Positions 1 through 64,000 of a stretch of 64,000 nt of DNA are shown piece after piece. Each line of letters opens with the position of its first letter. Position 1 is the first letter of the stretch. The position numbers were made by a program, and so were the translations under genes. The stretch comes from Eledone cirrhosa (Eukaryota): contig OZ024747.1 of the NCBI GenBank assembly GCA_964016885.1, positions 73,222,001-73,286,000 of the forward strand, in the 5' to 3' direction. The notes beneath the pieces are model-generated. The model was not told where the DNA came from. It made no database searches and saw nothing but the letters and a program-made list of their open reading frames with translations.

Positions 1-2323
1 TGGATTTCGGTCCATACCTCGACGGCCTGCCGCGTCTCTCGAGCGAAGAGGCAGAGTCCTGCGAGGGACCAATCTCGGCTGATGAGATCGGGGATGCGCT
101 GAGCCAATGCAGCAGACGCGAATCTCCAGGTCTCGATGGTATACCTTACGAACTTTATTTAGCAATGCCGGTCTTCTTCTCCGAACTCCTCGAAGCGGTC
201 TACTGCAATTGGCAGCAGAACTGGAGAATTCCTTGTTCTGTAGCCAAAGGCGTAGTCTCGCTGGTGAGGAAGGACGAGAACAAGGGGGATAGTATAAATA
301 ATTTTCGGCCCATAACCCTGCTAAACACAGAGTTAAAGATTTTGGCCAAGGTGTTAGCAAAGAGGTTGGCGCTTGTCGTGGGTAGCCTGGTGGGAGATGC
401 GCAGACATGTGCTATCCCATCCAGGTCCATTCACGATAACCTCCACCTCATGCGATACATCATAGAGAGGGTTGGCAACAAACCCGGCTTCGGTGGGGCC
501 CTGATCAACTTGGATCAGTCTAAGGCCTTCGATAGGGTCGACCATGGTTACCTGGATGCGGTGCTAGCGGCGGCTGGGTTCGGTCCTGTTTTCAGAGGCT
601 GGATCACTGCCTTACATAGCAACCACATCTGTTCTAGGATCAAGGTGAACGGCTACATTTCGAAGCCGTTCAAAATCACACGATCCATTCGACAGGGGTG
701 CCCTCTCTCCTCCCTTCTGTACGTATTGACTCTCGAGCCTTTACTGAGGAAGTTGGAGTTGTTGCAGGGTATCCGCCTGGAACCAGGATTGAGCAAAGCG
801 GTATCGGCCTACGCCGATGACGTAACAGTAATGGTATCGACCGACTCGGAGATCGAGGCGATCGGTACCTTACTGGAGGATTACGAAAGGTTGTCAGGAG
901 CGAAACTGAACCGGGAAAAATCCATCGGGCTGCAACTCGGAACGTGGAGAGGCAGACCGATGCCTCCCGACGGTGTCATCGGACACAGGACGGAGGGCCC
1001 GGTAAAGTTGCTTGGGGTCTGGTTTGGACCGGACCTCCAGGTGGAAAAGAACTGGGACGAGGTTACGAACAAGGTGTTTGCACTAACCCAGAAATGGGCC
1101 AAGTGTAAGCTGTCCCTAAAAGGCCGGGCGGAGGTGGCGAACATTTACATAGCGTCCGTCACTTACTACCGCCTGACTGTCGTGCCTTGCACTAAGGAAA
1201 CACTCACCACCATGGAACGCATGCTCTTCCAATTTCTTTGGAAGAAGCGCCCTCCTATGGTGAGAAGATCCATCTGCTGCCAACAACCTTCGAAAGGAGG
1301 GCGGGGATGCCGCGGTTGATGATGCGTAGGCACGCATTAAGGCTACGGCACCTACAGGTATTCCTCACTGGTCAACCGGTGTGGGCTCCGTTCGTGAAAC
1401 GAGCTTTTCCGAGACTCGTCTCTCTCACCGAGCTGCAGTCCTGGGTCAAGCAAAGATCCGGAAAACTGGGAGACTGGCACACTGAGTGTGCTCAGGCGCT
1501 CAGGGCTCTCTGGCAAGCGGGCCAGGCCATCGGTGGAGAATCCACCTCATCATTCTATAGAGGGCTGGTGGCTAGCAGGGGCGATGACGCCCTTGGAGAG
1601 TCGCTGGACATGGAAGAGGACGAACTGGCCAGCCTGTTCGGTACGACTTTCGGCCCGAGACCAATGGACAACTTCCAGAAGTCACTAGCCTGGCAGTGCT
1701 ACTGGGGGGCGCCACCCGTTCGAGAGAGGCTCTACAGACACGGGCGCCCGGGCAGGGATCCCTCGAAAAAGATTTGCCCTAGATGCGTGCGTCACGAAGA
1801 AACCGTTGCGCACGCATTGGTGCAATGTCTGTGGGGCTACGCCGAACGACTGCTGTCGCGGGTGGCGCCGATTCAATTGACCGCCGAGTCCGTGATGACA
1901 ATCAAACAGCCTCCCCTCTTCACAAAGGAAGAAAAGGCGGTTTTTCTGTGCGTAATAGCCATGTTGAAAGAGGTTGTTTGGTGGACACGATTGAAAGGTC
2001 TGAGGTCAGACAACTTCCTCTCTGGCCATAGTCTGGTCTACTTCTTCCGATATCACTTCGGAAGAAGGATAAGAATGGAGAGAGAGGTGCTTGGCCACAG
2101 CCAGTTTTATGAAAGGTGGGTGATAGTGGCGAGAATGGCTCGTGTAAATGGGCCTTCTCTGTATACCATCCTTTTTCGGAGGTGTGTGCAACCCCCATTA
2201 CGTCCCCTCCCTTTTGAGGTTGTTTTCGATTATTTTCATTTTATACCCTTTTTACTCGATTGTATGTAAACTCTCCCTTTGTATTTGTCCCTTCTTTTTA
2301 TGCCTTTATGGTAAATAAAGAAA
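1..2323 (+). mobile_element. Tx1/L1-clade non-LTR retrotransposon, 3' part (RT and C-terminal Zn domain, 3' UTR), disrupted copy continuing beyond the left window edge
   Basis: Near-identical to 36773-39159. RT motifs FRPITLLN, LDQSKAFDRV, RQGCPLS, AYADD in ORF 165-1319. Compared with copy 2 it has a 1-bp deletion near 1302 (frameshift), a ~15-bp deletion near 1828 and a ~68-bp deletion near 2172 that removes the stop codon. Ends AATAAAGAAA followed by (TCTA)n. Confidence 0.95.
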
Positions 2324-2325
2324 TA

Positions 2326-2326
<1 letters not shown>

Positions 2327-2371
<45 letters not shown>
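2327..2371. repeat. (TCTA)n tract at LINE 3' junction
   Basis: Directly visible. Confidence 0.95.
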
Positions 2372-3007
2372 CGTACCAATCTATCTATATAAATTGATAG
2401 ATGTATATCGACTGATGTATCTATATTCAGCTGAGAACAAGAACAAAATAGGAAACCCAATAGCTAACCAAAGATAGATCGATACGTAGATTGAACAATT
2501 CATTGTAATTTAAGTGGATATATGATTAAATAAATTATGGAAGATAATGATTAAAGAAATTATGGCTGAAAATGATTGTAATTAACTTAAATCAATGTAA
2601 AACTACAACAATGAGCAGAGTGACAGGAGGGAGAAGGTTAAGGATAATTGGAGATTAAACCATTGTAAAAATGATTAAATAAAAAGGTAAACCAATTCAA
2701 ATATGGATATAGTGGTTCTGATTAATGTACAAGGCCAGCAATTCTGGGGAGGGGAAAGTCGATGAAGACAAACTCAGTATATTATTTCTACTTTATTTTA
2801 TCAACCTGTAAGGATGAAAGGCCATACTAATATCATCGATCTAAAACATTCACACCAAATAGACAGCAGCACCGAATGAACGATAACTGACGTTGAAATG
2901 GTAAGAAACTGTGAGGAGAGCTGGACAGCAGCTCTTCACAGAACCTCGTCACACATAAGGTAGAATTTCAAAATATAATTTAATTAATCACAACTCTTTA
3001 TTTTGCT

Positions 3008-3700
<693 letters not shown>

Positions 3701-4319
3701 TTAGGAGTGTGTTATGTACTAATACCTGAGTGTTTACACCCCATAACCTGGCTTAAATAGATTATTCTGAATATTAGTTGCTCCCCTCTCCCCCTCACAA
3801 CAACCTCTCTCTTATTCCCCTCTCTCTCCCCCTCACAACAACCTCTCTCTCATTCCCCTGTCTCTCTACCTCACAACAACCTCTCTTATCTCCCCCTCTC
3901 TCTGTGTCCCTGTGTGAATGGATGTTTAATATTTATCAGTTTATTCAATATAAGTTATGCATGTCTATGTGGAATTTCTATGTTTTCATTTGATAATAGT
4001 TCCCCTTTATGTACATGATTAACCGTGTGTATGTGTGTATGTGATTAACCGTGTGTATGTGTGTATGTGATTAAGTGTGTGTTTGTGTGTATGTGATTAA
4101 GTGTGTGCATGTGTACATATACGTGTATGTGTGTATATAATTAACAGTGTGTAACTGTGTATTTGTTTCTGTGATTAAAATTGTGTATGTTCGAATGTGC
4201 GTTTGATAAAATTGTCTGTCTAGCAACTGGAAGCTGAATCGAAACCATCTAACTCTTCTGTCAAAGGAACTGTGCTTGTATATATATGAGTCTACTTTGT
4301 ATATTTACACACACACACG

Positions 4320-4444
<125 letters not shown>

Positions 4445-4540
4445 ACACATACATATTCATACACACGTCATTCTATAACACAGCATCAATTTATTTCCGC
4501 GTGTTCGTTCGAATTTTCTTTCCGGCAACAAACAAAGAAT

Positions 4541-4640
4541 GTTTTCTAATTTAGGCACAGGGCCAGCAATTTGGTGGGGAAGGGAAAGTCGATTATATCG
4601 ACCCTAGCAATTGACTGGTACTTTATATTATCGACCCCAG
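4541..4640 (-). mobile_element. tRNA-derived SINE fragment (major family)
   Basis: Shares ggcac(a)aggccagcaatt...actggtacttta..ttatcgacccc with the other copies. A more decayed copy lies at about 2725-2823. Confidence 0.75.
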
Positions 4641-5099
4641 GTGAAGGTAAACAGAGTACAGAACACAGAATGTAAAGAGCCGTAATAATTACATAAATCC
4701 TTTTGTCCAACTTTAATTAACTTCCTGCTTGAAAATACCCACTTCAAAAGAAGTCTAAGTGCAGTAAACTGGCCACCACGTCTGACCTACCAACGGGAGG
4801 GCCTTACTGATGAGGGTCGTAATATCCAACGGAGGTTTTTAATAAGGAACCTTTCCATATTAAAAACCCCATCAGATCTACGGAAAAAAAGCAAGACGAG
4901 AAACATCAACAAAAAAACACAAAAAAAAAACGAAACCAATATTAATGGAATAGCTACTCAATCACTTGACTTCATTTTGAACTCAAACCATAAAGGGCCG
5001 CAACTCTATGCTGCAACGCATGTCCAATGTTGTATCGATACTGACAATCCACTGCCCTTGATAACAATAGTATTAACCGTTTTTGAATATCTATTACAT

Positions 5100-5420
5100 T
5101 AGGTTGTACACTGATGAACAATTACAAACACTCCTGCAATTGATAGGATTAGGAAAATGTGCCAGGAAGAATATTAATTCATTAATATAATGTCATGCTA
5201 GATAAAGAATGAGATATGGGTGGATTATAAGAATGGACAGACTCAGAAATACTTGCGAATCAATGAACTAGAAACAGCAAAACACATAAAAACAAATGAT
5301 AAGGAATTAATATTAAAGTTGCATTAGATTAATGCTTAAAAGAAAGGTAAAGTAAAAAAAGAAAATATCCATATATATTCTAGCTGTACCAGTAATTATA
5401 TTCCAAACTGGAAAGCACTC
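5100..5420 (+). pseudogene. Highly decayed non-LTR RT fragment, possibly R4/Dong-like
   Basis: Broken frames give GLGKCA, KYL(R)IN and ILAVPVI, resembling post-YxDD motifs of RLE-type elements. Judged by eye only. Confidence 0.3.
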
Positions 5421-5442
5421 AATAAAGAAATAGAGTATCATA

Positions 5443-6124
5443 ATTGTTTCTACTTTAGGCACAAGGCCAGCAGTTACTCAGTACATTACTGGTACTTTAT
5501 TTTATCGACCCCGTAAGGATGAAAGGCAAAGTTAACCTCGGCGGGATTTGAACTCAGTTCGTAAAGGGACGTAACTGTACTGCAAAGCATGGCGATAGAC
5601 CCTCTACTGATACTGCCAATCCACCCCCTTAACATGGCGATGGACCCTCTACCGATACTGCCAATCCACCCCCTTAACATGGCGATAGACCCTCTACCGA
5701 TACTGCCAATCCACCACCTTAGCATGGCGATAGACCCTCTACCGATACTGCCAATCCACCCCCTTAACATGGCGATAGATCCTCTACCGATACTGCCAAT
5801 CCACCCCCTTAACATGGCGATAGACCCTCTACCGATACTGCCAATCCACCCCCTTAACATGGCGATAGACCCTCTACCGATACTGCCAATCCACCCCCTT
5901 AACATGGCGATAGACCCTCTACCGATACTGCCAATCCACCCCCTTAACATGGCGATAGACCCTCTACCGATACTGCCAATCCACCCCCTTAACATGGCGA
6001 TAGACCCTCTACCGATACTGCCAATCCACCCCCTTAACATGGCGATAGACCCTCTACCGATACTGCCAATCCACCCCCTTAACATGGCGATAGACCCTCT
6101 ACCGATACTGCCAATCCACCGCCC
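5443..6124 (-). mobile_element. tRNA-derived SINE with tandemly amplified 5' head
   Basis: On the minus strand: A-box-like TGGCAGTATCGG, B-box GAGTTCAAATCC, core GCCTTTCATCCTTACGGGGTCGATAAAATAAAGTACCAG, tail GGCCTTGTGCCTAAAGTAGAAAC. Confidence 0.85.
5588..6124. repeat. 45-bp tandem array, ~12 copies, derived from the SINE head
   Basis: Unit CATGGCGATAGACCCTCTACCGATACTGCCAATCCACCCCCTTAA; 15-aa periodicity in the overlapping ORFs. Confidence 0.95.
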
Positions 6125-6252
6125 TAGGGTATCATAATATATATTCCTCACTAAGTGATGAGTTATCTTACAGTGGAATTTCACCTGTGTACTCACAGGA
6201 TTATCAGACAAGACAGTTTTGTCTAATATATATATACATATATATATGTATG

Positions 6253-6353
<101 letters not shown>

Positions 6354-6540
6354 TCCCATCTCATCAGTTGACAACTAGAGATATGCTGTTTCGGTTCTTT
6401 ATGATATCATCAAGAATGAAACAGTTTTAGTCCTGTTGAAGTCATTTCTCTATGCAATATATATATTTAGCACTTACTATATGGGGAGATGGCCATAATC
6501 GAACCTTGAAACCTCATGGATTACTTTTTTTCCGTGTAAG

Positions 6541-6597
<57 letters not shown>

Positions 6598-6603
6598 GTA
6601 TAC

Positions 6604-6662
<59 letters not shown>

Positions 6663-7535
6663 TATTTGTTTGTTAAAATAATCAAATTAAATTAATTCAA
6701 CAGTTAACCACACAGGAATAATAAGGCTGTTCAAAGAGCCAGAAGATTGACAAGTCGACTTTAAATATGTCTAATAGCTCTATACATCTTTTTAAATTTA
6801 ATTTTGAAAGTAGGTTTATAATTATCAATTTTGCACTATACTTTTGTAGCTGTCTCTGTGGCCTAGTTGGAGGAATCATAGACGATGGTGGTCCTCGTCT
6901 GAAGTTCGACCTTGGTCGGTAGTAGGGTTCCCGGAAACCCTTTTCAGTTTTTTTCTGTGGGATGTAAAATAAAAACTGAAAGAGATTACATGCACCTCTT
7001 GACCAGGATTGAACCCAAGACCAGGATATCCACCGTCTCAATACCTACCGCTTGACCACAGAGACAACTAAGAAAAACTTATGAAAATTTATACTTATAA
7101 ATCTACTTTCAAAATTTTCAAAACAAAATGATGTGGTGACGTTCATGTCTTTCTTAATGTTATTGTTCCTACTTAAGGTCGACGACTAAATCATTCAGGT
7201 GTTCCATAAACTATATCCCCCTTTTGTTGCTCATCTATCTAGACTATATTTTAACCTGTATTCCATGTTTCATTTCCATTGCACCTCATTTCTCCCCCAC
7301 CCCGAGGGGACTGGGTCTAAAATTATCGTTTGCCAGGAGATGAAGGGGGCCCACCTACATATAGAGCGGTATCTTTTAATTTTTATAATGATTAAATAAC
7401 ATTTTCAAAAATACATAATTGGAAGCAAAACAGTGCAATCAAATTTTTGCAGAAAAATATCTTACCTTCTCCAATAAAAAATATTATGTATTTTGCGAAG
7501 TCCAGAATAATGACCTTTGGCCTTTCACACTCACT

Positions 7536-7599
<64 letters not shown>

Positions 7600-7958
7600 T
7601 CTGCTTTGCATTGAGTACCTTACTTACTGTGGTTACCCCAGATTGAACCCGAGATAAGCATGGCCTGGCCTCAGGTAAAAGAATAATGTGTGTTTGTATA
7701 TATATATATATTTACACCACCTTCACCACTAATTGATTTGACAGATGTCTTTAACCCATTGAAACCAAACATTATTTGGTCAGTAGTTCGTGTGTACGTG
7801 TAAGTAATATATATATATATGCTTATGTGTCTGTGTCTATAGTGTCTATATATGTGTTTGCATGCATGAATGAATACACTAAGCTTTGACGGCTATTTCT
7901 GGAGTCTAGAAATAGCCGTCGAAACGGCTTGAGCTCTGCCGTCGGGGTTAAACATTTT

Positions 7959-8003
<45 letters not shown>

Positions 8004-8735
8004 GTGTGTGGGAGGGGGAATAGTTAGAAAAAGGATAGAGATTGTTGAATACATTTTCTGAATGATTGATTGATTCATTGCTTGATGGAGAGATCGATGG
8101 AGTTCGATCGACTGACTGATTGATATGATATAAAGGAGAAGTAAGGAATTGTAAAATATGTCCACAAAAAGATAGTATGAAGGGGGGGGGGGGTAGAGAA
8201 TGTGACAGAGTGAGAGGGGAAGAGAGATAGAGAGGGTGACAGAGTGAGAGTGGAGGAGAGACAGAGAGGGTGACAGAGTGAGAGTGGAGGAGAGATAGAG
8301 AGGGCGATAGAGTGAGAGGGGAGGAGAGATAGAGAGGGTGATAGAGGGAGAGTGGAAATGGAGAAGAAAGAGATAGGGAAAGAGAGAGAAAGAGAGGTTG
8401 AGAGAGAGAGAGATAGAGAGTGATAAAGATATAGGGAGATAGAGGTAGAGAGAGTATAATAGAAATATAGAGGTATGATGTGATTGGCGGATGGAGAGAG
8501 AGAGAGAGAGAGAGAGGGGAGAGAGAGGAGAGAGAGGTGAGAGAGGAGAGAGAGGAGAGAGAGGAAGAGAGAGTAAGTAGATATGAGTGAATGAGAACTA
8601 ACAAGATGTGAGAGATGTGAAATGGTGGTAGGGTGAGGAGTGATTCTGAAGTAGGTGCAGTCGAAGCAGCAAATGTGGCGGCGAGACTAAAGATAAAAGG
8701 AGCGAGGAGGTATCGATGATGTATTGATAGAAACA

Positions 8736-9930
8736 GTGGTGGTGGTGGTGGTGGTGGTGGTGGTGGTGGTGGTGGTGGTGGTGGTGATGGTGGTGGTGAT
8801 GATGGTGGTAGTGGTGGTGGTAGTGGTGGTGGTGGTGGTGGTGGTAGTGGTAGTGGTAGTGGTGGTGGTGGTAGTGGTGGTGGTGGTATTGGTGGTAGTG
8901 GTGGTGGTGGTGGTAGTGGTGATGGTGGTGGTGATGATGGTGGTGGTGGTGGTAGTGGTGGTGGTAGTGGTGGTGGTGGTGGTAGTGGTAGTGGTGGTGG
9001 TGGTAGTGGTGGTGGTGGTATTGGTGGTAGTGGTGGTGGTGGTGGTAGTGGTGATGGTGGTGGTGATGATGGTGGTGGTGGTGGTAGTGGTGGTGGTAGT
9101 GGTGGTGGTGGTGGTAGTGGTAGTGGTGGTGGTGGTAGTGGTGGTGGTGGTATTGGTGGTAGTGGTGGTGGTGGTGGTAGTGGTGATGGTGGTGGTGATG
9201 ATGGTGGTGGTGGTGGTAGTGGTGGTGGTAGTGGTGGTGGTGGTGGTGGTGGTGGTGATGGTGGTGATGGTAGTGGTGGTGGTGGTGGTGGTGGTGGTGG
9301 TGGTGGTGGTGGTGGTGATGGTGGTGGTGGTGGTGGTGGTGGTGGTGGTGGTGATGGTGGTGGTGGTGGTAGTAGTGGTGATGGTGGTGGTGGTGGTGGT
9401 GGTGGTGGTGGTGGTGGTGATGGTGGAGGGGGCGAGGGAGTAAAAGAAAGGCAGTGTAAAAGCGGCAGTGGTAATAAGAGGTAATAAAATAGAGTAGTAG
9501 TAGTAGTCGTAGTAGTGGGAGAGGGAGGAGGCAGAGGAGGAAACGAATAGAGGTAGTGGGAGTGACGCTGAAGAGTTGGCAATGTTCGGTTGTGATCACG
9601 AGGAAAGTAGTTATAGTAGTAGTGGTGGTGGTAGTGGTGGTGGTAGTGGTGGTGTTGGGGGTGGTGGTGGTGGTGGTGTTGGTGGTGGTGGCGGAGGTAA
9701 CGGTGGTGGTGGCGGTGGGAACGGAGGTGGTGGTTGTGGTGGTGGTAGTGGTGGTGTTGGGGGTGGTGTTGGGGGTGGCGGTGTTGGTGGTGGGAACGGA
9801 GGTGGTGGTTGTGGTGGTGGTAGTGGTGGTGTTGGGGTGGTGTTGGGGGTGGTGGTGGTGGTGTTGGTGGTGGGAACGGAGGTGGTGGTTGTGGTGGTGG
9901 TAGTGGTGACGGGAGTAGCGGTGGCGGTGG
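8736..9930. repeat. (GGT)n-based compound trinucleotide array
   Basis: GGT/AGT/GAT triplets. Marker GGTATTGGT recurs at 132-bp spacing (near 8887, 9019, 9151). Confidence 0.95.
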
Positions 9931-9937
9931 CAATAAT

Positions 9938-10127
9938 AATTGTTTCTACGTTAGGCACAAGGCCAGCAATTACTCCAGTGTATTACTGGTACTTTATTTT
10001 ATCGACCCCGCAAGGATGAAAGACAAAGTTAACCTCGGCGGGATTTGAACTCAGACTGTAAAGGGACGTAACTTTGCTAGAAAGCATGGCGTCCAACCCT
10101 CTACTGATACTGCCAATTCACCGCCCT
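9938..10127 (-). mobile_element. tRNA-derived SINE, near full length
   Basis: Same head, B-box, core and tail as the copy at 5443. Confidence 0.88.
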
Positions 10128-10463
10128 CTGGCGGTGGTAATAGAGGTAACGGTGGTGGTGGTGGTAGTGGTATAGTTAGAGGTGGTGGTGGTGGTGATAG
10201 TGGTAGAGGTGGTGGCGGTGGTGGTAATGGTAGTGGCGGTGGTGGATGTTTAGGGGATGTTACGGAGAGGTGTTATTATACACTAATGTGTTTATCAGCT
10301 AACACACATACACACGCACACACATATATTTACACACATATATACACATATATTTACACACTTATATATACGCATACACACACTGATTGCTGCTGCTGCT
10401 TCTACCATTATTACTCGCTATAACTCCTGTCACTGCCAACACTATCGATCTCACCTTTATTGA

Positions 10464-11175
10464 TACTGCTGCTGATGTTGCTGCTGTTGTTGTTGTTGCT
10501 GCTGTTGTTGCTGTTGTTGTTGTTGTTGCTGTTGTTGTTGCTGTTGTTGTTGTTGTTGCTGCTGATGTTGCTGCTGATGTTGCTGATGTTGCTGCTGTTG
10601 TTGCTGTTGTTGCTGCTGTTGTTGCTGCTGTTGTTGCTGCTGTTGCTGCTGATGTTGCTGCTGATGTTGCTGATGTTGCTGTTGTTGCTGCTGATGTTGC
10701 TGTTGTTGCTGCTGTTGTTGCTGCTGTTGTTGCTGCTGATGTTGCTGTTGTTGCTGATGTTGTTGCTGTTGTTGCTGCTGTTGTTGCTGATGTTGCTGCT
10801 GTTGCTGCTGTTGTTGCTGCTGTTGCTGCTGTTGTTGCTGATGTTGCTGTTGTTGCTGCTGTTGTTGCTGCTGTTGTTGCTGTTGTTGCTGTTGTTGCTG
10901 CTGATGTTGCTGTTGTTGCTGTTGCTGTTGCTGTTGTTGCTGCTGTTGTTGCTGATGTTGCTGCTGTTGCTGCTGTTGTTGCTGCTATTGCTGCTGTTGT
11001 TGCTGATGTTGCTGTTGTTGCTGCTGTTGTTGCTGCTGTTGTTGCTGCTGATGTTGCTGCTGATGTTGCTGATGTTGATGCTGATGTTGCTGTTGTTGCT
11101 GCTGATATTGCTGCTGATATTGCTGCTGATGTTGCTGTTGTTGCTGCTGCTGATGTTGTTGATGTATCTGCTGCA
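10464..11175. repeat. GTT/GCT/GAT trinucleotide array
   Basis: Directly visible. Confidence 0.95.
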
Positions 11176-11639
11176 GCTGATCAGATTTTACCAGCTGATT
11201 ATGGTGATGATGATGACGACGGCGATGATCATATTGATGATGATGAGGAAGATGGAGATATTAATGATGATGATGATGATAATAGTGGTTGTGACGATGG
11301 AGGCAGCGATGTTTACAAGTATATTCATAATGATGGTTGAGGGGGGTGTTGATGATGATGATGGCCCTACTAGTTGTGGTGGCGTTGGTAATGATGAAAA
11401 TGATGATGATGGTTATGTTAATGATAATTATGATTAGTGATGATGGTGATGATGATGATGATGATGATGATGTTTTTGTTGCTGCCGCTGGTGAAGCCCA
11501 ATCCTGCCACTGATGCTGGGGCACTAATTCCTGATCAATCAGGTTCCCAGTATCACCAATACTTCAAGGAGGGATCAAACCAAAGCCGCACATTCCTCAA
11601 CCACCATTATTGTATGTCTTAGCCCTAAAAAAATGCAGC

Positions 11640-11973
11640 TACTCTCGGGTTCTCTAATAATCGTCCCCCTCCCCGCATGTTTATTAATATTTCACACTTT
11701 TTTCCAACCCCCCTCCGCACTTATTCCACCCACCCTTATTAAATTTTGTTAATCTGTCTCCGGCGAAATATGTAAACTAAACGACTAATTCTGGCTTTTA
11801 AAATATCGCCGAAGACAACCTAGAAAAAATACCGGTTTTCCAATTCCCCACTTATTCCCCACCACCACTTACTGCAATTCCATCGCTTATTCCCCACCCC
11901 ACTTATTCCCCTCCCCCACTTATTGCAATTCCCCCGATTATTCCACCCCACTATTATTTGGGACCCGAGAATA
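11640..11973. mobile_element. MITE-like non-autonomous DNA transposon
   Basis: Imperfect terminal inverted repeats: TACTCTCGGGTTCTCTAATAAT versus revcomp TATTCTCGGGTCCCAAATAAT. TA at both ends; internal repeats of CACTTATTCCCC. Confidence 0.65.
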
Positions 11974-12236
11974 CCAACCAAATAGCATCATTCTGATGAA
12001 CTTCCTTAACACTTTCGTTAGGTTTTGTGAAAGACAGACGAGGGCCGAGATTGTGAAAGACAGACGAGGGCCGAGACCCGTATAAGGCACTTTCACTGCC
12101 ATTGATGCGACAGAGTAACCCGAGTTTTTTTAGTGGGGTTTTCAGTTTAGGTTACCCTAAAGTGCAGTCTCTTCCTGTTGAGGAAATGTTCTTATCTAAC
12201 ATTTGTTATTATCTTGTATCACATTATCATTTCTAG

Positions 12237-12452
12237 GGCGGTAGATTAGCAGTATCGGTGAAGCACCGGACATCATACTTTGCGGCATAGAGTTACTCCT
12301 CTTTACGTTCTGAATTCAAATTCCGTCATGGTTAGCTTTATCTTTCATTCTTAAGGTGTCGATAAAATAAAGTACCTGTAATGCACTGGTGACGATTTAA
12401 TCGACTGTCCCCTCCCCAAACAATTGTTGGCCTTGTGCCTATAGTAGAACCC
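12237..12452 (+). mobile_element. tRNA-derived SINE, diverged full-length copy
   Basis: GGGCGGTAGATTAGCAGTATCGG head, GAATTCAAATTCC B-box-like motif, GTCGATAAAATAAAGTACC core. A second partial core follows at about 12515-12570. Confidence 0.8.
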
Positions 12453-12642
12453 ATCATTAAATATATCTCCACATCATACTTGGTAGTATAAACTTACTAC
12501 GGTCCGCGAATAGCCTTACCTTTCGTCCTTACGGGGTCGATAAAATATAGTACCAGTAATACACTGAGGTCGCTTTAGTAGTAGTAGAAGTACTAGTAGT
12601 ATTTGTGGTTATAGTATTAGAGACAGTAACAGCAGTGGTAGC

Positions 12643-12674
<32 letters not shown>

Positions 12675-12809
12675 CAGCAGCAGTAGTGGTAGTAGTAGTA
12701 GTAGTAGTAACACATGACTAGAGCTGTAGTGGTCGCAGTAGTCAAATCAATAACAAACGGTGGCAGTGGAGAGGGTGTGCTGTGTACGAGGAAGAGCTTT
12801 TACAAAGGT

Positions 12810-14876
12810 GGCAGTAGTAGTAGCAGTAACAGTAGTAGTAATAGTAGTAGTAGTATTACTATTATTAGTAGTAGTAGTAGTAGCAGTAGTAGTATTACTA
12901 TTATTAGTAGTAGTAGTAGTAACAGTAGTAGTAGTAGTAGTAGTAGCAGTAACAGTAGTAGTAGTAGTAACAGTAGTAACAGTAGATATATTAGTAAGAA
13001 CAGTAGCAGCAACAGTAGCAGTAACAGCAGCAACAGTAGCAGTAACAGCAGCAACAGTAGCAGTAACAGCAGCAACAGTAGCAGTAACAGTAGCAGCAAC
13101 AGTAGCAGTAACAGCAGTAGCAGCAACAGTAGCAGTAACAGTAGCAGCAACAGTAGCAGTAACAGCAGTAGCAGCAACAGTAGCAGTAACAGTAGCAGCA
13201 ACAGTAGCAGTAACAGCAGTAGCAGCAACAGTAGCAGTAACAGCAGTAGCAGCAACAGTAGCAGTAACAGTAGCAGCAACAGTAGCAGTAACAGCAGTAG
13301 CAGCAACAGTAGCAGTAACAGCAGTAGCAGCAACAGTAGCAGTAACAGTAGCAGTAACAGTAGCAGCAACAGTAGCAGTAACAGCAGTAGCAGCAACAGT
13401 AGCAGTAACAGCAGTAGCAGCAACAGTAGCAGTAACAACAGTAGGAGTAACAACAGTAGCAGTAATAAGAACAGTAGCAGTAACAGTACAGTAACAGCAG
13501 TAGCAGCAACAGTAGCAGTAACAGTAGCAGCAACAGTAGCAGTAACAGCAGTAGCAGCAACAGTAGCAGTAACAGTAGCAGCAACAGTAGCAGTAACAGC
13601 AGTAGCAGCAACAGTAGCAGTAACAGTAGCAGCAACAGTAGCAGTAACAGCAGTAGCAGCAACAGTAGCAGTAACAGTAGCAGCAACAGTAGCAGTAACA
13701 GCAGTAGCAGCAACAGTAGCAGTAGCAGTAACAGCAGTAGCAGCAACAGTAGCAGTAACAGTAGCAGCAACAGTAGCAGTAACAGCAGTAGCAGCAACAG
13801 TAGCAGTAACAGCAGTAGCAGCAACAGTAGCAGTAACAGTAGCAGTAACAGTAGCAGCAACAGTAGCAGTAACAGCAGTAGCAGCAACAGTAGCAGTAAC
13901 AGCAGTAGCAGCAACAGTAGCAGTAACAACAGTAGGAGTAACAACAGTAGCAGTAATAAGAACAGTAGCAGCAACAGTAGCAGTAACAGCAGTAGCAGCA
14001 ACAGTAGAGGTAACAGCAGTAGCAGCAACAGTAGCAGTAACAACAGTAGGAGTAACAACAGTAGCAGTAATAAGAACAGTAGCAGCAATAGTAGCAGTAA
14101 CAGCATTAGCAGCAACAGTAGCAGTAACAGCAGTAGCAGCAACAGTAGCAGTAACAACAGTAGGAGTAACAACAGTAGCAGTAATAAGAACAGTAGCAGC
14201 AACAGTAGCAGTAACAGCAGTAGCAGCAACAGTAGCAGTAACAGTAGCAGCAACAGTAGCAGTAACAGCAGTAGCAGTAACAACAGTAGCAGTAACAGCA
14301 GTAGCAGTAACAACAGTAGCAGTAATAAGAACAGTAGCAGTAACAGCAGCAGCAACAGTAGCAGTAACAGCAGTAGCAGTAACAACAGTAGCAGCAACAG
14401 TAGCAGTAACAGCAGTAGCAGCAACAGTAGCAGTAACAGCAGCAGCAACAGTAGCAGTAACAGTAGCAGCAACAGTAGCAGTAGCATCAGTAGCAGTAAC
14501 AGCAGTAGCAGCAGCAGTAGCAGTAACAGCAGCAGCAACAGTAGCAGTAACAGCAGTAGCAGTAACAACAGTAGCAGCAACAGTAGCAGTAACAGCAGTA
14601 GCAGCAACAGTAGCAGTAACAGCAGCAGCAACAGTAGCAGTAACAGTAGCAGCAACAGTAGCAGTAGCATCAGTAGCAGTAACAGCAGTAGCAGCAGCAG
14701 TAGCAGTAACAGCAGTAGCAGTAACAGCAGTAGCAGTAACAACAGTAGCAGTAACAGCCGTAGCAGTAACAACAGTAGCAGTAATAAGAACAGTAGCAGT
14801 AACAGCAGCAGCAACAGTAGCAGTAACAGTAGCAGCAACAGTAGCAGTAACAGTAGCAGCAACAGTAGCAGTAGCT
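12810..14876. repeat. AGT/AGC/AAC trinucleotide-based minisatellite (~2 kb)
   Basis: Units such as ACAGTAGCAGTA and ACAGTAGCAGCA with block duplications. Confidence 0.95.
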
Positions 14877-15485
14877 AGATTAGTAACAGCAGGAGCAGTA
14901 GTAGTGGAATGATGTGAGTAGCAGTGTGAGTGGATAGTAAATAGAGAGTAGCAGCAGCAGTAGGTGTGAGAGTGGCAGCTGGTTAACAGTTGTAGCGGAT
15001 ACCTGCAGTAGTAGGAAAAATTAAAGGGAAACAAAGAATGCAGTGAAGATGGTGGCTGTATCGACGACAGTGAGTTGTATGTGAGAGTAGCAGTAGCAGG
15101 AGAAGTAGGAGGAGGAAGAGGAGCAGGAGAATGATGACAAGCAAAACCTAGGTGCAAAAGTGAAAGTAAATAAGAAAGTAGCGGTTGTGAATAATAATTA
15201 TGATTGGTTGTGGAAGCAGGTGTAACAACAGTAATACAGGTAAGGCAGGTGGCGGTAAAATGTCAAGGGGAGAAATAAACGGCAGCAGTTGTTTCAGAAT
15301 TTGAACTGGTGGCAGAAGCATTGGTAAGGGGGTACTACTTACTACAGAAGACTATGTCTAGAGATGCTTAGGAGATAATAAAAGCACATTGGCAGCGGAA
15401 GGAAGTGAATTCCTCAAGGTGAAACAGTGCAGCACTACAAAAGACACCACAACAGATATGGTGAATGGAAAGAAGAAAATAAAAA

Positions 15486-17231
15486 GGCCAAGGTCATTGA
15501 CACGTGGAGTAGATTTAACGATAAGAACCACTGCCTAAGGCCAAGGTCATTGAAGCGTGGAGTAGAATTGGCTATAAGAACCACTGCCTAAGGCCAAGGT
15601 CATTGAAGCGTGGAGTAGAATTGGCTATAAGATTCACTGCCTAAGGCCAAGGTCATTGAAGCGTGGAGTAGAATTGGCTATAAGAACCACTGCCTACTGC
15701 CAAAGTCATTGAAGCGTGGAGTAGAATTGGCTATAAGAACCACTGCCTAAGGCCAAGGTCATTGAAGCGTGGAGTAGAATTGGCTATAAGAACCACTGCC
15801 TAAGGCCAAGGTCATTGAAGCGTGGAGTAGAATTGGCTATAAGAACCATTGCCTAAGGCCAAGGTCATTGAAGCGTGGAGTAGAATTGGCTATAAGAACC
15901 ACTGCCTAAGGCCAAGGTCATTGAAGCGTGGAGTAGAATTGGCTATAAGAGCCACTGCCTAAGGCCAAGGTCATTGAAGCGTGGAGTAGAATTGGCTATA
16001 AGAACCACTGCCTAAGGCCAAGGTCATTGAAGCGTGGAGTAGAATTGGCTATAAGAACCACTGCCTAAGGCCAAGGTCATTGAAGCGTGGAGTAGATTTG
16101 GCTATAAGAACCACTGCCTAAGGCCAAGGTCATTGAAGCGTGGAGTAGAATTGGCTATAAGAACCACTGCCTACTGCCAAAGTCATTGAAGCGTGGAGTA
16201 GAATTGGCTATAAGAACCACTGCCTAAGACCAAGGTGATTGAAGCGTGGAGTAGAATTGGCTATAAGAACCACTGCCTAAGGCCAAGGTCATTGAAGCGT
16301 GGAGTAGATTTGGCTATAAGAACCACTGCCTAAGTCCAAGGTCATTGAAGCGTGGAGTAGAATTGGCTATAAGAACCACTGCCTAAAGCCAAGGTCATTG
16401 AAGCGTGGAGTAGAATTGGCTATAAACACCACTGCCTAAGGCCAAGGTCATTGAAGCGTGGAGTAGAATTGGCTATAAGAACCCCTGCCTAAGGCCAAGG
16501 TCATTGAAGCGTGGAGTAGAATTGGCTATAAGGACCACTGCCTAAGGCCAAGTTCATTGAAGCGTGGAGTAGAATTGGCTATAAGAACCACTGCCTAAGG
16601 CCAAGGTCATTGAAGCGTGGAGTAGAATTGGCTATAAGAACCACTGCCTAAGGCCAAGGTCATTGAAGCGTGGAGTAGAATTGGCTATAAGATCCACTGC
16701 CTAAGGCCAAGGTCATTGAAGTGTGGAGTAGATTTGACTATACGAACCACTGCCTAAGGCCAAGGTCATTGAAGCGTGGAGTAGATTTGGCTATAAAAAC
16801 CCCTGCCTAAGGCCAAGGTCATTGAAGCGTGGAGTAGAATTGGCTATAAGAACCCCTGCCTAAGGCCAAGGTCATTGAAGCGTGGAGTAGAATTGGCTAT
16901 AAGATTCACTGCCTAAGGCCAAGGTCATTGAAGCGTGGAGTAGAATTGGCTATAAGAACCACTGCCTAATGCCAAGGTCATTGAAGCGTGGAGTAGAATT
17001 GGCTATAAGAACCACTGCCTAAGGCCAAGGTCATTGAAGCGTGGAGTAGAATTGGCTATAAGATCCACTGCCTAAGGCCAAGGTCATTGAAGTGTGGAGT
17101 AGATTTGACTATAAGAACCACTGCCTAAGGCCAAGGTCATTGAAGCGTGGAGTAGATTTGGCTATAAAAAGCCCTGCCTAAGGCCAAGGTCATTGAAGCG
17201 TGGAGTAGATTTGGCTATAAGAACCACTGCC
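15486..17231. repeat. 53-bp minisatellite, ~33 copies
   Basis: Unit GGCCAAGGTCATTGAAGCGTGGAGTAGAATTGGCTATAAGAACCACTGCCTAA, head-to-tail with no spacers. Confidence 0.97.
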
Positions 17232-17304
17232 CGCCCCATAACCATGTTTAGTTTAATTAAAAGCTGACACGGTTATTATACAAAATATTTTAGAGTAAAT
17301 ATTA

Positions 17305-17378
<74 letters not shown>

Positions 17379-17425
17379 TGAGATATAGTGAGAGAGTGAG
17401 AGAGAAAGTGTTTGTGAGGCAGAGT

Positions 17426-17505
<80 letters not shown>

Positions 17506-17720
17506 AGATGTGGTATTAAAGGTTAAGGCTTCGTAATGGTTACGATGTTACATATAGTGTATAACTTCTTGCGACTATATGTATGTATATATGTATATAT
17601 GTATATATGTATATATGTATATATGAAAGTATGTATAGATGTATGAATGTAGTTATGTATGTACGTATGTATATATAGATGTATGAGTGTAGTTATGTAT
17701 GTATGTATGAATGTATGTAT

Positions 17721-18030
17721 GTTGACTTGTTATTTTTGGTAAATATCATCTTGGTCAAGAGAGTGGGACTGGTTTTGTGCAGTGCCTTTGCTCACTATAA
17801 AAGCTTCACGGCACAGGCATTGCTTTATATCTGGAGATCTCTCTGCACTTGTCGTCACATGGTACCATGGGCCCAGCACTATGTGTCAATAATTGTCACA
17901 AGTGTAGTGTTTGTACCAGAGTTTTCAAGTCGCTGGCTGGACTAAAAAGTCACACTTGTTCAGTGCATCGGTAGGGGTTCTCCTACATGGATATAAAGTA
18001 GTGGCCGTACTCGAAAACGAGTTGGCAGCC
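17721..18030 (+). mobile_element. 3' end fragment of RTE-type LINE or derived element (C2H2 Zn finger)
   Basis: One frame reads HKCSVCTRVFKSLAGLKSHTCSVHR*. Near-identical to 26576-26891 and ends in (TA)n. Confidence 0.7.
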
Positions 18031-18037
18031 ACCATGT

Positions 18038-18065
<28 letters not shown>

Positions 18066-18068
<3 letters not shown>

Positions 18069-18344
18069 ATATATTAATAAATGGAAACTATATTTATAAA
18101 ACCATATTTATTTTATTATATATATTTCAAGGGCAACCAAGGCAAACTATGGTGCGCTTTCATCAGACAAAAACAGATTTGTTTTATAAATAAATATTGC
18201 CATACCCGGAAAAAAAGACAACCTTAACGGTTGGAGCTTCTTTCTGATGAAAGCACACCATAATCTGCCTTGGTGGCCCTTGAAATATATATAATAAAAT
18301 AAATATGGTTTTATAAATATAGTTTCCATTTATAAATATATTGT
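18066..18344. repeat. Inverted repeat (~105-bp arms) of an HHR-bearing Penelope pLTR-like unit (family A)
   Basis: 18066-18170 is the imperfect reverse complement of 18241-18344. Confidence 0.85.
18111..18172 (-). ncRNA. Type I hammerhead ribozyme motif (family A)
   Basis: Minus strand: ttttgt-CTGATGA-aag...ctt-GAAA-tatataTA-ataaaa. The mirror copy on + at 18244-18299 has an intact core but a broken stem I. Confidence 0.7.
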
Positions 18345-18429
18345 GTCTTTACTCCACTAAACTGTTGAGTGCTTTATTTCAGTTATAACATTTTTAAGGT
18401 TGTTGAATCCCAACAAATTAAATCTAACC

Positions 18430-18514
<85 letters not shown>

Positions 18515-18569
18515 ATATATATATATACGATATTAAACAAATGGAAACTATATTTATAAAACCATATTT

Positions 18570-18633
18570 ATTTCATTATACATATTTCGGGGATACCATA
18601 TTAAAAATATGGCATGCCTTCGTCAGATAAAAT
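18570..18633 (-). ncRNA. Type I hammerhead ribozyme motif (family A variant)
   Basis: Minus strand: attttat-CTGACGA-aggcatgccatatttttaatatggtatcccc-GAAA-tatgtaTA-atgaaat. Confidence 0.7.
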
Positions 18634-18914
18634 ACAATATATAAACAGTTTTATAAATAATTTTGACGTACCATAAATATGAGCGACCATTATGTAGGAA
18701 GTTGGTTTGGTAGTGAAGTGTTTATAAATATTTAGTGTTAAGCACAGTTATAAAGAAAGACGGAGAAAAAGAAGAAATGTATTTAAAGAAAAACAGAGAG
18801 AAATAGAGAGAGATAGGGGAGAGAGAAATAGGGAGGAGGTGAAAAAAGAGAGGCAACCGAAGGCAACAGATGAATAATAATAATTCATCAAACAAATTGA
18901 GAGGTTTAAGAGGG

Positions 18915-18978
18915 AGGGAGTACGGTAATTATTTAGTTATATATATATATGTATAACTAAATAATTACCGTACTCCCT
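18915..18978. repeat. Short palindrome centred on (TA)n
   Basis: AGGGAGTACGGTAATTATTTAGTTATA...TATAACTAAATAATTACCGTACTCCCT. Confidence 0.9.
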
Positions 18979-19384
18979 GTGTGTGTGTGTGTATGTGTGT
19001 GTGTGTGTGTGTCAGTGCATGTAAGCTTGCATACTTTTCAGATTTTTTTCCCTTGCATAAATACTGTCACGTGATCTATAGCGACATTACCCATATCATC
19101 CTTTAACGTCTGTTTCCCTCGTTAGTAAGGAAAAAAGACAGGTTCGCTGCTCAAGTACATCTCGCTTACATACGTTTCCATTCTGATCCGAAAGCTGGTT
19201 CAACAAACGACAAAGCAGTACAGTATATATATATATATATATATGCAATCCCTGATAATATGTTGTAGTGACATATAGTGTGTCTGGACATTTTGAACCT
19301 AGTGGGGTCAACAGCCGAGGTATTGTAGGAGAGAGGGAGAGATAGAGAGAGAGACCGGAAGTGAGAAAACAACTTAGAGAAATA

Positions 19385-19546
19385 ATTGATCTCAGTACTG
19401 GACTGGTACTTTTTTTTATCGACCACGAAAGGATGAAAGGCAAAGTTGACCTCAGCGGGATTTGAACTTAGAATACAGAGAATCGGAGTAAATATCACTA
19501 AAGAATTTCATCCTATGTTTTATCGACTATACTAATTCGTCACCTA
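19385..19546 (-). mobile_element. tRNA-derived SINE
   Basis: TTATCGACCACGAAAGGATGAAAGGCAAAGTTGACCTCAGCGGGATTTGAAC core on the + strand text. Confidence 0.8.
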
Positions 19547-20223
19547 AACTCTGAAATTGGACAAAGCAAACACTATGCCGGAAGAAATAAACAATAACAG
19601 CAACAACAGCAACAACAAGCGAGTACATTTTTGATGACTTGAGAGATGACTGGTGGAAAGATGTTCAACAAAACGAGCAACGGTAATGCAAGAAAAGCCT
19701 TGAAGGGACTTAGTCGCTCGTATCTACTCGAGTTCCGTTTATTTTAAATCTAGTACTTATTTTATCGATTTCTCTTTGTCAAAGTACTAGATACTGGGCA
19801 AAAACAACACAACCTCACACAAACAAATGTACACCTAAATGTACGATGGACTTGTAACCATGTTTCATCTACCAAATTTCCCTCATAAGGCATTGGTCAA
19901 CCCAAGGCTCACTGTATCATATTGTGAAACTAAACCTGGAACTTATATAGTGCCGAATCCATCTCCTTATACACTCTGCCCTTTATGATCAATAAGAATG
20001 TATAATTGTCATAATCTATACTGGAACTACCTACGATGTGTACACAGTTGCAGAGCAGTGGAAAAGAGTAAATATATCCACGGTGGAAAAAATTAGTAGA
20101 AACGAAATATTGTCAAATTAAATATGTTGCAGCGTTTAGTTATATCAAGTTCCAAATATGTCGGGTTGACATTACTTATCTCTTTCCTGGCTCGTTAGTG
20201 GTTGAGATGGTTAAGAGAAGGAG

Positions 20224-20341
<118 letters not shown>

Positions 20342-20896
20342 CGCGAGATAGATAGAGAGCTGAATGGTGGAGGGGAGAGAATTATATGCTAAATATATTT
20401 TTATGTATTGGTTTCATTCATCTGAGTTCACAGGTGAAATCTCTATGGGGTTGACTTGGACTTTCATCCCACACGGGTCAATAACATACCTACTGTCATT
20501 CTCTACTAAGATCGTCACACAGGACAATAAAACAACCTCGACAACAATCGCTCTTGTGTCTCTGTAGGAAATAATTATTAGGAATAATGATGGTTTTAAT
20601 ACTGGCATTGTTATCGAATATAGCTGGTGTGGTTTTGTTGCTGAGAAACCACAATTAGTCATGCTACACTACACCATCTATTGTATAGATGTTTTTTCAA
20701 TTGTGACAGCTATTGAAATGATAAACGGATTATGAGGCTTATGTAAACTGAATAGAAATATAGTATATATAGTATATATCTTATTGATAGTCATAATTCA
20801 AAGTTATCCCACTAAACATACATACATAGATACATACATATATACATATGCGCCTCTCTCTCTTACATAATTTATCTCCTACTACTACTACTACTA

Positions 20897-21090
<194 letters not shown>

Positions 21091-21280
21091 GTGTGCGTGT
21101 GTGTGTATACACAAACACACACAAAAGCATATGTATATGTATTCTTTAAGCCGAAACTTGGATGTCGCTAAGAAGATTCAATTTTGGCTTTAATGAAGAA
21201 TAAATGAATCTCTAATATGGCACCGACGACTCATTTTCGTCACCACAATAATCATTGCAAATTTCACACACACACACACA

Positions 21281-21381
<101 letters not shown>

Positions 21382-21559
21382 TCTGTCTCTCTCTCTCAAA
21401 ATAATGCTCAATACTGAAATATATTGGACACTGTAAACCATAGTATACTAAAGTGTATGGTCATAGCTGCAATGTCTTTATATATAGGCCTGCTCAGTCA
21501 AGACAGATTTCGGGCAAAACAACCACAATACATAGATATCAACATGCTTAAAATCTCAG

Positions 21560-21715
21560 CTACTGATGGTACTCATTTTTAGATGAATATATTTGGAGAA
21601 ACGCGAAATGAAGGGTTTTACACAAAAAACGCAACACACAACCTAGTCCGGGAATCAAATCCTCAATATTATGATCACAAGTCCTACACCCTTACTTCTA
21701 GGCCACGTGACTCCA
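21560..21715 (-). mobile_element. Decayed second tRNA-derived SINE family
   Basis: Minus strand reads GTGGCCTAGAAGTAAGG...GATTTGATTCCCGGAC, similar in layout to 40749-40860. Confidence 0.45.
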
Positions 21716-21974
21716 TTGACATAAAGCTTTTCTTCAATGTATGAAACTCAGAATGATATCTTTCTACGATCTGTTGTCAAATATGCAACCGATGTTTGAA
21801 TTCCAAAGATTTCCCTTCTTGGATTTCAAAGGAGACATTAGAATTAACAAATTCCACAGATATATATTTTTATCAAGTGCGATGTATCAAGCTATTTGCA
21901 GTAACATTAAGTAATAATGTTGTCTGCCATTCTTACCACTCTGCCAAACCATCAACCTGACATTGAGTAATAAT

Positions 21975-22159
21975 GGTTTCGGATTTAGCCACAAGACTAA
22001 TAATTTTGGTGGGAGGGAAAAGTGGATTAAATCGACCCCGAAAGGATGAAAGGCAAAGCTCACCTTGGAGGGATTTGAACTCAGAACGAAAAGGGACATA
22101 ACTATATGCCACAAAGCCTGTTGTCCGACGCTCTAATGACTCTGTCAAACCATCGCCCT
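21975..22159 (-). mobile_element. tRNA-derived SINE
   Basis: ATCGACCCCGAAAGGATGAAAGGCAAAG...GGATTTGAACTCAG. Confidence 0.8.
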
Positions 22160-23072
22160 TAGTACATTGAGTAATTATGATATCTACAGTGGCGTGAACA
22201 AACGGCAGTACATGTGAATCATTGGTAAAATATTTCACATGTTCTTATCTAATCCATTTGTCCATAGTAGCTGTGCTACAGGAACTTAACAGTAATTCAA
22301 GTCGTATTCTCAGCTTGTTGGGTTATTGATTATGTTGAACTGCTTTCAGCGAGACATTATTATACTGTGGATAGCAAACGTTAATAATGATAAATCAATA
22401 ACACAGGAATCTAATCTAGGAAGCTTTGATAAAAATACCTATGAATAGCAATTAGTCGATTGTTTCTCCGGATTTTCTTTTTTTTGCTATTCGAAATTTC
22501 ATTAACTTTTCTTGGCTTTGATTATAATCACGTGACATCACTAAGGAGAACAAGCCGGACCTAACAAACTAACTTTAGGGTTATTATTATATCGATTTTG
22601 GTATCATATCGATCGATAATGCTCCCAGTGTCCATGCCTGGGAATAGAGATGAAAGAGAAACAATAAACATCACAATAAACCGGATCCAGTGATCAATGA
22701 CTGGAGGAAATAGAATTAACCCCCAGCCCCACACCCCACGGTCACCTTCCCTACAATATAAATATATTGAAATTATTCATTGTCATACTTTTTAATGTAC
22801 AGAACCTTAATGTTGGTCACCCAAATAATCATTTCCTCCTATCGGCCCATAACTAGATCACAACACTTAGTCCTATACCTCCTACTTATGTTTTGAGAAC
22901 ATAAACTTGTAAAGAGTATATAAATAGTTGCCTGCATATTTATGAAAGTTTAAAATGAGAAAAATTGCAAACAGGAATTTGAAACAGCCATGTTTGCTTT
23001 TGTGCAGACTTTACATGATTTAAGAGAAATGGTACAGAATTCTAATTGTAAACATTATTGTAGTCAATAATA

Positions 23073-23677
23073 ATTATTTCTACTTTTGGCAAAAGGCTAG
23101 CAATTACCCAGTACATAACTGGTACTTTGTTTTATCGACCCCGTAAGGTTGAAAGGCAAAGTTAATATCGACTGGTTTTGTAGAATAGTTAGATGTTTCG
23201 TAGTGTTTGGGTTCGTTTTTTTTTATGTCCTGAGTTCAAACCCCGCCGAGGTTAGCTATAACTTTCATCATTACGGGGTCGATAAAATAAAATACCTGTA
23301 ACATTCTGGGGCCGATTTACTTGATTTCCTCCTTCTCCGAAAAATCATTGACCTTGTGCTTAAATCAGAAACCATTATGGCGGTGAGTTGGCAGTGTCAG
23401 TAGAGCATCGTACAAGATACTTACGACTCGTTAAATTTTGAGTCCAAATCCCGTCGAGGTTAGCTTTGTCTTTTAACCTTACGGGTCGATAAAATAAAGT
23501 ACCAGTAACGCAATGGGGACGAAAGTATCGACTTTCCCTCAGCCCAAATTGTTGGTCTTGTACCTGAGTCCAAATCCCGCCAAGGTTAACTTTGCCTTTC
23601 ATCCTTACGGGGTCGATAAAATAAAGTACCAGTAATGCACTGGGTAATTGCTGGCCTTGTTCCAAAAGTAGAAACAA
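23073..23677. mobile_element. Cluster of four SINE copies or partials (one minus, three plus)
   Basis: Core motif near 23133 (minus orientation) and near 23275, 23483 and 23607 (plus orientation). Confidence 0.8.
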
Positions 23678-23959
23678 TTATTTATCAACAGGTATATTTC
23701 AGGTTAGCTGGTTATGCCAGTTAAACCTCACCCTCTCAATATCACATCTAAAAGATTTTACTTCAAACACATCGATTATTTTATGAATGATGCATTTGTG
23801 AAATAATCGATCATACATCACGTGCATCACGTACGGAAATGCTACATGAAGATATTTCTTCCACTTGTATATAGCTTTATAATGTATGACAAGGTATTAC
23901 GTCATACACATATTGACGTAATGTAACAGACTTCGGCAGTATTATATGCCTGTTTAGTT

Positions 23960-24011
<52 letters not shown>

Positions 24012-24016
24012 CTCTC

Positions 24017-24062
<46 letters not shown>

Positions 24063-24076
24063 ACACACACACACAC

Positions 24077-24124
<48 letters not shown>

Positions 24125-24244
24125 CGCATATATATGTATGTATATATACATATATATATATGTATATATGTGTGTGTATATATACATATGTTTATATATA
24201 TATATGAATATATGTACATATTATGTATATATATATATATATAA

Positions 24245-24297
<53 letters not shown>

Positions 24298-24332
24298 GGA
24301 AAACTTGAACCGTTAAGGTATATATATATGTA

Positions 24333-24412
<80 letters not shown>

Positions 24413-24608
24413 TATATATATATGAATATATATATATATACATATATACATATATACATACACATATGTATATGTATATATAAATTATATATTGGCATAC
24501 AGACAAACGCGGACATATGTATATATGCATATATATATATATACCAGATAGAAAAATGCGTACAGCAAAAGAAAGTAATATTGTTGGAATATAAACCTTT
24601 AAAAATAC

Positions 24609-24822
24609 AGGACAAGAAACTAAAATAAAACTTTAAAAGAATAGGACAAGAAACTAAAATAAAACTTTAAAAGAATAGGACAAGAAACTAAAATAAAACT
24701 TTAAAAGAATAGGACAAGAAACTAAAATAAAACTTTAAAAGAATAGGACAAGAAACTAAAATAAAACTTTAAAAGAATAGGACAAGAAACTAAGATAAAA
24801 CTTTAAAGAATTGGACAAGAAA
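24609..24822. repeat. 34-bp tandem repeat, ~6 copies
   Basis: Unit AGGACAAGAAACTAAAATAAAACTTTAAAAGAAT. Confidence 0.93.
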
Positions 24823-24897
24823 TAAAAAAATTTACAATAATATTAGTGGCAAAATTAGTGGCATATTTTTAATATGGTATCCCCGAAATATGTATAA

Positions 24898-25329
24898 GCT
24901 ATCAGACGAGAGGGACTGGATATCCAACTGGCCCACTCGGGTCCTTCTCTGCGCGGACGGCTGGCCAAGAGACACTCCACCAGACATGACAACTGCTGCA
25001 GACTAGCCAACTGCCCCATCAACGACACAGACCTATGCTACCAGGCTTACGTCGTATACAGACTAGAGTGTGACAAATGCAACAACTTCTACGTAGGTAG
25101 CACCACCAGACCACTCCACATAAGAATAAAAGAACACCTCAATACTAACGCTTCCTCATTTAAGAAACACCTAGTTAAATGCAAAAACACCGACAAAACC
25201 ATAACAGTTAGGATAGAAACTAAGGAAAGAAACCTCGGCAATCTTAGAATGAAGGAAGCACTAATTATAGATAAAACACAACCACCAATCAATAATAGAC
25301 TAGAACTCAACACCCAATTTATAACCTGA
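24898..25329 (+). pseudogene. Penelope-like retroelement C-terminal fragment: Cys-rich linker plus GIY-YIG endonuclease (5'-truncated, open frame)
   Basis: Uninterrupted 143-codon frame without an upstream ATG: ...CCRLANCPINDTDLCYQAYVVYRLECDKCNNFYVGSTTRPLHIRIKEHL...RMKEALIIDKTQPPINNRLE...*. Contains VVY..C..C..YVG, R..EH, E and P.IN motifs of PLE GIY-YIG domains. Confidence 0.88.
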
Positions 25330-25735
25330 TAGGGCTTCTAGCCCCATATTTACCCCCCCCCCCCCCACACACGCACGCGCACACACACACGCTTACACCT
25401 CCACTTATTCTCTCTCACACATACATACACAAAACCAGTTCTAATACCAGATAACACCTATCCCCCACATTTACGAATAGACTTATCTTCTCCCACTCAC
25501 ACACACACACTCACATACTTACACCTTCATGCATTCTCCCACACACTTATACAGGCATGTATATAAAATAAAATAAAATAAAAAAACCCTAAACAAACCC
25601 CTTTTAAAGGGAGACTACTCTTTATCCACCTAATTTTAACTCTTTGACATTAGAGATAGAACAGATACTCTATACTATTTCCTGTTAGCATGGCTTGGCA
25701 AGATATTTAGAACGCTGGTTTGAGACCTTTATTTC

Positions 25736-25770
25736 CCTCTGAAGAAGAGATATTATCTCGAAAATTAAGG
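25736..25770 (+). ncRNA. Minimal hammerhead motif in the 3' UTR/pLTR of the Penelope-like fragment
   Basis: cct-CTGAAGA-a-gagat att atctc-GAAA-atTA-agg; short stems I and III. Confidence 0.55.
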
Positions 25771-25883
25771 ACATTTAAATAAATCTAAGGTAAAGGTGAA
25801 TTATCAACAATATCTTTTACAATTGCATTCTTTTTTCTATGTCCATACCTGCATTGTTTTGGCTTTATTACACATATTCAAGC

Positions 25884-25968
<85 letters not shown>

Positions 25969-26199
25969 TACATACATACATATATACACATATATATGTG
26001 TGTGTGTATATGTGCGTGCGTGTGAGACTTGATTTGTAAATGTTCAGTCCTCTCTGCAAGCTAGACGTTCTCCACACCGAATATATTTTAGTTGAATGAG
26101 ATCTGGAGATATCTACTTTCTACTTTGTCCAAGAACATGAAACGTAATGAGAATCAATGGATTAAAATGACATAAATATCCCTTCCACTGAATGAATGC

Positions 26200-26232
<33 letters not shown>

Positions 26233-26284
26233 TACGTATGTATGTATATATATATATATGTATGTATATATATATGTATGTATG

Positions 26285-26891
26285 TCAGGTCACCAGTTGG
26301 TGCTACTGGTAACATATATCCCAGTACAACCTGTCTCATGGTCGGGTCGTTGGCGACTAAACTGGCAACCCCACAAAGATTTCTAGGTGAGGAGGCTGAC
26401 TTTGGACATCCTGCAGGACTAAAAACAAAACCTGTCAAAGGGCTAAGGAACTCTTAAGAGTCAATGGCCATCCAAAATCACCGGGAGAGATGACCCCTTA
26501 CCCTTTGTCAAGGCATACTTCTAGGAGAAGGAAAACTTTGATATAACACCTGCAACTCTGATGGTATCCAATGATGTTGACTTGTTATTCTTTTTGGTAA
26601 ATATCATCTTGGTTAAGAGAGTGGGACTGGCTTTGTGCAGTGCCTTTGCTCACTATAAAAGCTTCACGGCACAGGCATTGCTTTATATCTGGAGATCTCT
26701 CTGCACTTGTCGTCACATGGTACCATGGGCCCAGCACTATGTGTCAATAATTGTCACAAGTGTAGTGTTTGTACCAGAGTTTTCAAGTCGCTGGCTGGAC
26801 TAAAAAGTCACACTCGTTCAGCGCATCGGTAGGGGTTCTCCTACATGGATATAAAGTAGTGGCCGTACTCACTCGAAAACGAGTTGGCAGC
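26285..26891 (+). mobile_element. Non-autonomous, internally deleted RTE-type element (5'-UTR-like part joined to 3' end)
   Basis: The 5' part has TCTAGGAGAAGGAAAACT, which I recall as common in RTE 5' regions. The 3' part encodes HKCSVCTRVFKSLAGLKSHTRSAHR* (26755-26832). Bounded by TA-rich tracts. Confidence 0.6.
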
Positions 26892-26995
<104 letters not shown>

Positions 26996-27234
26996 TTATA
27001 TATATATATAAATAGATATACGTATTTATGTATATATATATATATGTAAATATGATAATAATGGAGCTGCGGCGTTGCAAATGGGTTACATATGAAAAAG
27101 TTTGTCCTTCATCAGTGGTCTTCCAACCGTCATAGGCATTTCATCGCTTTAAAGACCATATACCTCAGGTTGGTGCGAGCAACGGCTAAAAAAAGTCGTT
27201 GGGACACGTAAATAAAGGGGACGCTAGGGTAAAC

Positions 27235-27380
<146 letters not shown>

Positions 27381-28752
27381 GCAAATACTTCTACACGACT
27401 AGATCTGATTAATTTGTTGGAAGTCACGAGGAAAATCTTTTGTTGTGATTTCATACGAATGAAACAGTTCTAGTCCTGTAGAAGTCATTTCTATATAAAA
27501 TAAAAATGCCTATACTTTACTAATGTGTATTTATATGAAATATAATATAAATGGAAGAATATTACTAAAAGGAAATATGAAGATATAAATGTCAGTATAA
27601 ATATTTATTGTGAGCTTTTCTCACTGTCTAACTCTCTTGTGTGACTTCATCAGCGAAGCATAATCTTCCCAAATTCAATTCATTGAATGTTTTATATACG
27701 TCATTTAGAAAATCCTCAACTAGTTTATCTAAATATATGACGGTGATCCACGGTATTAATTCCCTTTGATCACTTTTTGAAAGCAACTATTTCTACTTGC
27801 AAAACATATCTGCTCACAGATCGTGTACTCCTCAGAAGGCTATATTTCGATGATGATATACAGGATTCGACTGAAAAGTTCATAGTCTGGCTATGATAGA
27901 GCAATGCTATTGCGTGTTAAATCTTGCATGCATTAAATTAAACTCCTCTTATTAATAACTGCCTTGTTACTTTCCAAGTGCTATGTTGTAAAATAAACCT
28001 CTTTAGATCATTCTATGAGAGTATATTGCTCAACCTAGGACCTTTCCAGCCGACCTTCTTATAATAAGACCAAAATATGGCACTAGCTGTCTGTAAGTAT
28101 GTATGTGTGTATGTATGGATATATGTTAAAAAACAAAGGAGATTTCTTTCCTAAGTATCAAAATTATATTTTCTGTTAAACAATTTCAATGAGAATGTTA
28201 GTGTCGCCACAGAAACCTTAGCTTCAGACAACGTTTATCGTCAATAACAAATATCTCTCCCTCATCCCTACATTCAAATAAAAGACAACAAATCACTGTT
28301 GACAATTGTCAAAGAGAAATTCATTAATATGTAACTAAAAGGTATTATACAGCTCCATATATATATCCCTACATACACACATACATACTTACAGACATAC
28401 ATTCATACATACACATACTTACTTACAGACATAAAATGATACATATACACATACATACTTACAGACATACATTCATACATATACACATACATACATTCAT
28501 GCATATTGATTGCTACCTTGTCTGGTCAGTACACCCGCTGACTTACAAATTAAACCACACTCATTGCTAATGTACTGTGGATTGTGCGGAATCCACTAGA
28601 CGGCACCGGCCGTCAGCCTTTCAATATTCATAGCTGGGCTTTCAAAATGTTTATTTATTAAACATACCATATATCTTCAGATGTACGAAATTCACATACA
28701 TGTATGTATACAGCTATAAAGAAGCCACATTTTGATATATATATATATAAAA

Positions 28753-29182
28753 TAAAGTAATTAAGTCAAATATTTAAAATTTGGCTTCGTTTATTAAAGA
28801 TGTACTGCTATATATATTTCGGTGGCAGCCATCATTGGCTGTGACCTCTTCAGGCAGTCCGAATTGGTTTGGTAGAGACAGGTACACATGTTGTTAAAGT
28901 GTTTTACTCCGTCAATACTCCGATATATCCAGCTCCTGGTTGGGTTGTTATTTCTCTCAATATGATTCCAGTTCCTCAGAGAAATAACAACCTAACCAGG
29001 AGCTGGATATATCGGAGTATTGACGGAGTAAAACACTTTAACAACATGTGTACCTGTCTCTACCAAACCAATTCGGACTGCCTGAAGAGGTCACAGCCAA
29101 CGATGGCTGCCACCGAAATATATATAGCAGTACATCTTTAATAAACGAAGCCAAATTTTAAATATTTGACTTAATTATTTTA
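28753..29182. repeat. Long palindrome: ~205-bp arms, 20-nt loop, about 3 mismatches
   Basis: 28753-28957 is the reverse complement of 28978-29182. Confidence 0.95.
29077..29131 (+). ncRNA. Type I hammerhead ribozyme motif (family B); mirror copy on minus strand at 28804-28858
   Basis: actgc-CTGAAGA-ggtcacagcca acga tggctgccacc-GAAA-tatataTA-gcagt; 5-bp stem I and palindromic stem III. Confidence 0.8.
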
Positions 29183-29663
29183 CATTACTCTGGAGTAACC
29201 AAACCAACCTGCGTACTTCGTCGAGTGCTCCAATCTGCATACTCAGGTGTCGGTAAACAACCAACATATACTAAAAAAAAATAAAAATATATATATATAT
29301 ATATATGAACACGAAAATAGCGAGAGAGAGAAAAGAAGGGGAACTCAATTTGATGAGGGGGGGGGGGGGGGGGGGCGGCATTCGCGCCGACCTGCCCCTA
29401 ATCCGATAAATTAGGCCCTGCGCTCACACACACATATACACACGCACACACACACGCACACATGCATACATACATAGATAAATATATAGATATATACATA
29501 CACATATAAATAGATATATACATACATAGATATATTGATATATAATACATATATAGGTATATAGATATATAATAGATATATAAATATATAGATATATAGA
29601 TATATAGATATATACATACACATATATATATATATATATTTATACCCCCCCCCCCCCCCCCCC

Positions 29664-29696
<33 letters not shown>

Positions 29697-30099
29697 CGGT
29701 TACCGGGATTCTCATCTCAATCTATTCTGTTACATCAGACAGTTCACACATGTCCAGACTACATTTAAAGCAAAAATCGATATCAATAATATGCCACCAT
29801 AGATTCACGTGCCCAAAGACATAAACCAACGTTATGTCTGTCTGTGTGTCCAGACATCTTCTCTCCACCACCAACCAACATAAGAATAAAAGAATAAATT
29901 AATAACATAACATAAAAACAACAACAAAACAATACTCGGATATATTTTATAACAACAGAAGTTTTATATTTTAAAAAAATATATAGTTTTTTTCTTTTGA
30001 TATTTAACGTTGACACACGGACATAAGTATATATACACGGTAGTGGCTCTACTTGGGGCACAAGGCCAGCAATAACCACAGTGTATTACTGGTACTTTG

Positions 30100-30283
30100 A
30101 TATGATAATGACGATGATGATGATGATGAGGAGGAGGAAACGGATGTTGATGGTGGTGGGGATGATGGTGATTATAATGATGATGGTGATGATGGTGATG
30201 ATGGTGATGGTGGTGATGACGATGATGATGATGGCGATGGCGATGGTGATGATGATGATGATGATGATGATGATGGTGGTGGC

Positions 30284-30332
<49 letters not shown>

Positions 30333-31075
30333 GCGATGGTGATGATGATGGTGATGGTGAAGATGATGATGATGACGATGATGATGATGATGATGATGAT
30401 GGTGATGGTGAGGGTGATGGTGATGATGATGGTGATGATGATGGTGATGATGGTGATGGTGATGATGGTGGTGATGGCGATGGTGATGGTGATGATGATG
30501 GTGGTGATGGTGGTGATGGCGATGGTGATGGTGATGATGATGGTGGTGATGGCGATGGTGATGGTGATGATGATGATGGTGGTGATGGTGGTGATGGCGA
30601 TGGTGATGGTGGTGATGATGATGGTGGTGATGGCGATGGTGATGTGGTGATGATGGTGATGATGATGATGATGATGGTGATGTGATGGTGATGGTGGTGA
30701 TGATGGTGATGGTGATGGTGATGGTGGTGATGATGGTGATGGTGGTGATGATGATGGTGATAGTGAAGATGATGATGATGATGATGGTGATGGTGATGGT
30801 GATGGGGATGGTGATGGTGGTGATGATGGTGATGATGATGGTGATGATGAAGATGGTGATGGTGATGATGATGGTGGTGATGGTGGTGATGGCGATGGTG
30901 ATGGTGGTGATGATGATGGTGATAGTGAAGATGATGATGATGATGATGGTGATGGTGATGGTGATGGTGGTGATGATGGTGATGATGATGGTGATGGTGA
31001 AGATGGTGATGGTGATGATGATGGTGGTGATGGTGGTGATGGCGATGGTGATGGTGGTGATGATGATGATGAATG
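30100..31075. repeat. (GAT/GGT)n trinucleotide array
   Basis: Directly visible. Confidence 0.95.
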
Positions 31076-32169
31076 TGATAGATAATAGCGATCATGAAGA
31101 AATATCATATGACTTTGATGTGAAAGAGGAAGATGGGGAGGATAAGAATGACGAAGAAGCAGCGGAGGAGGAGGATGAGGAGGAAGTGGAGGAAGATGAA
31201 AAGGTGAATATAATGGGGATGGGGATGATGAAGATAAAGGTGAAGATGATGAGGCTGATGAGGATGAAGTGATGGATTAAAGATAGGTCTTACTAGATTA
31301 TGAAATTGATACAGCTGATGCCCTCAACATTTATAGAATAAGAAGCTAAGAATAGTTGGCCGGGGCTGGAAACGAGGGATGGCGGGTGTAGTGGAAGGTT
31401 AGACAGAATACCTTTAACAAAATGGACTCTGCCAAAGCGTGACTTGCTGGAAATGTTAAATGTAACTGTATTTTGTTTGAATTAAATAGGTCAATATTTT
31501 TGGTAAAGCTCAGCCATTTGAAGGTTCATTTCACGAGCAGACAGGTTGTTCTTTTCGTCAATCAAAAATGAAACAATCATCGTCGAGACCGAAGATGGCC
31601 CAAACTACGAGGGTTGGCTGAAAAGTCCATAGGCTGACCAACATACTTTCAGTAAATGACCAAATGAGGTTTATGCTTCAACATATTTCTTGGAAAGAAA
31701 CAAGGCAGTTATAAATAAGAAGAGCTGAAATTAATGCACGCAAGATTTAACAAGATATTCTCATGAAATGATCAAATGAGGTTTATTTTACAACACAACC
31801 CCTTGACGGAAAGTATACAGTTATTAATAATTGTTTCTACTTTTGGCACAAGGCCAGCTATTACCCCAAAGATTTGAAATTAATGTAAGTTTCACAGCTC
31901 TAGCATCACTCCTTCATAGTCAGCCTTGCAAAGTGACTTCACTCTTCACCGAACAGCTCTATGACATTTCCTCGATAGCAGCAACAGCAACAACAACAGC
32001 AGTAGCAGCAACAGCAGCAGCAGTAACAGCAACAGCAGCAGTAGCAGCAGCAGCAACAGCAACACCAACAACAGCAGTAGCCGTAGAAATCATCAGAAAG
32101 TAGATGCTAGGATCAATCCTTTCTACTTTTCCTCCAATAATTGGCATTATGTCAACATTATTACCTTTA

Positions 32170-32930
32170 GGCGGTGGGTTGGCAGTATCGGTAGAGGGTC
32201 GGACGCCATGATAGGGCGGTGGGTTGGCAGTATCGGTAGAGGGTCGGACGCCATGATAGGGCGGTGGGTTGGCAGTATTGGTAGAGGGTCGGACGCCATG
32301 ATAGGGCGGTGGGTTGGCAGTATCGGTAGAGGGTCGGACGCCATGATAGGGCGGTGGGTTGGCAGTATCGGTAGAGGGTCGGACGCCATGATAGGGCGGT
32401 GGGTTGGCAGTATTGGTAGAGGGTCGGACGCCATGATAGGGCGGTGGGTTGGCAGTATCGGTAGAGGGTCGGACGCCATGATAGGGCGGTGGGTTGGCAG
32501 TATCGGTAGAGGGTCGGACGCCATGATAGGGCGGTGGGTTGGCAGTATCGGTAGAGGGTCGGACGCCATGATAGGGCGGTGGGTTGGCAGTATCGGTAGA
32601 GGGTCGGACGCCATGATAGGGCGGCGGATTGGCAGTATCGGTAGAGGGTCGGACGCCATGATAGGGCGGCGGATTGGCAGTATCGGTAGAGGGTCGGACG
32701 CCATGATAGGGTGGTGGGTTGGCAGTATCGGTAGAGGGTCGGACGCCATGATAGGGCGGTGGGTTGGCAGTATCGGTAGAGGGTCGGACGCCATGATAGG
32801 GCGGTGGGTTGGCAGTATCGGTAGAGGGTCGGACGCCATGATAGGGCGGTGAATTGGCAGTATCGGTAGAGGGTCGGACGCCATGATAGGGCGGTGGATT
32901 GGCAGTATCGGTAGAGGGTCGGACGCCATG
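32170..32930. repeat. 45-bp tandem array, ~17 copies, derived from the SINE head
   Basis: Unit GGCGGTGGGTTGGCAGTATCGGTAGAGGGTCGGACGCCATGATAG. Confidence 0.95.
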
Positions 32931-33078
32931 CTTTGCAGCAAAGAGATACGGCCCTTTATGATCTGGGTTCAAATCCCGCTGAGGTTAACTTTGCCTTTCA
33001 TCCTTACGGGGTCGATAAAATAAAGTACCAGTAATACACTGGGTAATTGCTGGCCTTGTACCAAAAGTAGAAACAATT
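32890..33078 (+). mobile_element. tRNA-derived SINE, full length
   Basis: A-box-like TGGCAGTATCGG, B-box GGGTTCAAATCCC, core TTGCCTTTCATCCTTACGGGGTCGATAAAATAAAGTACCAG (recalls Meta-SINE-type cores), tail GGCCTTGTACCAAAAGTAGAAAC. Confidence 0.9.
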
Positions 33079-33262
33079 ATGTCAACATTCCTCCATTGTT
33101 GCTATCGGCAGAAATAGGTCAAAACTATGAATTAAACTAATTTACCTGTTTTATGTTGGTCACGACTGGGTTTACCTTAGAAGATATGGAAACGGCCAAT
33201 GGACATTTATAATCTTATCCATCTCTGCCTCCAGCTTTTCTCTCTATTTTCCTGTCTTTCTC

Positions 33263-33298
<36 letters not shown>

Positions 33299-33318
33299 TG
33301 CTTCTTTCTTTGCTTCTT

Positions 33319-33360
<42 letters not shown>

Positions 33361-33784
33361 AGATCTAGCTGTCGTCTGTTCTACAGTGTGGATGTCATTC
33401 ACTTCGCACAGAAGTTTTGTTCAAATTTATTGAGGAAATTTTGTGAGTTCAAACTTAATTTTGATACAATTGTGTAGCTTGACCCTCCGTCTGAACTGTC
33501 AGGCGGTGGGTCAGCTCATCTTTACCCCTCCTAGAGGTGAAAAACCTGTTTTAAAAAAAATTTTGTGTAAAAAATTTCAATCGTCTAACAGAAATGTTAA
33601 ACGCAGCGAACGAAAATAGTGGTGGGGGGACAGCGGTAAGAGTTGTAAGCTCGCACGCTTTAGTCCTCCCTTCCTTCCCAACTAACGTCATAGAGAAGGA
33701 AGGAAAAATGAAAATAAAAACGGACGAATCTGCGGAGGAAAAAAAATTAAATGACGAAAACAACGAAAAAAAAAATTTGAAAAA

Positions 33785-35473
33785 TTGCATGACAATACTA
33801 ATAACACAAACAAAGACACAACAAACAAAAAAATAACAGTTGAAAATAACATCATATCAGAAAACAAAGCAGACGACCAGATTTCATTTGCACAGAAAAC
33901 AAAGAAATCTTTGACTTATATAGCGGAAAACATTTCAGATGTGGTACGAAGGATCACGGACGCAAAACAATACATAAGTGAAGGTGAGAATGGTATTTTA
34001 TTGGTAAAAATGCCTCAAGAATTCACGAAAGACATTGAAAGCCGAACGGTCAAGTTTCGGACCATCAACAACAGTACAAAAAAACCTGAACAGCCTTCTC
34101 AAGCAGATATCAAAACAGTACTCGCAGAAGTACTGAATGAAACAACTTTCATAAGAAAAGACAGACTGTATGGAAGTCTAGCAATTATCATGAAGAACGA
34201 ATCGGCGGCAAAAAAATGTGCTTTGTCACCGATTCGTTCGAAATATTTCACCTTTTATCCATCTTATATGGGAAAAAAAACTCAACGCATATGGCTGGAT
34301 GCAATGATGCCAGATGTGGACTACTGCTGGCTCATAGCTGGCTTCATCGATCCAGTGAATGACAACGTGATTTCCATTGGGAAAACCACAGGCAATGCGT
34401 TCAGTGGAACAGGTATAGAGCTGGTAGTACAAATGAAGCCTGAACGCATCGCCCAAATACCCGACAGAATCCTATTAGAGGACCACGGGTATATAAACAT
34501 TAGCGTGGAGGGGAGAAGGCCGTCCTGCCATATCTGTGCAGGCAGAGGGCACCTGAAGGCCGCTTGTCCACAACTCAACAAAAAGAAAACTCTGCTACCA
34601 ACACCAGCTCCACCACCACCACCACAACAGATAAACAAACAACAAAACTCAGTCCCACCCAACCCGTCCCTCAGTAACACCACAACACCACCACAACACA
34701 AACAGTCACAACACATTACCCCAAAACAAAATACAGGCCCACCCAACCTCTCACTCAATAAAACAACACAACCACCGCAGACACAACACACAACACAGTC
34801 TAACATAGTGACATCCATCTCCCCCACAAAGAAAACCAACACGGAAACATTACCAGCAAACATACCTCTTCCCTCCAACACTGAAGATAACCCAACGAAT
34901 TCGGAGGAAGAAACGGAGTCCTTCAGACAGATTAAAAGGAAAAAAAGAAAACATGTGCAAAACACACAAGGACAAACAACCCCCACCCAAATCGCAACAC
35001 AATCTAACAAAACAGAAAACACCCCTCCAGCAACAAACAAAACCAAACCTGCCCCTCCCCTCTTCGAAACACTCACACCATCGGAAAAAAAGACATTACA
35101 CTATACTTACATCAACAGAAATAATAATAAATTAAATGAACTCATATACAATAATCCTTCGGTACAAACCGAAGGTGTAAACTTTGTTTCATCAGAAAAC
35201 CACCCACATTTAAAACTAATAAAAATCCCAATGAACCTCTACCAAAAACTAAAAAAGGATTTTAAGGAGGACGTAGGACCACCCTCTGTCAAACCCATAA
35301 ACCGCGTCCTACTAAAAAGCTTTCCCCCTCCCCTTCCCCTCCCCAACACAACTCCAAACACCCCAACCCCACCACACACCGACGACCCCACACCACCACA
35401 AGACACCCCTTCACCCAACACCCCCGACCCCATGGAAGTCGTGCAACCCGAACCCCGGGAAGCGGAAAGGTAG
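33785..35473 (+). CDS. LINE ORF1 protein (gag-like CCHC knuckle, Pro/Thr-rich tail); start uncertain
   Basis: CHICAGRGHLKAAC matches CX2CX4HX4C. The listed start is TTG; the true N-terminus may be the ATG at 33594 in another frame. Confidence 0.85.
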   Translation: MHDNTNNTNKDTTNKKITVENNIISENKADDQISFAQKTKKSLTYIAENISDVVRRITDAKQYISEGENGILLVKMPQEFTKDIESRTVKFRTINNSTKKPEQPSQADIKTVLAEVLNETTFIRKDRLYGSLAIIMKNESAAKKCALSPIRSKYFTFYPSYMGKKTQRIWLDAMMPDVDYCWLIAGFIDPVNDNVISIGKTTGNAFSGTGIELVVQMKPERIAQIPDRILLEDHGYINISVEGRRPSCHICAGRGHLKAACPQLNKKKTLLPTPAPPPPPQQINKQQNSVPPNPSLSNTTTPPQHKQSQHITPKQNTGPPNLSLNKTTQPPQTQHTTQSNIVTSISPTKKTNTETLPANIPLPSNTEDNPTNSEEETESFRQIKRKKRKHVQNTQGQTTPTQIATQSNKTENTPPATNKTKPAPPLFETLTPSEKKTLHYTYINRNNNKLNELIYNNPSVQTEGVNFVSSENHPHLKLIKIPMNLYQKLKKDFKEDVGPPSVKPINRVLLKSFPPPLPLPNTTPNTPTPPHTDDPTPPQDTPSPNTPDPMEVVQPEPREAER

Positions 35474-35506
35474 GTCTCTACACTCTCCTTTGGCTCTGCC
35501 GCCCAC

Positions 35507-38500
35507 ATGGATGTGTTAAGAGTAGGATGTTTGAATGCACGTGGCCTGGGCTCAACTTGGAAGCAAGCAAAGCTTCTAAATGACCTCAGGTCATGTAGTA
35601 TAAATGTAATGGTTATCTGTGAGACTCGAATCAGCGTCATGCGGCAGCTGGCCCCCACCTTCGATGACTTTGAAGTGCATGCATCTCTCTGTCAACCTGG
35701 AGGTGGGGGTGGGGTTGTCGTGCTGCTGCAAAAACACCTGGGTCTTGCCGTACAGGTTGTGCACTCGGACCCGGAGGGTCGTTTGTTGGTGCTAGACGTT
35801 GGCAGTAGTGAAAGTGCGGCCTTGAGACTGGTCGCCGTCTACTCCCCTTTCGGAGCTGAACGGCCCGACTTCTTCCAGCGTTTGGAGACTTTTCTGGGAA
35901 CGTCGCGTTCCCTGCTTCTAGCGGGGGATTGGAATGACATCCTGGATGCACGTTGGGACTATGCAGGAGCATGTCCTAATAGAGGGGGGTGTAACAGCCT
36001 CAAGGGGTTACTCGACCGTTTTAACTTGGTCGATAGATATCGACTAGATTTTCCAACTGTGCCTACCTGGACTTGGAGAAACCACAGTGGTCAATCTAGA
36101 TCGTACTTAGATAGATTCTTAGTTAGAAGTAAGGATAGGGACATATTAAGCTGTCCAGAAATGCGCACGGTTGGCTACACGGATCACAAATTAGTGACCT
36201 GCGTGGTCAATCTCGAGAAAACACATAGACAGGGTCCCGGTTACTGGAAACTTAATTTGTCTTTACCGGCAAAAGAGACTTACAGAAACCGGATTAGCAG
36301 ATTAGTTAAGGAGAGGTTGACGGGTGCAATCGTCAACAACCGATGGTGGGCATCTCTCAAAAGAGAGATTAGAACAGAATCAATAAGTTATAGCAAGATG
36401 TTAGCTGCCAATAGGAATAGAAACGAGAAAGAATTAACAGGTAAATTAGAAGAGGCAATCAAGAGCGAAGATGTGGCCAGAGTGCTGGCATCGAGGACGG
36501 CCTTGAACCAGTTTTTCGATGCAAAGCATGAAGGCTGCGTCATTCGAAGTAAAATACGTGCTCTAGGTAATGAGGGGGCCAAAGCCGTTGGATGGGCCCG
36601 CGTGACAGAAGCTAAAAGTGGAAATCGATCCACCATCCGGTCGTTGCAAGACGAAGATGGACGAGTGATCCGGGAGCCTAAGCAGATGTGCGAGGCCTTT
36701 CAAAAGCACTTTGCCCGATTGTTCGGGGGAGGCGAGGGTCCGGGCCGGGGCGTGGATTTCGGTCCATACCTCGACGGCCTGCCGCGTCTCTCGAACAAAG
36801 AGGCAGAGTCCTGCGAGGGACCAATCTCGGCTGATGAGATCGGAGATGCGCTGAGCCAATGCAGCAGACGCAAATCTCCAGGTCTCGATGGTATACCTTA
36901 CGAACTTTATTTAGCAATGCCGGTCTTCTTCTCCGAACTCCTCGAAGCGGTCTACTGCAATTGGCAGCAGAACGGGAGAATTCCTTGTTCTGTAGCCAAG
37001 GGCGTAGTCACGCTGGTGAGGAAGGACGAGAACAAGGGGGATAGTATAAATAATTTTCGGCCCATAACCCTGCTAAACACAGAGTTAAAGATTTTGGCCA
37101 AGGTGTTAGCAAAGAGGTTGGCGCTTGTCGTGGGTGGCCTGGTGGGAGATGCGCAGACATGTGCTATCCCATCCAGGTCCATTCACGATAACCTCCACCT
37201 CATGCGATACATCATAGAGAGGGTTGGCAACAAACCCGGCTTCGGTGGGGCCCTGATCAACTTGGATCAGTCTAAGGCCTTCGATAGGGTCGACCATGGT
37301 TACCTGGATGCGGTGCTAGCGGCGGCTGGGTTCGGTCCTGTTTTCAGAGGCTGGATCACTGCCCTACATAGCAACCACATCTGTTCTAGGATCAAGGTGA
37401 ACGGCTACCTTTCGAAGCCGTTCGAAATCACACGATCCATTCGACAGGGGTGCCCTCTCTCCTCCCTTCTGTACGTATTGACTCTCGAGCCTTTACTGAG
37501 GAAGTTGGAGTTGTTGCAGGGTATCCCCCTGGAACCAGGATTGAGCAAAGCGGTGTCGGCCTACGCCGATGACGTAACAGTAATGGTATCAACCGACTCG
37601 GAGATCGAGGCGATCGGTACCTTACTGGAGGAGTACGAAAGGTTGTCAGGAGCGAAACTGAACCGGGAAAAATCCATCGGGCTGCAACTCGGAACGTGGA
37701 GAGGCAAACCGATGCCTCCTGACGGTGTCGTCGGACACTGGACGGAGGGCCCGGTAAAGTTGCTTGGGGTCTGGTTTGGACCGGACCTCCAGGTGGAAAA
37801 GAACTGGAACGAGGTTACGAACAAGGTGTTTGCACTAACCCAGAAATGGGCCAAGTGTAAGCTGTCCCTAAAAGGCCGGGCGGAGGTGGCGAACATTTAC
37901 ATAGCGTCCGTCACTTACTACCGCCTGACTGTCGTGCCTTGCCCTAAGGAAACACTCACCACCATGGAACGCATGCTCTTCCAATTTCTTTGGAAGAAGC
38001 GTCCTCCTATGGTGAGAAGATCCATCTGCTGCCAACAACCTTCGAAAGGAGGGCTGGGGATGCCGTGGTTGATGATGCGTAGGCACGCATTAAGGCTACG
38101 GCACCTACAGGTATTCCTCACTGGTCAACCGGTGTGGGCTCCGTTCGTGAAACGAGCCTTTCCGAGACTCGTCTCACTCACCGAGCTACAGTCCTGGGTC
38201 AAGCAAAGATCCGGAAAACTGGGAGACTGGCACACTGAGTGTGCTCAGGCGCTCAGGGCTCTCTGGCAAGCGGGCCGGGCCATCGGTGGAGAATCCACCT
38301 CATCATTCTATAGAGGGCTGGTGGCTAGCAGGGGCGATGACACCCTTGGAGAGTCGCTGGACATGGAAGAAGACGAACTGGCCAGCCTGTTCGGTAGGAC
38401 TTTCGGCCCAGGACCAATGGACAACTTCCAGAAGTCACTGGCCTGGCAGTGCTACCGAGGGGCTCTACCTGTTCGAGAGAGGCTCTACAGACACGGGCGC

Positions 38501-38944
38501 CCGGGCAGGGATCCCTCAAAAAAGATTTGCCCTAGATGCGTGCGTCACGAAGAAACCGTGGCGCACGCATTGGTGCAATGTCCGGGCGTGGCTGATCTGT
38601 GGGGCTACGCCGAACAACTGCTGTCGCGGGTGGCGCCGATTAAATTGACCGCCGAGTCCGTGATGACAATCAAACCGCCTCCCCTCTTCACAAAGGAAGC
38701 AAAGGCGGTTTTTCTGTGCGTAATAGCCATGTTGAAAGAGGTTGTTTGGTGGACACGATTGAAAGGTCTGAGGTCAGGCAACTTCCTCTCTGGCCATAGT
38801 CTGGTCTACTTCTTCCGATATCACTTCGGAAGAAGGATAAGAATGGAGAGAGAGGTGCTTGGCCACAGGCAGTTTTATGAAAGGTGGGTGATAGTGGCGA
38901 GAATGGCTCGTGTAAATGGGCCTTCTCTGTATACCATCCTGTAG
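35507..38944 (+). CDS. LINE ORF2 protein: APE endonuclease, reverse transcriptase and C-terminal CCHC (1145 aa, intact)
   Basis: LNARGL, CETR, AGDWN, SYLDRF, TDH (APE); GYWKLN, KSPGLDG, FRPITLLN, DQSKAFDRV, RQGCPLS, AYADD (RT); CPRC..ETVAHALVQC. Confidence 0.97.
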   Translation: MDVLRVGCLNARGLGSTWKQAKLLNDLRSCSINVMVICETRISVMRQLAPTFDDFEVHASLCQPGGGGGVVVLLQKHLGLAVQVVHSDPEGRLLVLDVGSSESAALRLVAVYSPFGAERPDFFQRLETFLGTSRSLLLAGDWNDILDARWDYAGACPNRGGCNSLKGLLDRFNLVDRYRLDFPTVPTWTWRNHSGQSRSYLDRFLVRSKDRDILSCPEMRTVGYTDHKLVTCVVNLEKTHRQGPGYWKLNLSLPAKETYRNRISRLVKERLTGAIVNNRWWASLKREIRTESISYSKMLAANRNRNEKELTGKLEEAIKSEDVARVLASRTALNQFFDAKHEGCVIRSKIRALGNEGAKAVGWARVTEAKSGNRSTIRSLQDEDGRVIREPKQMCEAFQKHFARLFGGGEGPGRGVDFGPYLDGLPRLSNKEAESCEGPISADEIGDALSQCSRRKSPGLDGIPYELYLAMPVFFSELLEAVYCNWQQNGRIPCSVAKGVVTLVRKDENKGDSINNFRPITLLNTELKILAKVLAKRLALVVGGLVGDAQTCAIPSRSIHDNLHLMRYIIERVGNKPGFGGALINLDQSKAFDRVDHGYLDAVLAAAGFGPVFRGWITALHSNHICSRIKVNGYLSKPFEITRSIRQGCPLSSLLYVLTLEPLLRKLELLQGIPLEPGLSKAVSAYADDVTVMVSTDSEIEAIGTLLEEYERLSGAKLNREKSIGLQLGTWRGKPMPPDGVVGHWTEGPVKLLGVWFGPDLQVEKNWNEVTNKVFALTQKWAKCKLSLKGRAEVANIYIASVTYYRLTVVPCPKETLTTMERMLFQFLWKKRPPMVRRSICCQQPSKGGLGMPWLMMRRHALRLRHLQVFLTGQPVWAPFVKRAFPRLVSLTELQSWVKQRSGKLGDWHTECAQALRALWQAGRAIGGESTSSFYRGLVASRGDDTLGESLDMEEDELASLFGRTFGPGPMDNFQKSLAWQCYRGALPVRERLYRHGRPGRDPSKKICPRCVRHEETVAHALVQCPGVADLWGYAEQLLSRVAPIKLTAESVMTIKPPPLFTKEAKAVFLCVIAMLKEVVWWTRLKGLRSGNFLSGHSLVYFFRYHFGRRIRMEREVLGHRQFYERWVIVARMARVNGPSLYTIL

Positions 38945-39158
38945 GTAAAGAAGTAAAGGAGAGGGGAGCACCTTCTCCATGTGCTCCCCGGGCAAAGGAT
39001 TGCACACTTTTTCGGGGGTGTGTGCAACCCCCATCACGTCCCCTCCCTTTTGAGGTTATTTTCGATTATTTTCATGTTACACCCTTTTTACTCGATTATA
39101 TGTAAACTCCCCCTTTGTATTTGTCCCTTCTTTTTATGCCTTTATGGTAAATAAAGAA

Positions 39159-39199
<41 letters not shown>

Positions 39200-39275
39200 C
39201 CTTTCTTTGCTTCTTTGTTTGTTTGTTTGTTTGTTTGTTTCTTTCTTACTTTCTTCATCGTCACCATCATAATCA

Positions 39276-39600
39276 TCTTCTTCTTCTTCTTCTTCTTCTT
39301 CTTCTTCTTCTTCTTCTTCTTCTTCTTCTTCTTCTTCTTCTTCTTCTTCTTCTTCTTCTTCTTCTTCTTCTTCGTTGGAGAAGAGTAGCAGTCCGAGAAC
39401 CGAGAGCCCCAGAAATCTCAACTCTAGCTGGCGCGAGATCGGTATATATTCATGTACCGTTAGTCTTTGTAATGTTCTCAGGGTATCCGTCAACGTAGGT
39501 GCCGCGATCATTGCCAATAACCGCCAGCTGTGATGCAAAGGTGACCGTGTCGAGGCTCCGTTAAGTGACTCTCAACAGTGTGGCGAAGAAAACGTCTGTA
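39276..39600 (-). mobile_element. Possible retroelement 3' end with a long (GAA)n tail
   Basis: A GC-richer ~230-bp segment ends on the minus strand in a pure (GAA)n tract, seen as (TTC)n at 39276-39373. Confidence 0.3.
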
Positions 39601-40748
39601 GATTGGAGGTGCAGGACAATGTGTGACATATTTCAAAGAACGTCATATTAAAATTAGTTAATAAAAAAGTTACGTGAGGATACTTTAGTTGTATTATATC
39701 AGACTAATATCGGTATTATATATTCGTAGTTCAATATACTTCTTCATATTCCATTAATATTGATCTGGAAGGAACTAACAATGGCACTACAGGTAATTGA
39801 TAGGTAATAATATTGTATCTTTACCCCAAAGTTAAATAACCTGCTACAGATAGTAGGGTGCGATTTTAGGATAATTTCACTACAGTATATGAAATCCGTT
39901 GTTGGCTTGTATCGACCGAATATTTGGGGTATCCAGTAACCAGACAATAAATCGGTGTTTCACTTCCCCTCAGTTCCAATATCAGTTATGAACCACTCAC
40001 CTGCGTTGTAATCGTAACCAAGTGGAAAAAGGGAAATACCCTCTCCCTTAAATGACTACCAAATACCTCTTTTCTCTAGTTACCCCAGTACAGAATTAGT
40101 TCATTGCTCGAAAAAGTAGAATAATAACTCACTGCGATTATCATAAATATTTAAAGAATTTACTGCTTAGTCTGAAATGCGTAATGTATTCAATCTATGT
40201 GTCTGGCACGAGAAAAAGTAAATTCATCTATCTGAATGTAAATACTAAACATGTTATCTAATGTATTATTACAGACATACATGAAATGAATATTTACAGC
40301 CAGTAAAATATAAAAATAAATAAACTAAGCGCCTCTATTGCTATGTATGACGTAAAGCGGCAGAGAAGGTAAATTGCATTATGAGATGCTCGACAGTTTT
40401 ATGCTTGTATAATGTCAAGAAGCCATATGTATATTACTGCCGTGATATTTGACAGCTCATCATTGACGTAGTTAAAGTATGCCATACTTGCTCTCACATT
40501 ATATATTATAAACTTCAGATTTTTCACATTCATTTATGAAATACTATATCATTTTAATTCCTATAAATCAGTAGCATCTGGGAACTTTATTATAACAGAA
40601 AAATCTGTAGAACTGCCGATGATAGCCGCTAAATCACTCAAATCACATTCTAATGTCTTATAAAAGAAATGGCACATTGGGAAATGATATTGAAATCGAC
40701 GGGTAGTCATGTCTGAAAAAACTTTGAATATAACTTTGTTCGATAACG

Positions 40749-40860
40749 GATGGCTTAATAGTTAGAGAATTAGATTCGCAATCGTGAGGTTGAGAGTTCG
40801 ATTCCAGGACCGGACGTTACGTTATATCCTTGAACAAAACACTTTATTTCACATTGCTCT
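40749..40860 (+). mobile_element. tRNA-derived SINE, second family (decayed)
   Basis: TGGCTTAATAGTTAGAG...GAGTTCGATTCC followed by TCCTTGAACAAAACACTTTA. Confidence 0.55.
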
Positions 40861-42173
40861 TTCTGCCAAGAGTTGCGACCGGCAGATATTATCAGCATTG
40901 AATAGACTAATAAAGATTATATCTAAGTTTACGTTATGGTTCAAATGAAGCAGTGTTTTTGACGTGGAATCGTATTCTTAATGGGATATAGATTATTCTA
41001 CAAAACCTACCCAAGAGACTTCCAACCCCGTTTTTCTTAGAAGAAAATTATCCAATATGTATTTTAAAAAATGACATTATGGTATGGTTTAATGGCAAGG
41101 AGATCTTACTGGTATTTCTAGCAGATTGTGCGAGACGTATTGAATTTCAGGGATATTATAGGTTAAATAAAAGAAAATGACATTGCAGACATGTTGAAAT
41201 ATTATGAGAGACCGTGCGATCTAATAATAACCAACAATAAAAGGGAAATGATATTTGGTATGAAATCAATATAACTACGGGCTGTCAAGTGGACGTAATT
41301 AATCAGCAAAGACCTGTATATGTAACAGCAATTAACAATTGCAAAATGCAGACTTTCAATAGTAACCTAAGAAGCTTTATAGGAAATATGCTTGCCTTTC
41401 ATATAACTAATTAATCTGAATATTTAGTTTGCTGAATCTAATATCAATTTCATATAGTAACAAATGTAGCTGAATTCTACTTGTAATACTAAATGAAATT
41501 CCATGGGAATATAGTTTCTATTGCAAATAATTGAAACACTGGATATGTTTGCTAATATCAATTGACTAATATATATATATATTTATATAATAACACCCAA
41601 AGCTTGTATATTTGTCTTGAAACAATCAGGGTCGCCATTTTTTAACGAATCACAATATTTGACACAGCGATTAATATATATCTCAGACTATTCCACGAGA
41701 AAAGTTTTCAATCCAATAATCGAAACTCGAGAATTTGATGTATTGGACTGGGAGTAGCAGTGGGAGAGAGAATACAAACAGTTAAGGAAGTGGGAGACAT
41801 CACACACAACTACAAAACAGATATGAACAATAATAATGACAAATATGACAAAACGACATGAACAATAAATGCAAAAGAAATCAACAGACTTCTCGTAAGA
41901 TATATGTATGGCCACCGGAAATGAGAAAAAAGCTGACTGAGTTTAAAGATGGAAACAAGAAGTAAATGAAAGAAGTTTTGGGATTAATGAATATTTACCA
42001 AAATTTTGATTTTTCAGATTTTAATCTGCATTTTAAACTAAACGGTTGTTAGATGTTTTGGATACGTAGGTATATGTAAAAGATACTGAGCTCAATTGTT
42101 AGAATATTTTGATTCTAGTTTATCTCTCTCTATATTGTTTTATTTTGGGAGGGGCATACTGCCAATAAACGAA

Positions 42174-42268
<95 letters not shown>

Positions 42269-42767
42269 AGAGTTAAACAAGATTCAATGAGTACATCAAA
42301 GAATGAGTTTTACAATAGATAGGAAGCACTCTACAGTAAAAATATTTTCCAGAGTTAATTAATATTAATTCCAAATATTAACAAAACAGATATTCTTGTG
42401 ATCAATAAAATTTTATTATACATATTTCAGAGGTACTGAATTAATTTCAACAGTACCTCCTCATTAGATAAAATAAAATGATACATGACATACCCTTACA
42501 TGGTAGATGGTTAAGATTTAATCAAGGTAGTGATTAATTAATGAGAAAACTCAATATTTATACCCTAATATTGAGAACATGAGAAAACGTAATAGAATCA
42601 ATAGAGGGAGTGTGAATAATATATTTTAAGAAATACATGGCATCAAATATACATATATATTGTTAGTCTGCGGTACTGGTTCCTAGAAGAGCACAGATCA
42701 AGGAAGTAATTGTTACATTGTAAGATGCAGAGTGGGTATATTAGTGGAAGTAGTGGATCTACCACCA

Positions 42768-42793
42768 GGTTGACAGTTTCGGTTAGTCACCTC

Positions 42794-42797
<4 letters not shown>
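42768..42797 (-). ncRNA. Truncated hammerhead motif abutting (TA)n
   Basis: Minus strand: (TA)n-TGAAGA-ggt gacta acc-GAAA-ct-GTC-aacc. C3 and the 5' strand of stem I are replaced by the TA tract. Confidence 0.5.
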
Positions 42798-42836
<39 letters not shown>

Positions 42837-43144
42837 TCTCATAGATATACTAAATCACAAGATAATTTGTACATATATAGCAGTGTAATACACGCTATAG
42901 TACTCCATAACAACTGGAATGAATTCCAGTAAGAAATATAATCATACAAATAAAGTAGTGTAGTGGCAATAATCGAACTAATCAATTACAGTTATCAATA
43001 CAATTAATAAAACTCATATCAACAAATTAATGAATCAAATCAATTAATATAAATATAGCAAATATATTGATATATATCGAAACCAACGCTGGATTACACC
43101 AATGTCAAACTGATAGTATCAGTTATGTAAAATAAGTACATAGT

Positions 43145-43189
<45 letters not shown>

Positions 43190-43194
<5 letters not shown>

Positions 43195-43421
43195 CATTAT
43201 TTTACGATCGTTTCTGGGGGGTAGTTCCCCGTATGTCCATTCTATTATTGATCTATGTAAAATATATTACAAAATATCATTATTTCTGAAGACGGTGGGT
43301 AGTGAAGACGTGTATGTATATTTTCTTACTATGATATTTTGTAATATATTTTACATAGATCAATAATAGAATGGACATACGGGGAACTACCCCTCAGAAA
43401 CGATCGTAAAATAGTGAGTTT
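43190..43421. repeat. Inverted repeat (~90-bp arms, ~50-nt spacer)
   Basis: 43190-43280 is the reverse complement of 43331-43421 with few mismatches. Confidence 0.92.
43278..43416 (+). ncRNA. Type I hammerhead with ~104-nt stem II (family C)
   Basis: cattattt-CTGAAGA-cggtgggtagt...actacccctca-GAAA-cgatc-GTA-aaatagtg. Confidence 0.72.
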
Positions 43422-43689
43422 TACTATGAATTAACCGTTTTTTGTTTAATTTCATTGTTTTAATATTTCTATTTTTAACTCTGTATCCAATGAATTATAT
43501 CGTTGAAAATTTTGTATTTTAAACTTTGCTTCACGACATCTACATACGGATTACATTGAGTTCTTCATACGGTTTAGACGCTACCATTAATTGGTGGATT
43601 TATCTGTATATATATATATATATAAAATACATGAGGTTTTGGTTTGGTTTGATTAACAAGTCTGATGAGCAGATCTGGCTGGAGTCGTG

Positions 43690-44053
43690 TCTATAGCAGT
43701 GAACCGGAACGAATACCGCACACCGTTCTACCAGCCGTTCTAACGTCTCTGCCAATTTGTCCCCAATTCGCCGCCTTTAAAACTCAAAAATAAGAAACTG
43801 TTATAAAATTTATAGCTTTCCAGCTTTGAAAAATACTAATTTTTACCAGAAACATAAAACCACAGTTATTTGTGTCTAGAAAACACATTGAATAGAATTG
43901 ATTCCACGACTTGACTGTTATTTAATTTATGGACCCTGGAAGAATAAAAATTAAAGTCGATTTCGGTGCGATATGAATTCAGAACTCAAACGAACGTGAC
44001 TAAATACGGCAAAATGTTTCTTTCGACGCCCCACCGATGCTGATATCCATCGC
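43690..44053 (-). mobile_element. Two decayed SINE remnants
   Basis: Similarity to the head and core of the major SINE family. Confidence 0.55.
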
Positions 44054-44576
44054 AATTGAAAATTGAAATAAACGTGTAAAGGTTATTGGTTCTACCAACG
44101 ATTCTAATTGTTCATAACACTTTGTCAGCTGACAGTGAAAATGTTGCAATATCAGCACATTTACCCGTTTTCTTCTGAATGGCTATTTGAGAGATGACGT
44201 CATACAACCCCATATATAATGCATTTATTAAATATAGTCCTTTGATGTGATAGAAATATGACAGGTTTTGAAAATGTGTGAAGCACATTCAAAGGGTGGG
44301 CATTAAAATTGGACAATATTTCCTGCAAATGGAGAAAACTCTCAACTCTAACCTTTAGCGAACCATTGGTGCTGTTAATTTAGCCTAGATGTGAAAAACC
44401 GAAATTTATGCACGGCTCAACGAGAATATGCAGAAAAATTCCAGACAGCTCCATCTCTGGATAGGAATAATTAGGAAACATCTTTAATGTAAAGTCTAAG
44501 AGGATGAGTTAGAGCAATGATGAATATAGGTGAGGAAAACCCAGATTGCTTTTTTCGAGGGAGGAATGGTTGTTAT

Positions 44577-44746
44577 AATTGTTTCTACATTTGGCACAAG
44601 GCCAGTAATTACTTTATTTTATCGACCCCATAAGAATGAAAGCCAAAGTTAACCTCAGCGGGATTTGAAGTCAGAATGACAAGGGCTGTAACTCTATGCG
44701 CCAAAGCATGGAGTCCGACCCTCTACCGATACTGCCAATCTACCGC
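44577..44746 (-). mobile_element. tRNA-derived SINE, near full length with a single head
   Basis: Ends ...CATGGAGTCCGACCCTCTACCGATACTGCCAATCTACCGC, the same head as the arrays but unamplified. Confidence 0.88.
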
Positions 44747-45296
44747 AGACTAGATTAACTTTGAATATAGCACATCTATAAATCTGGTTGTAATGCGTTG
44801 ACCTAATGACCTTCTTTGGGAAGTAGTTAAGAGGATTTTTGTATATAGCTCATCATTGAATAAACGTGTGTCGAACCTTTGTAGAGAGTCAGCAACAACA
44901 GAGAAGAAATGTTTTCTAAAGATTCTGTCAATTCGCCGCGTCACTGTTAAAAATAAATTCACCCTATGTGGTATGGATTGACTATTTCTCTGAACATGAC
45001 AGGTATAAAGGTATTTTATATTTTATTGAACTTATAATGAGACGATTTCCTCCGATGATTGGTTCCACGTCACTCGGAGCCGTATCAAAGTCGATATTTT
45101 GTAATTGATAATCGAGTACTTAGATCAATTTTCAATCCAGTTCTAAGAGTTATGAAAGAGCTCTGTACGGAACTTTAGTTTTTCCACCTTAAAACATCTG
45201 GTGTTTCCAAAATATTAGGTTCATTATATATAAGTACAGAATACTATAAGTTTATCTAACCATATATGGCTAAATACATGTATTTGTTTTAGATTT

Positions 45297-45353
<57 letters not shown>

Positions 45354-46069
45354 AGATTTGAATGGATACAGTTTAGTTGAAAGGAATTTATTGACACGTG
45401 TTTCTATAACAGTTACATAACCTAAAACAGCTGCTATCTACAAACTTTTAGTTATGCAGACATTCAATATTTCAATGTTATTATTTACTGTCATTTCATC
45501 AGAATAATATTACTGAGGACCTATTTAGTTTTTATAGAGAATATTAGGAGGGAGGGGTGAAGTTGTTAGAAGAATAGTTGAAGGAGTGGTTTTTCGATAG
45601 CAGTGAGAATTCTTGGTGGCAGTGAGTAATTAGATTCCCATCTGTTGTTTTGACATTTTTTATAGAATATATTATTGGTTATTTTTCTAAATCTATAGAA
45701 GGATTAGAGATAGTAAAGATATGCGTGGTTGGTTTTGTGTTTGCACTTAATTAACATTCAGACTTAAATTTTTCTTTCAAGTGTACGTATCCTTTCACCC
45801 ACGCATTCACACACAAATATATTTGCACACCTCTACAAAATACATATACTCACAATTCACATATTCATACTTACATATATATACACATGCATACACATAT
45901 ATATACACACATGTATTCATGTACATACATACGCGCTCATGTGTATACATTTTCATACTCAACTTATCTTTATATACACACGTATAGACACACACATATA
46001 TACATACTTACTCTAGTACATGTGTACACACATACACATCTATATACACATCTATATACACATATATAC

Positions 46070-46167
<98 letters not shown>

Positions 46168-46595
46168 ACACATATATATACACATACATATACATATATA
46201 TATAAACACTTTAATACATGAATACACTTACATCTAACTATACACATCAAACATATATATATATTTACTTATTTATATACATTTTCACATATATATACAT
46301 ACTTATGGACGTTTTTAGACACATTCATTATCGCATATTTGCACCTATTCTCATCAGCATATCTTTCCATTATTAGTGTGGTAATTTAAGGTTATTAATA
46401 TATGTTGAGAAGAGATTGTTTTTATATTTTTCTAGCTAGATTAATGTTTATATAGTTGGGGGATGTCCCTCTTTTATGTAATATGTAATATGTAATATAT
46501 ATATATTTATTTGAATATATATATATATATTTATTTGAATATATATATATATATATACATATGTATATATATATATATATATATATACATATGTA

Positions 46596-46656
<61 letters not shown>

Positions 46657-46821
46657 ATACTTTGGGAGGGTCATGTTGCCAATAAGAAACACACGCACCA
46701 GTTGCTTTCACTTCAATTTATTATATATTTATAAATTTATATATTTACAAATTTACAAACTTATAAATTTCTGGTTGGTTGGTTGGTTCCACAACTAATT
46801 TGCTAAACAAATTCAGAAACG

Positions 46822-46858
<37 letters not shown>

Positions 46859-46991
46859 CTCACCATTCTTTGCTTAAAATTTAATCTGTTATTTTAATAA
46901 ATATTTGCCCTAGGGTTCTTATATATTTGATATATATTTATCCTTACCGAGCCCTCTTTGGATTTTTAGTCTTCACATTTATTATTATTAC

Positions 46992-47029
<38 letters not shown>

Positions 47030-47119
47030 AATGTTTTAAAAGTATTCATACCTTCAAATTATTTGATCACCTTTAAGGTTCGTCTCTGAGATTATTCTCT
47101 GCTTCTTGTATAATATATT

Positions 47120-47650
47120 GGTTTGTTATTTTATTCTTCTCTGTCCTACACATAATGTTTATTATGTTATGTTTCTCTCGTATTTTGTTTTCTACTATTC
47201 GTTTATTTAATGTCGGTTTATTGGATTTCGGATTTGTTCAGTTTATTTTGCCGCTGGTTTTGCAGATATAGGAGTTACACGTGTAATTCACATTTCAACA
47301 AATAAACTACAGTATCTGTTCCTGACTACCAATTTTGATCGATGATTTATTCTTTAAAGTCTGCTAGGCTGTCATATTGTATTTCGATACTGCATTCATT
47401 ATCCATTTATTTTCACCTTTGAGATGTTTTTATCTTTTCAATCGTGTGGTATTTTAGGGCAGTATCTTATCATGTTAGGTTCTTCAGATAAGTGCATTTC
47501 TGTGGGTTTAATGCAATACTTTGATCTTTGTTGTTACTCTTTACATGCCCGTAAGTATTTTGGTAATGTGTCTCTGTGTTATTCTTAATATCTGATTATT
47601 TTCATAAGTTATATATGTTAGTTATCCTTTCTCTAGGTTAATATATCTAA
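47120..47650 (-). pseudogene. Decayed Penelope-like GIY-YIG remnant
   Basis: Minus strand near 47315-47245 reads TVVYLLKCEL then, after a frameshift, CNSYICKTS. Outer limits are approximate. Confidence 0.4.
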
Positions 47651-48010
47651 TACATTGTGCTCAGTAATATAAAGAAAATGGTAAGCCTGTACAAATAAAT
47701 GTAGTGTATGTTTACGAAGTTTGAAATCTCAGTTGAAATTTATTTCTTTTCACAAAAAACATGAGTTTAGGCCTGGAAAGGAAATTTCTGATACATATAT
47801 AATTAGTTAAAATAAATTATTAAACCTCATCCCATCTCTTATTCATAAAGTGTACTTCACAACTTTTGTGTCTGCTAGAAACGTCATTAAATTTGACAAT
47901 TATTTAATCAATTTATAACCAAATTGTTGCGTATTTTTGTAGACAGATAATTCTATTTAACTATCTTTCGATTTTGCCCCTTAATACTTTCTTCTTGACA
48001 ACAACGAAAT

Positions 48011-48127
48011 ATTGGTTTCTGATTTAGGCACAAATACAACAATTTGCGGGTAGGGGGAAATTGATGAATTCCACCCCAGAATGTTACTGGTACTTTATTT
48101 TATCGACACTGAAAGGCAAAGCTAACC
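48011..48127 (-). mobile_element. SINE fragment (major family)
   Basis: ACTGGTACTTTATTTTATCGAC...GAAAGGCAAAG. Confidence 0.7.
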
Positions 48128-48444
48128 GACGCGCAGCCACCTCCATTCCCATAGTAAAGAGCAGGGATGTGGTAAGGGGTGGGCACGAACGTTGAAAGTC
48201 TCCACTGCTACAGACTCAACCACAAACCTATTACTTCCCAGGTGTATTAGAAATCTATTTGCTACAAAGCAAGGAATCAATTTAATTCATTACATTCCTC
48301 GGACATTAGATAAAATTAAACATTTCCACGTCAATTTCTTGGTTTCTGATAATCTAAATTAAAATCAAGTTAGATTTATCAACGCTATTTCCAGAGGTCA
48401 ATATTATCGAAACAATAATTCACATCAGCACCACATATTTTTGT

Positions 48445-48524
<80 letters not shown>

Positions 48525-48962
48525 ATGTATGTATATATATATATGGGTGATTGAATACACAAGTCTTTTGTCTCAAAATATTTTTTTGCATTCCTTCTTC
48601 TTCTCACTCTCTTTCTATTTCATTTTTTGATAAAGGACTAGTCTCTGAAACACTAAGACTCTTTTCCTACTATCCAACTCTATCAAGCGTTACACTAATA
48701 TATTTCCTTATTGTACTGTTTCGTTTGATTCATTAATTATGTTTACTCCTTTTTCTAGCAAATACGGTCTCGCTTATTGTCCACCTTTACTACCCTTCTG
48801 TGATCACTGTATCACATGTTTATTTCTCCCTCCGCCTCTCGACAATTTCTCACTTCTTACGAAGGGATTTCTTGATAGACCTTATCAACCTCATAGCGAT
48901 GGTACACTTCTATGGTGCATAAATTTCTGCAAACAGATTCGGCGAATATGTGCGTGTATATC

Positions 48963-49049
<87 letters not shown>

Positions 49050-49880
49050 AAGGAGAAGAAGCACAATGACCGGGAGTGTTATGTAGTTCAAATATGGTTG
49101 GTCTCCAGTCAGTGAGACAAAGTAATATCTTAGGAAATTTGTTCAATTCTTTCATATCAAGAGAAATAAAATCTTTACATTGATTTACAATATAATTAAA
49201 AATGAATTTTATAGTTAAGATTATAATGTAAATACTTTCTCTGTAGATTATTTCTATGTTTTACTTGGTAAAAATATCAGTTAATGTTTATATATCAGAT
49301 AAATTATTATAAACCAACAACAATAACATGACAGGATTAAATAAATAAAACAAACGATAACTAAATGATATGATAAACAAAACAGCTGCATGAATCCATA
49401 TAACTGCACAGACAGATGTACAGGAAATTTATATATATTTATCTTAAGCTAAGATCTCCTGCTACAAAGGTTTAGATATGGAATACTTGCACACATAGAC
49501 GTTCATTTATGTTTTAATTGTCGAGTGACCTAATAGCATGACTACAAGAGCGTTCATTTTGCACAATTGCATTATCATTGACACCGTTGTTATCACATGC
49601 CATCGCTCGTGTCAAAGTAATGTGCAATTGGAATATAAATGCAGGCGAAAAAAATATTCACACAAATATCGTATCGAAAAACACGTACGCACAGGTACGG
49701 GCGTATACATATACGCACGCTCACCCACGTTTAGACACACGCATATCCATACATCAATACACACACACATATATATATATATATATACATATATATATAC
49801 ACATATATATCTATCTATTTCTCTATCTATCTATCCATATATATATACATATACATATATATATACATATATATATACAC

Positions 49881-49992
<112 letters not shown>

Positions 49993-50700
49993 GTTTATAT
50001 TTATATACACATACATATATATAATCATATATATATACAAACACACAAACACACACAACACACACACAAACACACACATATACACACATGCATATATATA
50101 AGAACCAATTTCTGACAGAAAAGAGAAACAGGCTTCCCGTCTAGATATTAGGTACAATTCTATTTGCTTGTGCTGCAAACGTGTGAGTTGTAACACGATA
50201 TGTCACATGATCATCCTATTACTGCAGATTAGGCATTAGAATATATTGCTTCTGCATGTTAACTTTAATTCGCTCCTATTTATGTATTTATTTATTGAAT
50301 TATTTGTTTATTTATTGAATTATTTGTTTATTTATTCAATTATTTGTTTACTTATTCAATTATTTTTTTATTTATTCAATTATTTGTTTATTTATTTATA
50401 TATATCATTTATTTATGTATATTCAATTTAAGTTATCATTGTATTTACCTCTACAAAATATAGAGCCATTTAATTTATTTTGCAGAGAACGAATTGTAAA
50501 CTAAATATATATAAACTAGAAGGTCCCGGTGCCATCTTGAAGATAAAAAGACTCAAATTTTTCTTTACAGAACAAAATGTTTGTTTGTTTGATTGATTAT
50601 TCCTTAAATTTGAAGTAACGATAGATAGTTTCAAATGATATGTATATATATGTATATATATATATATATTTACATATATATATTTACATATATGTACTTG

Positions 50701-50734
<34 letters not shown>

Positions 50735-50785
50735 AGTATTCTATAAGTCTCTAGCTGTGTCATTCTCGATAAAAGCACTGGATAT

Positions 50786-50828
50786 GTAGTCCTGATGATT
50801 TCTAACAAGAATGAAACGCGTAGATTAC
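50786..50828 (+). ncRNA. Type I hammerhead ribozyme (family D), copy 1
   Basis: gtagtc-CTGATGA-tttc taacaa gaat-GAAA-cgc-GTA-gattac. Stem I is extended by a perfect 16-bp helix, 50762-50777 with 50835-50850. Confidence 0.82.
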
Positions 50829-51095
50829 TTCCCTTGCTTTTATCGAGAATCTAATTGTAATACGTGACGTATTCTATTCTATAGCGATTAGGTCTTCAAA
50901 ATGTTTATTATAAGCATACAGAATATTTTCGAATATTCTATGTCTATATTCACATATATATCGCTATTTCAGAGCATTTATTCCAATTTCTAATTTCTGC
51001 CGGACCGGCAACCGCTCTTTCAAACCAGTTCCTGTACACAGCTAAGTATTCTATAAGTCTCTAGCTGTGTCATTCTCGATAAAAGCACTGGATAT

Positions 51096-51138
51096 GTAGT
51101 CCTGATGATTTCTAACAAGAATGAAACGCGTAGATTAC
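51096..51138 (+). ncRNA. Type I hammerhead ribozyme (family D), copy 2
   Basis: Identical to copy 1, 310 bp downstream. Confidence 0.82.
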
Positions 51139-51332
51139 TTCCCTTGCTTTTATCGAGAATCTAATTGTAATACGTGACGTATTCTATTCTATAGCGATTA
51201 GGTCTTCAAAATGTTTATTATAAGCATACAGAATATTTTCGAATATTCTATGTCTATATTCACATATATATATATATATATATATACATGTATATATGTA
51301 TGTGTGTGTTAATGTATATATATATACATTAG

Positions 51333-51429
<97 letters not shown>

Positions 51430-51582
51430 TTATATCTTTACATATACATGTATGTATTTGTTAATGTATATATATATATATATAGTTACCTCTAGATCCT
51501 CTACTTCACTAATATACAACTCTGCATCATACCATGTATCGAGTACTACTCTGATTTGTAGTCTTTCCACTTCTCGTACAGC

Positions 51583-51643
<61 letters not shown>

Positions 51644-51957
51644 GCAGTGACAAAATCTTCACTGTAGATAAAATATAATTTACTAAATTAAAAAAGAAAG
51701 ATAATTTATTTCAGTAACATATTCAGATGTATTCTATTTAACACAACACCATATATCTTCTTCTGTATATTTATGTATGCTGGTGGTAGCTTTTATTAAA
51801 TCTTTATTAATATGGAAGGGCAAAGTGTGCAGTAACCATGGAACATTTTTCTGACAGCACTTTTCCAACGATTTATTGCATTTGTTATGTATTGTCTAAT
51901 CTGCTTTTGGGCCTATCATTATTAAAAATTATATGCCATTAATGCTCCATCTATCAG

Positions 51958-52053
<96 letters not shown>

Positions 52054-52312
52054 TTAAATATCTTTGTATCTATTAATCTATTTCGCACTCTTATCTTGTC
52101 ACACGCCCACACTCAAACGCAAAAGCACACGCACACATACACACACACACGCATACACACCCACATATCCACCCACCCACCCATACACACACACACACAC
52201 ACACACACATCTAGCCATGCTAGAGCATAAAGAATTGGACAAAGAATAAGAAAATGGAATTGTCAATATGAGATGTATAATTTTATCATATATATTTAAA
52301 GCATAAATTGTA

Positions 52313-52370
<58 letters not shown>

Positions 52371-52403
52371 ACTCTCTCTCTCTCTCTTTCTTTCTCTCTC
52401 TCG

Positions 52404-52447
<44 letters not shown>

Positions 52448-53041
52448 CTCCGATTAAGAGACCATTGTAGTACGCATTTGTAGAAGAACGCAATTTTAAT
52501 ATTTTAATAAACGCGTGGATGTATTTATTTACTTCAGTGTTTCCTTACAAAATAGCCAATATATTTCAATATTCTAAGTAGGGTATCTTCGGGTGAAACT
52601 GACTGGTACTATATATAGAAAGAGAGCTATATATATATCGTTATTAAGTGAAACAAGCTGAAGCAACTTTTAAGATAAGACAAAATTGTGTGTAGAATGA
52701 AATGTTGATTGAATGAAGCTAGAGGAAAGAGAAAAGTCGAATGAAAGGATTTGATGTGGGATTGAATAATATATTTACCTCTTTCAATTTAATAAGAAAG
52801 AATTAGGTATTTAATGTATGGAATATACCATTCTTATCTAGCTCATATCTGTAGAACGGATACGCACGCTGTTCTATTGATAGCCGGGCTTTCTGGGCGT
52901 ATATATATATATATATATATGTGTGTGCGTGTTAATATATATATATATACATTAACACACACATACATACATCCCTGGAATAACTTGAACCGTTAAGGTA
53001 TATTATCCTTGGTCATGTCAAATATTTATAAAACATTTTGT

Positions 53042-53100
53042 ATTTTATCTGATGATAGCGCACCAAAATTTTGGTACCCTTGAAATATATATAATTGAAT
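53042..53100 (+). ncRNA. Type I hammerhead motif (family A) within a ~270-bp pLTR-like unit (52975-53245)
   Basis: attttat-CTGATGA-tagcgcaccaaaattttggtaccctt-GAAA-tatataTA-attgaat. Flanks match the 18.1-18.7 kb copies. Confidence 0.65.
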
Positions 53101-53259
53101 AAATATGGTTTTATAAATATAGTTTTCTATTTATTTAATATCATTGAATATTTACTCCAGAAACTTGTCGAGTGCTCTGAATCAGTTATAAACATTTATA
53201 TTTATTTGTTGTATTTCCAACAAATTAAATCCAACAAATTAAATATCCCTTCTACTTAT

Positions 53260-53346
<87 letters not shown>

Positions 53347-53512
53347 CATATATATACATATATATATATACATATATATACATATATATATCAGGGGCCA
53401 AGGATCCGTGCATGCGTTATAGAATCTTGAGTTGATCAATTGCGTCTTTTGAAGGAAGCAGAATTTTGGCTGCTTACTAAAACGTATAGACACACACACA
53501 CACACAGACACA

Positions 53513-53565
<53 letters not shown>

Positions 53566-53725
53566 GATAACACTACAGCTTTGACCGGGAGGGTCATTTA
53601 GAATGAATTTTTAAGGCTGCCCAGCCCCACTTTCCGCCATGGCGTTTGGACTGCAAGCCCTGCTTTCGCCACTGATATATATATATATATTCACACACGC
53701 GCACCACCACCGCTCTCTCTTCGTC

Positions 53726-53779
<54 letters not shown>

Positions 53780-53787
53780 GTAGGATG

Positions 53788-53837
53788 GCTTCTACAGGAC
53801 TAGAACTGTTTCATTCTGGAGAAATCACCAGGAAGCT
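53788..53837 (-). ncRNA. Hammerhead motif with one core substitution (family E)
   Basis: Minus strand: gcttc-CTGGTGA-tttc tcca gaat-GAAA-cag ttctagtc ct-GTA-gaagc. Decayed relatives near 6395-6443, 27442-27485 and 61345-61378. Confidence 0.6.
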
Positions 53838-56800
53838 CTGTGTGTGTGTGTGTTTGTGTGCAAAAAAAAATAGAAATAACTAAGCAAACGACACATTACG
53901 ATGAAGAATACATTATTAATTTTACGCTTGATATATTAGGAAAAATATCTTAACGTTTCGGAGGCTAGTCCTTCATTATAAAATAGAATGAGAATTTAAA
54001 GAAGAAATATATAATACAATATCGCGTGACGTGACAGACTCTTTTTGAATAGTGATATATAAACATATATATATATATACACATACACACAAACATCATG
54101 CATACCCCCCCCCCACACACACATATACACACACATACACACATATATTCAACAACAGTATGCCACAAACCAAAATACACGCGCAATATTTCCTGATATT
54201 TGTATAGTTTCTACTTTTACTTTATTTTAAAAATATGTAACAAGTAATTAGATATGATATTTTATTTTCCTTTTCCCCGCCCCACGTATTCTCTCATACC
54301 ATATCATTTAATACATCCCGTCTTACAGTATTAATAACAGAAAACCAATTATGATCTTAGATATTAAAAATAGTAATCATGAAGAAGCGTCCATCAAACA
54401 GCCATAATGTTGGCAATTGTAGACTACGATACTGGAGTTGTGTTGATATAGTCGTGATAGAGTTGTGTTGTATAGAATAGGTCTATATAGAGTGAGAAAG
54501 AATGGGGCTTTATATTTTCTTAGAGAGACAACAATAGCAACGACAAAATGAATAAATAAACAGTAATATTATGAATATCTTATTAAGGAAAATGAAGAAT
54601 TTTATTGCAAAATAGAAAATCGAATGATTAGTTTTAAAGAAATATTGATATTGCTATTTCAATCATTATAAAATCATAATTTGTTTTTTTATTTACTTCA
54701 ATATTTATTGTTAATTTCAAAACTAATTTACTAACTAAAAAATATGTATGAAAAATCTGTCAATAAACCCAGAGGAATACGATTAGAGTCAATTGCGCAT
54801 AGAAGCTATGTTCATCAGTTTCACCATTCTTTCAATAACGATAATGGGTAGTAACTTCTTTCAGCTACTACTTTCCTCTCCAAGTCGAAGCCAAAAAAAA
54901 TCCGTGATCAGGCATGGCGACAGGAGATAGTGTCTCCCTTCAGTCCTTTCAGTGTCCAACACACAATCTCTTTCGCTATAATCTACATCCCCAGACAAAC
55001 GCAAATTGCCTGTCCTTCTCATTTTCATGATAGACACCATAGTCGTATCCACAAACCAACTACCATCCGACCCTGAACCAATGTGCGCAGAACGGTCTCA
55101 TCGTTCTGGGTGCATCTTCAACATCTCAGAATATTTATATCGAAATGGAAATGTCCTCATGTCATGATTTCTGGAAATCTTTGACGGTCCTCGGACCCTA
55201 AGTCCTTCGTATTAAGGCAGCCAGCTATCAAAGCTTTTATATAATGACCGGAGAACTCACCTGATAGAAGGCTATAAACATGGATTTGAACTTTGCTGGA
55301 CCATGGCCCAACACATCTGTGTACAAGACGAAGCTGTAGATCTGGAAAACGTGAGAAATATATTTGATAAAAGATGATATCTCAGCCTTAACAATCACGA
55401 GACAAGAGCAGGAGATACAAACAAAACGAAACAAAAACTATAAAGGTTTGCTCATGAATAATACAAACATGGAAGACAAAATTAGAGAAAATAGATAGAT
55501 AATAGACAAGCACATAGAATTTATTAATCAAACGAACTCGAAGATTAAGTGTTCTTCCACAGTACTTAGAACAATAGACATAGAATATGTGGGGAACGAA
55601 GACTTTAAACCAGAATAGGTGAGAATTATTGCTGCTGATATACAGCTGAAAGTGGTGAATGATGATGAAAAGGAAATGCGCAAATGAAAACCAGCAGTTA
55701 AAAATGATTCTTCTAAGATTATACAGAAAGAGAAAAGGTATTTGCTCTACATGTATTAATATCACTTTTCATAGGTATGGAAATTCTATTTTGAACCGAT
55801 ATAGAGATGGAATAGAGAGCAGAAGTATAATTAAATGCTTAGTGGCATCCATTCTGAGATTTTATATTTCCGTATCGATCGATGCAATGAGCTGAAATAA
55901 TATATTAGAGCAACTCTTCTAAAAATATTGTCTTTGTGCCAAAATGAAATAAATTATTATAGAAATTGTCGCGAACTTTGTCGTATGGAATAACAGCCAA
56001 AATTTCCACATGTATTGAAGGTTCTATATGATGATTATTGGACAAAATTCTGACATTATAGCAAATAATTGAATGACACACTAGCCGACAACTGTTGCAT
56101 TCTAAAGCCCATTTAAAGAAATTATTTGAAGAGTGTCCTCTTAAAAGAAGTTATCTTATCCATCACGTCCAGTAATGGGGGAAGAATAGTGGAATAATTA
56201 CATATTTGATGCTACCAATTCAGTAGTTTGGTGTACGTATAATCGATTAAAGTATGGTGATTTCTGACCAGCTAAAAAGGACAGTATATCTCAATAGGAA
56301 AATCCGTCTCGAACTAAGTTTAATATGCGATATTATTATCATTATAGATCCCACTGAAATGAAGTGAAAACCTTATAGAATCACTGAAATACACTCCAAT
56401 CAATAGATGAAGAGACGGACAGAAACAATATTCCGATTTGAAAAAAGGCCAGCTATTTCTAGCTAAACTTGAAACTAAATAAACAAGGCAAAACAACTAC
56501 AAACACAATCGGAAAAAATATAAATAAAGAAGAACCTAAAGTAAAATCCTTACGCATACAAAAAATAAAAAATAAAAAAAAAATGTGTAGCAACAAACTC
56601 CAGGCCATAATAATTATTTTAGCATTTTTATTTCTCTTTCGTTTATGTTATTTAATTCTTTTGTCTGTTTCACACACTTGAACACTGTGTAACAATATAT
56701 TCCAGCTATAACCTCCAGACACACAGTACAGTAGTGATCAACGGTGATTAGTTATTTTCACCACTTTACTTTTATTATTCTTTGCTACAGCATATTCAGT

Positions 56801-57396
56801 TCCCATTGAAAGTTTTAATATCCGCTCCAATTTTCAATATCCTGCTTCAGTTCTAATGTGTATTATTGTTTGCAAAACAACGTTCATTCAGGCATGCACG
56901 TAATGATGGTCTCGCTTCAACAATATTTATCTTACAACATCTGTTTAGGAACAGTTTCATTTGTTTTTACAACACTCTCTATTCTCTACCATAGAGATTG
57001 AAAGGAGGTGTATCTAGTACATCTTTTATCCATCACCGTCAACTTATTGATGTTGTAAATAAAAAAAAAATATATATATTAGCATGATTTAATATTATGT
57101 ATATAAGTAATAATACACACACAAACATACAAACACTCCCCCTCCCACACACATATATATATATATATATATTTAAAAAAAATATATGTATGTATATATG
57201 AGTGTGTGTGTGTGTAATAAAAATATAAATGCTCCACCATTATAAGCATAGATATTTTTATCTCTTAATATACATGTATTCATAGTTTCAAAAACTAAAA
57301 CGTATCTATGGTTCTATATGCCCCCCTCTCTCTCACTCTCTCTCTCTCTCTATATATATATATAATAAAGAACGCTTAACTCTATTTTGGTATTGA

Positions 57397-57471
<75 letters not shown>

Positions 57472-59749
57472 AATTCCTGGCCTTAAAGATAAAGGCTTTG
57501 TTATACAATTCACTTAGAGCGTAATGGGTCATAACTAAATACTGGAAACTATTTTGTCTCGTCCTCTGCCATTTCTGCCAATTCTGCCAACGAAACTATA
57601 TCAGAAAAACACATAAACATATACAGCGTGAGACTTTAATGTTACTAATATTTTAACGTACTTTATATATTAGTAGCTTCTCTCATACACTACTTATTAA
57701 GTAAATCAACCAATGAATATTCTATTTAGTTAATATATCATCTATAAACTGACACACAGTAGATTAACCAATGAAAAGGTTACTTAGAAGCTCGATGAAC
57801 CAATGATTGGGCTAATAACTAAAATGGTATCCAGTGTATTCAGCATAGTTCATTTTATAACATTTCTCTGTCACATATCGTACAATCTCTTTACGCATGC
57901 ACACCTATTTCTCCCTCCCTCCCTACCTACCTACCTACATACATACATACATGAATGCCTGCATGCATACACATATAGATACATCCTTAATACATAAATA
58001 GATACACACATATATATATATATACATACACACATACATACACATACATGCACATACATGCACATACATGCACATACATGCACATACATGCACACATATA
58101 TACATACACACATACATACTTAAATTCATACATACATATACGCTCAAACACTGTCGCACACACACGTTCACATTAATACTCATATATATGGCAAGGTGTG
58201 TCCGTACATGTACATATGTGTGTGCGTGTGTCTGTGAATTTATACTCATACTGGCTGCCAGGAAGAAAATAAAAATATGTCCATTCATTTTCTGAATAGG
58301 TTTATAATGAGAATTTATTGCAAGAGGAAGTTGTCTCAGTGAACATAGAGCACCGCAAAGGTAATCATTTAGAAATGACGATCTTAAGACTGTTGACCTG
58401 ATTCCTTCTGACAGGAATCTTAAGACACTTAAGTACATCAACACTTATATATTTAAATAAATCAAATGTATATCGGTGTTTTAGCTTTAAGTGACTTACC
58501 TAGCAACCACAGACACTCTTGAGAGATGACAACATTACATTTGAGGGCGTAATACCCTAACAATTAAAAAATGTTCTGTTATCGCAAAATATTTTTTGCT
58601 GCGTATTTCTAAATTGTGTTCAAACGAAGGTCATGTATAGTTGAGAAGGCCATGTATAGTTCATTGACGTGGACTGGTCGACCGAGACTTTTAACATTGC
58701 CTCTCATTTATGTACACACACACACACACACACACATACATCAACATGTAATCGTATAACCGATATGGAGTGTGTGATGAATAAATTAGTCTAAAGTGAG
58801 GCAATCGTTAATGTGGGAAACATACTTTTAGTCTGTGTTCAGAATGTCTATGAATCTTTGGAAATGTTTTACATATATATATATATAATTCTGTTTGTAA
58901 ATCTATATATATTTTCGTAAGTCTTAACGTTTCTCTACTCTTCTTTACTTACTAAATCGTTTTTTCAATAAAATATCTATTTTATTTTCCAATCAAAATT
59001 TGCTACACAATGTTAGCTTATATACATTTCTCTACCTTTTTAGTTATTTTTTCAGCAGTTTCTAAATATCCGTACTTCTTTCAAATTATATAGTATTCTA
59101 ACGTATTCTAACACGTCTTATCAAATAAACTTCATTGTCTGTGAATTAAATAGTCTTATTTTAAACCTTCTTTCTCTCAATGATTCCCAATAGTATTTAG
59201 AAAAGCTTTTTCAAATATATTTTTTACTTGTCTAATTCTTGCAAATCAATACATTTCATAACAGAAATTTCAAGTATATATAACATCTTTCAATATCTTA
59301 TTCCACATTCGCTATCATACTTTCCCATCTACTTCGTTCTAATCTCCTTTCTTTATCTATTTTTTCAAAAATACTGCATTACTAATCTGGTTCTTAGAGT
59401 GTTTCTCCATATGATATAATGATACGTATTTCACCCGGTGTCATCAATTTATGTTGGCGTTTCACTAAATTTCTAATCCCTCCCAATGTTCCCAATGAAA
59501 TGAATAACTATATAATAGACGTATATGTGTTCGTAAGCTATATCTTACATTTTCAGCTGACTCTAATTAAATTTGAAAACTCACGGAAGAATTGTACAAT
59601 TACCAAGATCTAATAACGGTGATAACTTCTAAGTCTGTTTCTACTCCGGAGACTCATTAGATCGGTGCCTATCCCGGTGCCTGTCACGTTAAAACTGCCC
59701 CCCCCCACCCACCCAGTGAAGATTCCAGTCCATCGCACGATTGGTGACT

Positions 59750-60730
59750 ACCTATCCTACACTGAAACTCAGACGGCGTTGACAACTTCCTCGCTGAACT
59801 GCTGAAACACATAGCAGAAGCCTTTCTATCCATACTGACGACCATCTACAATAAGATCTGGAAAAAACTGGAGTAAGTCACTTACTTATAGTACTCCCTC
59901 TCTAATATGTAGCCCCCCCCATCAATACCAGAACTACAGTACCAACCTCCACATTAGCCATGCAAGCAAAGTAATGCTCCGAGATACGATTCATTCTTAA
60001 TGAAGCAGAAACCACCAGAGCTGTGGAGCAAGAAGGCAAAGATAGAAGCAAATGTTGAGCCTCTGCTCTCTCTGTAAGAAATATCTTCATTACCAGAAAG
60101 AACGGTATCATCATCATAAACTTACTGAAATTATTCGTTAAAGTCTCGCATGATACTACAAATATAACATAGAGGAAAAGTTGAATCATACCATACAACA
60201 AATTTATACAAAGACAACCTGTGTAGTACTTGTCATGACACCATAGGGAAATGTTTCTATAATATGCCTCCTGTCTCCTATACTGTTCAATATCCTCAAA
60301 GAGAGGATCATGAGTGATGCCCTTCTAGATGAAGCAAGCACATTAATATTTGGAAAGAGGAACACCAGAAATCTAAATTTTATAGATTAGTTAGATGACC
60401 TGGTAGAAAAAGAGGATTAATCTTTCGACCTTCCTGAGCAATTTGATACAGCATCCACCATGTTTGGAATGGAAATTAGTGCCGAAAATACAAAACTCAT
60501 GAAAACGCCAATGGCATCATTTTCACAGCCACCTGTGTACGAGGAAAAAAAATGAGAAATAGTATATTTATATACCTGGAGGCCATCATTAATGATAAAG
60601 GATTAAAACAGAAATCTTTACAAGAACCACACAAGTTAATACTGCACTAACCAAGTTCAAAACATTATGGAAAAATTAGAATATCACCATAAAGAATAAG
60701 TACAGACTTCTACGTTTGCTGATGCTCTCC
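59750..60730 (+). pseudogene. Heavily decayed RTE-type LINE reverse transcriptase
   Basis: Broken frames give IYNKIWKK, LSPILFNI, a degenerate NLxFxD, FGMEISAENTKLM and YLEAII. Confidence 0.65.
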
Positions 60731-61205
60731 ATTAAAATAATCTTTAATTGATTTTCATAATTAATTGGACCATTCAATTTACAGGGATATGTAAAAAATC
60801 GTATTTAATGCCCTGTTTACATACCGACATATTAGATATATGTATATATTATTTATACACAATGGTGCAGACTTGGTTACATACTGGGTTTTCACAGATA
60901 CAACTTTATCATACACTTCGGCTGATACCACACTTCTTAATATAATACTAAGACCTAATAATGAGTATATATATACCCATCAAATACATATTTTATTGTT
61001 CCCGATTAGATGACATACACGTCTTCTGATGAGGAACCGATTAGATTAGATAATCTGTTAAAGATGTCATTTTTCTCAATTTACAAGGAAAATCCTATTT
61101 TCTGGCAAGTTTACATGCCTATATATTAAATATATGTATATATTTATAAAGGTAGGTGTACTCTCAGTTACACACTGTATTTATACCGATATAATTTTAT
61201 CAATT

Positions 61206-61243
<38 letters not shown>

Positions 61244-61427
61244 TAGATAGATAGATAGATAAGTTATTCCAGGTTGAATCGGAGGTAACGACAGTAAGTA
61301 AGGTACTCAATACATAGCAGAGTATAACAGTTTTAATATAGAAAAGCTTCTACAGGACTAGAGCTGTTTCATTCGTGAATATATATGTATATATATATGT
61401 ATATATGTATATATGTATATATATATG

Positions 61428-61483
61428 TTGTTATACTTTGGGAGGGTCAATTTGCTAAACATGACCCTCCCAAAGTATAACAA
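61428..61483. repeat. Short inverted repeat of a dispersed element also present at 46652-46825
   Basis: TTGTTATACTTTGGGAGGGTCA...TGACCCTCCCAAAGTATAACAA. Both loci end TTGCTAAACAAATTCAGAAACGAAA-(TA)n. Confidence 0.8.
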
Positions 61484-61557
61484 TATCGGTTTCAACACAC
61501 GTTTTCAGATAAAGAATCTTGCTAAACAAATTCAGAAACGAAATATATATATATGTA

Positions 61558-61634
<77 letters not shown>

Positions 61635-63095
61635 AAATGTGCAATAAAATATCTTTGAATGTGCGCATGTATGGTTGTGTTTATATATTATAACAACTAA
61701 TTTAAAATTTAGTTAAATGAGGTCAAGGAGAATGCTATTCTATTAAGGCCCTACTCCCAAAACATTCGTATCATTTACTAGCAATGGCAATGTAAATCCA
61801 AATTGCCTCTTTGTGAAACTGAGAAGTCACCAATTACCATATGTGTATCTAAATCATTTTATATGCCTAAACATACACATTCACGTATAAGCACGTACAC
61901 ATCTCTCACACATATTTACACACATACATATGTAGATAATGACCTGCATTGACACACACATATATGTACACTCCCTTTCATTCATATATATATACACCCA
62001 TACATACCATTTATAAACGCATACATTTAAACACACATATGCAGAATCACATATACATCTACTTCCTGTACGCTCAGAAAGAAAACAGAGTTGCTGACAA
62101 GGCAATGAAAGAGGACATATATATTTTCTCGAGCAGCTAGAAATAGCAGTTAAATCTTCGGAAAATCATTCCCTACTCTCTTGAAAGTAGATTATGCGCT
62201 TTGGTTCCAAAATACATGGAAAAAATATTATTCACGTCTTGAATACGTATGATGAAAGATCTGTTCCATCAGGTCTGAAGTAAATCCTTCTCCCTCAATG
62301 CTGGCAATGGTTGGGTGGCTTATCAGGGTCAGATAATACAGGTCGGAGAGAAATTATCTTCAACAAACATTCCGTATCCCAACACGCCAACTACCATACA
62401 GAGTGGAGGTTACAGGGTGCAAAAGTATGGTAGATCCAGCACTACTTCTATACAAAGTGTATTGAGTGCTTTTTATCATGACACCAATATGAAAGAGGTC
62501 ACCATATTCTCGTCCTAACGTAAGAGTTTTCTCTACACTATATTGCCTCCGTTCGATCACCATCCTCTTCACATAATGTAGCATGAAGGAAGACCAAGCT
62601 AAAGACAAGACAACACTCTCGCCTACCCCCGTTGACCATACAAAATGATGTCCCAAATGAGTCATTGCAAAAGAGTCAATCAGTGTCCTAAGCATGAAGG
62701 GAGGCAATTTGCTAAATTTGCTAAATTTGCTAAATTTGCTAAATTTATTAGTGAGAAATAACAGATTTATATAGATTATAAGGAACATAGAATCATAACC
62801 TGAAATTAAAATAGTTTATATGTATACTTATTGGTATAAAGTTTAGGAAAAGATAACCGTAAAAGGGAAATAAAATTATGCAGTTCATTAGTAGTAGAAT
62901 ATTAATTATAGGTAAACTAATTTAAAAAAAGTGTTATTATAATAATTTCTAAAGTGTATATTAATTAGGTTTATAATATTTAAAAGTTCTTCTCAGTTTA
63001 TGATTACATGATATAATTAATTCCTGTCGTTTATTTAATAGGATATCCTTAGATTTCATTATTTCAAAAAGTTCCTGGGAACATAATCTACATTC

Positions 63096-63246
<151 letters not shown>

Positions 63247-63377
63247 GATAAATCTACCAAGAGTTTACGGTAGTGTCCAATCCGTATGAAGAACTCAATG
63301 TAATCCGGATATCATGGAAAGAAGAGATGCATTCAAAAATCACTTTCGGTGAAAGATAAACGGAATACAGAGTCAAG

Positions 63378-63795
63378 ATAAAATATTAAAAAAATAATGA
63401 ATAAAACAATGAAACAGTTCCTTATATTAAACAAAAAAAGTTCATTATTTAACGATCGTTTCTAGGACATATATGTGTTAGAATTGGTATGCATATTCAA
63501 CAGATCTATGTACAAAATTATACAAAATTATACAAATTATCAAATATAATATACATACCAACACATACATATGCCGTCTTCAGAAATAATGAAGACGGCA
63601 TATGTATGTGTTGGTATGTATATTATATTTGATAATTTGTATAATTTTGTATAATTTTGTACATAGATCTGTTGAATATGCATACCAATTCTAACACATA
63701 TATGTCCTAGAAACGATCGTTAAATAATGAACATTTTTTGTTTAATATAAGGAACTGTTTCATTGTTTTATTCATTATTTTTTTAAATATTTTAT
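63378..63795. repeat. Long near-perfect palindrome: ~205-bp arms, 7-nt loop
   Basis: 63378-63582 is the reverse complement of 63590-63795. Confidence 0.95.
63441..63593 (-). ncRNA. Type I hammerhead with ~114-nt stem II (family C)
   Basis: Minus strand: ttcattattt-CTGAAGA-cggcatatgtatgtgtt...aacacatatatgtccta-GAAA-cgatc-GTT-aaataatgaa; 10-bp stem I. Confidence 0.75.
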
Positions 63796-64000
63796 ATATA
63801 TATATATATATATAACAAGAGTATCATGTTAACACATCAAAGCAACATGTGGATTACAAAACAATATATATATGTGTGTGTATGTGTATAAATACATATA
63901 TATATATATATATACATATATACATATATATACATACACACTCACTGACACACATACAATTATGCACACACACACACACACATAAATATACATATATACA

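Follow-up and report, generated by a model that had tools for sequence, protein, structure and literature searches.

The question raised by this locus is what two hammerhead motifs represent that lie 310 bp apart in a 64,000-nt stretch of Eledone cirrhosa DNA (the window). The preliminary description of the window considered a young retrozyme or, alternatively, a partial-tandem terminal repeat (pLTR) of a coding Penelope-like element (PLE). Judged from its sequence, the stretch is best explained as a non-LTR retrozyme: a hammerhead repeat of 310 nt without coding capacity that was inserted recently and as a single arm.

The repeat in the window

We found that positions 50732-50961 and 51042-51271 of the window formed a 230-nt direct repeat with 100% identity and a spacing of 310, giving 1.74 units, which confirmed the earlier claim of two identical hammerheads 310 bp apart. 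The palindromic stem III (ACGCGT in the DNA, ACGCGU in the RNA) and the GTA motifs of the two cleavage sites were also located where the preliminary description had placed them, cleavage at these sites being a prediction. Its microsatellite flanks corresponded to a (TC)n tract at the 5' junction and a (TA)n-rich target tract at the 3' junction (Table 1). The 3' boundary of the insertion was the short 3' end of the family described below, and its last 8 nt were shared with the (TA)n target. The segment in which the other family end falls, the tail, was not an end in this copy. The window copy represents the minority, single-arm form of the family and, taken alone, is an ordinary retrozyme dimer. 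Its haplotype was that of the C4 insertion L031, indicating that the window insertion is very recent.

Table 1. Features of the insertion in the window; unit positions are numbered from the cleavage site.
Feature	Position	Strand	Remarks
Whole insertion, single-arm retrozyme array of 1.74 units	50732..51271	+	5'-truncated at unit position 220
Hammerhead 1, type I	50762..50850	+	16-bp distal helix, internal loop, 6-bp stem I
Core of hammerhead 1	CUGAUGA 50792-50798; GAAA 50813-50816; palindrome 50816-50821		stem II with U.U base
Predicted cleavage, hammerhead 1	after GUA, 50822	+	
Hammerhead 2, same sequence as hammerhead 1	51072..51160	+	predicted cleavage after 51132
Predicted 310-nt monomer, site to site	50823..51132	+	35% GC; 60% of bases pair in the circular fold
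Short-end site, unit 128-139, internal (AU)4 tract	50950..50961	+	junction of nearly every insertion with (TA)n at one end; putative first priming site
Tail segment, unit 140-172	50962..50994	+	two-arm insertions stop at 164-172; putative second priming site
(TC)n tract	50703..50733	.	5' junction of the insertion
(TA)n-rich target tract	51264..51484	.	3' junction of the insertion

The putative hammerhead and the predicted unit RNA

The fold of a 6-bp stem I, an internal loop, a 3-bp helix and a 16-bp distal helix had a z-score of -5.6 with none of 200 shuffled sequences as stable, in agreement with the distal helix that had been described beyond the internal loop. As a circle, the 310-nt unit had an MFE of -68.1 kcal/mol (z-score of -4.0, 60 shuffles). 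The longest ATG ORF on the circularised unit measured 30 aa on the plus strand and 17 aa on the minus strand, consistent with the earlier statement that the repeat has no ORF. Rfam recognition was weak: in 571 nt, Hammerhead_HH9 reached 19.2 bits, below its gathering score of 52, with an E-value of 0.047. A scan of the whole window gave no hammerhead match at E<=0.1, and the matches obtained in that scan were rejected as microsatellite-driven miRNA noise. An ungapped alignment of 12 hammerheads, drawn from the 310-nt family and from three repeat families related to it in this genome, had 93.9% of its cells paired as compared to 41-53% in slid controls, and 11 of the 15 base pairs of the hammerhead stems showed changes on both sides; the shuffle counts for this covariation are not probabilities since the sequences are related. 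As comparative evidence, covariation across the related families is stronger support for the putative hammerhead than the Rfam score.

Stem II had 4 bp with a U.U base pair, and the monomeric stem III consisted of one A-U pair. As modelled, the U.U pair and the one-pair stem III are weak features of the hammerhead. The MFE fold of 540 nt was without stem II, and forcing both monomeric hammerheads cost 13.4 kcal/mol; the duplex of the ACGCGU palindrome was computed at -7.5 kcal/mol. Sparing of the core within the family was not significant (none of 22 inherited variant positions in the 16 core sites, p = 0.30). In the accessible text of a preprint (10.64898/2026.07.22.740005), only one of nine predicted retrozyme dimers cleaved in vitro, and the hammerhead analyzed here may cleave slowly. 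Transcripts of the family are predicted to undergo self-cleavage and ligation to a 310-nt circle.

Size, age and targets of the family

Patterns of the repeat were searched for genome-wide in the 3.0-Gb assembly containing the window. A 32-nt hammerhead pattern, which misses common variants, gave 5,319 exact matches while its reversed control gave none. The junction-pattern search identified 1,661 short-end junctions and 985 tail junctions on the forward strand (~1,970 on both strands); the 3,541 rows of the reverse tail search counted each site several times. From these junction patterns we estimated a family of ~1,700-2,000 dispersed insertions at (TA)n tracts and, at ~8 units per insertion, roughly 15,000 units or 4-5 Mb. 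Since (TA)n hosts the insertions, a target-site duplication, which exceeds 4 bp where retrozymes have one, is unreadable there (29 flank pairs). Non-fixed differences amounted to 0.04% per base, indicating that the arrays are very young. The proposal of a young retrozyme was supported by these thousands of near-identical units in dispersed tandem arrays, and the genome-wide check of copy number and tandem arrangement that it had called for gave the insertion numbers above, with arms of up to 27 units.

Head-to-head arms and two fixed ends

Two-arm, head-to-head insertions accounted for 56 of the 69 examined, the window counted, and each had one short and one tail end. In these insertions a minus-strand tandem arm was followed by a plus-strand arm, with the 3' ends outward into (TA)n. 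The short end was at unit position 128-139 and the tail end at 164-172, ~26-40 nt longer. A first search, in which the ends were not used as a criterion, gave 14 other insertions at 13 loci, and all 14 were head-to-head. Of 41 insertions fetched by their short ends on C1, 32 were two-armed and 9 were single-armed like the window copy; this sample represents the first 44 short-end matches less one already analyzed and two with a nearby tail match. Among 13 C1 tail matches without a listed short partner, 10 were two-armed, one fell at an assembly gap, one was ambiguous and one was tail-only. Short-only arms outnumbered tail-only arms on the sampled C1 stretch by 9 to 1 (or 2; p of 0.02-0.07), which suggests earlier use of the short site.

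Beyond the TA tract, sequences flanking two-arm insertions on the left bore no relation to those on the right (29 shown), and this excludes mirrored-read artefacts. A (TA)n DNA end is able to pair with the internal (AU)4 tract in which the short end falls; at the tail end, which is predicted to lie in an unpaired loop, such pairing is limited to 1-2 nt. At one locus (L169:4499-4770), 272 nt of an unrelated non-LTR retrotransposon lay precisely where the two arms meet; this piece had 97% identity to copies that cluster on C25 and possibly reflects a template switch during joining.

Haplotypes, lengths and start points of the arms

We compared the full units of 47 insertions and found that 278 of 324 matched the modal haplotype of their own insertion. 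The insertions carried 31 distinct haplotypes, with 4% of insertion pairs sharing one, and no arm-specific fixed variant was present in the 21 insertions with at least two units per arm. One haplotype per insertion indicates that both arms derive from one haplotype, most simply from one molecule. The arms read through the cleavage site without a scar. The start points of the two arms were independent, with a mean circular distance of 75 nt against 77.5 expected at 31 centres (one segmental duplicate included, one rearranged insertion left out), and were not piled at the cleavage site, only 7 of 62 being in the first tenth of the unit. The short-end arm was the longer one at 14 of these centres and the tail arm at 17. 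Arm length exceeded one unit in 52 of 60 arms (87%, duplicate removed) and fitted an exponential with a mean of 4.6 units (KS p = 0.60). Multi-unit arms of independent length and start cannot be obtained from a linear monomer template. Overlaps of at least 2 nt were present at 18 of 30 centres by BLAST boundaries as compared to 18% expected, a proportion inflated by BLAST extension.

Variants that were not fixed within an insertion recurred in two insertions in only one of 24 cases. The arms of 19 and 27 units, the longest of all (L114 and L118), held variants that recurred in two units, indicating some growth after insertion, and older arrays kept their private mutations unhomogenised. Near-mirror centres (within 7 nt) were found in 4 of 31 cases as compared to 1.5 expected, and a few non-fixed variants were present in both arms (L038, L040 and L118); these observations leave room for fold-back copying in a minority of insertions.

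Occurrence in public sequencing runs

In 20 public runs with 17 organism labels from 16 studies, the unit was nearly unchanged and 63-87% of its sampled words were present. None of the runs listed with the unit was an RNA dataset, which bears on expression neither way. All three contig sets examined contained a closed contig of 331-340 nt with a 310-nt loop, a depth of ~10 and no flanks, and each carried the family majority letter at 50914. The end-to-start joint in these contigs is not proof of an RNA circle since tandem DNA collapses likewise. Raw Hi-C reads of organism K, one of the 17 labels, gave no unit reads in 1,938 million letters, which says only that the genome of K holds no high-copy unit. 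A SINE-like 25-mer of the host genome had 163,661 exact copies. The public runs support the unit being real outside the assembly. We think it highly improbable that the 310-nt RNA, besides being a genomic parasite, is a free circle turning up across species; a simpler explanation of the runs would be cross-contamination, or trace DNA from a genome that holds ~15,000 units.

Related and neighbouring elements

An older sister family of ~320-nt units (4,227 candidates) shared unit positions 59-235, both end sites and the head-to-head form with the 310-nt family (examples at L042:8174-8950, L045:4492-5188, L049:4323-5595, L048:4923-5345 and L141-L164). Its hammerhead was a different one, in which the core is of the U3-A8 variant and the palindromic stem III has greater length. 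The shared end sites together with the different hammerhead indicate that the ribozyme and the end-site module were swapped separately. Other multi-unit hammerhead families with units of ~420-500 nt and a CUAG palindrome (L043:2189-4605, L031:1000-2612, L036:2982-4330) had head-to-head geometry and (TA)n ends as in the 310-nt family. A head-to-head mini element of sub-unit length (L094:5130-5326, L090:6507-6704, L036:8732-8865) combined a hammerhead core almost the same as in the 310-nt family with a long stem III and a tail of ~70 nt.

The window itself contained small non-coding hammerhead-like elements of other families at 28735-29300, 18037-18435 and 52990-53260; the first two are head-to-head and meet (TA)n with one short and one tailed end. 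A 5'-truncated PLE was present at 24898-25890; after GIY-YIG comes its 3' repeat, which contains a minimal hammerhead (25739). The element ends at (TA)n and is preceded by a 34-nt tandem array. An L1-like non-LTR retrotransposon, in which ORF1 (572 aa) and ORF2 (1,156 aa; endonuclease, RT and zf-RVT) are open, occupied 33755-38944, with a truncated second copy at 1196-2269. Tandem arrays were found at 5588-6125, 32170-32930 and 15484-17231, consisting of 45-nt minisatellites that grew within SINE-like repeats (two sites on opposite strands) and a 33-copy 53-nt array.

Relation to Penelope-like elements

According to the accessible parts of PMC8557442 and PMC3846280, the footprint of PLEs consists of insertion at microsatellites, an inverted copy truncated on its 5' side and, at one end, a tail of 30-40 bp. 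The 310-nt family had the inverted 5'-truncated copy in 56 of 69 insertions, the window copy being an exception, and the PLE-like tail, with one short (128-139) and one long (164-172) end per two-arm insertion. The genome contained 10,597 GIY-YIG candidates. Its coding PLEs with RT and GIY-YIG carried hammerheads in their 3' repeats and had paired short and long ends at (TA)n, located 77 vs 140-144, 123-133 vs 173 and 119 vs 164 nt past the motif. Several of them had the CxxxxCxxC linker motif given for Neptune/Nematis, a likeness by motif and not by tree.

We detected no likeness to the unit in 50 GIY-YIG loci and 16 PLE 3' regions, a small part of the 10,597 candidates, and no coding partner at 24 loci of the older sister family. 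Matches in L052, L090 and L094 were rejected as partners, being separate non-coding insertions, and the GIY-YIG fragment at 24898-25329 of the window and its L1-like element were unrelated to the unit. The unit did not continue a PLE ORF in any of 85 sequences tested (L165-L177 were outside that set). Neither within the unit nor attached to it in those 85 sequences did we find the ORF of an autonomous EN+ PLE. The earlier alternative of a partial-tandem pLTR of a coding PLE was not supported by this result, and the unit does not occur solely as the end of a coding PLE, an outcome that the preliminary description had named as contrary to a retrozyme. A PLE enzyme likely mobilises the 310-nt family, a reading that rests on the footprint since no coding partner was present among the loci examined.

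Proposed mechanism and alternatives

We consider it probable that one circular RNA serves as the template for a PLE reverse transcriptase, which starts a cDNA at each end of the cut target and keeps going round the circle. This scheme starts from what was read directly in the sequence: the number of copies and their location in (TA)n, the head-to-head geometry with its two fixed 3' ends, the single haplotype of each insertion, and arms that vary independently in length and starting position. An array would first be transcribed by read-through. Cleavage would follow, probably in dimeric form via the ACGCGU palindrome (the dimer rule is given in the accessible text of PMC4209133), and then, by analogy, ligation into a 310-nt circle through a host RtcB-type ligase. 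Circularisation by a host ligase was shown in vitro for other retrozymes, according to the available text of PMC7229834. The (TA)n target would be cut by the PLE GIY-YIG endonuclease. The first DNA end would pair with the internal (AU)4 tract at unit position 132-139 and prime there, and the second would prime ~26-40 nt further 3' with 1-2 nt of pairing and give rise to the tail. Each cDNA would roll for a random number of rounds (mean of 4.6), and the two cDNAs would be joined at short overlaps. Should the second priming fail, only one arm would be made and become linked to a simple repeat; the window copy would be such a case.

The same PLE machinery and twin priming could alternatively have used an uncleaved linear multimeric transcript of the source array. 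Sequence alone cannot separate a circle from a transcript of a homogeneous array, and the hammerhead, with its weak features, may cleave slowly (cf. the one of nine dimers in the preprint). We regard such a template as unlikely, since the 31 haplotypes among 47 insertions, fixed across units, would require repeated passage through a single unit and re-amplification, since recurrence in two insertions was limited to one of 24 non-fixed variants, and since 5'-truncated copying would shrink the arrays at each generation whereas the arms average 4.6 units. It is also quite unlikely that the second arm was copied from the first by fold-back and self-priming of the target-primed cDNA, for which an antisense self-priming model of PLE inversions has been proposed (PMC3846280, accessible text). 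Fold-back would directly explain the single haplotype in both arms, and the 4 of 31 near-mirror centres and the few non-fixed variants common to both arms are consistent with it. However, a copied arm could not be longer than its template, yet either arm was the longer one (short in 14 and tail in 17 of 31), and both sites would need to be a start as well as a precise stop, with start points that were independent overall.

Growth in place was the other route considered, in which a PLE terminal repeat lands as a monomer and becomes a minisatellite by unequal crossover; later growth by unequal crossover is the view favoured in the accessible text of 10.64898/2026.07.22.740005. The repeated variants in the two longest arms (L114 and L118) indicated some local duplication, but ~2,000 very young dispersed arrays would each have to grow two inverted arms with fixed outer ends, and older arrays kept private mutations that had not been homogenised. 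We hold this to be hardly credible. Even less probable, and largely refuted, is the reading in which a coding PLE contributed the stretch as its partial-tandem terminal repeat, or the assembly created it as an artefact. PLE terminal repeats do bear type I hammerheads with a palindromic helix III (accessible text of PMC4209133), but none of the 85 sequences continued a PLE ORF. Against an artefact, which the preliminary description had raised as a possible source of the duplication, stand the flanks of two-arm insertions, unrelated beyond the TA tract, and the same 310-nt period assembled from three public runs.

Comparison with known systems

The 310-nt family has the sequence characters of a retrozyme, with many tandem copies, a hammerhead in each unit that has its core, stems and loop-1 bulge, no coding capacity, a GC content below 50% and a predicted circle that is stable. 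With the metazoan non-LTR retrozymes, as far as the accessible text of Cervera and de la Pena 2020 (PMC7229834) and Li et al. 2026 (10.64898/2026.07.22.740005) describes them, it shares a non-coding tandem unit within 150-450 bp, low GC, a canonical type I hammerhead, a self-paired predicted circle and the lack of LTR, PBS and PPT. Two axolotl retrozyme families in these accessible sources also have the U.U at the base of helix II, a one-pair helix III and a palindromic tetraloop. The difference is that cleavage and circular RNA were shown for those retrozymes, whereas both are predicted for the 310-nt family. The accessible main texts of these two papers say nothing of head-to-head double arrays, fixed short and tail ends or a preference for (TA)n targets. 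The kind of element is known and its anatomy has been described for PLEs in the accessible literature; we found no published description of head-to-head, tailed, clonal retrozyme arrays in a search that covered few subscription journals.

In the available text of the same retrozyme papers, the mobilisation of animal retrozymes by PLEs and the origin of tandem arrays by reverse transcription round a circle are both put forward as hypotheses. The ~2,000 young footprints bear on retrozyme mobilisation, on the origin of arrays and on the inverted copies and tails of PLEs, and the anatomy makes these three hypotheses testable. In these footprints a retrozyme carries ends of the PLE type, the multimers of either arm are clonal, and the two putative priming sites are fixed ~30 nt apart; with these sites mapped, the 310-nt template is usable for an in vitro PLE assay.

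The EN+ PLEs (Neptune/Nematis and Naiad; accessible text of PMC8557442 and PMC3846280) share with the family an inverted 5'-truncated copy, a 30-40 bp tail, microsatellite targets and a hammerhead upstream of the 3' end. In contrast to these elements, as they are described there, the 310-nt family has no ORF, both of its arms are multimers and its hammerhead is canonical rather than minimal; the unit also had no sequence likeness to the terminal repeats of the sampled coding PLEs. Chlamys PLEs such as MRC1, in the accessible text of PMC8557442, are likewise non-coding PLE parasites, often in multicopy head-to-tail arrays, generally without canonical hammerheads and with a 3' end like that of the autonomous partner. 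Unlike them, the 310-nt family has a canonical hammerhead, and no partner was found among the loci examined.

In L1 twin priming, a single linear poly(A) RNA is primed from both ends of the target, at a second site that varies, and the resulting inverted arm is joined at a short overlap. In the 310-nt family, by contrast, both sites are fixed and both arms are longer than the unit.

Follow-up and report, generated by a model that had tools for sequence, protein, structure and literature searches.

The DNA analysed here (the window) is a stretch of 64,000 nucleotides from Eledone cirrhosa (assembly GCA_964016885.1, contig OZ024747.1, positions 73,222,001 to 73,286,000 of the forward strand). 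Near its end lies a 418-bp palindrome that carries a hammerhead motif and is bounded on both sides by (TA)n. The features of this locus are listed below, where signed element coordinates take C3 of the hammerhead core as 0 and PLE stands for Penelope-like retroelement.

63096..63243, no strand: (TA)n target tract, left
63244..63593, minus: tailed arm, a 5'-truncated copy of a PLE pLTR, element -10 to +339
63244..63377, minus: tail of about 135 nt, between the 3' end sites at about +204 and +339
63386-63582 and 63590-63786: exact inverted arms of 197 bp with 1 mismatch and a 7-nt centre
63442..63592, minus: type-I hammerhead motif, predicted cut at 63451/63450
63506..63558, minus: candidate 53-nt GT-AG intron in stem II (speculative)
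63583..63593, no strand: head-to-head junction with the 7-nt centre and a TGAA overlap at 63590-63593
63590..63592, minus: initiator-like TCA, its A at 63590 (-7) being the putative capped RNA 5' end
63590..63795, plus: short arm, an inverted pLTR copy, element +1 to about +204, without a tail
63795..63815, no strand: (TA)n target tract, right

The initial annotation had described a 418-bp palindrome with a complete hammerhead motif on the minus strand only and TGAA microhomology at the turn, and all of this holds. The arms differ by one mismatch and one 1-nt indel, the palindrome growing to 63378-63795 once that indel is allowed; the TGAA overlap lies at 63590-63593, and the plus arm begins at U4 (63590), so that C3 and stem I's 5' strand are missing from it. 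Two points were absent from that first reading: both outer ends of the palindrome adjoin (TA)n, and the minus arm continues for about 135 nt past the palindrome to 63244, this extension being a PLE tail. The tailed arm matches the pLTR of a near-full-length copy, L064, with 98.3% identity over 353 bp. The palindrome is a short head-to-head PLE insertion in a (TA)n tract and, taken singly, an ordinary dead insertion. An older relic of the same PLE lineage, comprising the ORF end and part of the 3' UTR with 75-93% identity to L064, lies at 62740-63097 on the minus strand and spans the same (TA)n tract.

A young PLE family inserting into (TA)n accounts for the palindrome as well as for the hammerhead motif with its 114-nt stem II. 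Exact matches to the 5' side of the core number 9,465, which puts the family above 9,000 copies; an anchor for one subfamily gave 1,341 exact matches and a downstream anchor 5,200, with 0 matches for the reversed-pattern controls. The parent ORF was found in 20 long loci and adjoins a pLTR of the focal type. It has the organization of an EN+ PLE, with a single ORF carrying a PLE-type RT with YRDD, a Cys linker and, at the C terminus, a GIY-YIG domain with CCHH (motifs read in L064, L074 and L062); the linker has three cysteines and a CP motif, in a spacing that departs from the written CX2-5CxxC-like pattern. The layout of L064 is pLTR-ORF-3'UTR-pLTR with an inverted copy upstream, and thus combines a partial pLTR tandem, an adjacent inverted 5'-truncated copy and a tail at one end. 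Copies end in (TA)n, in keeping with microsatellite targeting. By its motifs the parent element would be a PLE of the Neptune/Nematis type. It is a coding family that yields head-to-head pairs, rather than the head-to-tail non-coding array of a non-LTR retrozyme.

None of the 20 long loci holds a fully intact ORF, a Pfam scan of the element's own ORF gave no direct match, and a PDB search with a 23-sequence profile gave none. Among 76 homologues, four were scanned, of which P0034 matched RVT_1 (E 2e-7) and P0001 matched GIY-YIG weakly (E 0.012). An Asn/Thr/Lys-rich insert of about 100 aa follows the RT region of the parent ORF in L064 (3350-3700, minus strand) and recalls the N-rich inserts reported for rotifer PLEs. 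The sampled loci included one tandem array (L072/L073, G000:C1:162168400-162182100), in which six pLTR copies stand 2.2-2.9 kb apart and share one junction; it was apparently amplified after insertion. In L001, L019 and L026, different PLE families lie adjacent in the same (TA)n tracts.

The copies of the family have two alternative 3' end sites, at about +204 and about +339, and inverted pairs tend to show one of each. Of 54 head-to-head pairs (including the focal locus and three loci chosen by BLAST), 52 combine a tailed with a short arm, and an internal read-through copy is part of each of the other 2; 51 had been scored as tailed/short at first, one exception proving to be a false tail call. 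An inverted partner at the junction was present for 47 of 63 short arms, and in 45 of these 47 it was of the opposite type. The remaining 16 of 63 have no inverted partner at the junction, many apparently solo short arms carry a short inverted tail piece, and 25 short arms have a tailed partner. The two arms of an insertion differ at one site or none in 34 of 45 pairs, as against 7% across pairs. A possible splice donor where the tail ends was discarded, because the GT of L064 is AT in L239.

The 5' ends of the arms are constrained as well. They were mapped in the first 100 listed of the 5,200 downstream-anchor matches, an anchor that lies downstream of the predicted cut site, and in the first 100 listed of the 1,341 subfamily matches, all on contig C1. 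Arm ends were set by exact matching; gapped extension made false ends at -16..-21 beside (TA)n. Removal of one duplicate left 99 arms in the downstream-anchor set, of which 30 extend more than 290 nt upstream (listed C1 matches); among the 69 remaining 5' ends, 39 fall at -8..+1, where 1.5 would be expected, with the proviso that both arms of one insertion are non-independent data points. In the union of 169 arms, from which the duplicate array L072 and the three BLAST-chosen loci were left out, 28 ends lie at -7 and 2 at -8. Genome-wide, 454 of 9,465 copies diverge at -7 and 2,861 of the remaining 9,011 at -8, and only 3,876 reach -10, a drop that is probably due in part to subfamily variation. 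In the sister family, represented in the window by the 43.3-kb locus, 23 of 38 mapped ends lie at -13..+1. In both families, inversion points are thus far from random and favour the ribozyme's 5' edge, as the initial annotation had proposed.

The A of an initiator-like TCA (-7) forms a sharp limit to the 5' ends, beyond which G is in excess. Copies diverging at -8 have G there in 616 of 2,861 cases (21.5%), against a background of 9% in junction flanks, and among the first 100 listed of each the ratio of G to T is 22:23 at -8, as against 9:78 at the next base inward (p=2e-6). Some of these G's are preceded by (TA)n or by unrelated bases, and a G is present on both arms in some insertions; part of the G's could be templated by the partner arm (for instance L298, L315, L321). 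In L1 and SVA elements, an untemplated 5' G has been attributed to copying of the cap (PMC3287187), and the G excess here is likewise consistent with copying of an RNA cap. Position -7 would then be the transcription start in the upstream pLTR; a start site within the pLTR has been reported for Penelope and Chlamys-3 (PMC2377424, PMC8557442). The simplest reading is that the junctions mark the RNA 5' end, which in the focal family would be located in stem I. Palindromes would therefore turn at the ribozyme edge because stem I, in its 5' strand, happens to contain the start site. Such pile-ups of 5' ends may offer a route to PLE start sites from DNA alone.

In L1 twin priming, both ends of the target prime cDNA, and microhomology joining of the products leads to an inversion. 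We propose, with a probability of about 0.68, that the insertions studied here arise from two cDNAs that are primed by the two target ends at fixed start sites and are joined at the capped 5' end of the RNA. Each end of the cut target would prime at one of two fixed RT start sites, internal to the RNA and a few hundred nt from -7, and both cDNAs would run to the capped 5' end of the element RNA, where microhomology or end-joining would unite their 3' ends, in many cases together with templated inserts. In contrast to L1 twin priming, both starts would thus be fixed, and the arms copy overlapping sequence and often both reach the RNA 5' end. The copied RNA was not cleaved by the ribozyme, given that almost all copies cross the predicted cut site. 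Pairs could stem either from one RNA read twice or from two RNAs of the same source. The roughly 30 of 99 arms that extend more than 290 nt upstream derive from the downstream pLTR or a tandem transcript. Both arms of long pairs are of this kind, which requires two RNAs or the re-reading of one and speaks somewhat against the proposal.

Several of these steps have precedents. The protein of the anole PLE PAc initiates reverse transcription internally in vitro at two sites that bound the tail, and it cuts and extends both target strands with no need for ribozyme cleavage (PMC11167929). The origin of the inverted repeats and the one-sided tail of PLEs is stated to be open (PMC8557442, PMC11167929, PMC3846280), and our literature search, judged mainly from abstracts, found no published account of a cap-join or twin-priming model for PLEs. 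At base level, the present family shows that each of the two arms takes one of two 3' ends and that the 5' limit goes with a cap-type G. Taken together, these junction rules favour a single, testable mechanism and speak against ribozyme cleavage having a part in it. If this mechanism is true, the inverted pLTR and the one-sided tail would be the join of two cDNAs at a capped RNA end.

An alternative is that one cDNA, on arriving at the 5' end of the RNA, folds back by microhomology and primes itself, with endonuclease resolution setting the end of the second arm. Self-priming has been proposed for PLE palindromes (PMC3846280) and endonuclease resolution for the tail (PMC8557442). The near-identity of the two arms of an insertion also speaks for this alternative. 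The focal junction itself, with a feasible 7-nt loop and a TGAA overlap to -10, is also compatible with single-strand snap-back, and its centre was found again with other flanks at four other loci (obtained partly by searching with the focal arm) and once in the sister family. However, in 15 of 19 short junctions both arms reach -4 or beyond, that is, to within 3 nt of -7 or past it, and most short junctions need two cDNA ends because a folded-back strand cannot copy its own last bases. Centres of 0-2 nt (8 of 19) and a G on both arms cannot be made by one strand copying itself; inserted bases occur in 10 of 19. In addition, a copied short cDNA could not gain a tail unless the tailed arm always came first. 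Folding back of a single strand, as the initial annotation had it, is therefore an unlikely origin for these junctions, many of which need two separate cDNA ends, and the extra G fits a capped 5' end instead.

The limit at -7 could also be an RNA processing site or a structural stop for RT, followed by end-joining. Hammerhead cleavage follows the NUH rule, with which UC/A is compatible, and the region is highly structured. As read from the sequence, however, the flanks of -7 are unable to pair with the hammerhead arms as a substrate, and cutting in trans at -8/-7 was rejected on the same ground. The TCA limit also recurs in another family at 122 nt from the core, and a processed end would not produce a cap-type G excess. 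We consider such an origin of the limit decidedly improbable, and the RNA 5' end remains our preferred explanation for it.

The initial annotation further pointed to a ribozyme-linked fold-back, which would have the ribozyme direct integration by its cleavage or its fold. Two other hammerhead families in the window bear on this idea, the first as a control and the second too mixed for a clean one:

28753-29280: third PLE-type family, a head-to-head pair with the tail on the plus arm; canonical minimal hammerhead, 249 anchor matches
18066-18344 and 18530-18660: small-hammerhead family (18.2 kb); 41,359 exact anchor matches, many subfamilies

In the 28.9-kb family, for which seven of the sampled loci had been picked as close pairs, 12 of 46 arms end at -126..-122, at a TCA of the family's own, and 3 of 6 ends at -122 are preceded by G; only 1 of 46 arms ends within 10 nt of the core. 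This pile-up 122 nt upstream of the core leaves the ribozyme unsupported as the cause of the turn. All-versus-all mapping of the heterogeneous 18.2-kb family gave a merely suggestive picture, with several ends at -74..-82. It had been claimed that three of four palindromes in the window turn at the ribozyme edge. This stands for the focal locus and fails for the 28.9-kb palindrome, which turns 103-122 nt upstream; the 18.2-kb palindrome has one arm ending at the edge (-1) and the other away from it (-74), and the arms of the 43.3-kb palindrome end at -9 and +44.

What speaks for a directing role of the ribozyme is the overlap of the junction hot spot with stem I in the focal and sister families, together with covariation at the base of stem II. 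Against this, ends show no excess at the cut site, with 2 of 69 falling within +128..+138 where 1.7 would be expected. Moreover, mutation of the hammerhead left insertion by the anole PLE unchanged in vitro (PMC11167929), and PLE clades without canonical hammerheads make the same inverted units (PMC8557442). The monomer fold predicted here pairs the two core strands with each other. Ribozyme-directed fold-back is thus a very improbable mechanism, and the ribozyme is probably not the cause of the turn.

Fold-back reads can create palindromes, but the chance that this one is an assembly or chimeric-read artefact is negligible: its arms differ by a substitution and an indel, its flanks are unmirrored, its tail is on one arm only in a family-wide asymmetry, its arm ends are the two 3' sites of the family, dozens of other loci share the layout, and other loci that repeat the centre between different flanks speak against a chimeric read. 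The palindrome was also rejected as a mobile unit in itself, given that the loci sharing its centre carry the tail on either arm and differ in their flanks.

Returning to the hammerhead, the core motifs, stems I and III and the cut site of type I are present on the minus strand: stem I at 63592-63584/63450-63442, the core at 63583-63577 and the GAAA at 63462 (CUGAnGA plus GAAA), a palindromic 2-bp helix III and an NUH cut site. The 114-nt stem II (63576-63463) pairs at its base as the initial annotation stated. We compared 102 distinct full-length copies from both families, a few sister copies being binned with the focal family. The core CUGAAGA is present in 101 of them, the search pattern itself having demanded a core. 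At the base of stem II, one pair occurs as G.U, A-U and G-C, and others alternate between A-U and G-C. Among five aligned copies from two lineages, from which the structure was also derived, 4 of the 7 pairs at the base of the stem show changes in both partners. The covariation alignment thus bears out the earlier view that structure is kept between two divergent families, with compensatory changes at the stem II base.

Some features depart from a standard hammerhead. The canonical G10.1-C11.1 pair that closes stem II is absent, a C.A mismatch at 10.1/11.1 is conserved in 98 of 102 copies and a C.C mismatch in 95 of 102, and Rfam gave no match in the window at gathering thresholds. In five of five examples, the predicted free fold was 2-5.5 kcal/mol more stable than the hammerhead-constrained fold. 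Self-cleavage activity is therefore uncertain, because the G10.1-C11.1 pair is absent and the free fold is predicted to beat the hammerhead fold; it is possible that a dimer or a protein aids the predicted ribozyme. A hammerhead with a very long stem II and a C.A closing pair would go unnoticed with present descriptors; this may be relevant to PLE clades from which hammerheads are reported to be absent. Such variants may already be described in the literature. At 61012-61060 on the plus strand, another CUGAUGA core-like motif precedes a short hairpin and has no clear GAAA.

The otherwise divergent stem II retains a donor-like signal in 97 and an acceptor-like signal in 96 of the 102 distinct copies, 42-64 nt apart and in both families. 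The chance that they bound a retained 5'-UTR intron, as in Penelope, is perhaps about one in three; the candidate introns are very short, with both signals also engaged in stem pairing. A search for precisely spliced genomic copies returned 3 matches, all template switches and none precise, a result that is neutral on the intron because PLEs retain introns. Contigs from three runs of one sample (type unspecified) that cover the pLTR-ORF contained no joint removing the candidate intron. It is tempting to speculate that PLEs use fixed twin priming and that, in this family, the transcript starts in stem I of an unusual hammerhead with a giant stem II, in which a retained intron is concealed and its donor sequestered by pairing; splicing, folding and self-decapping would then be coupled in the mRNA. 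This combined picture is a doubtful one. In the 18.2-kb family, a conserved donor-like GTATGT/GTACGT lies about 55 nt before an AG just past the core, so that splicing could remove half of the ribozyme.

The feature as a whole is of a known class. Head-to-head pLTRs, one-sided tails and pLTR hammerheads are known PLE features: inverted pLTRs, tails at one side and head-to-head palindromes have been described (PMC3846280, PMC8557442), as have pLTR-borne hammerheads (Cervera and de la Pena, 2014, PMC4209133). With the EN+ PLEs Neptune and Nematis (Arkhipova et al., 2013, PMC3846280; Craig et al., 2021, PMC8557442), the focal family shares a single RT and C-terminal GIY-YIG ORF, a Cys linker, pLTRs, an adjacent inverted 5'-truncated copy, a tail at one end, (TA)n targeting and palindromes. 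Its tail is about 135 nt, whereas those given for Neptune/Nematis PLEs are 30-40 nt, and, in further distinction, the ORF starts about 490 nt after the core and junctions pile up at one base. The rule of one tailed and one short arm is near-absolute here, whereas the corresponding features are termed "optional" or "often" present in those two papers.

The PLE hammerheads of Cervera and de la Pena (PMC4209133) are likewise of type I, located in the pLTR and equipped with a short palindromic helix III that suits dimer cleavage. Stem II is about 100-125 nt here compared with 6-8 bp there, its base has a conserved C.A in place of the G10.1-C11.1 pair termed highly conserved in that study, and the possible intron lies within stem II, whereas the D. 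virilis intron ends at helix I. With the Poseidon element PAc of Anolis (Frangieh et al., 2024, PMC11167929), the family has in common two internal RT starts that bound the tail, AT-rich targets, an uncleaved RNA template and the cutting and extension of both strands. Inverted pairs, the assignment of one start site to each target end and the mapping of 5' junctions do not feature in the accessible parts of that work.

The window contains several other repeats. A LINE at 33755-38944 on the plus strand has an open ORF1 frame of 572 aa and an ORF2 of 1156 aa with endonuclease, RVT_1 and zf-RVT domains, and a second LINE copy at 1196-2269, also on the plus strand, shows 94% protein identity over 295 aa. 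Two arrays of a 45-bp minisatellite (5588-6125 and 32170-32930) are related and lie in opposite orientation, being 84-85% complementary, and a 53-bp array of 33 copies occupies 15484-17231.
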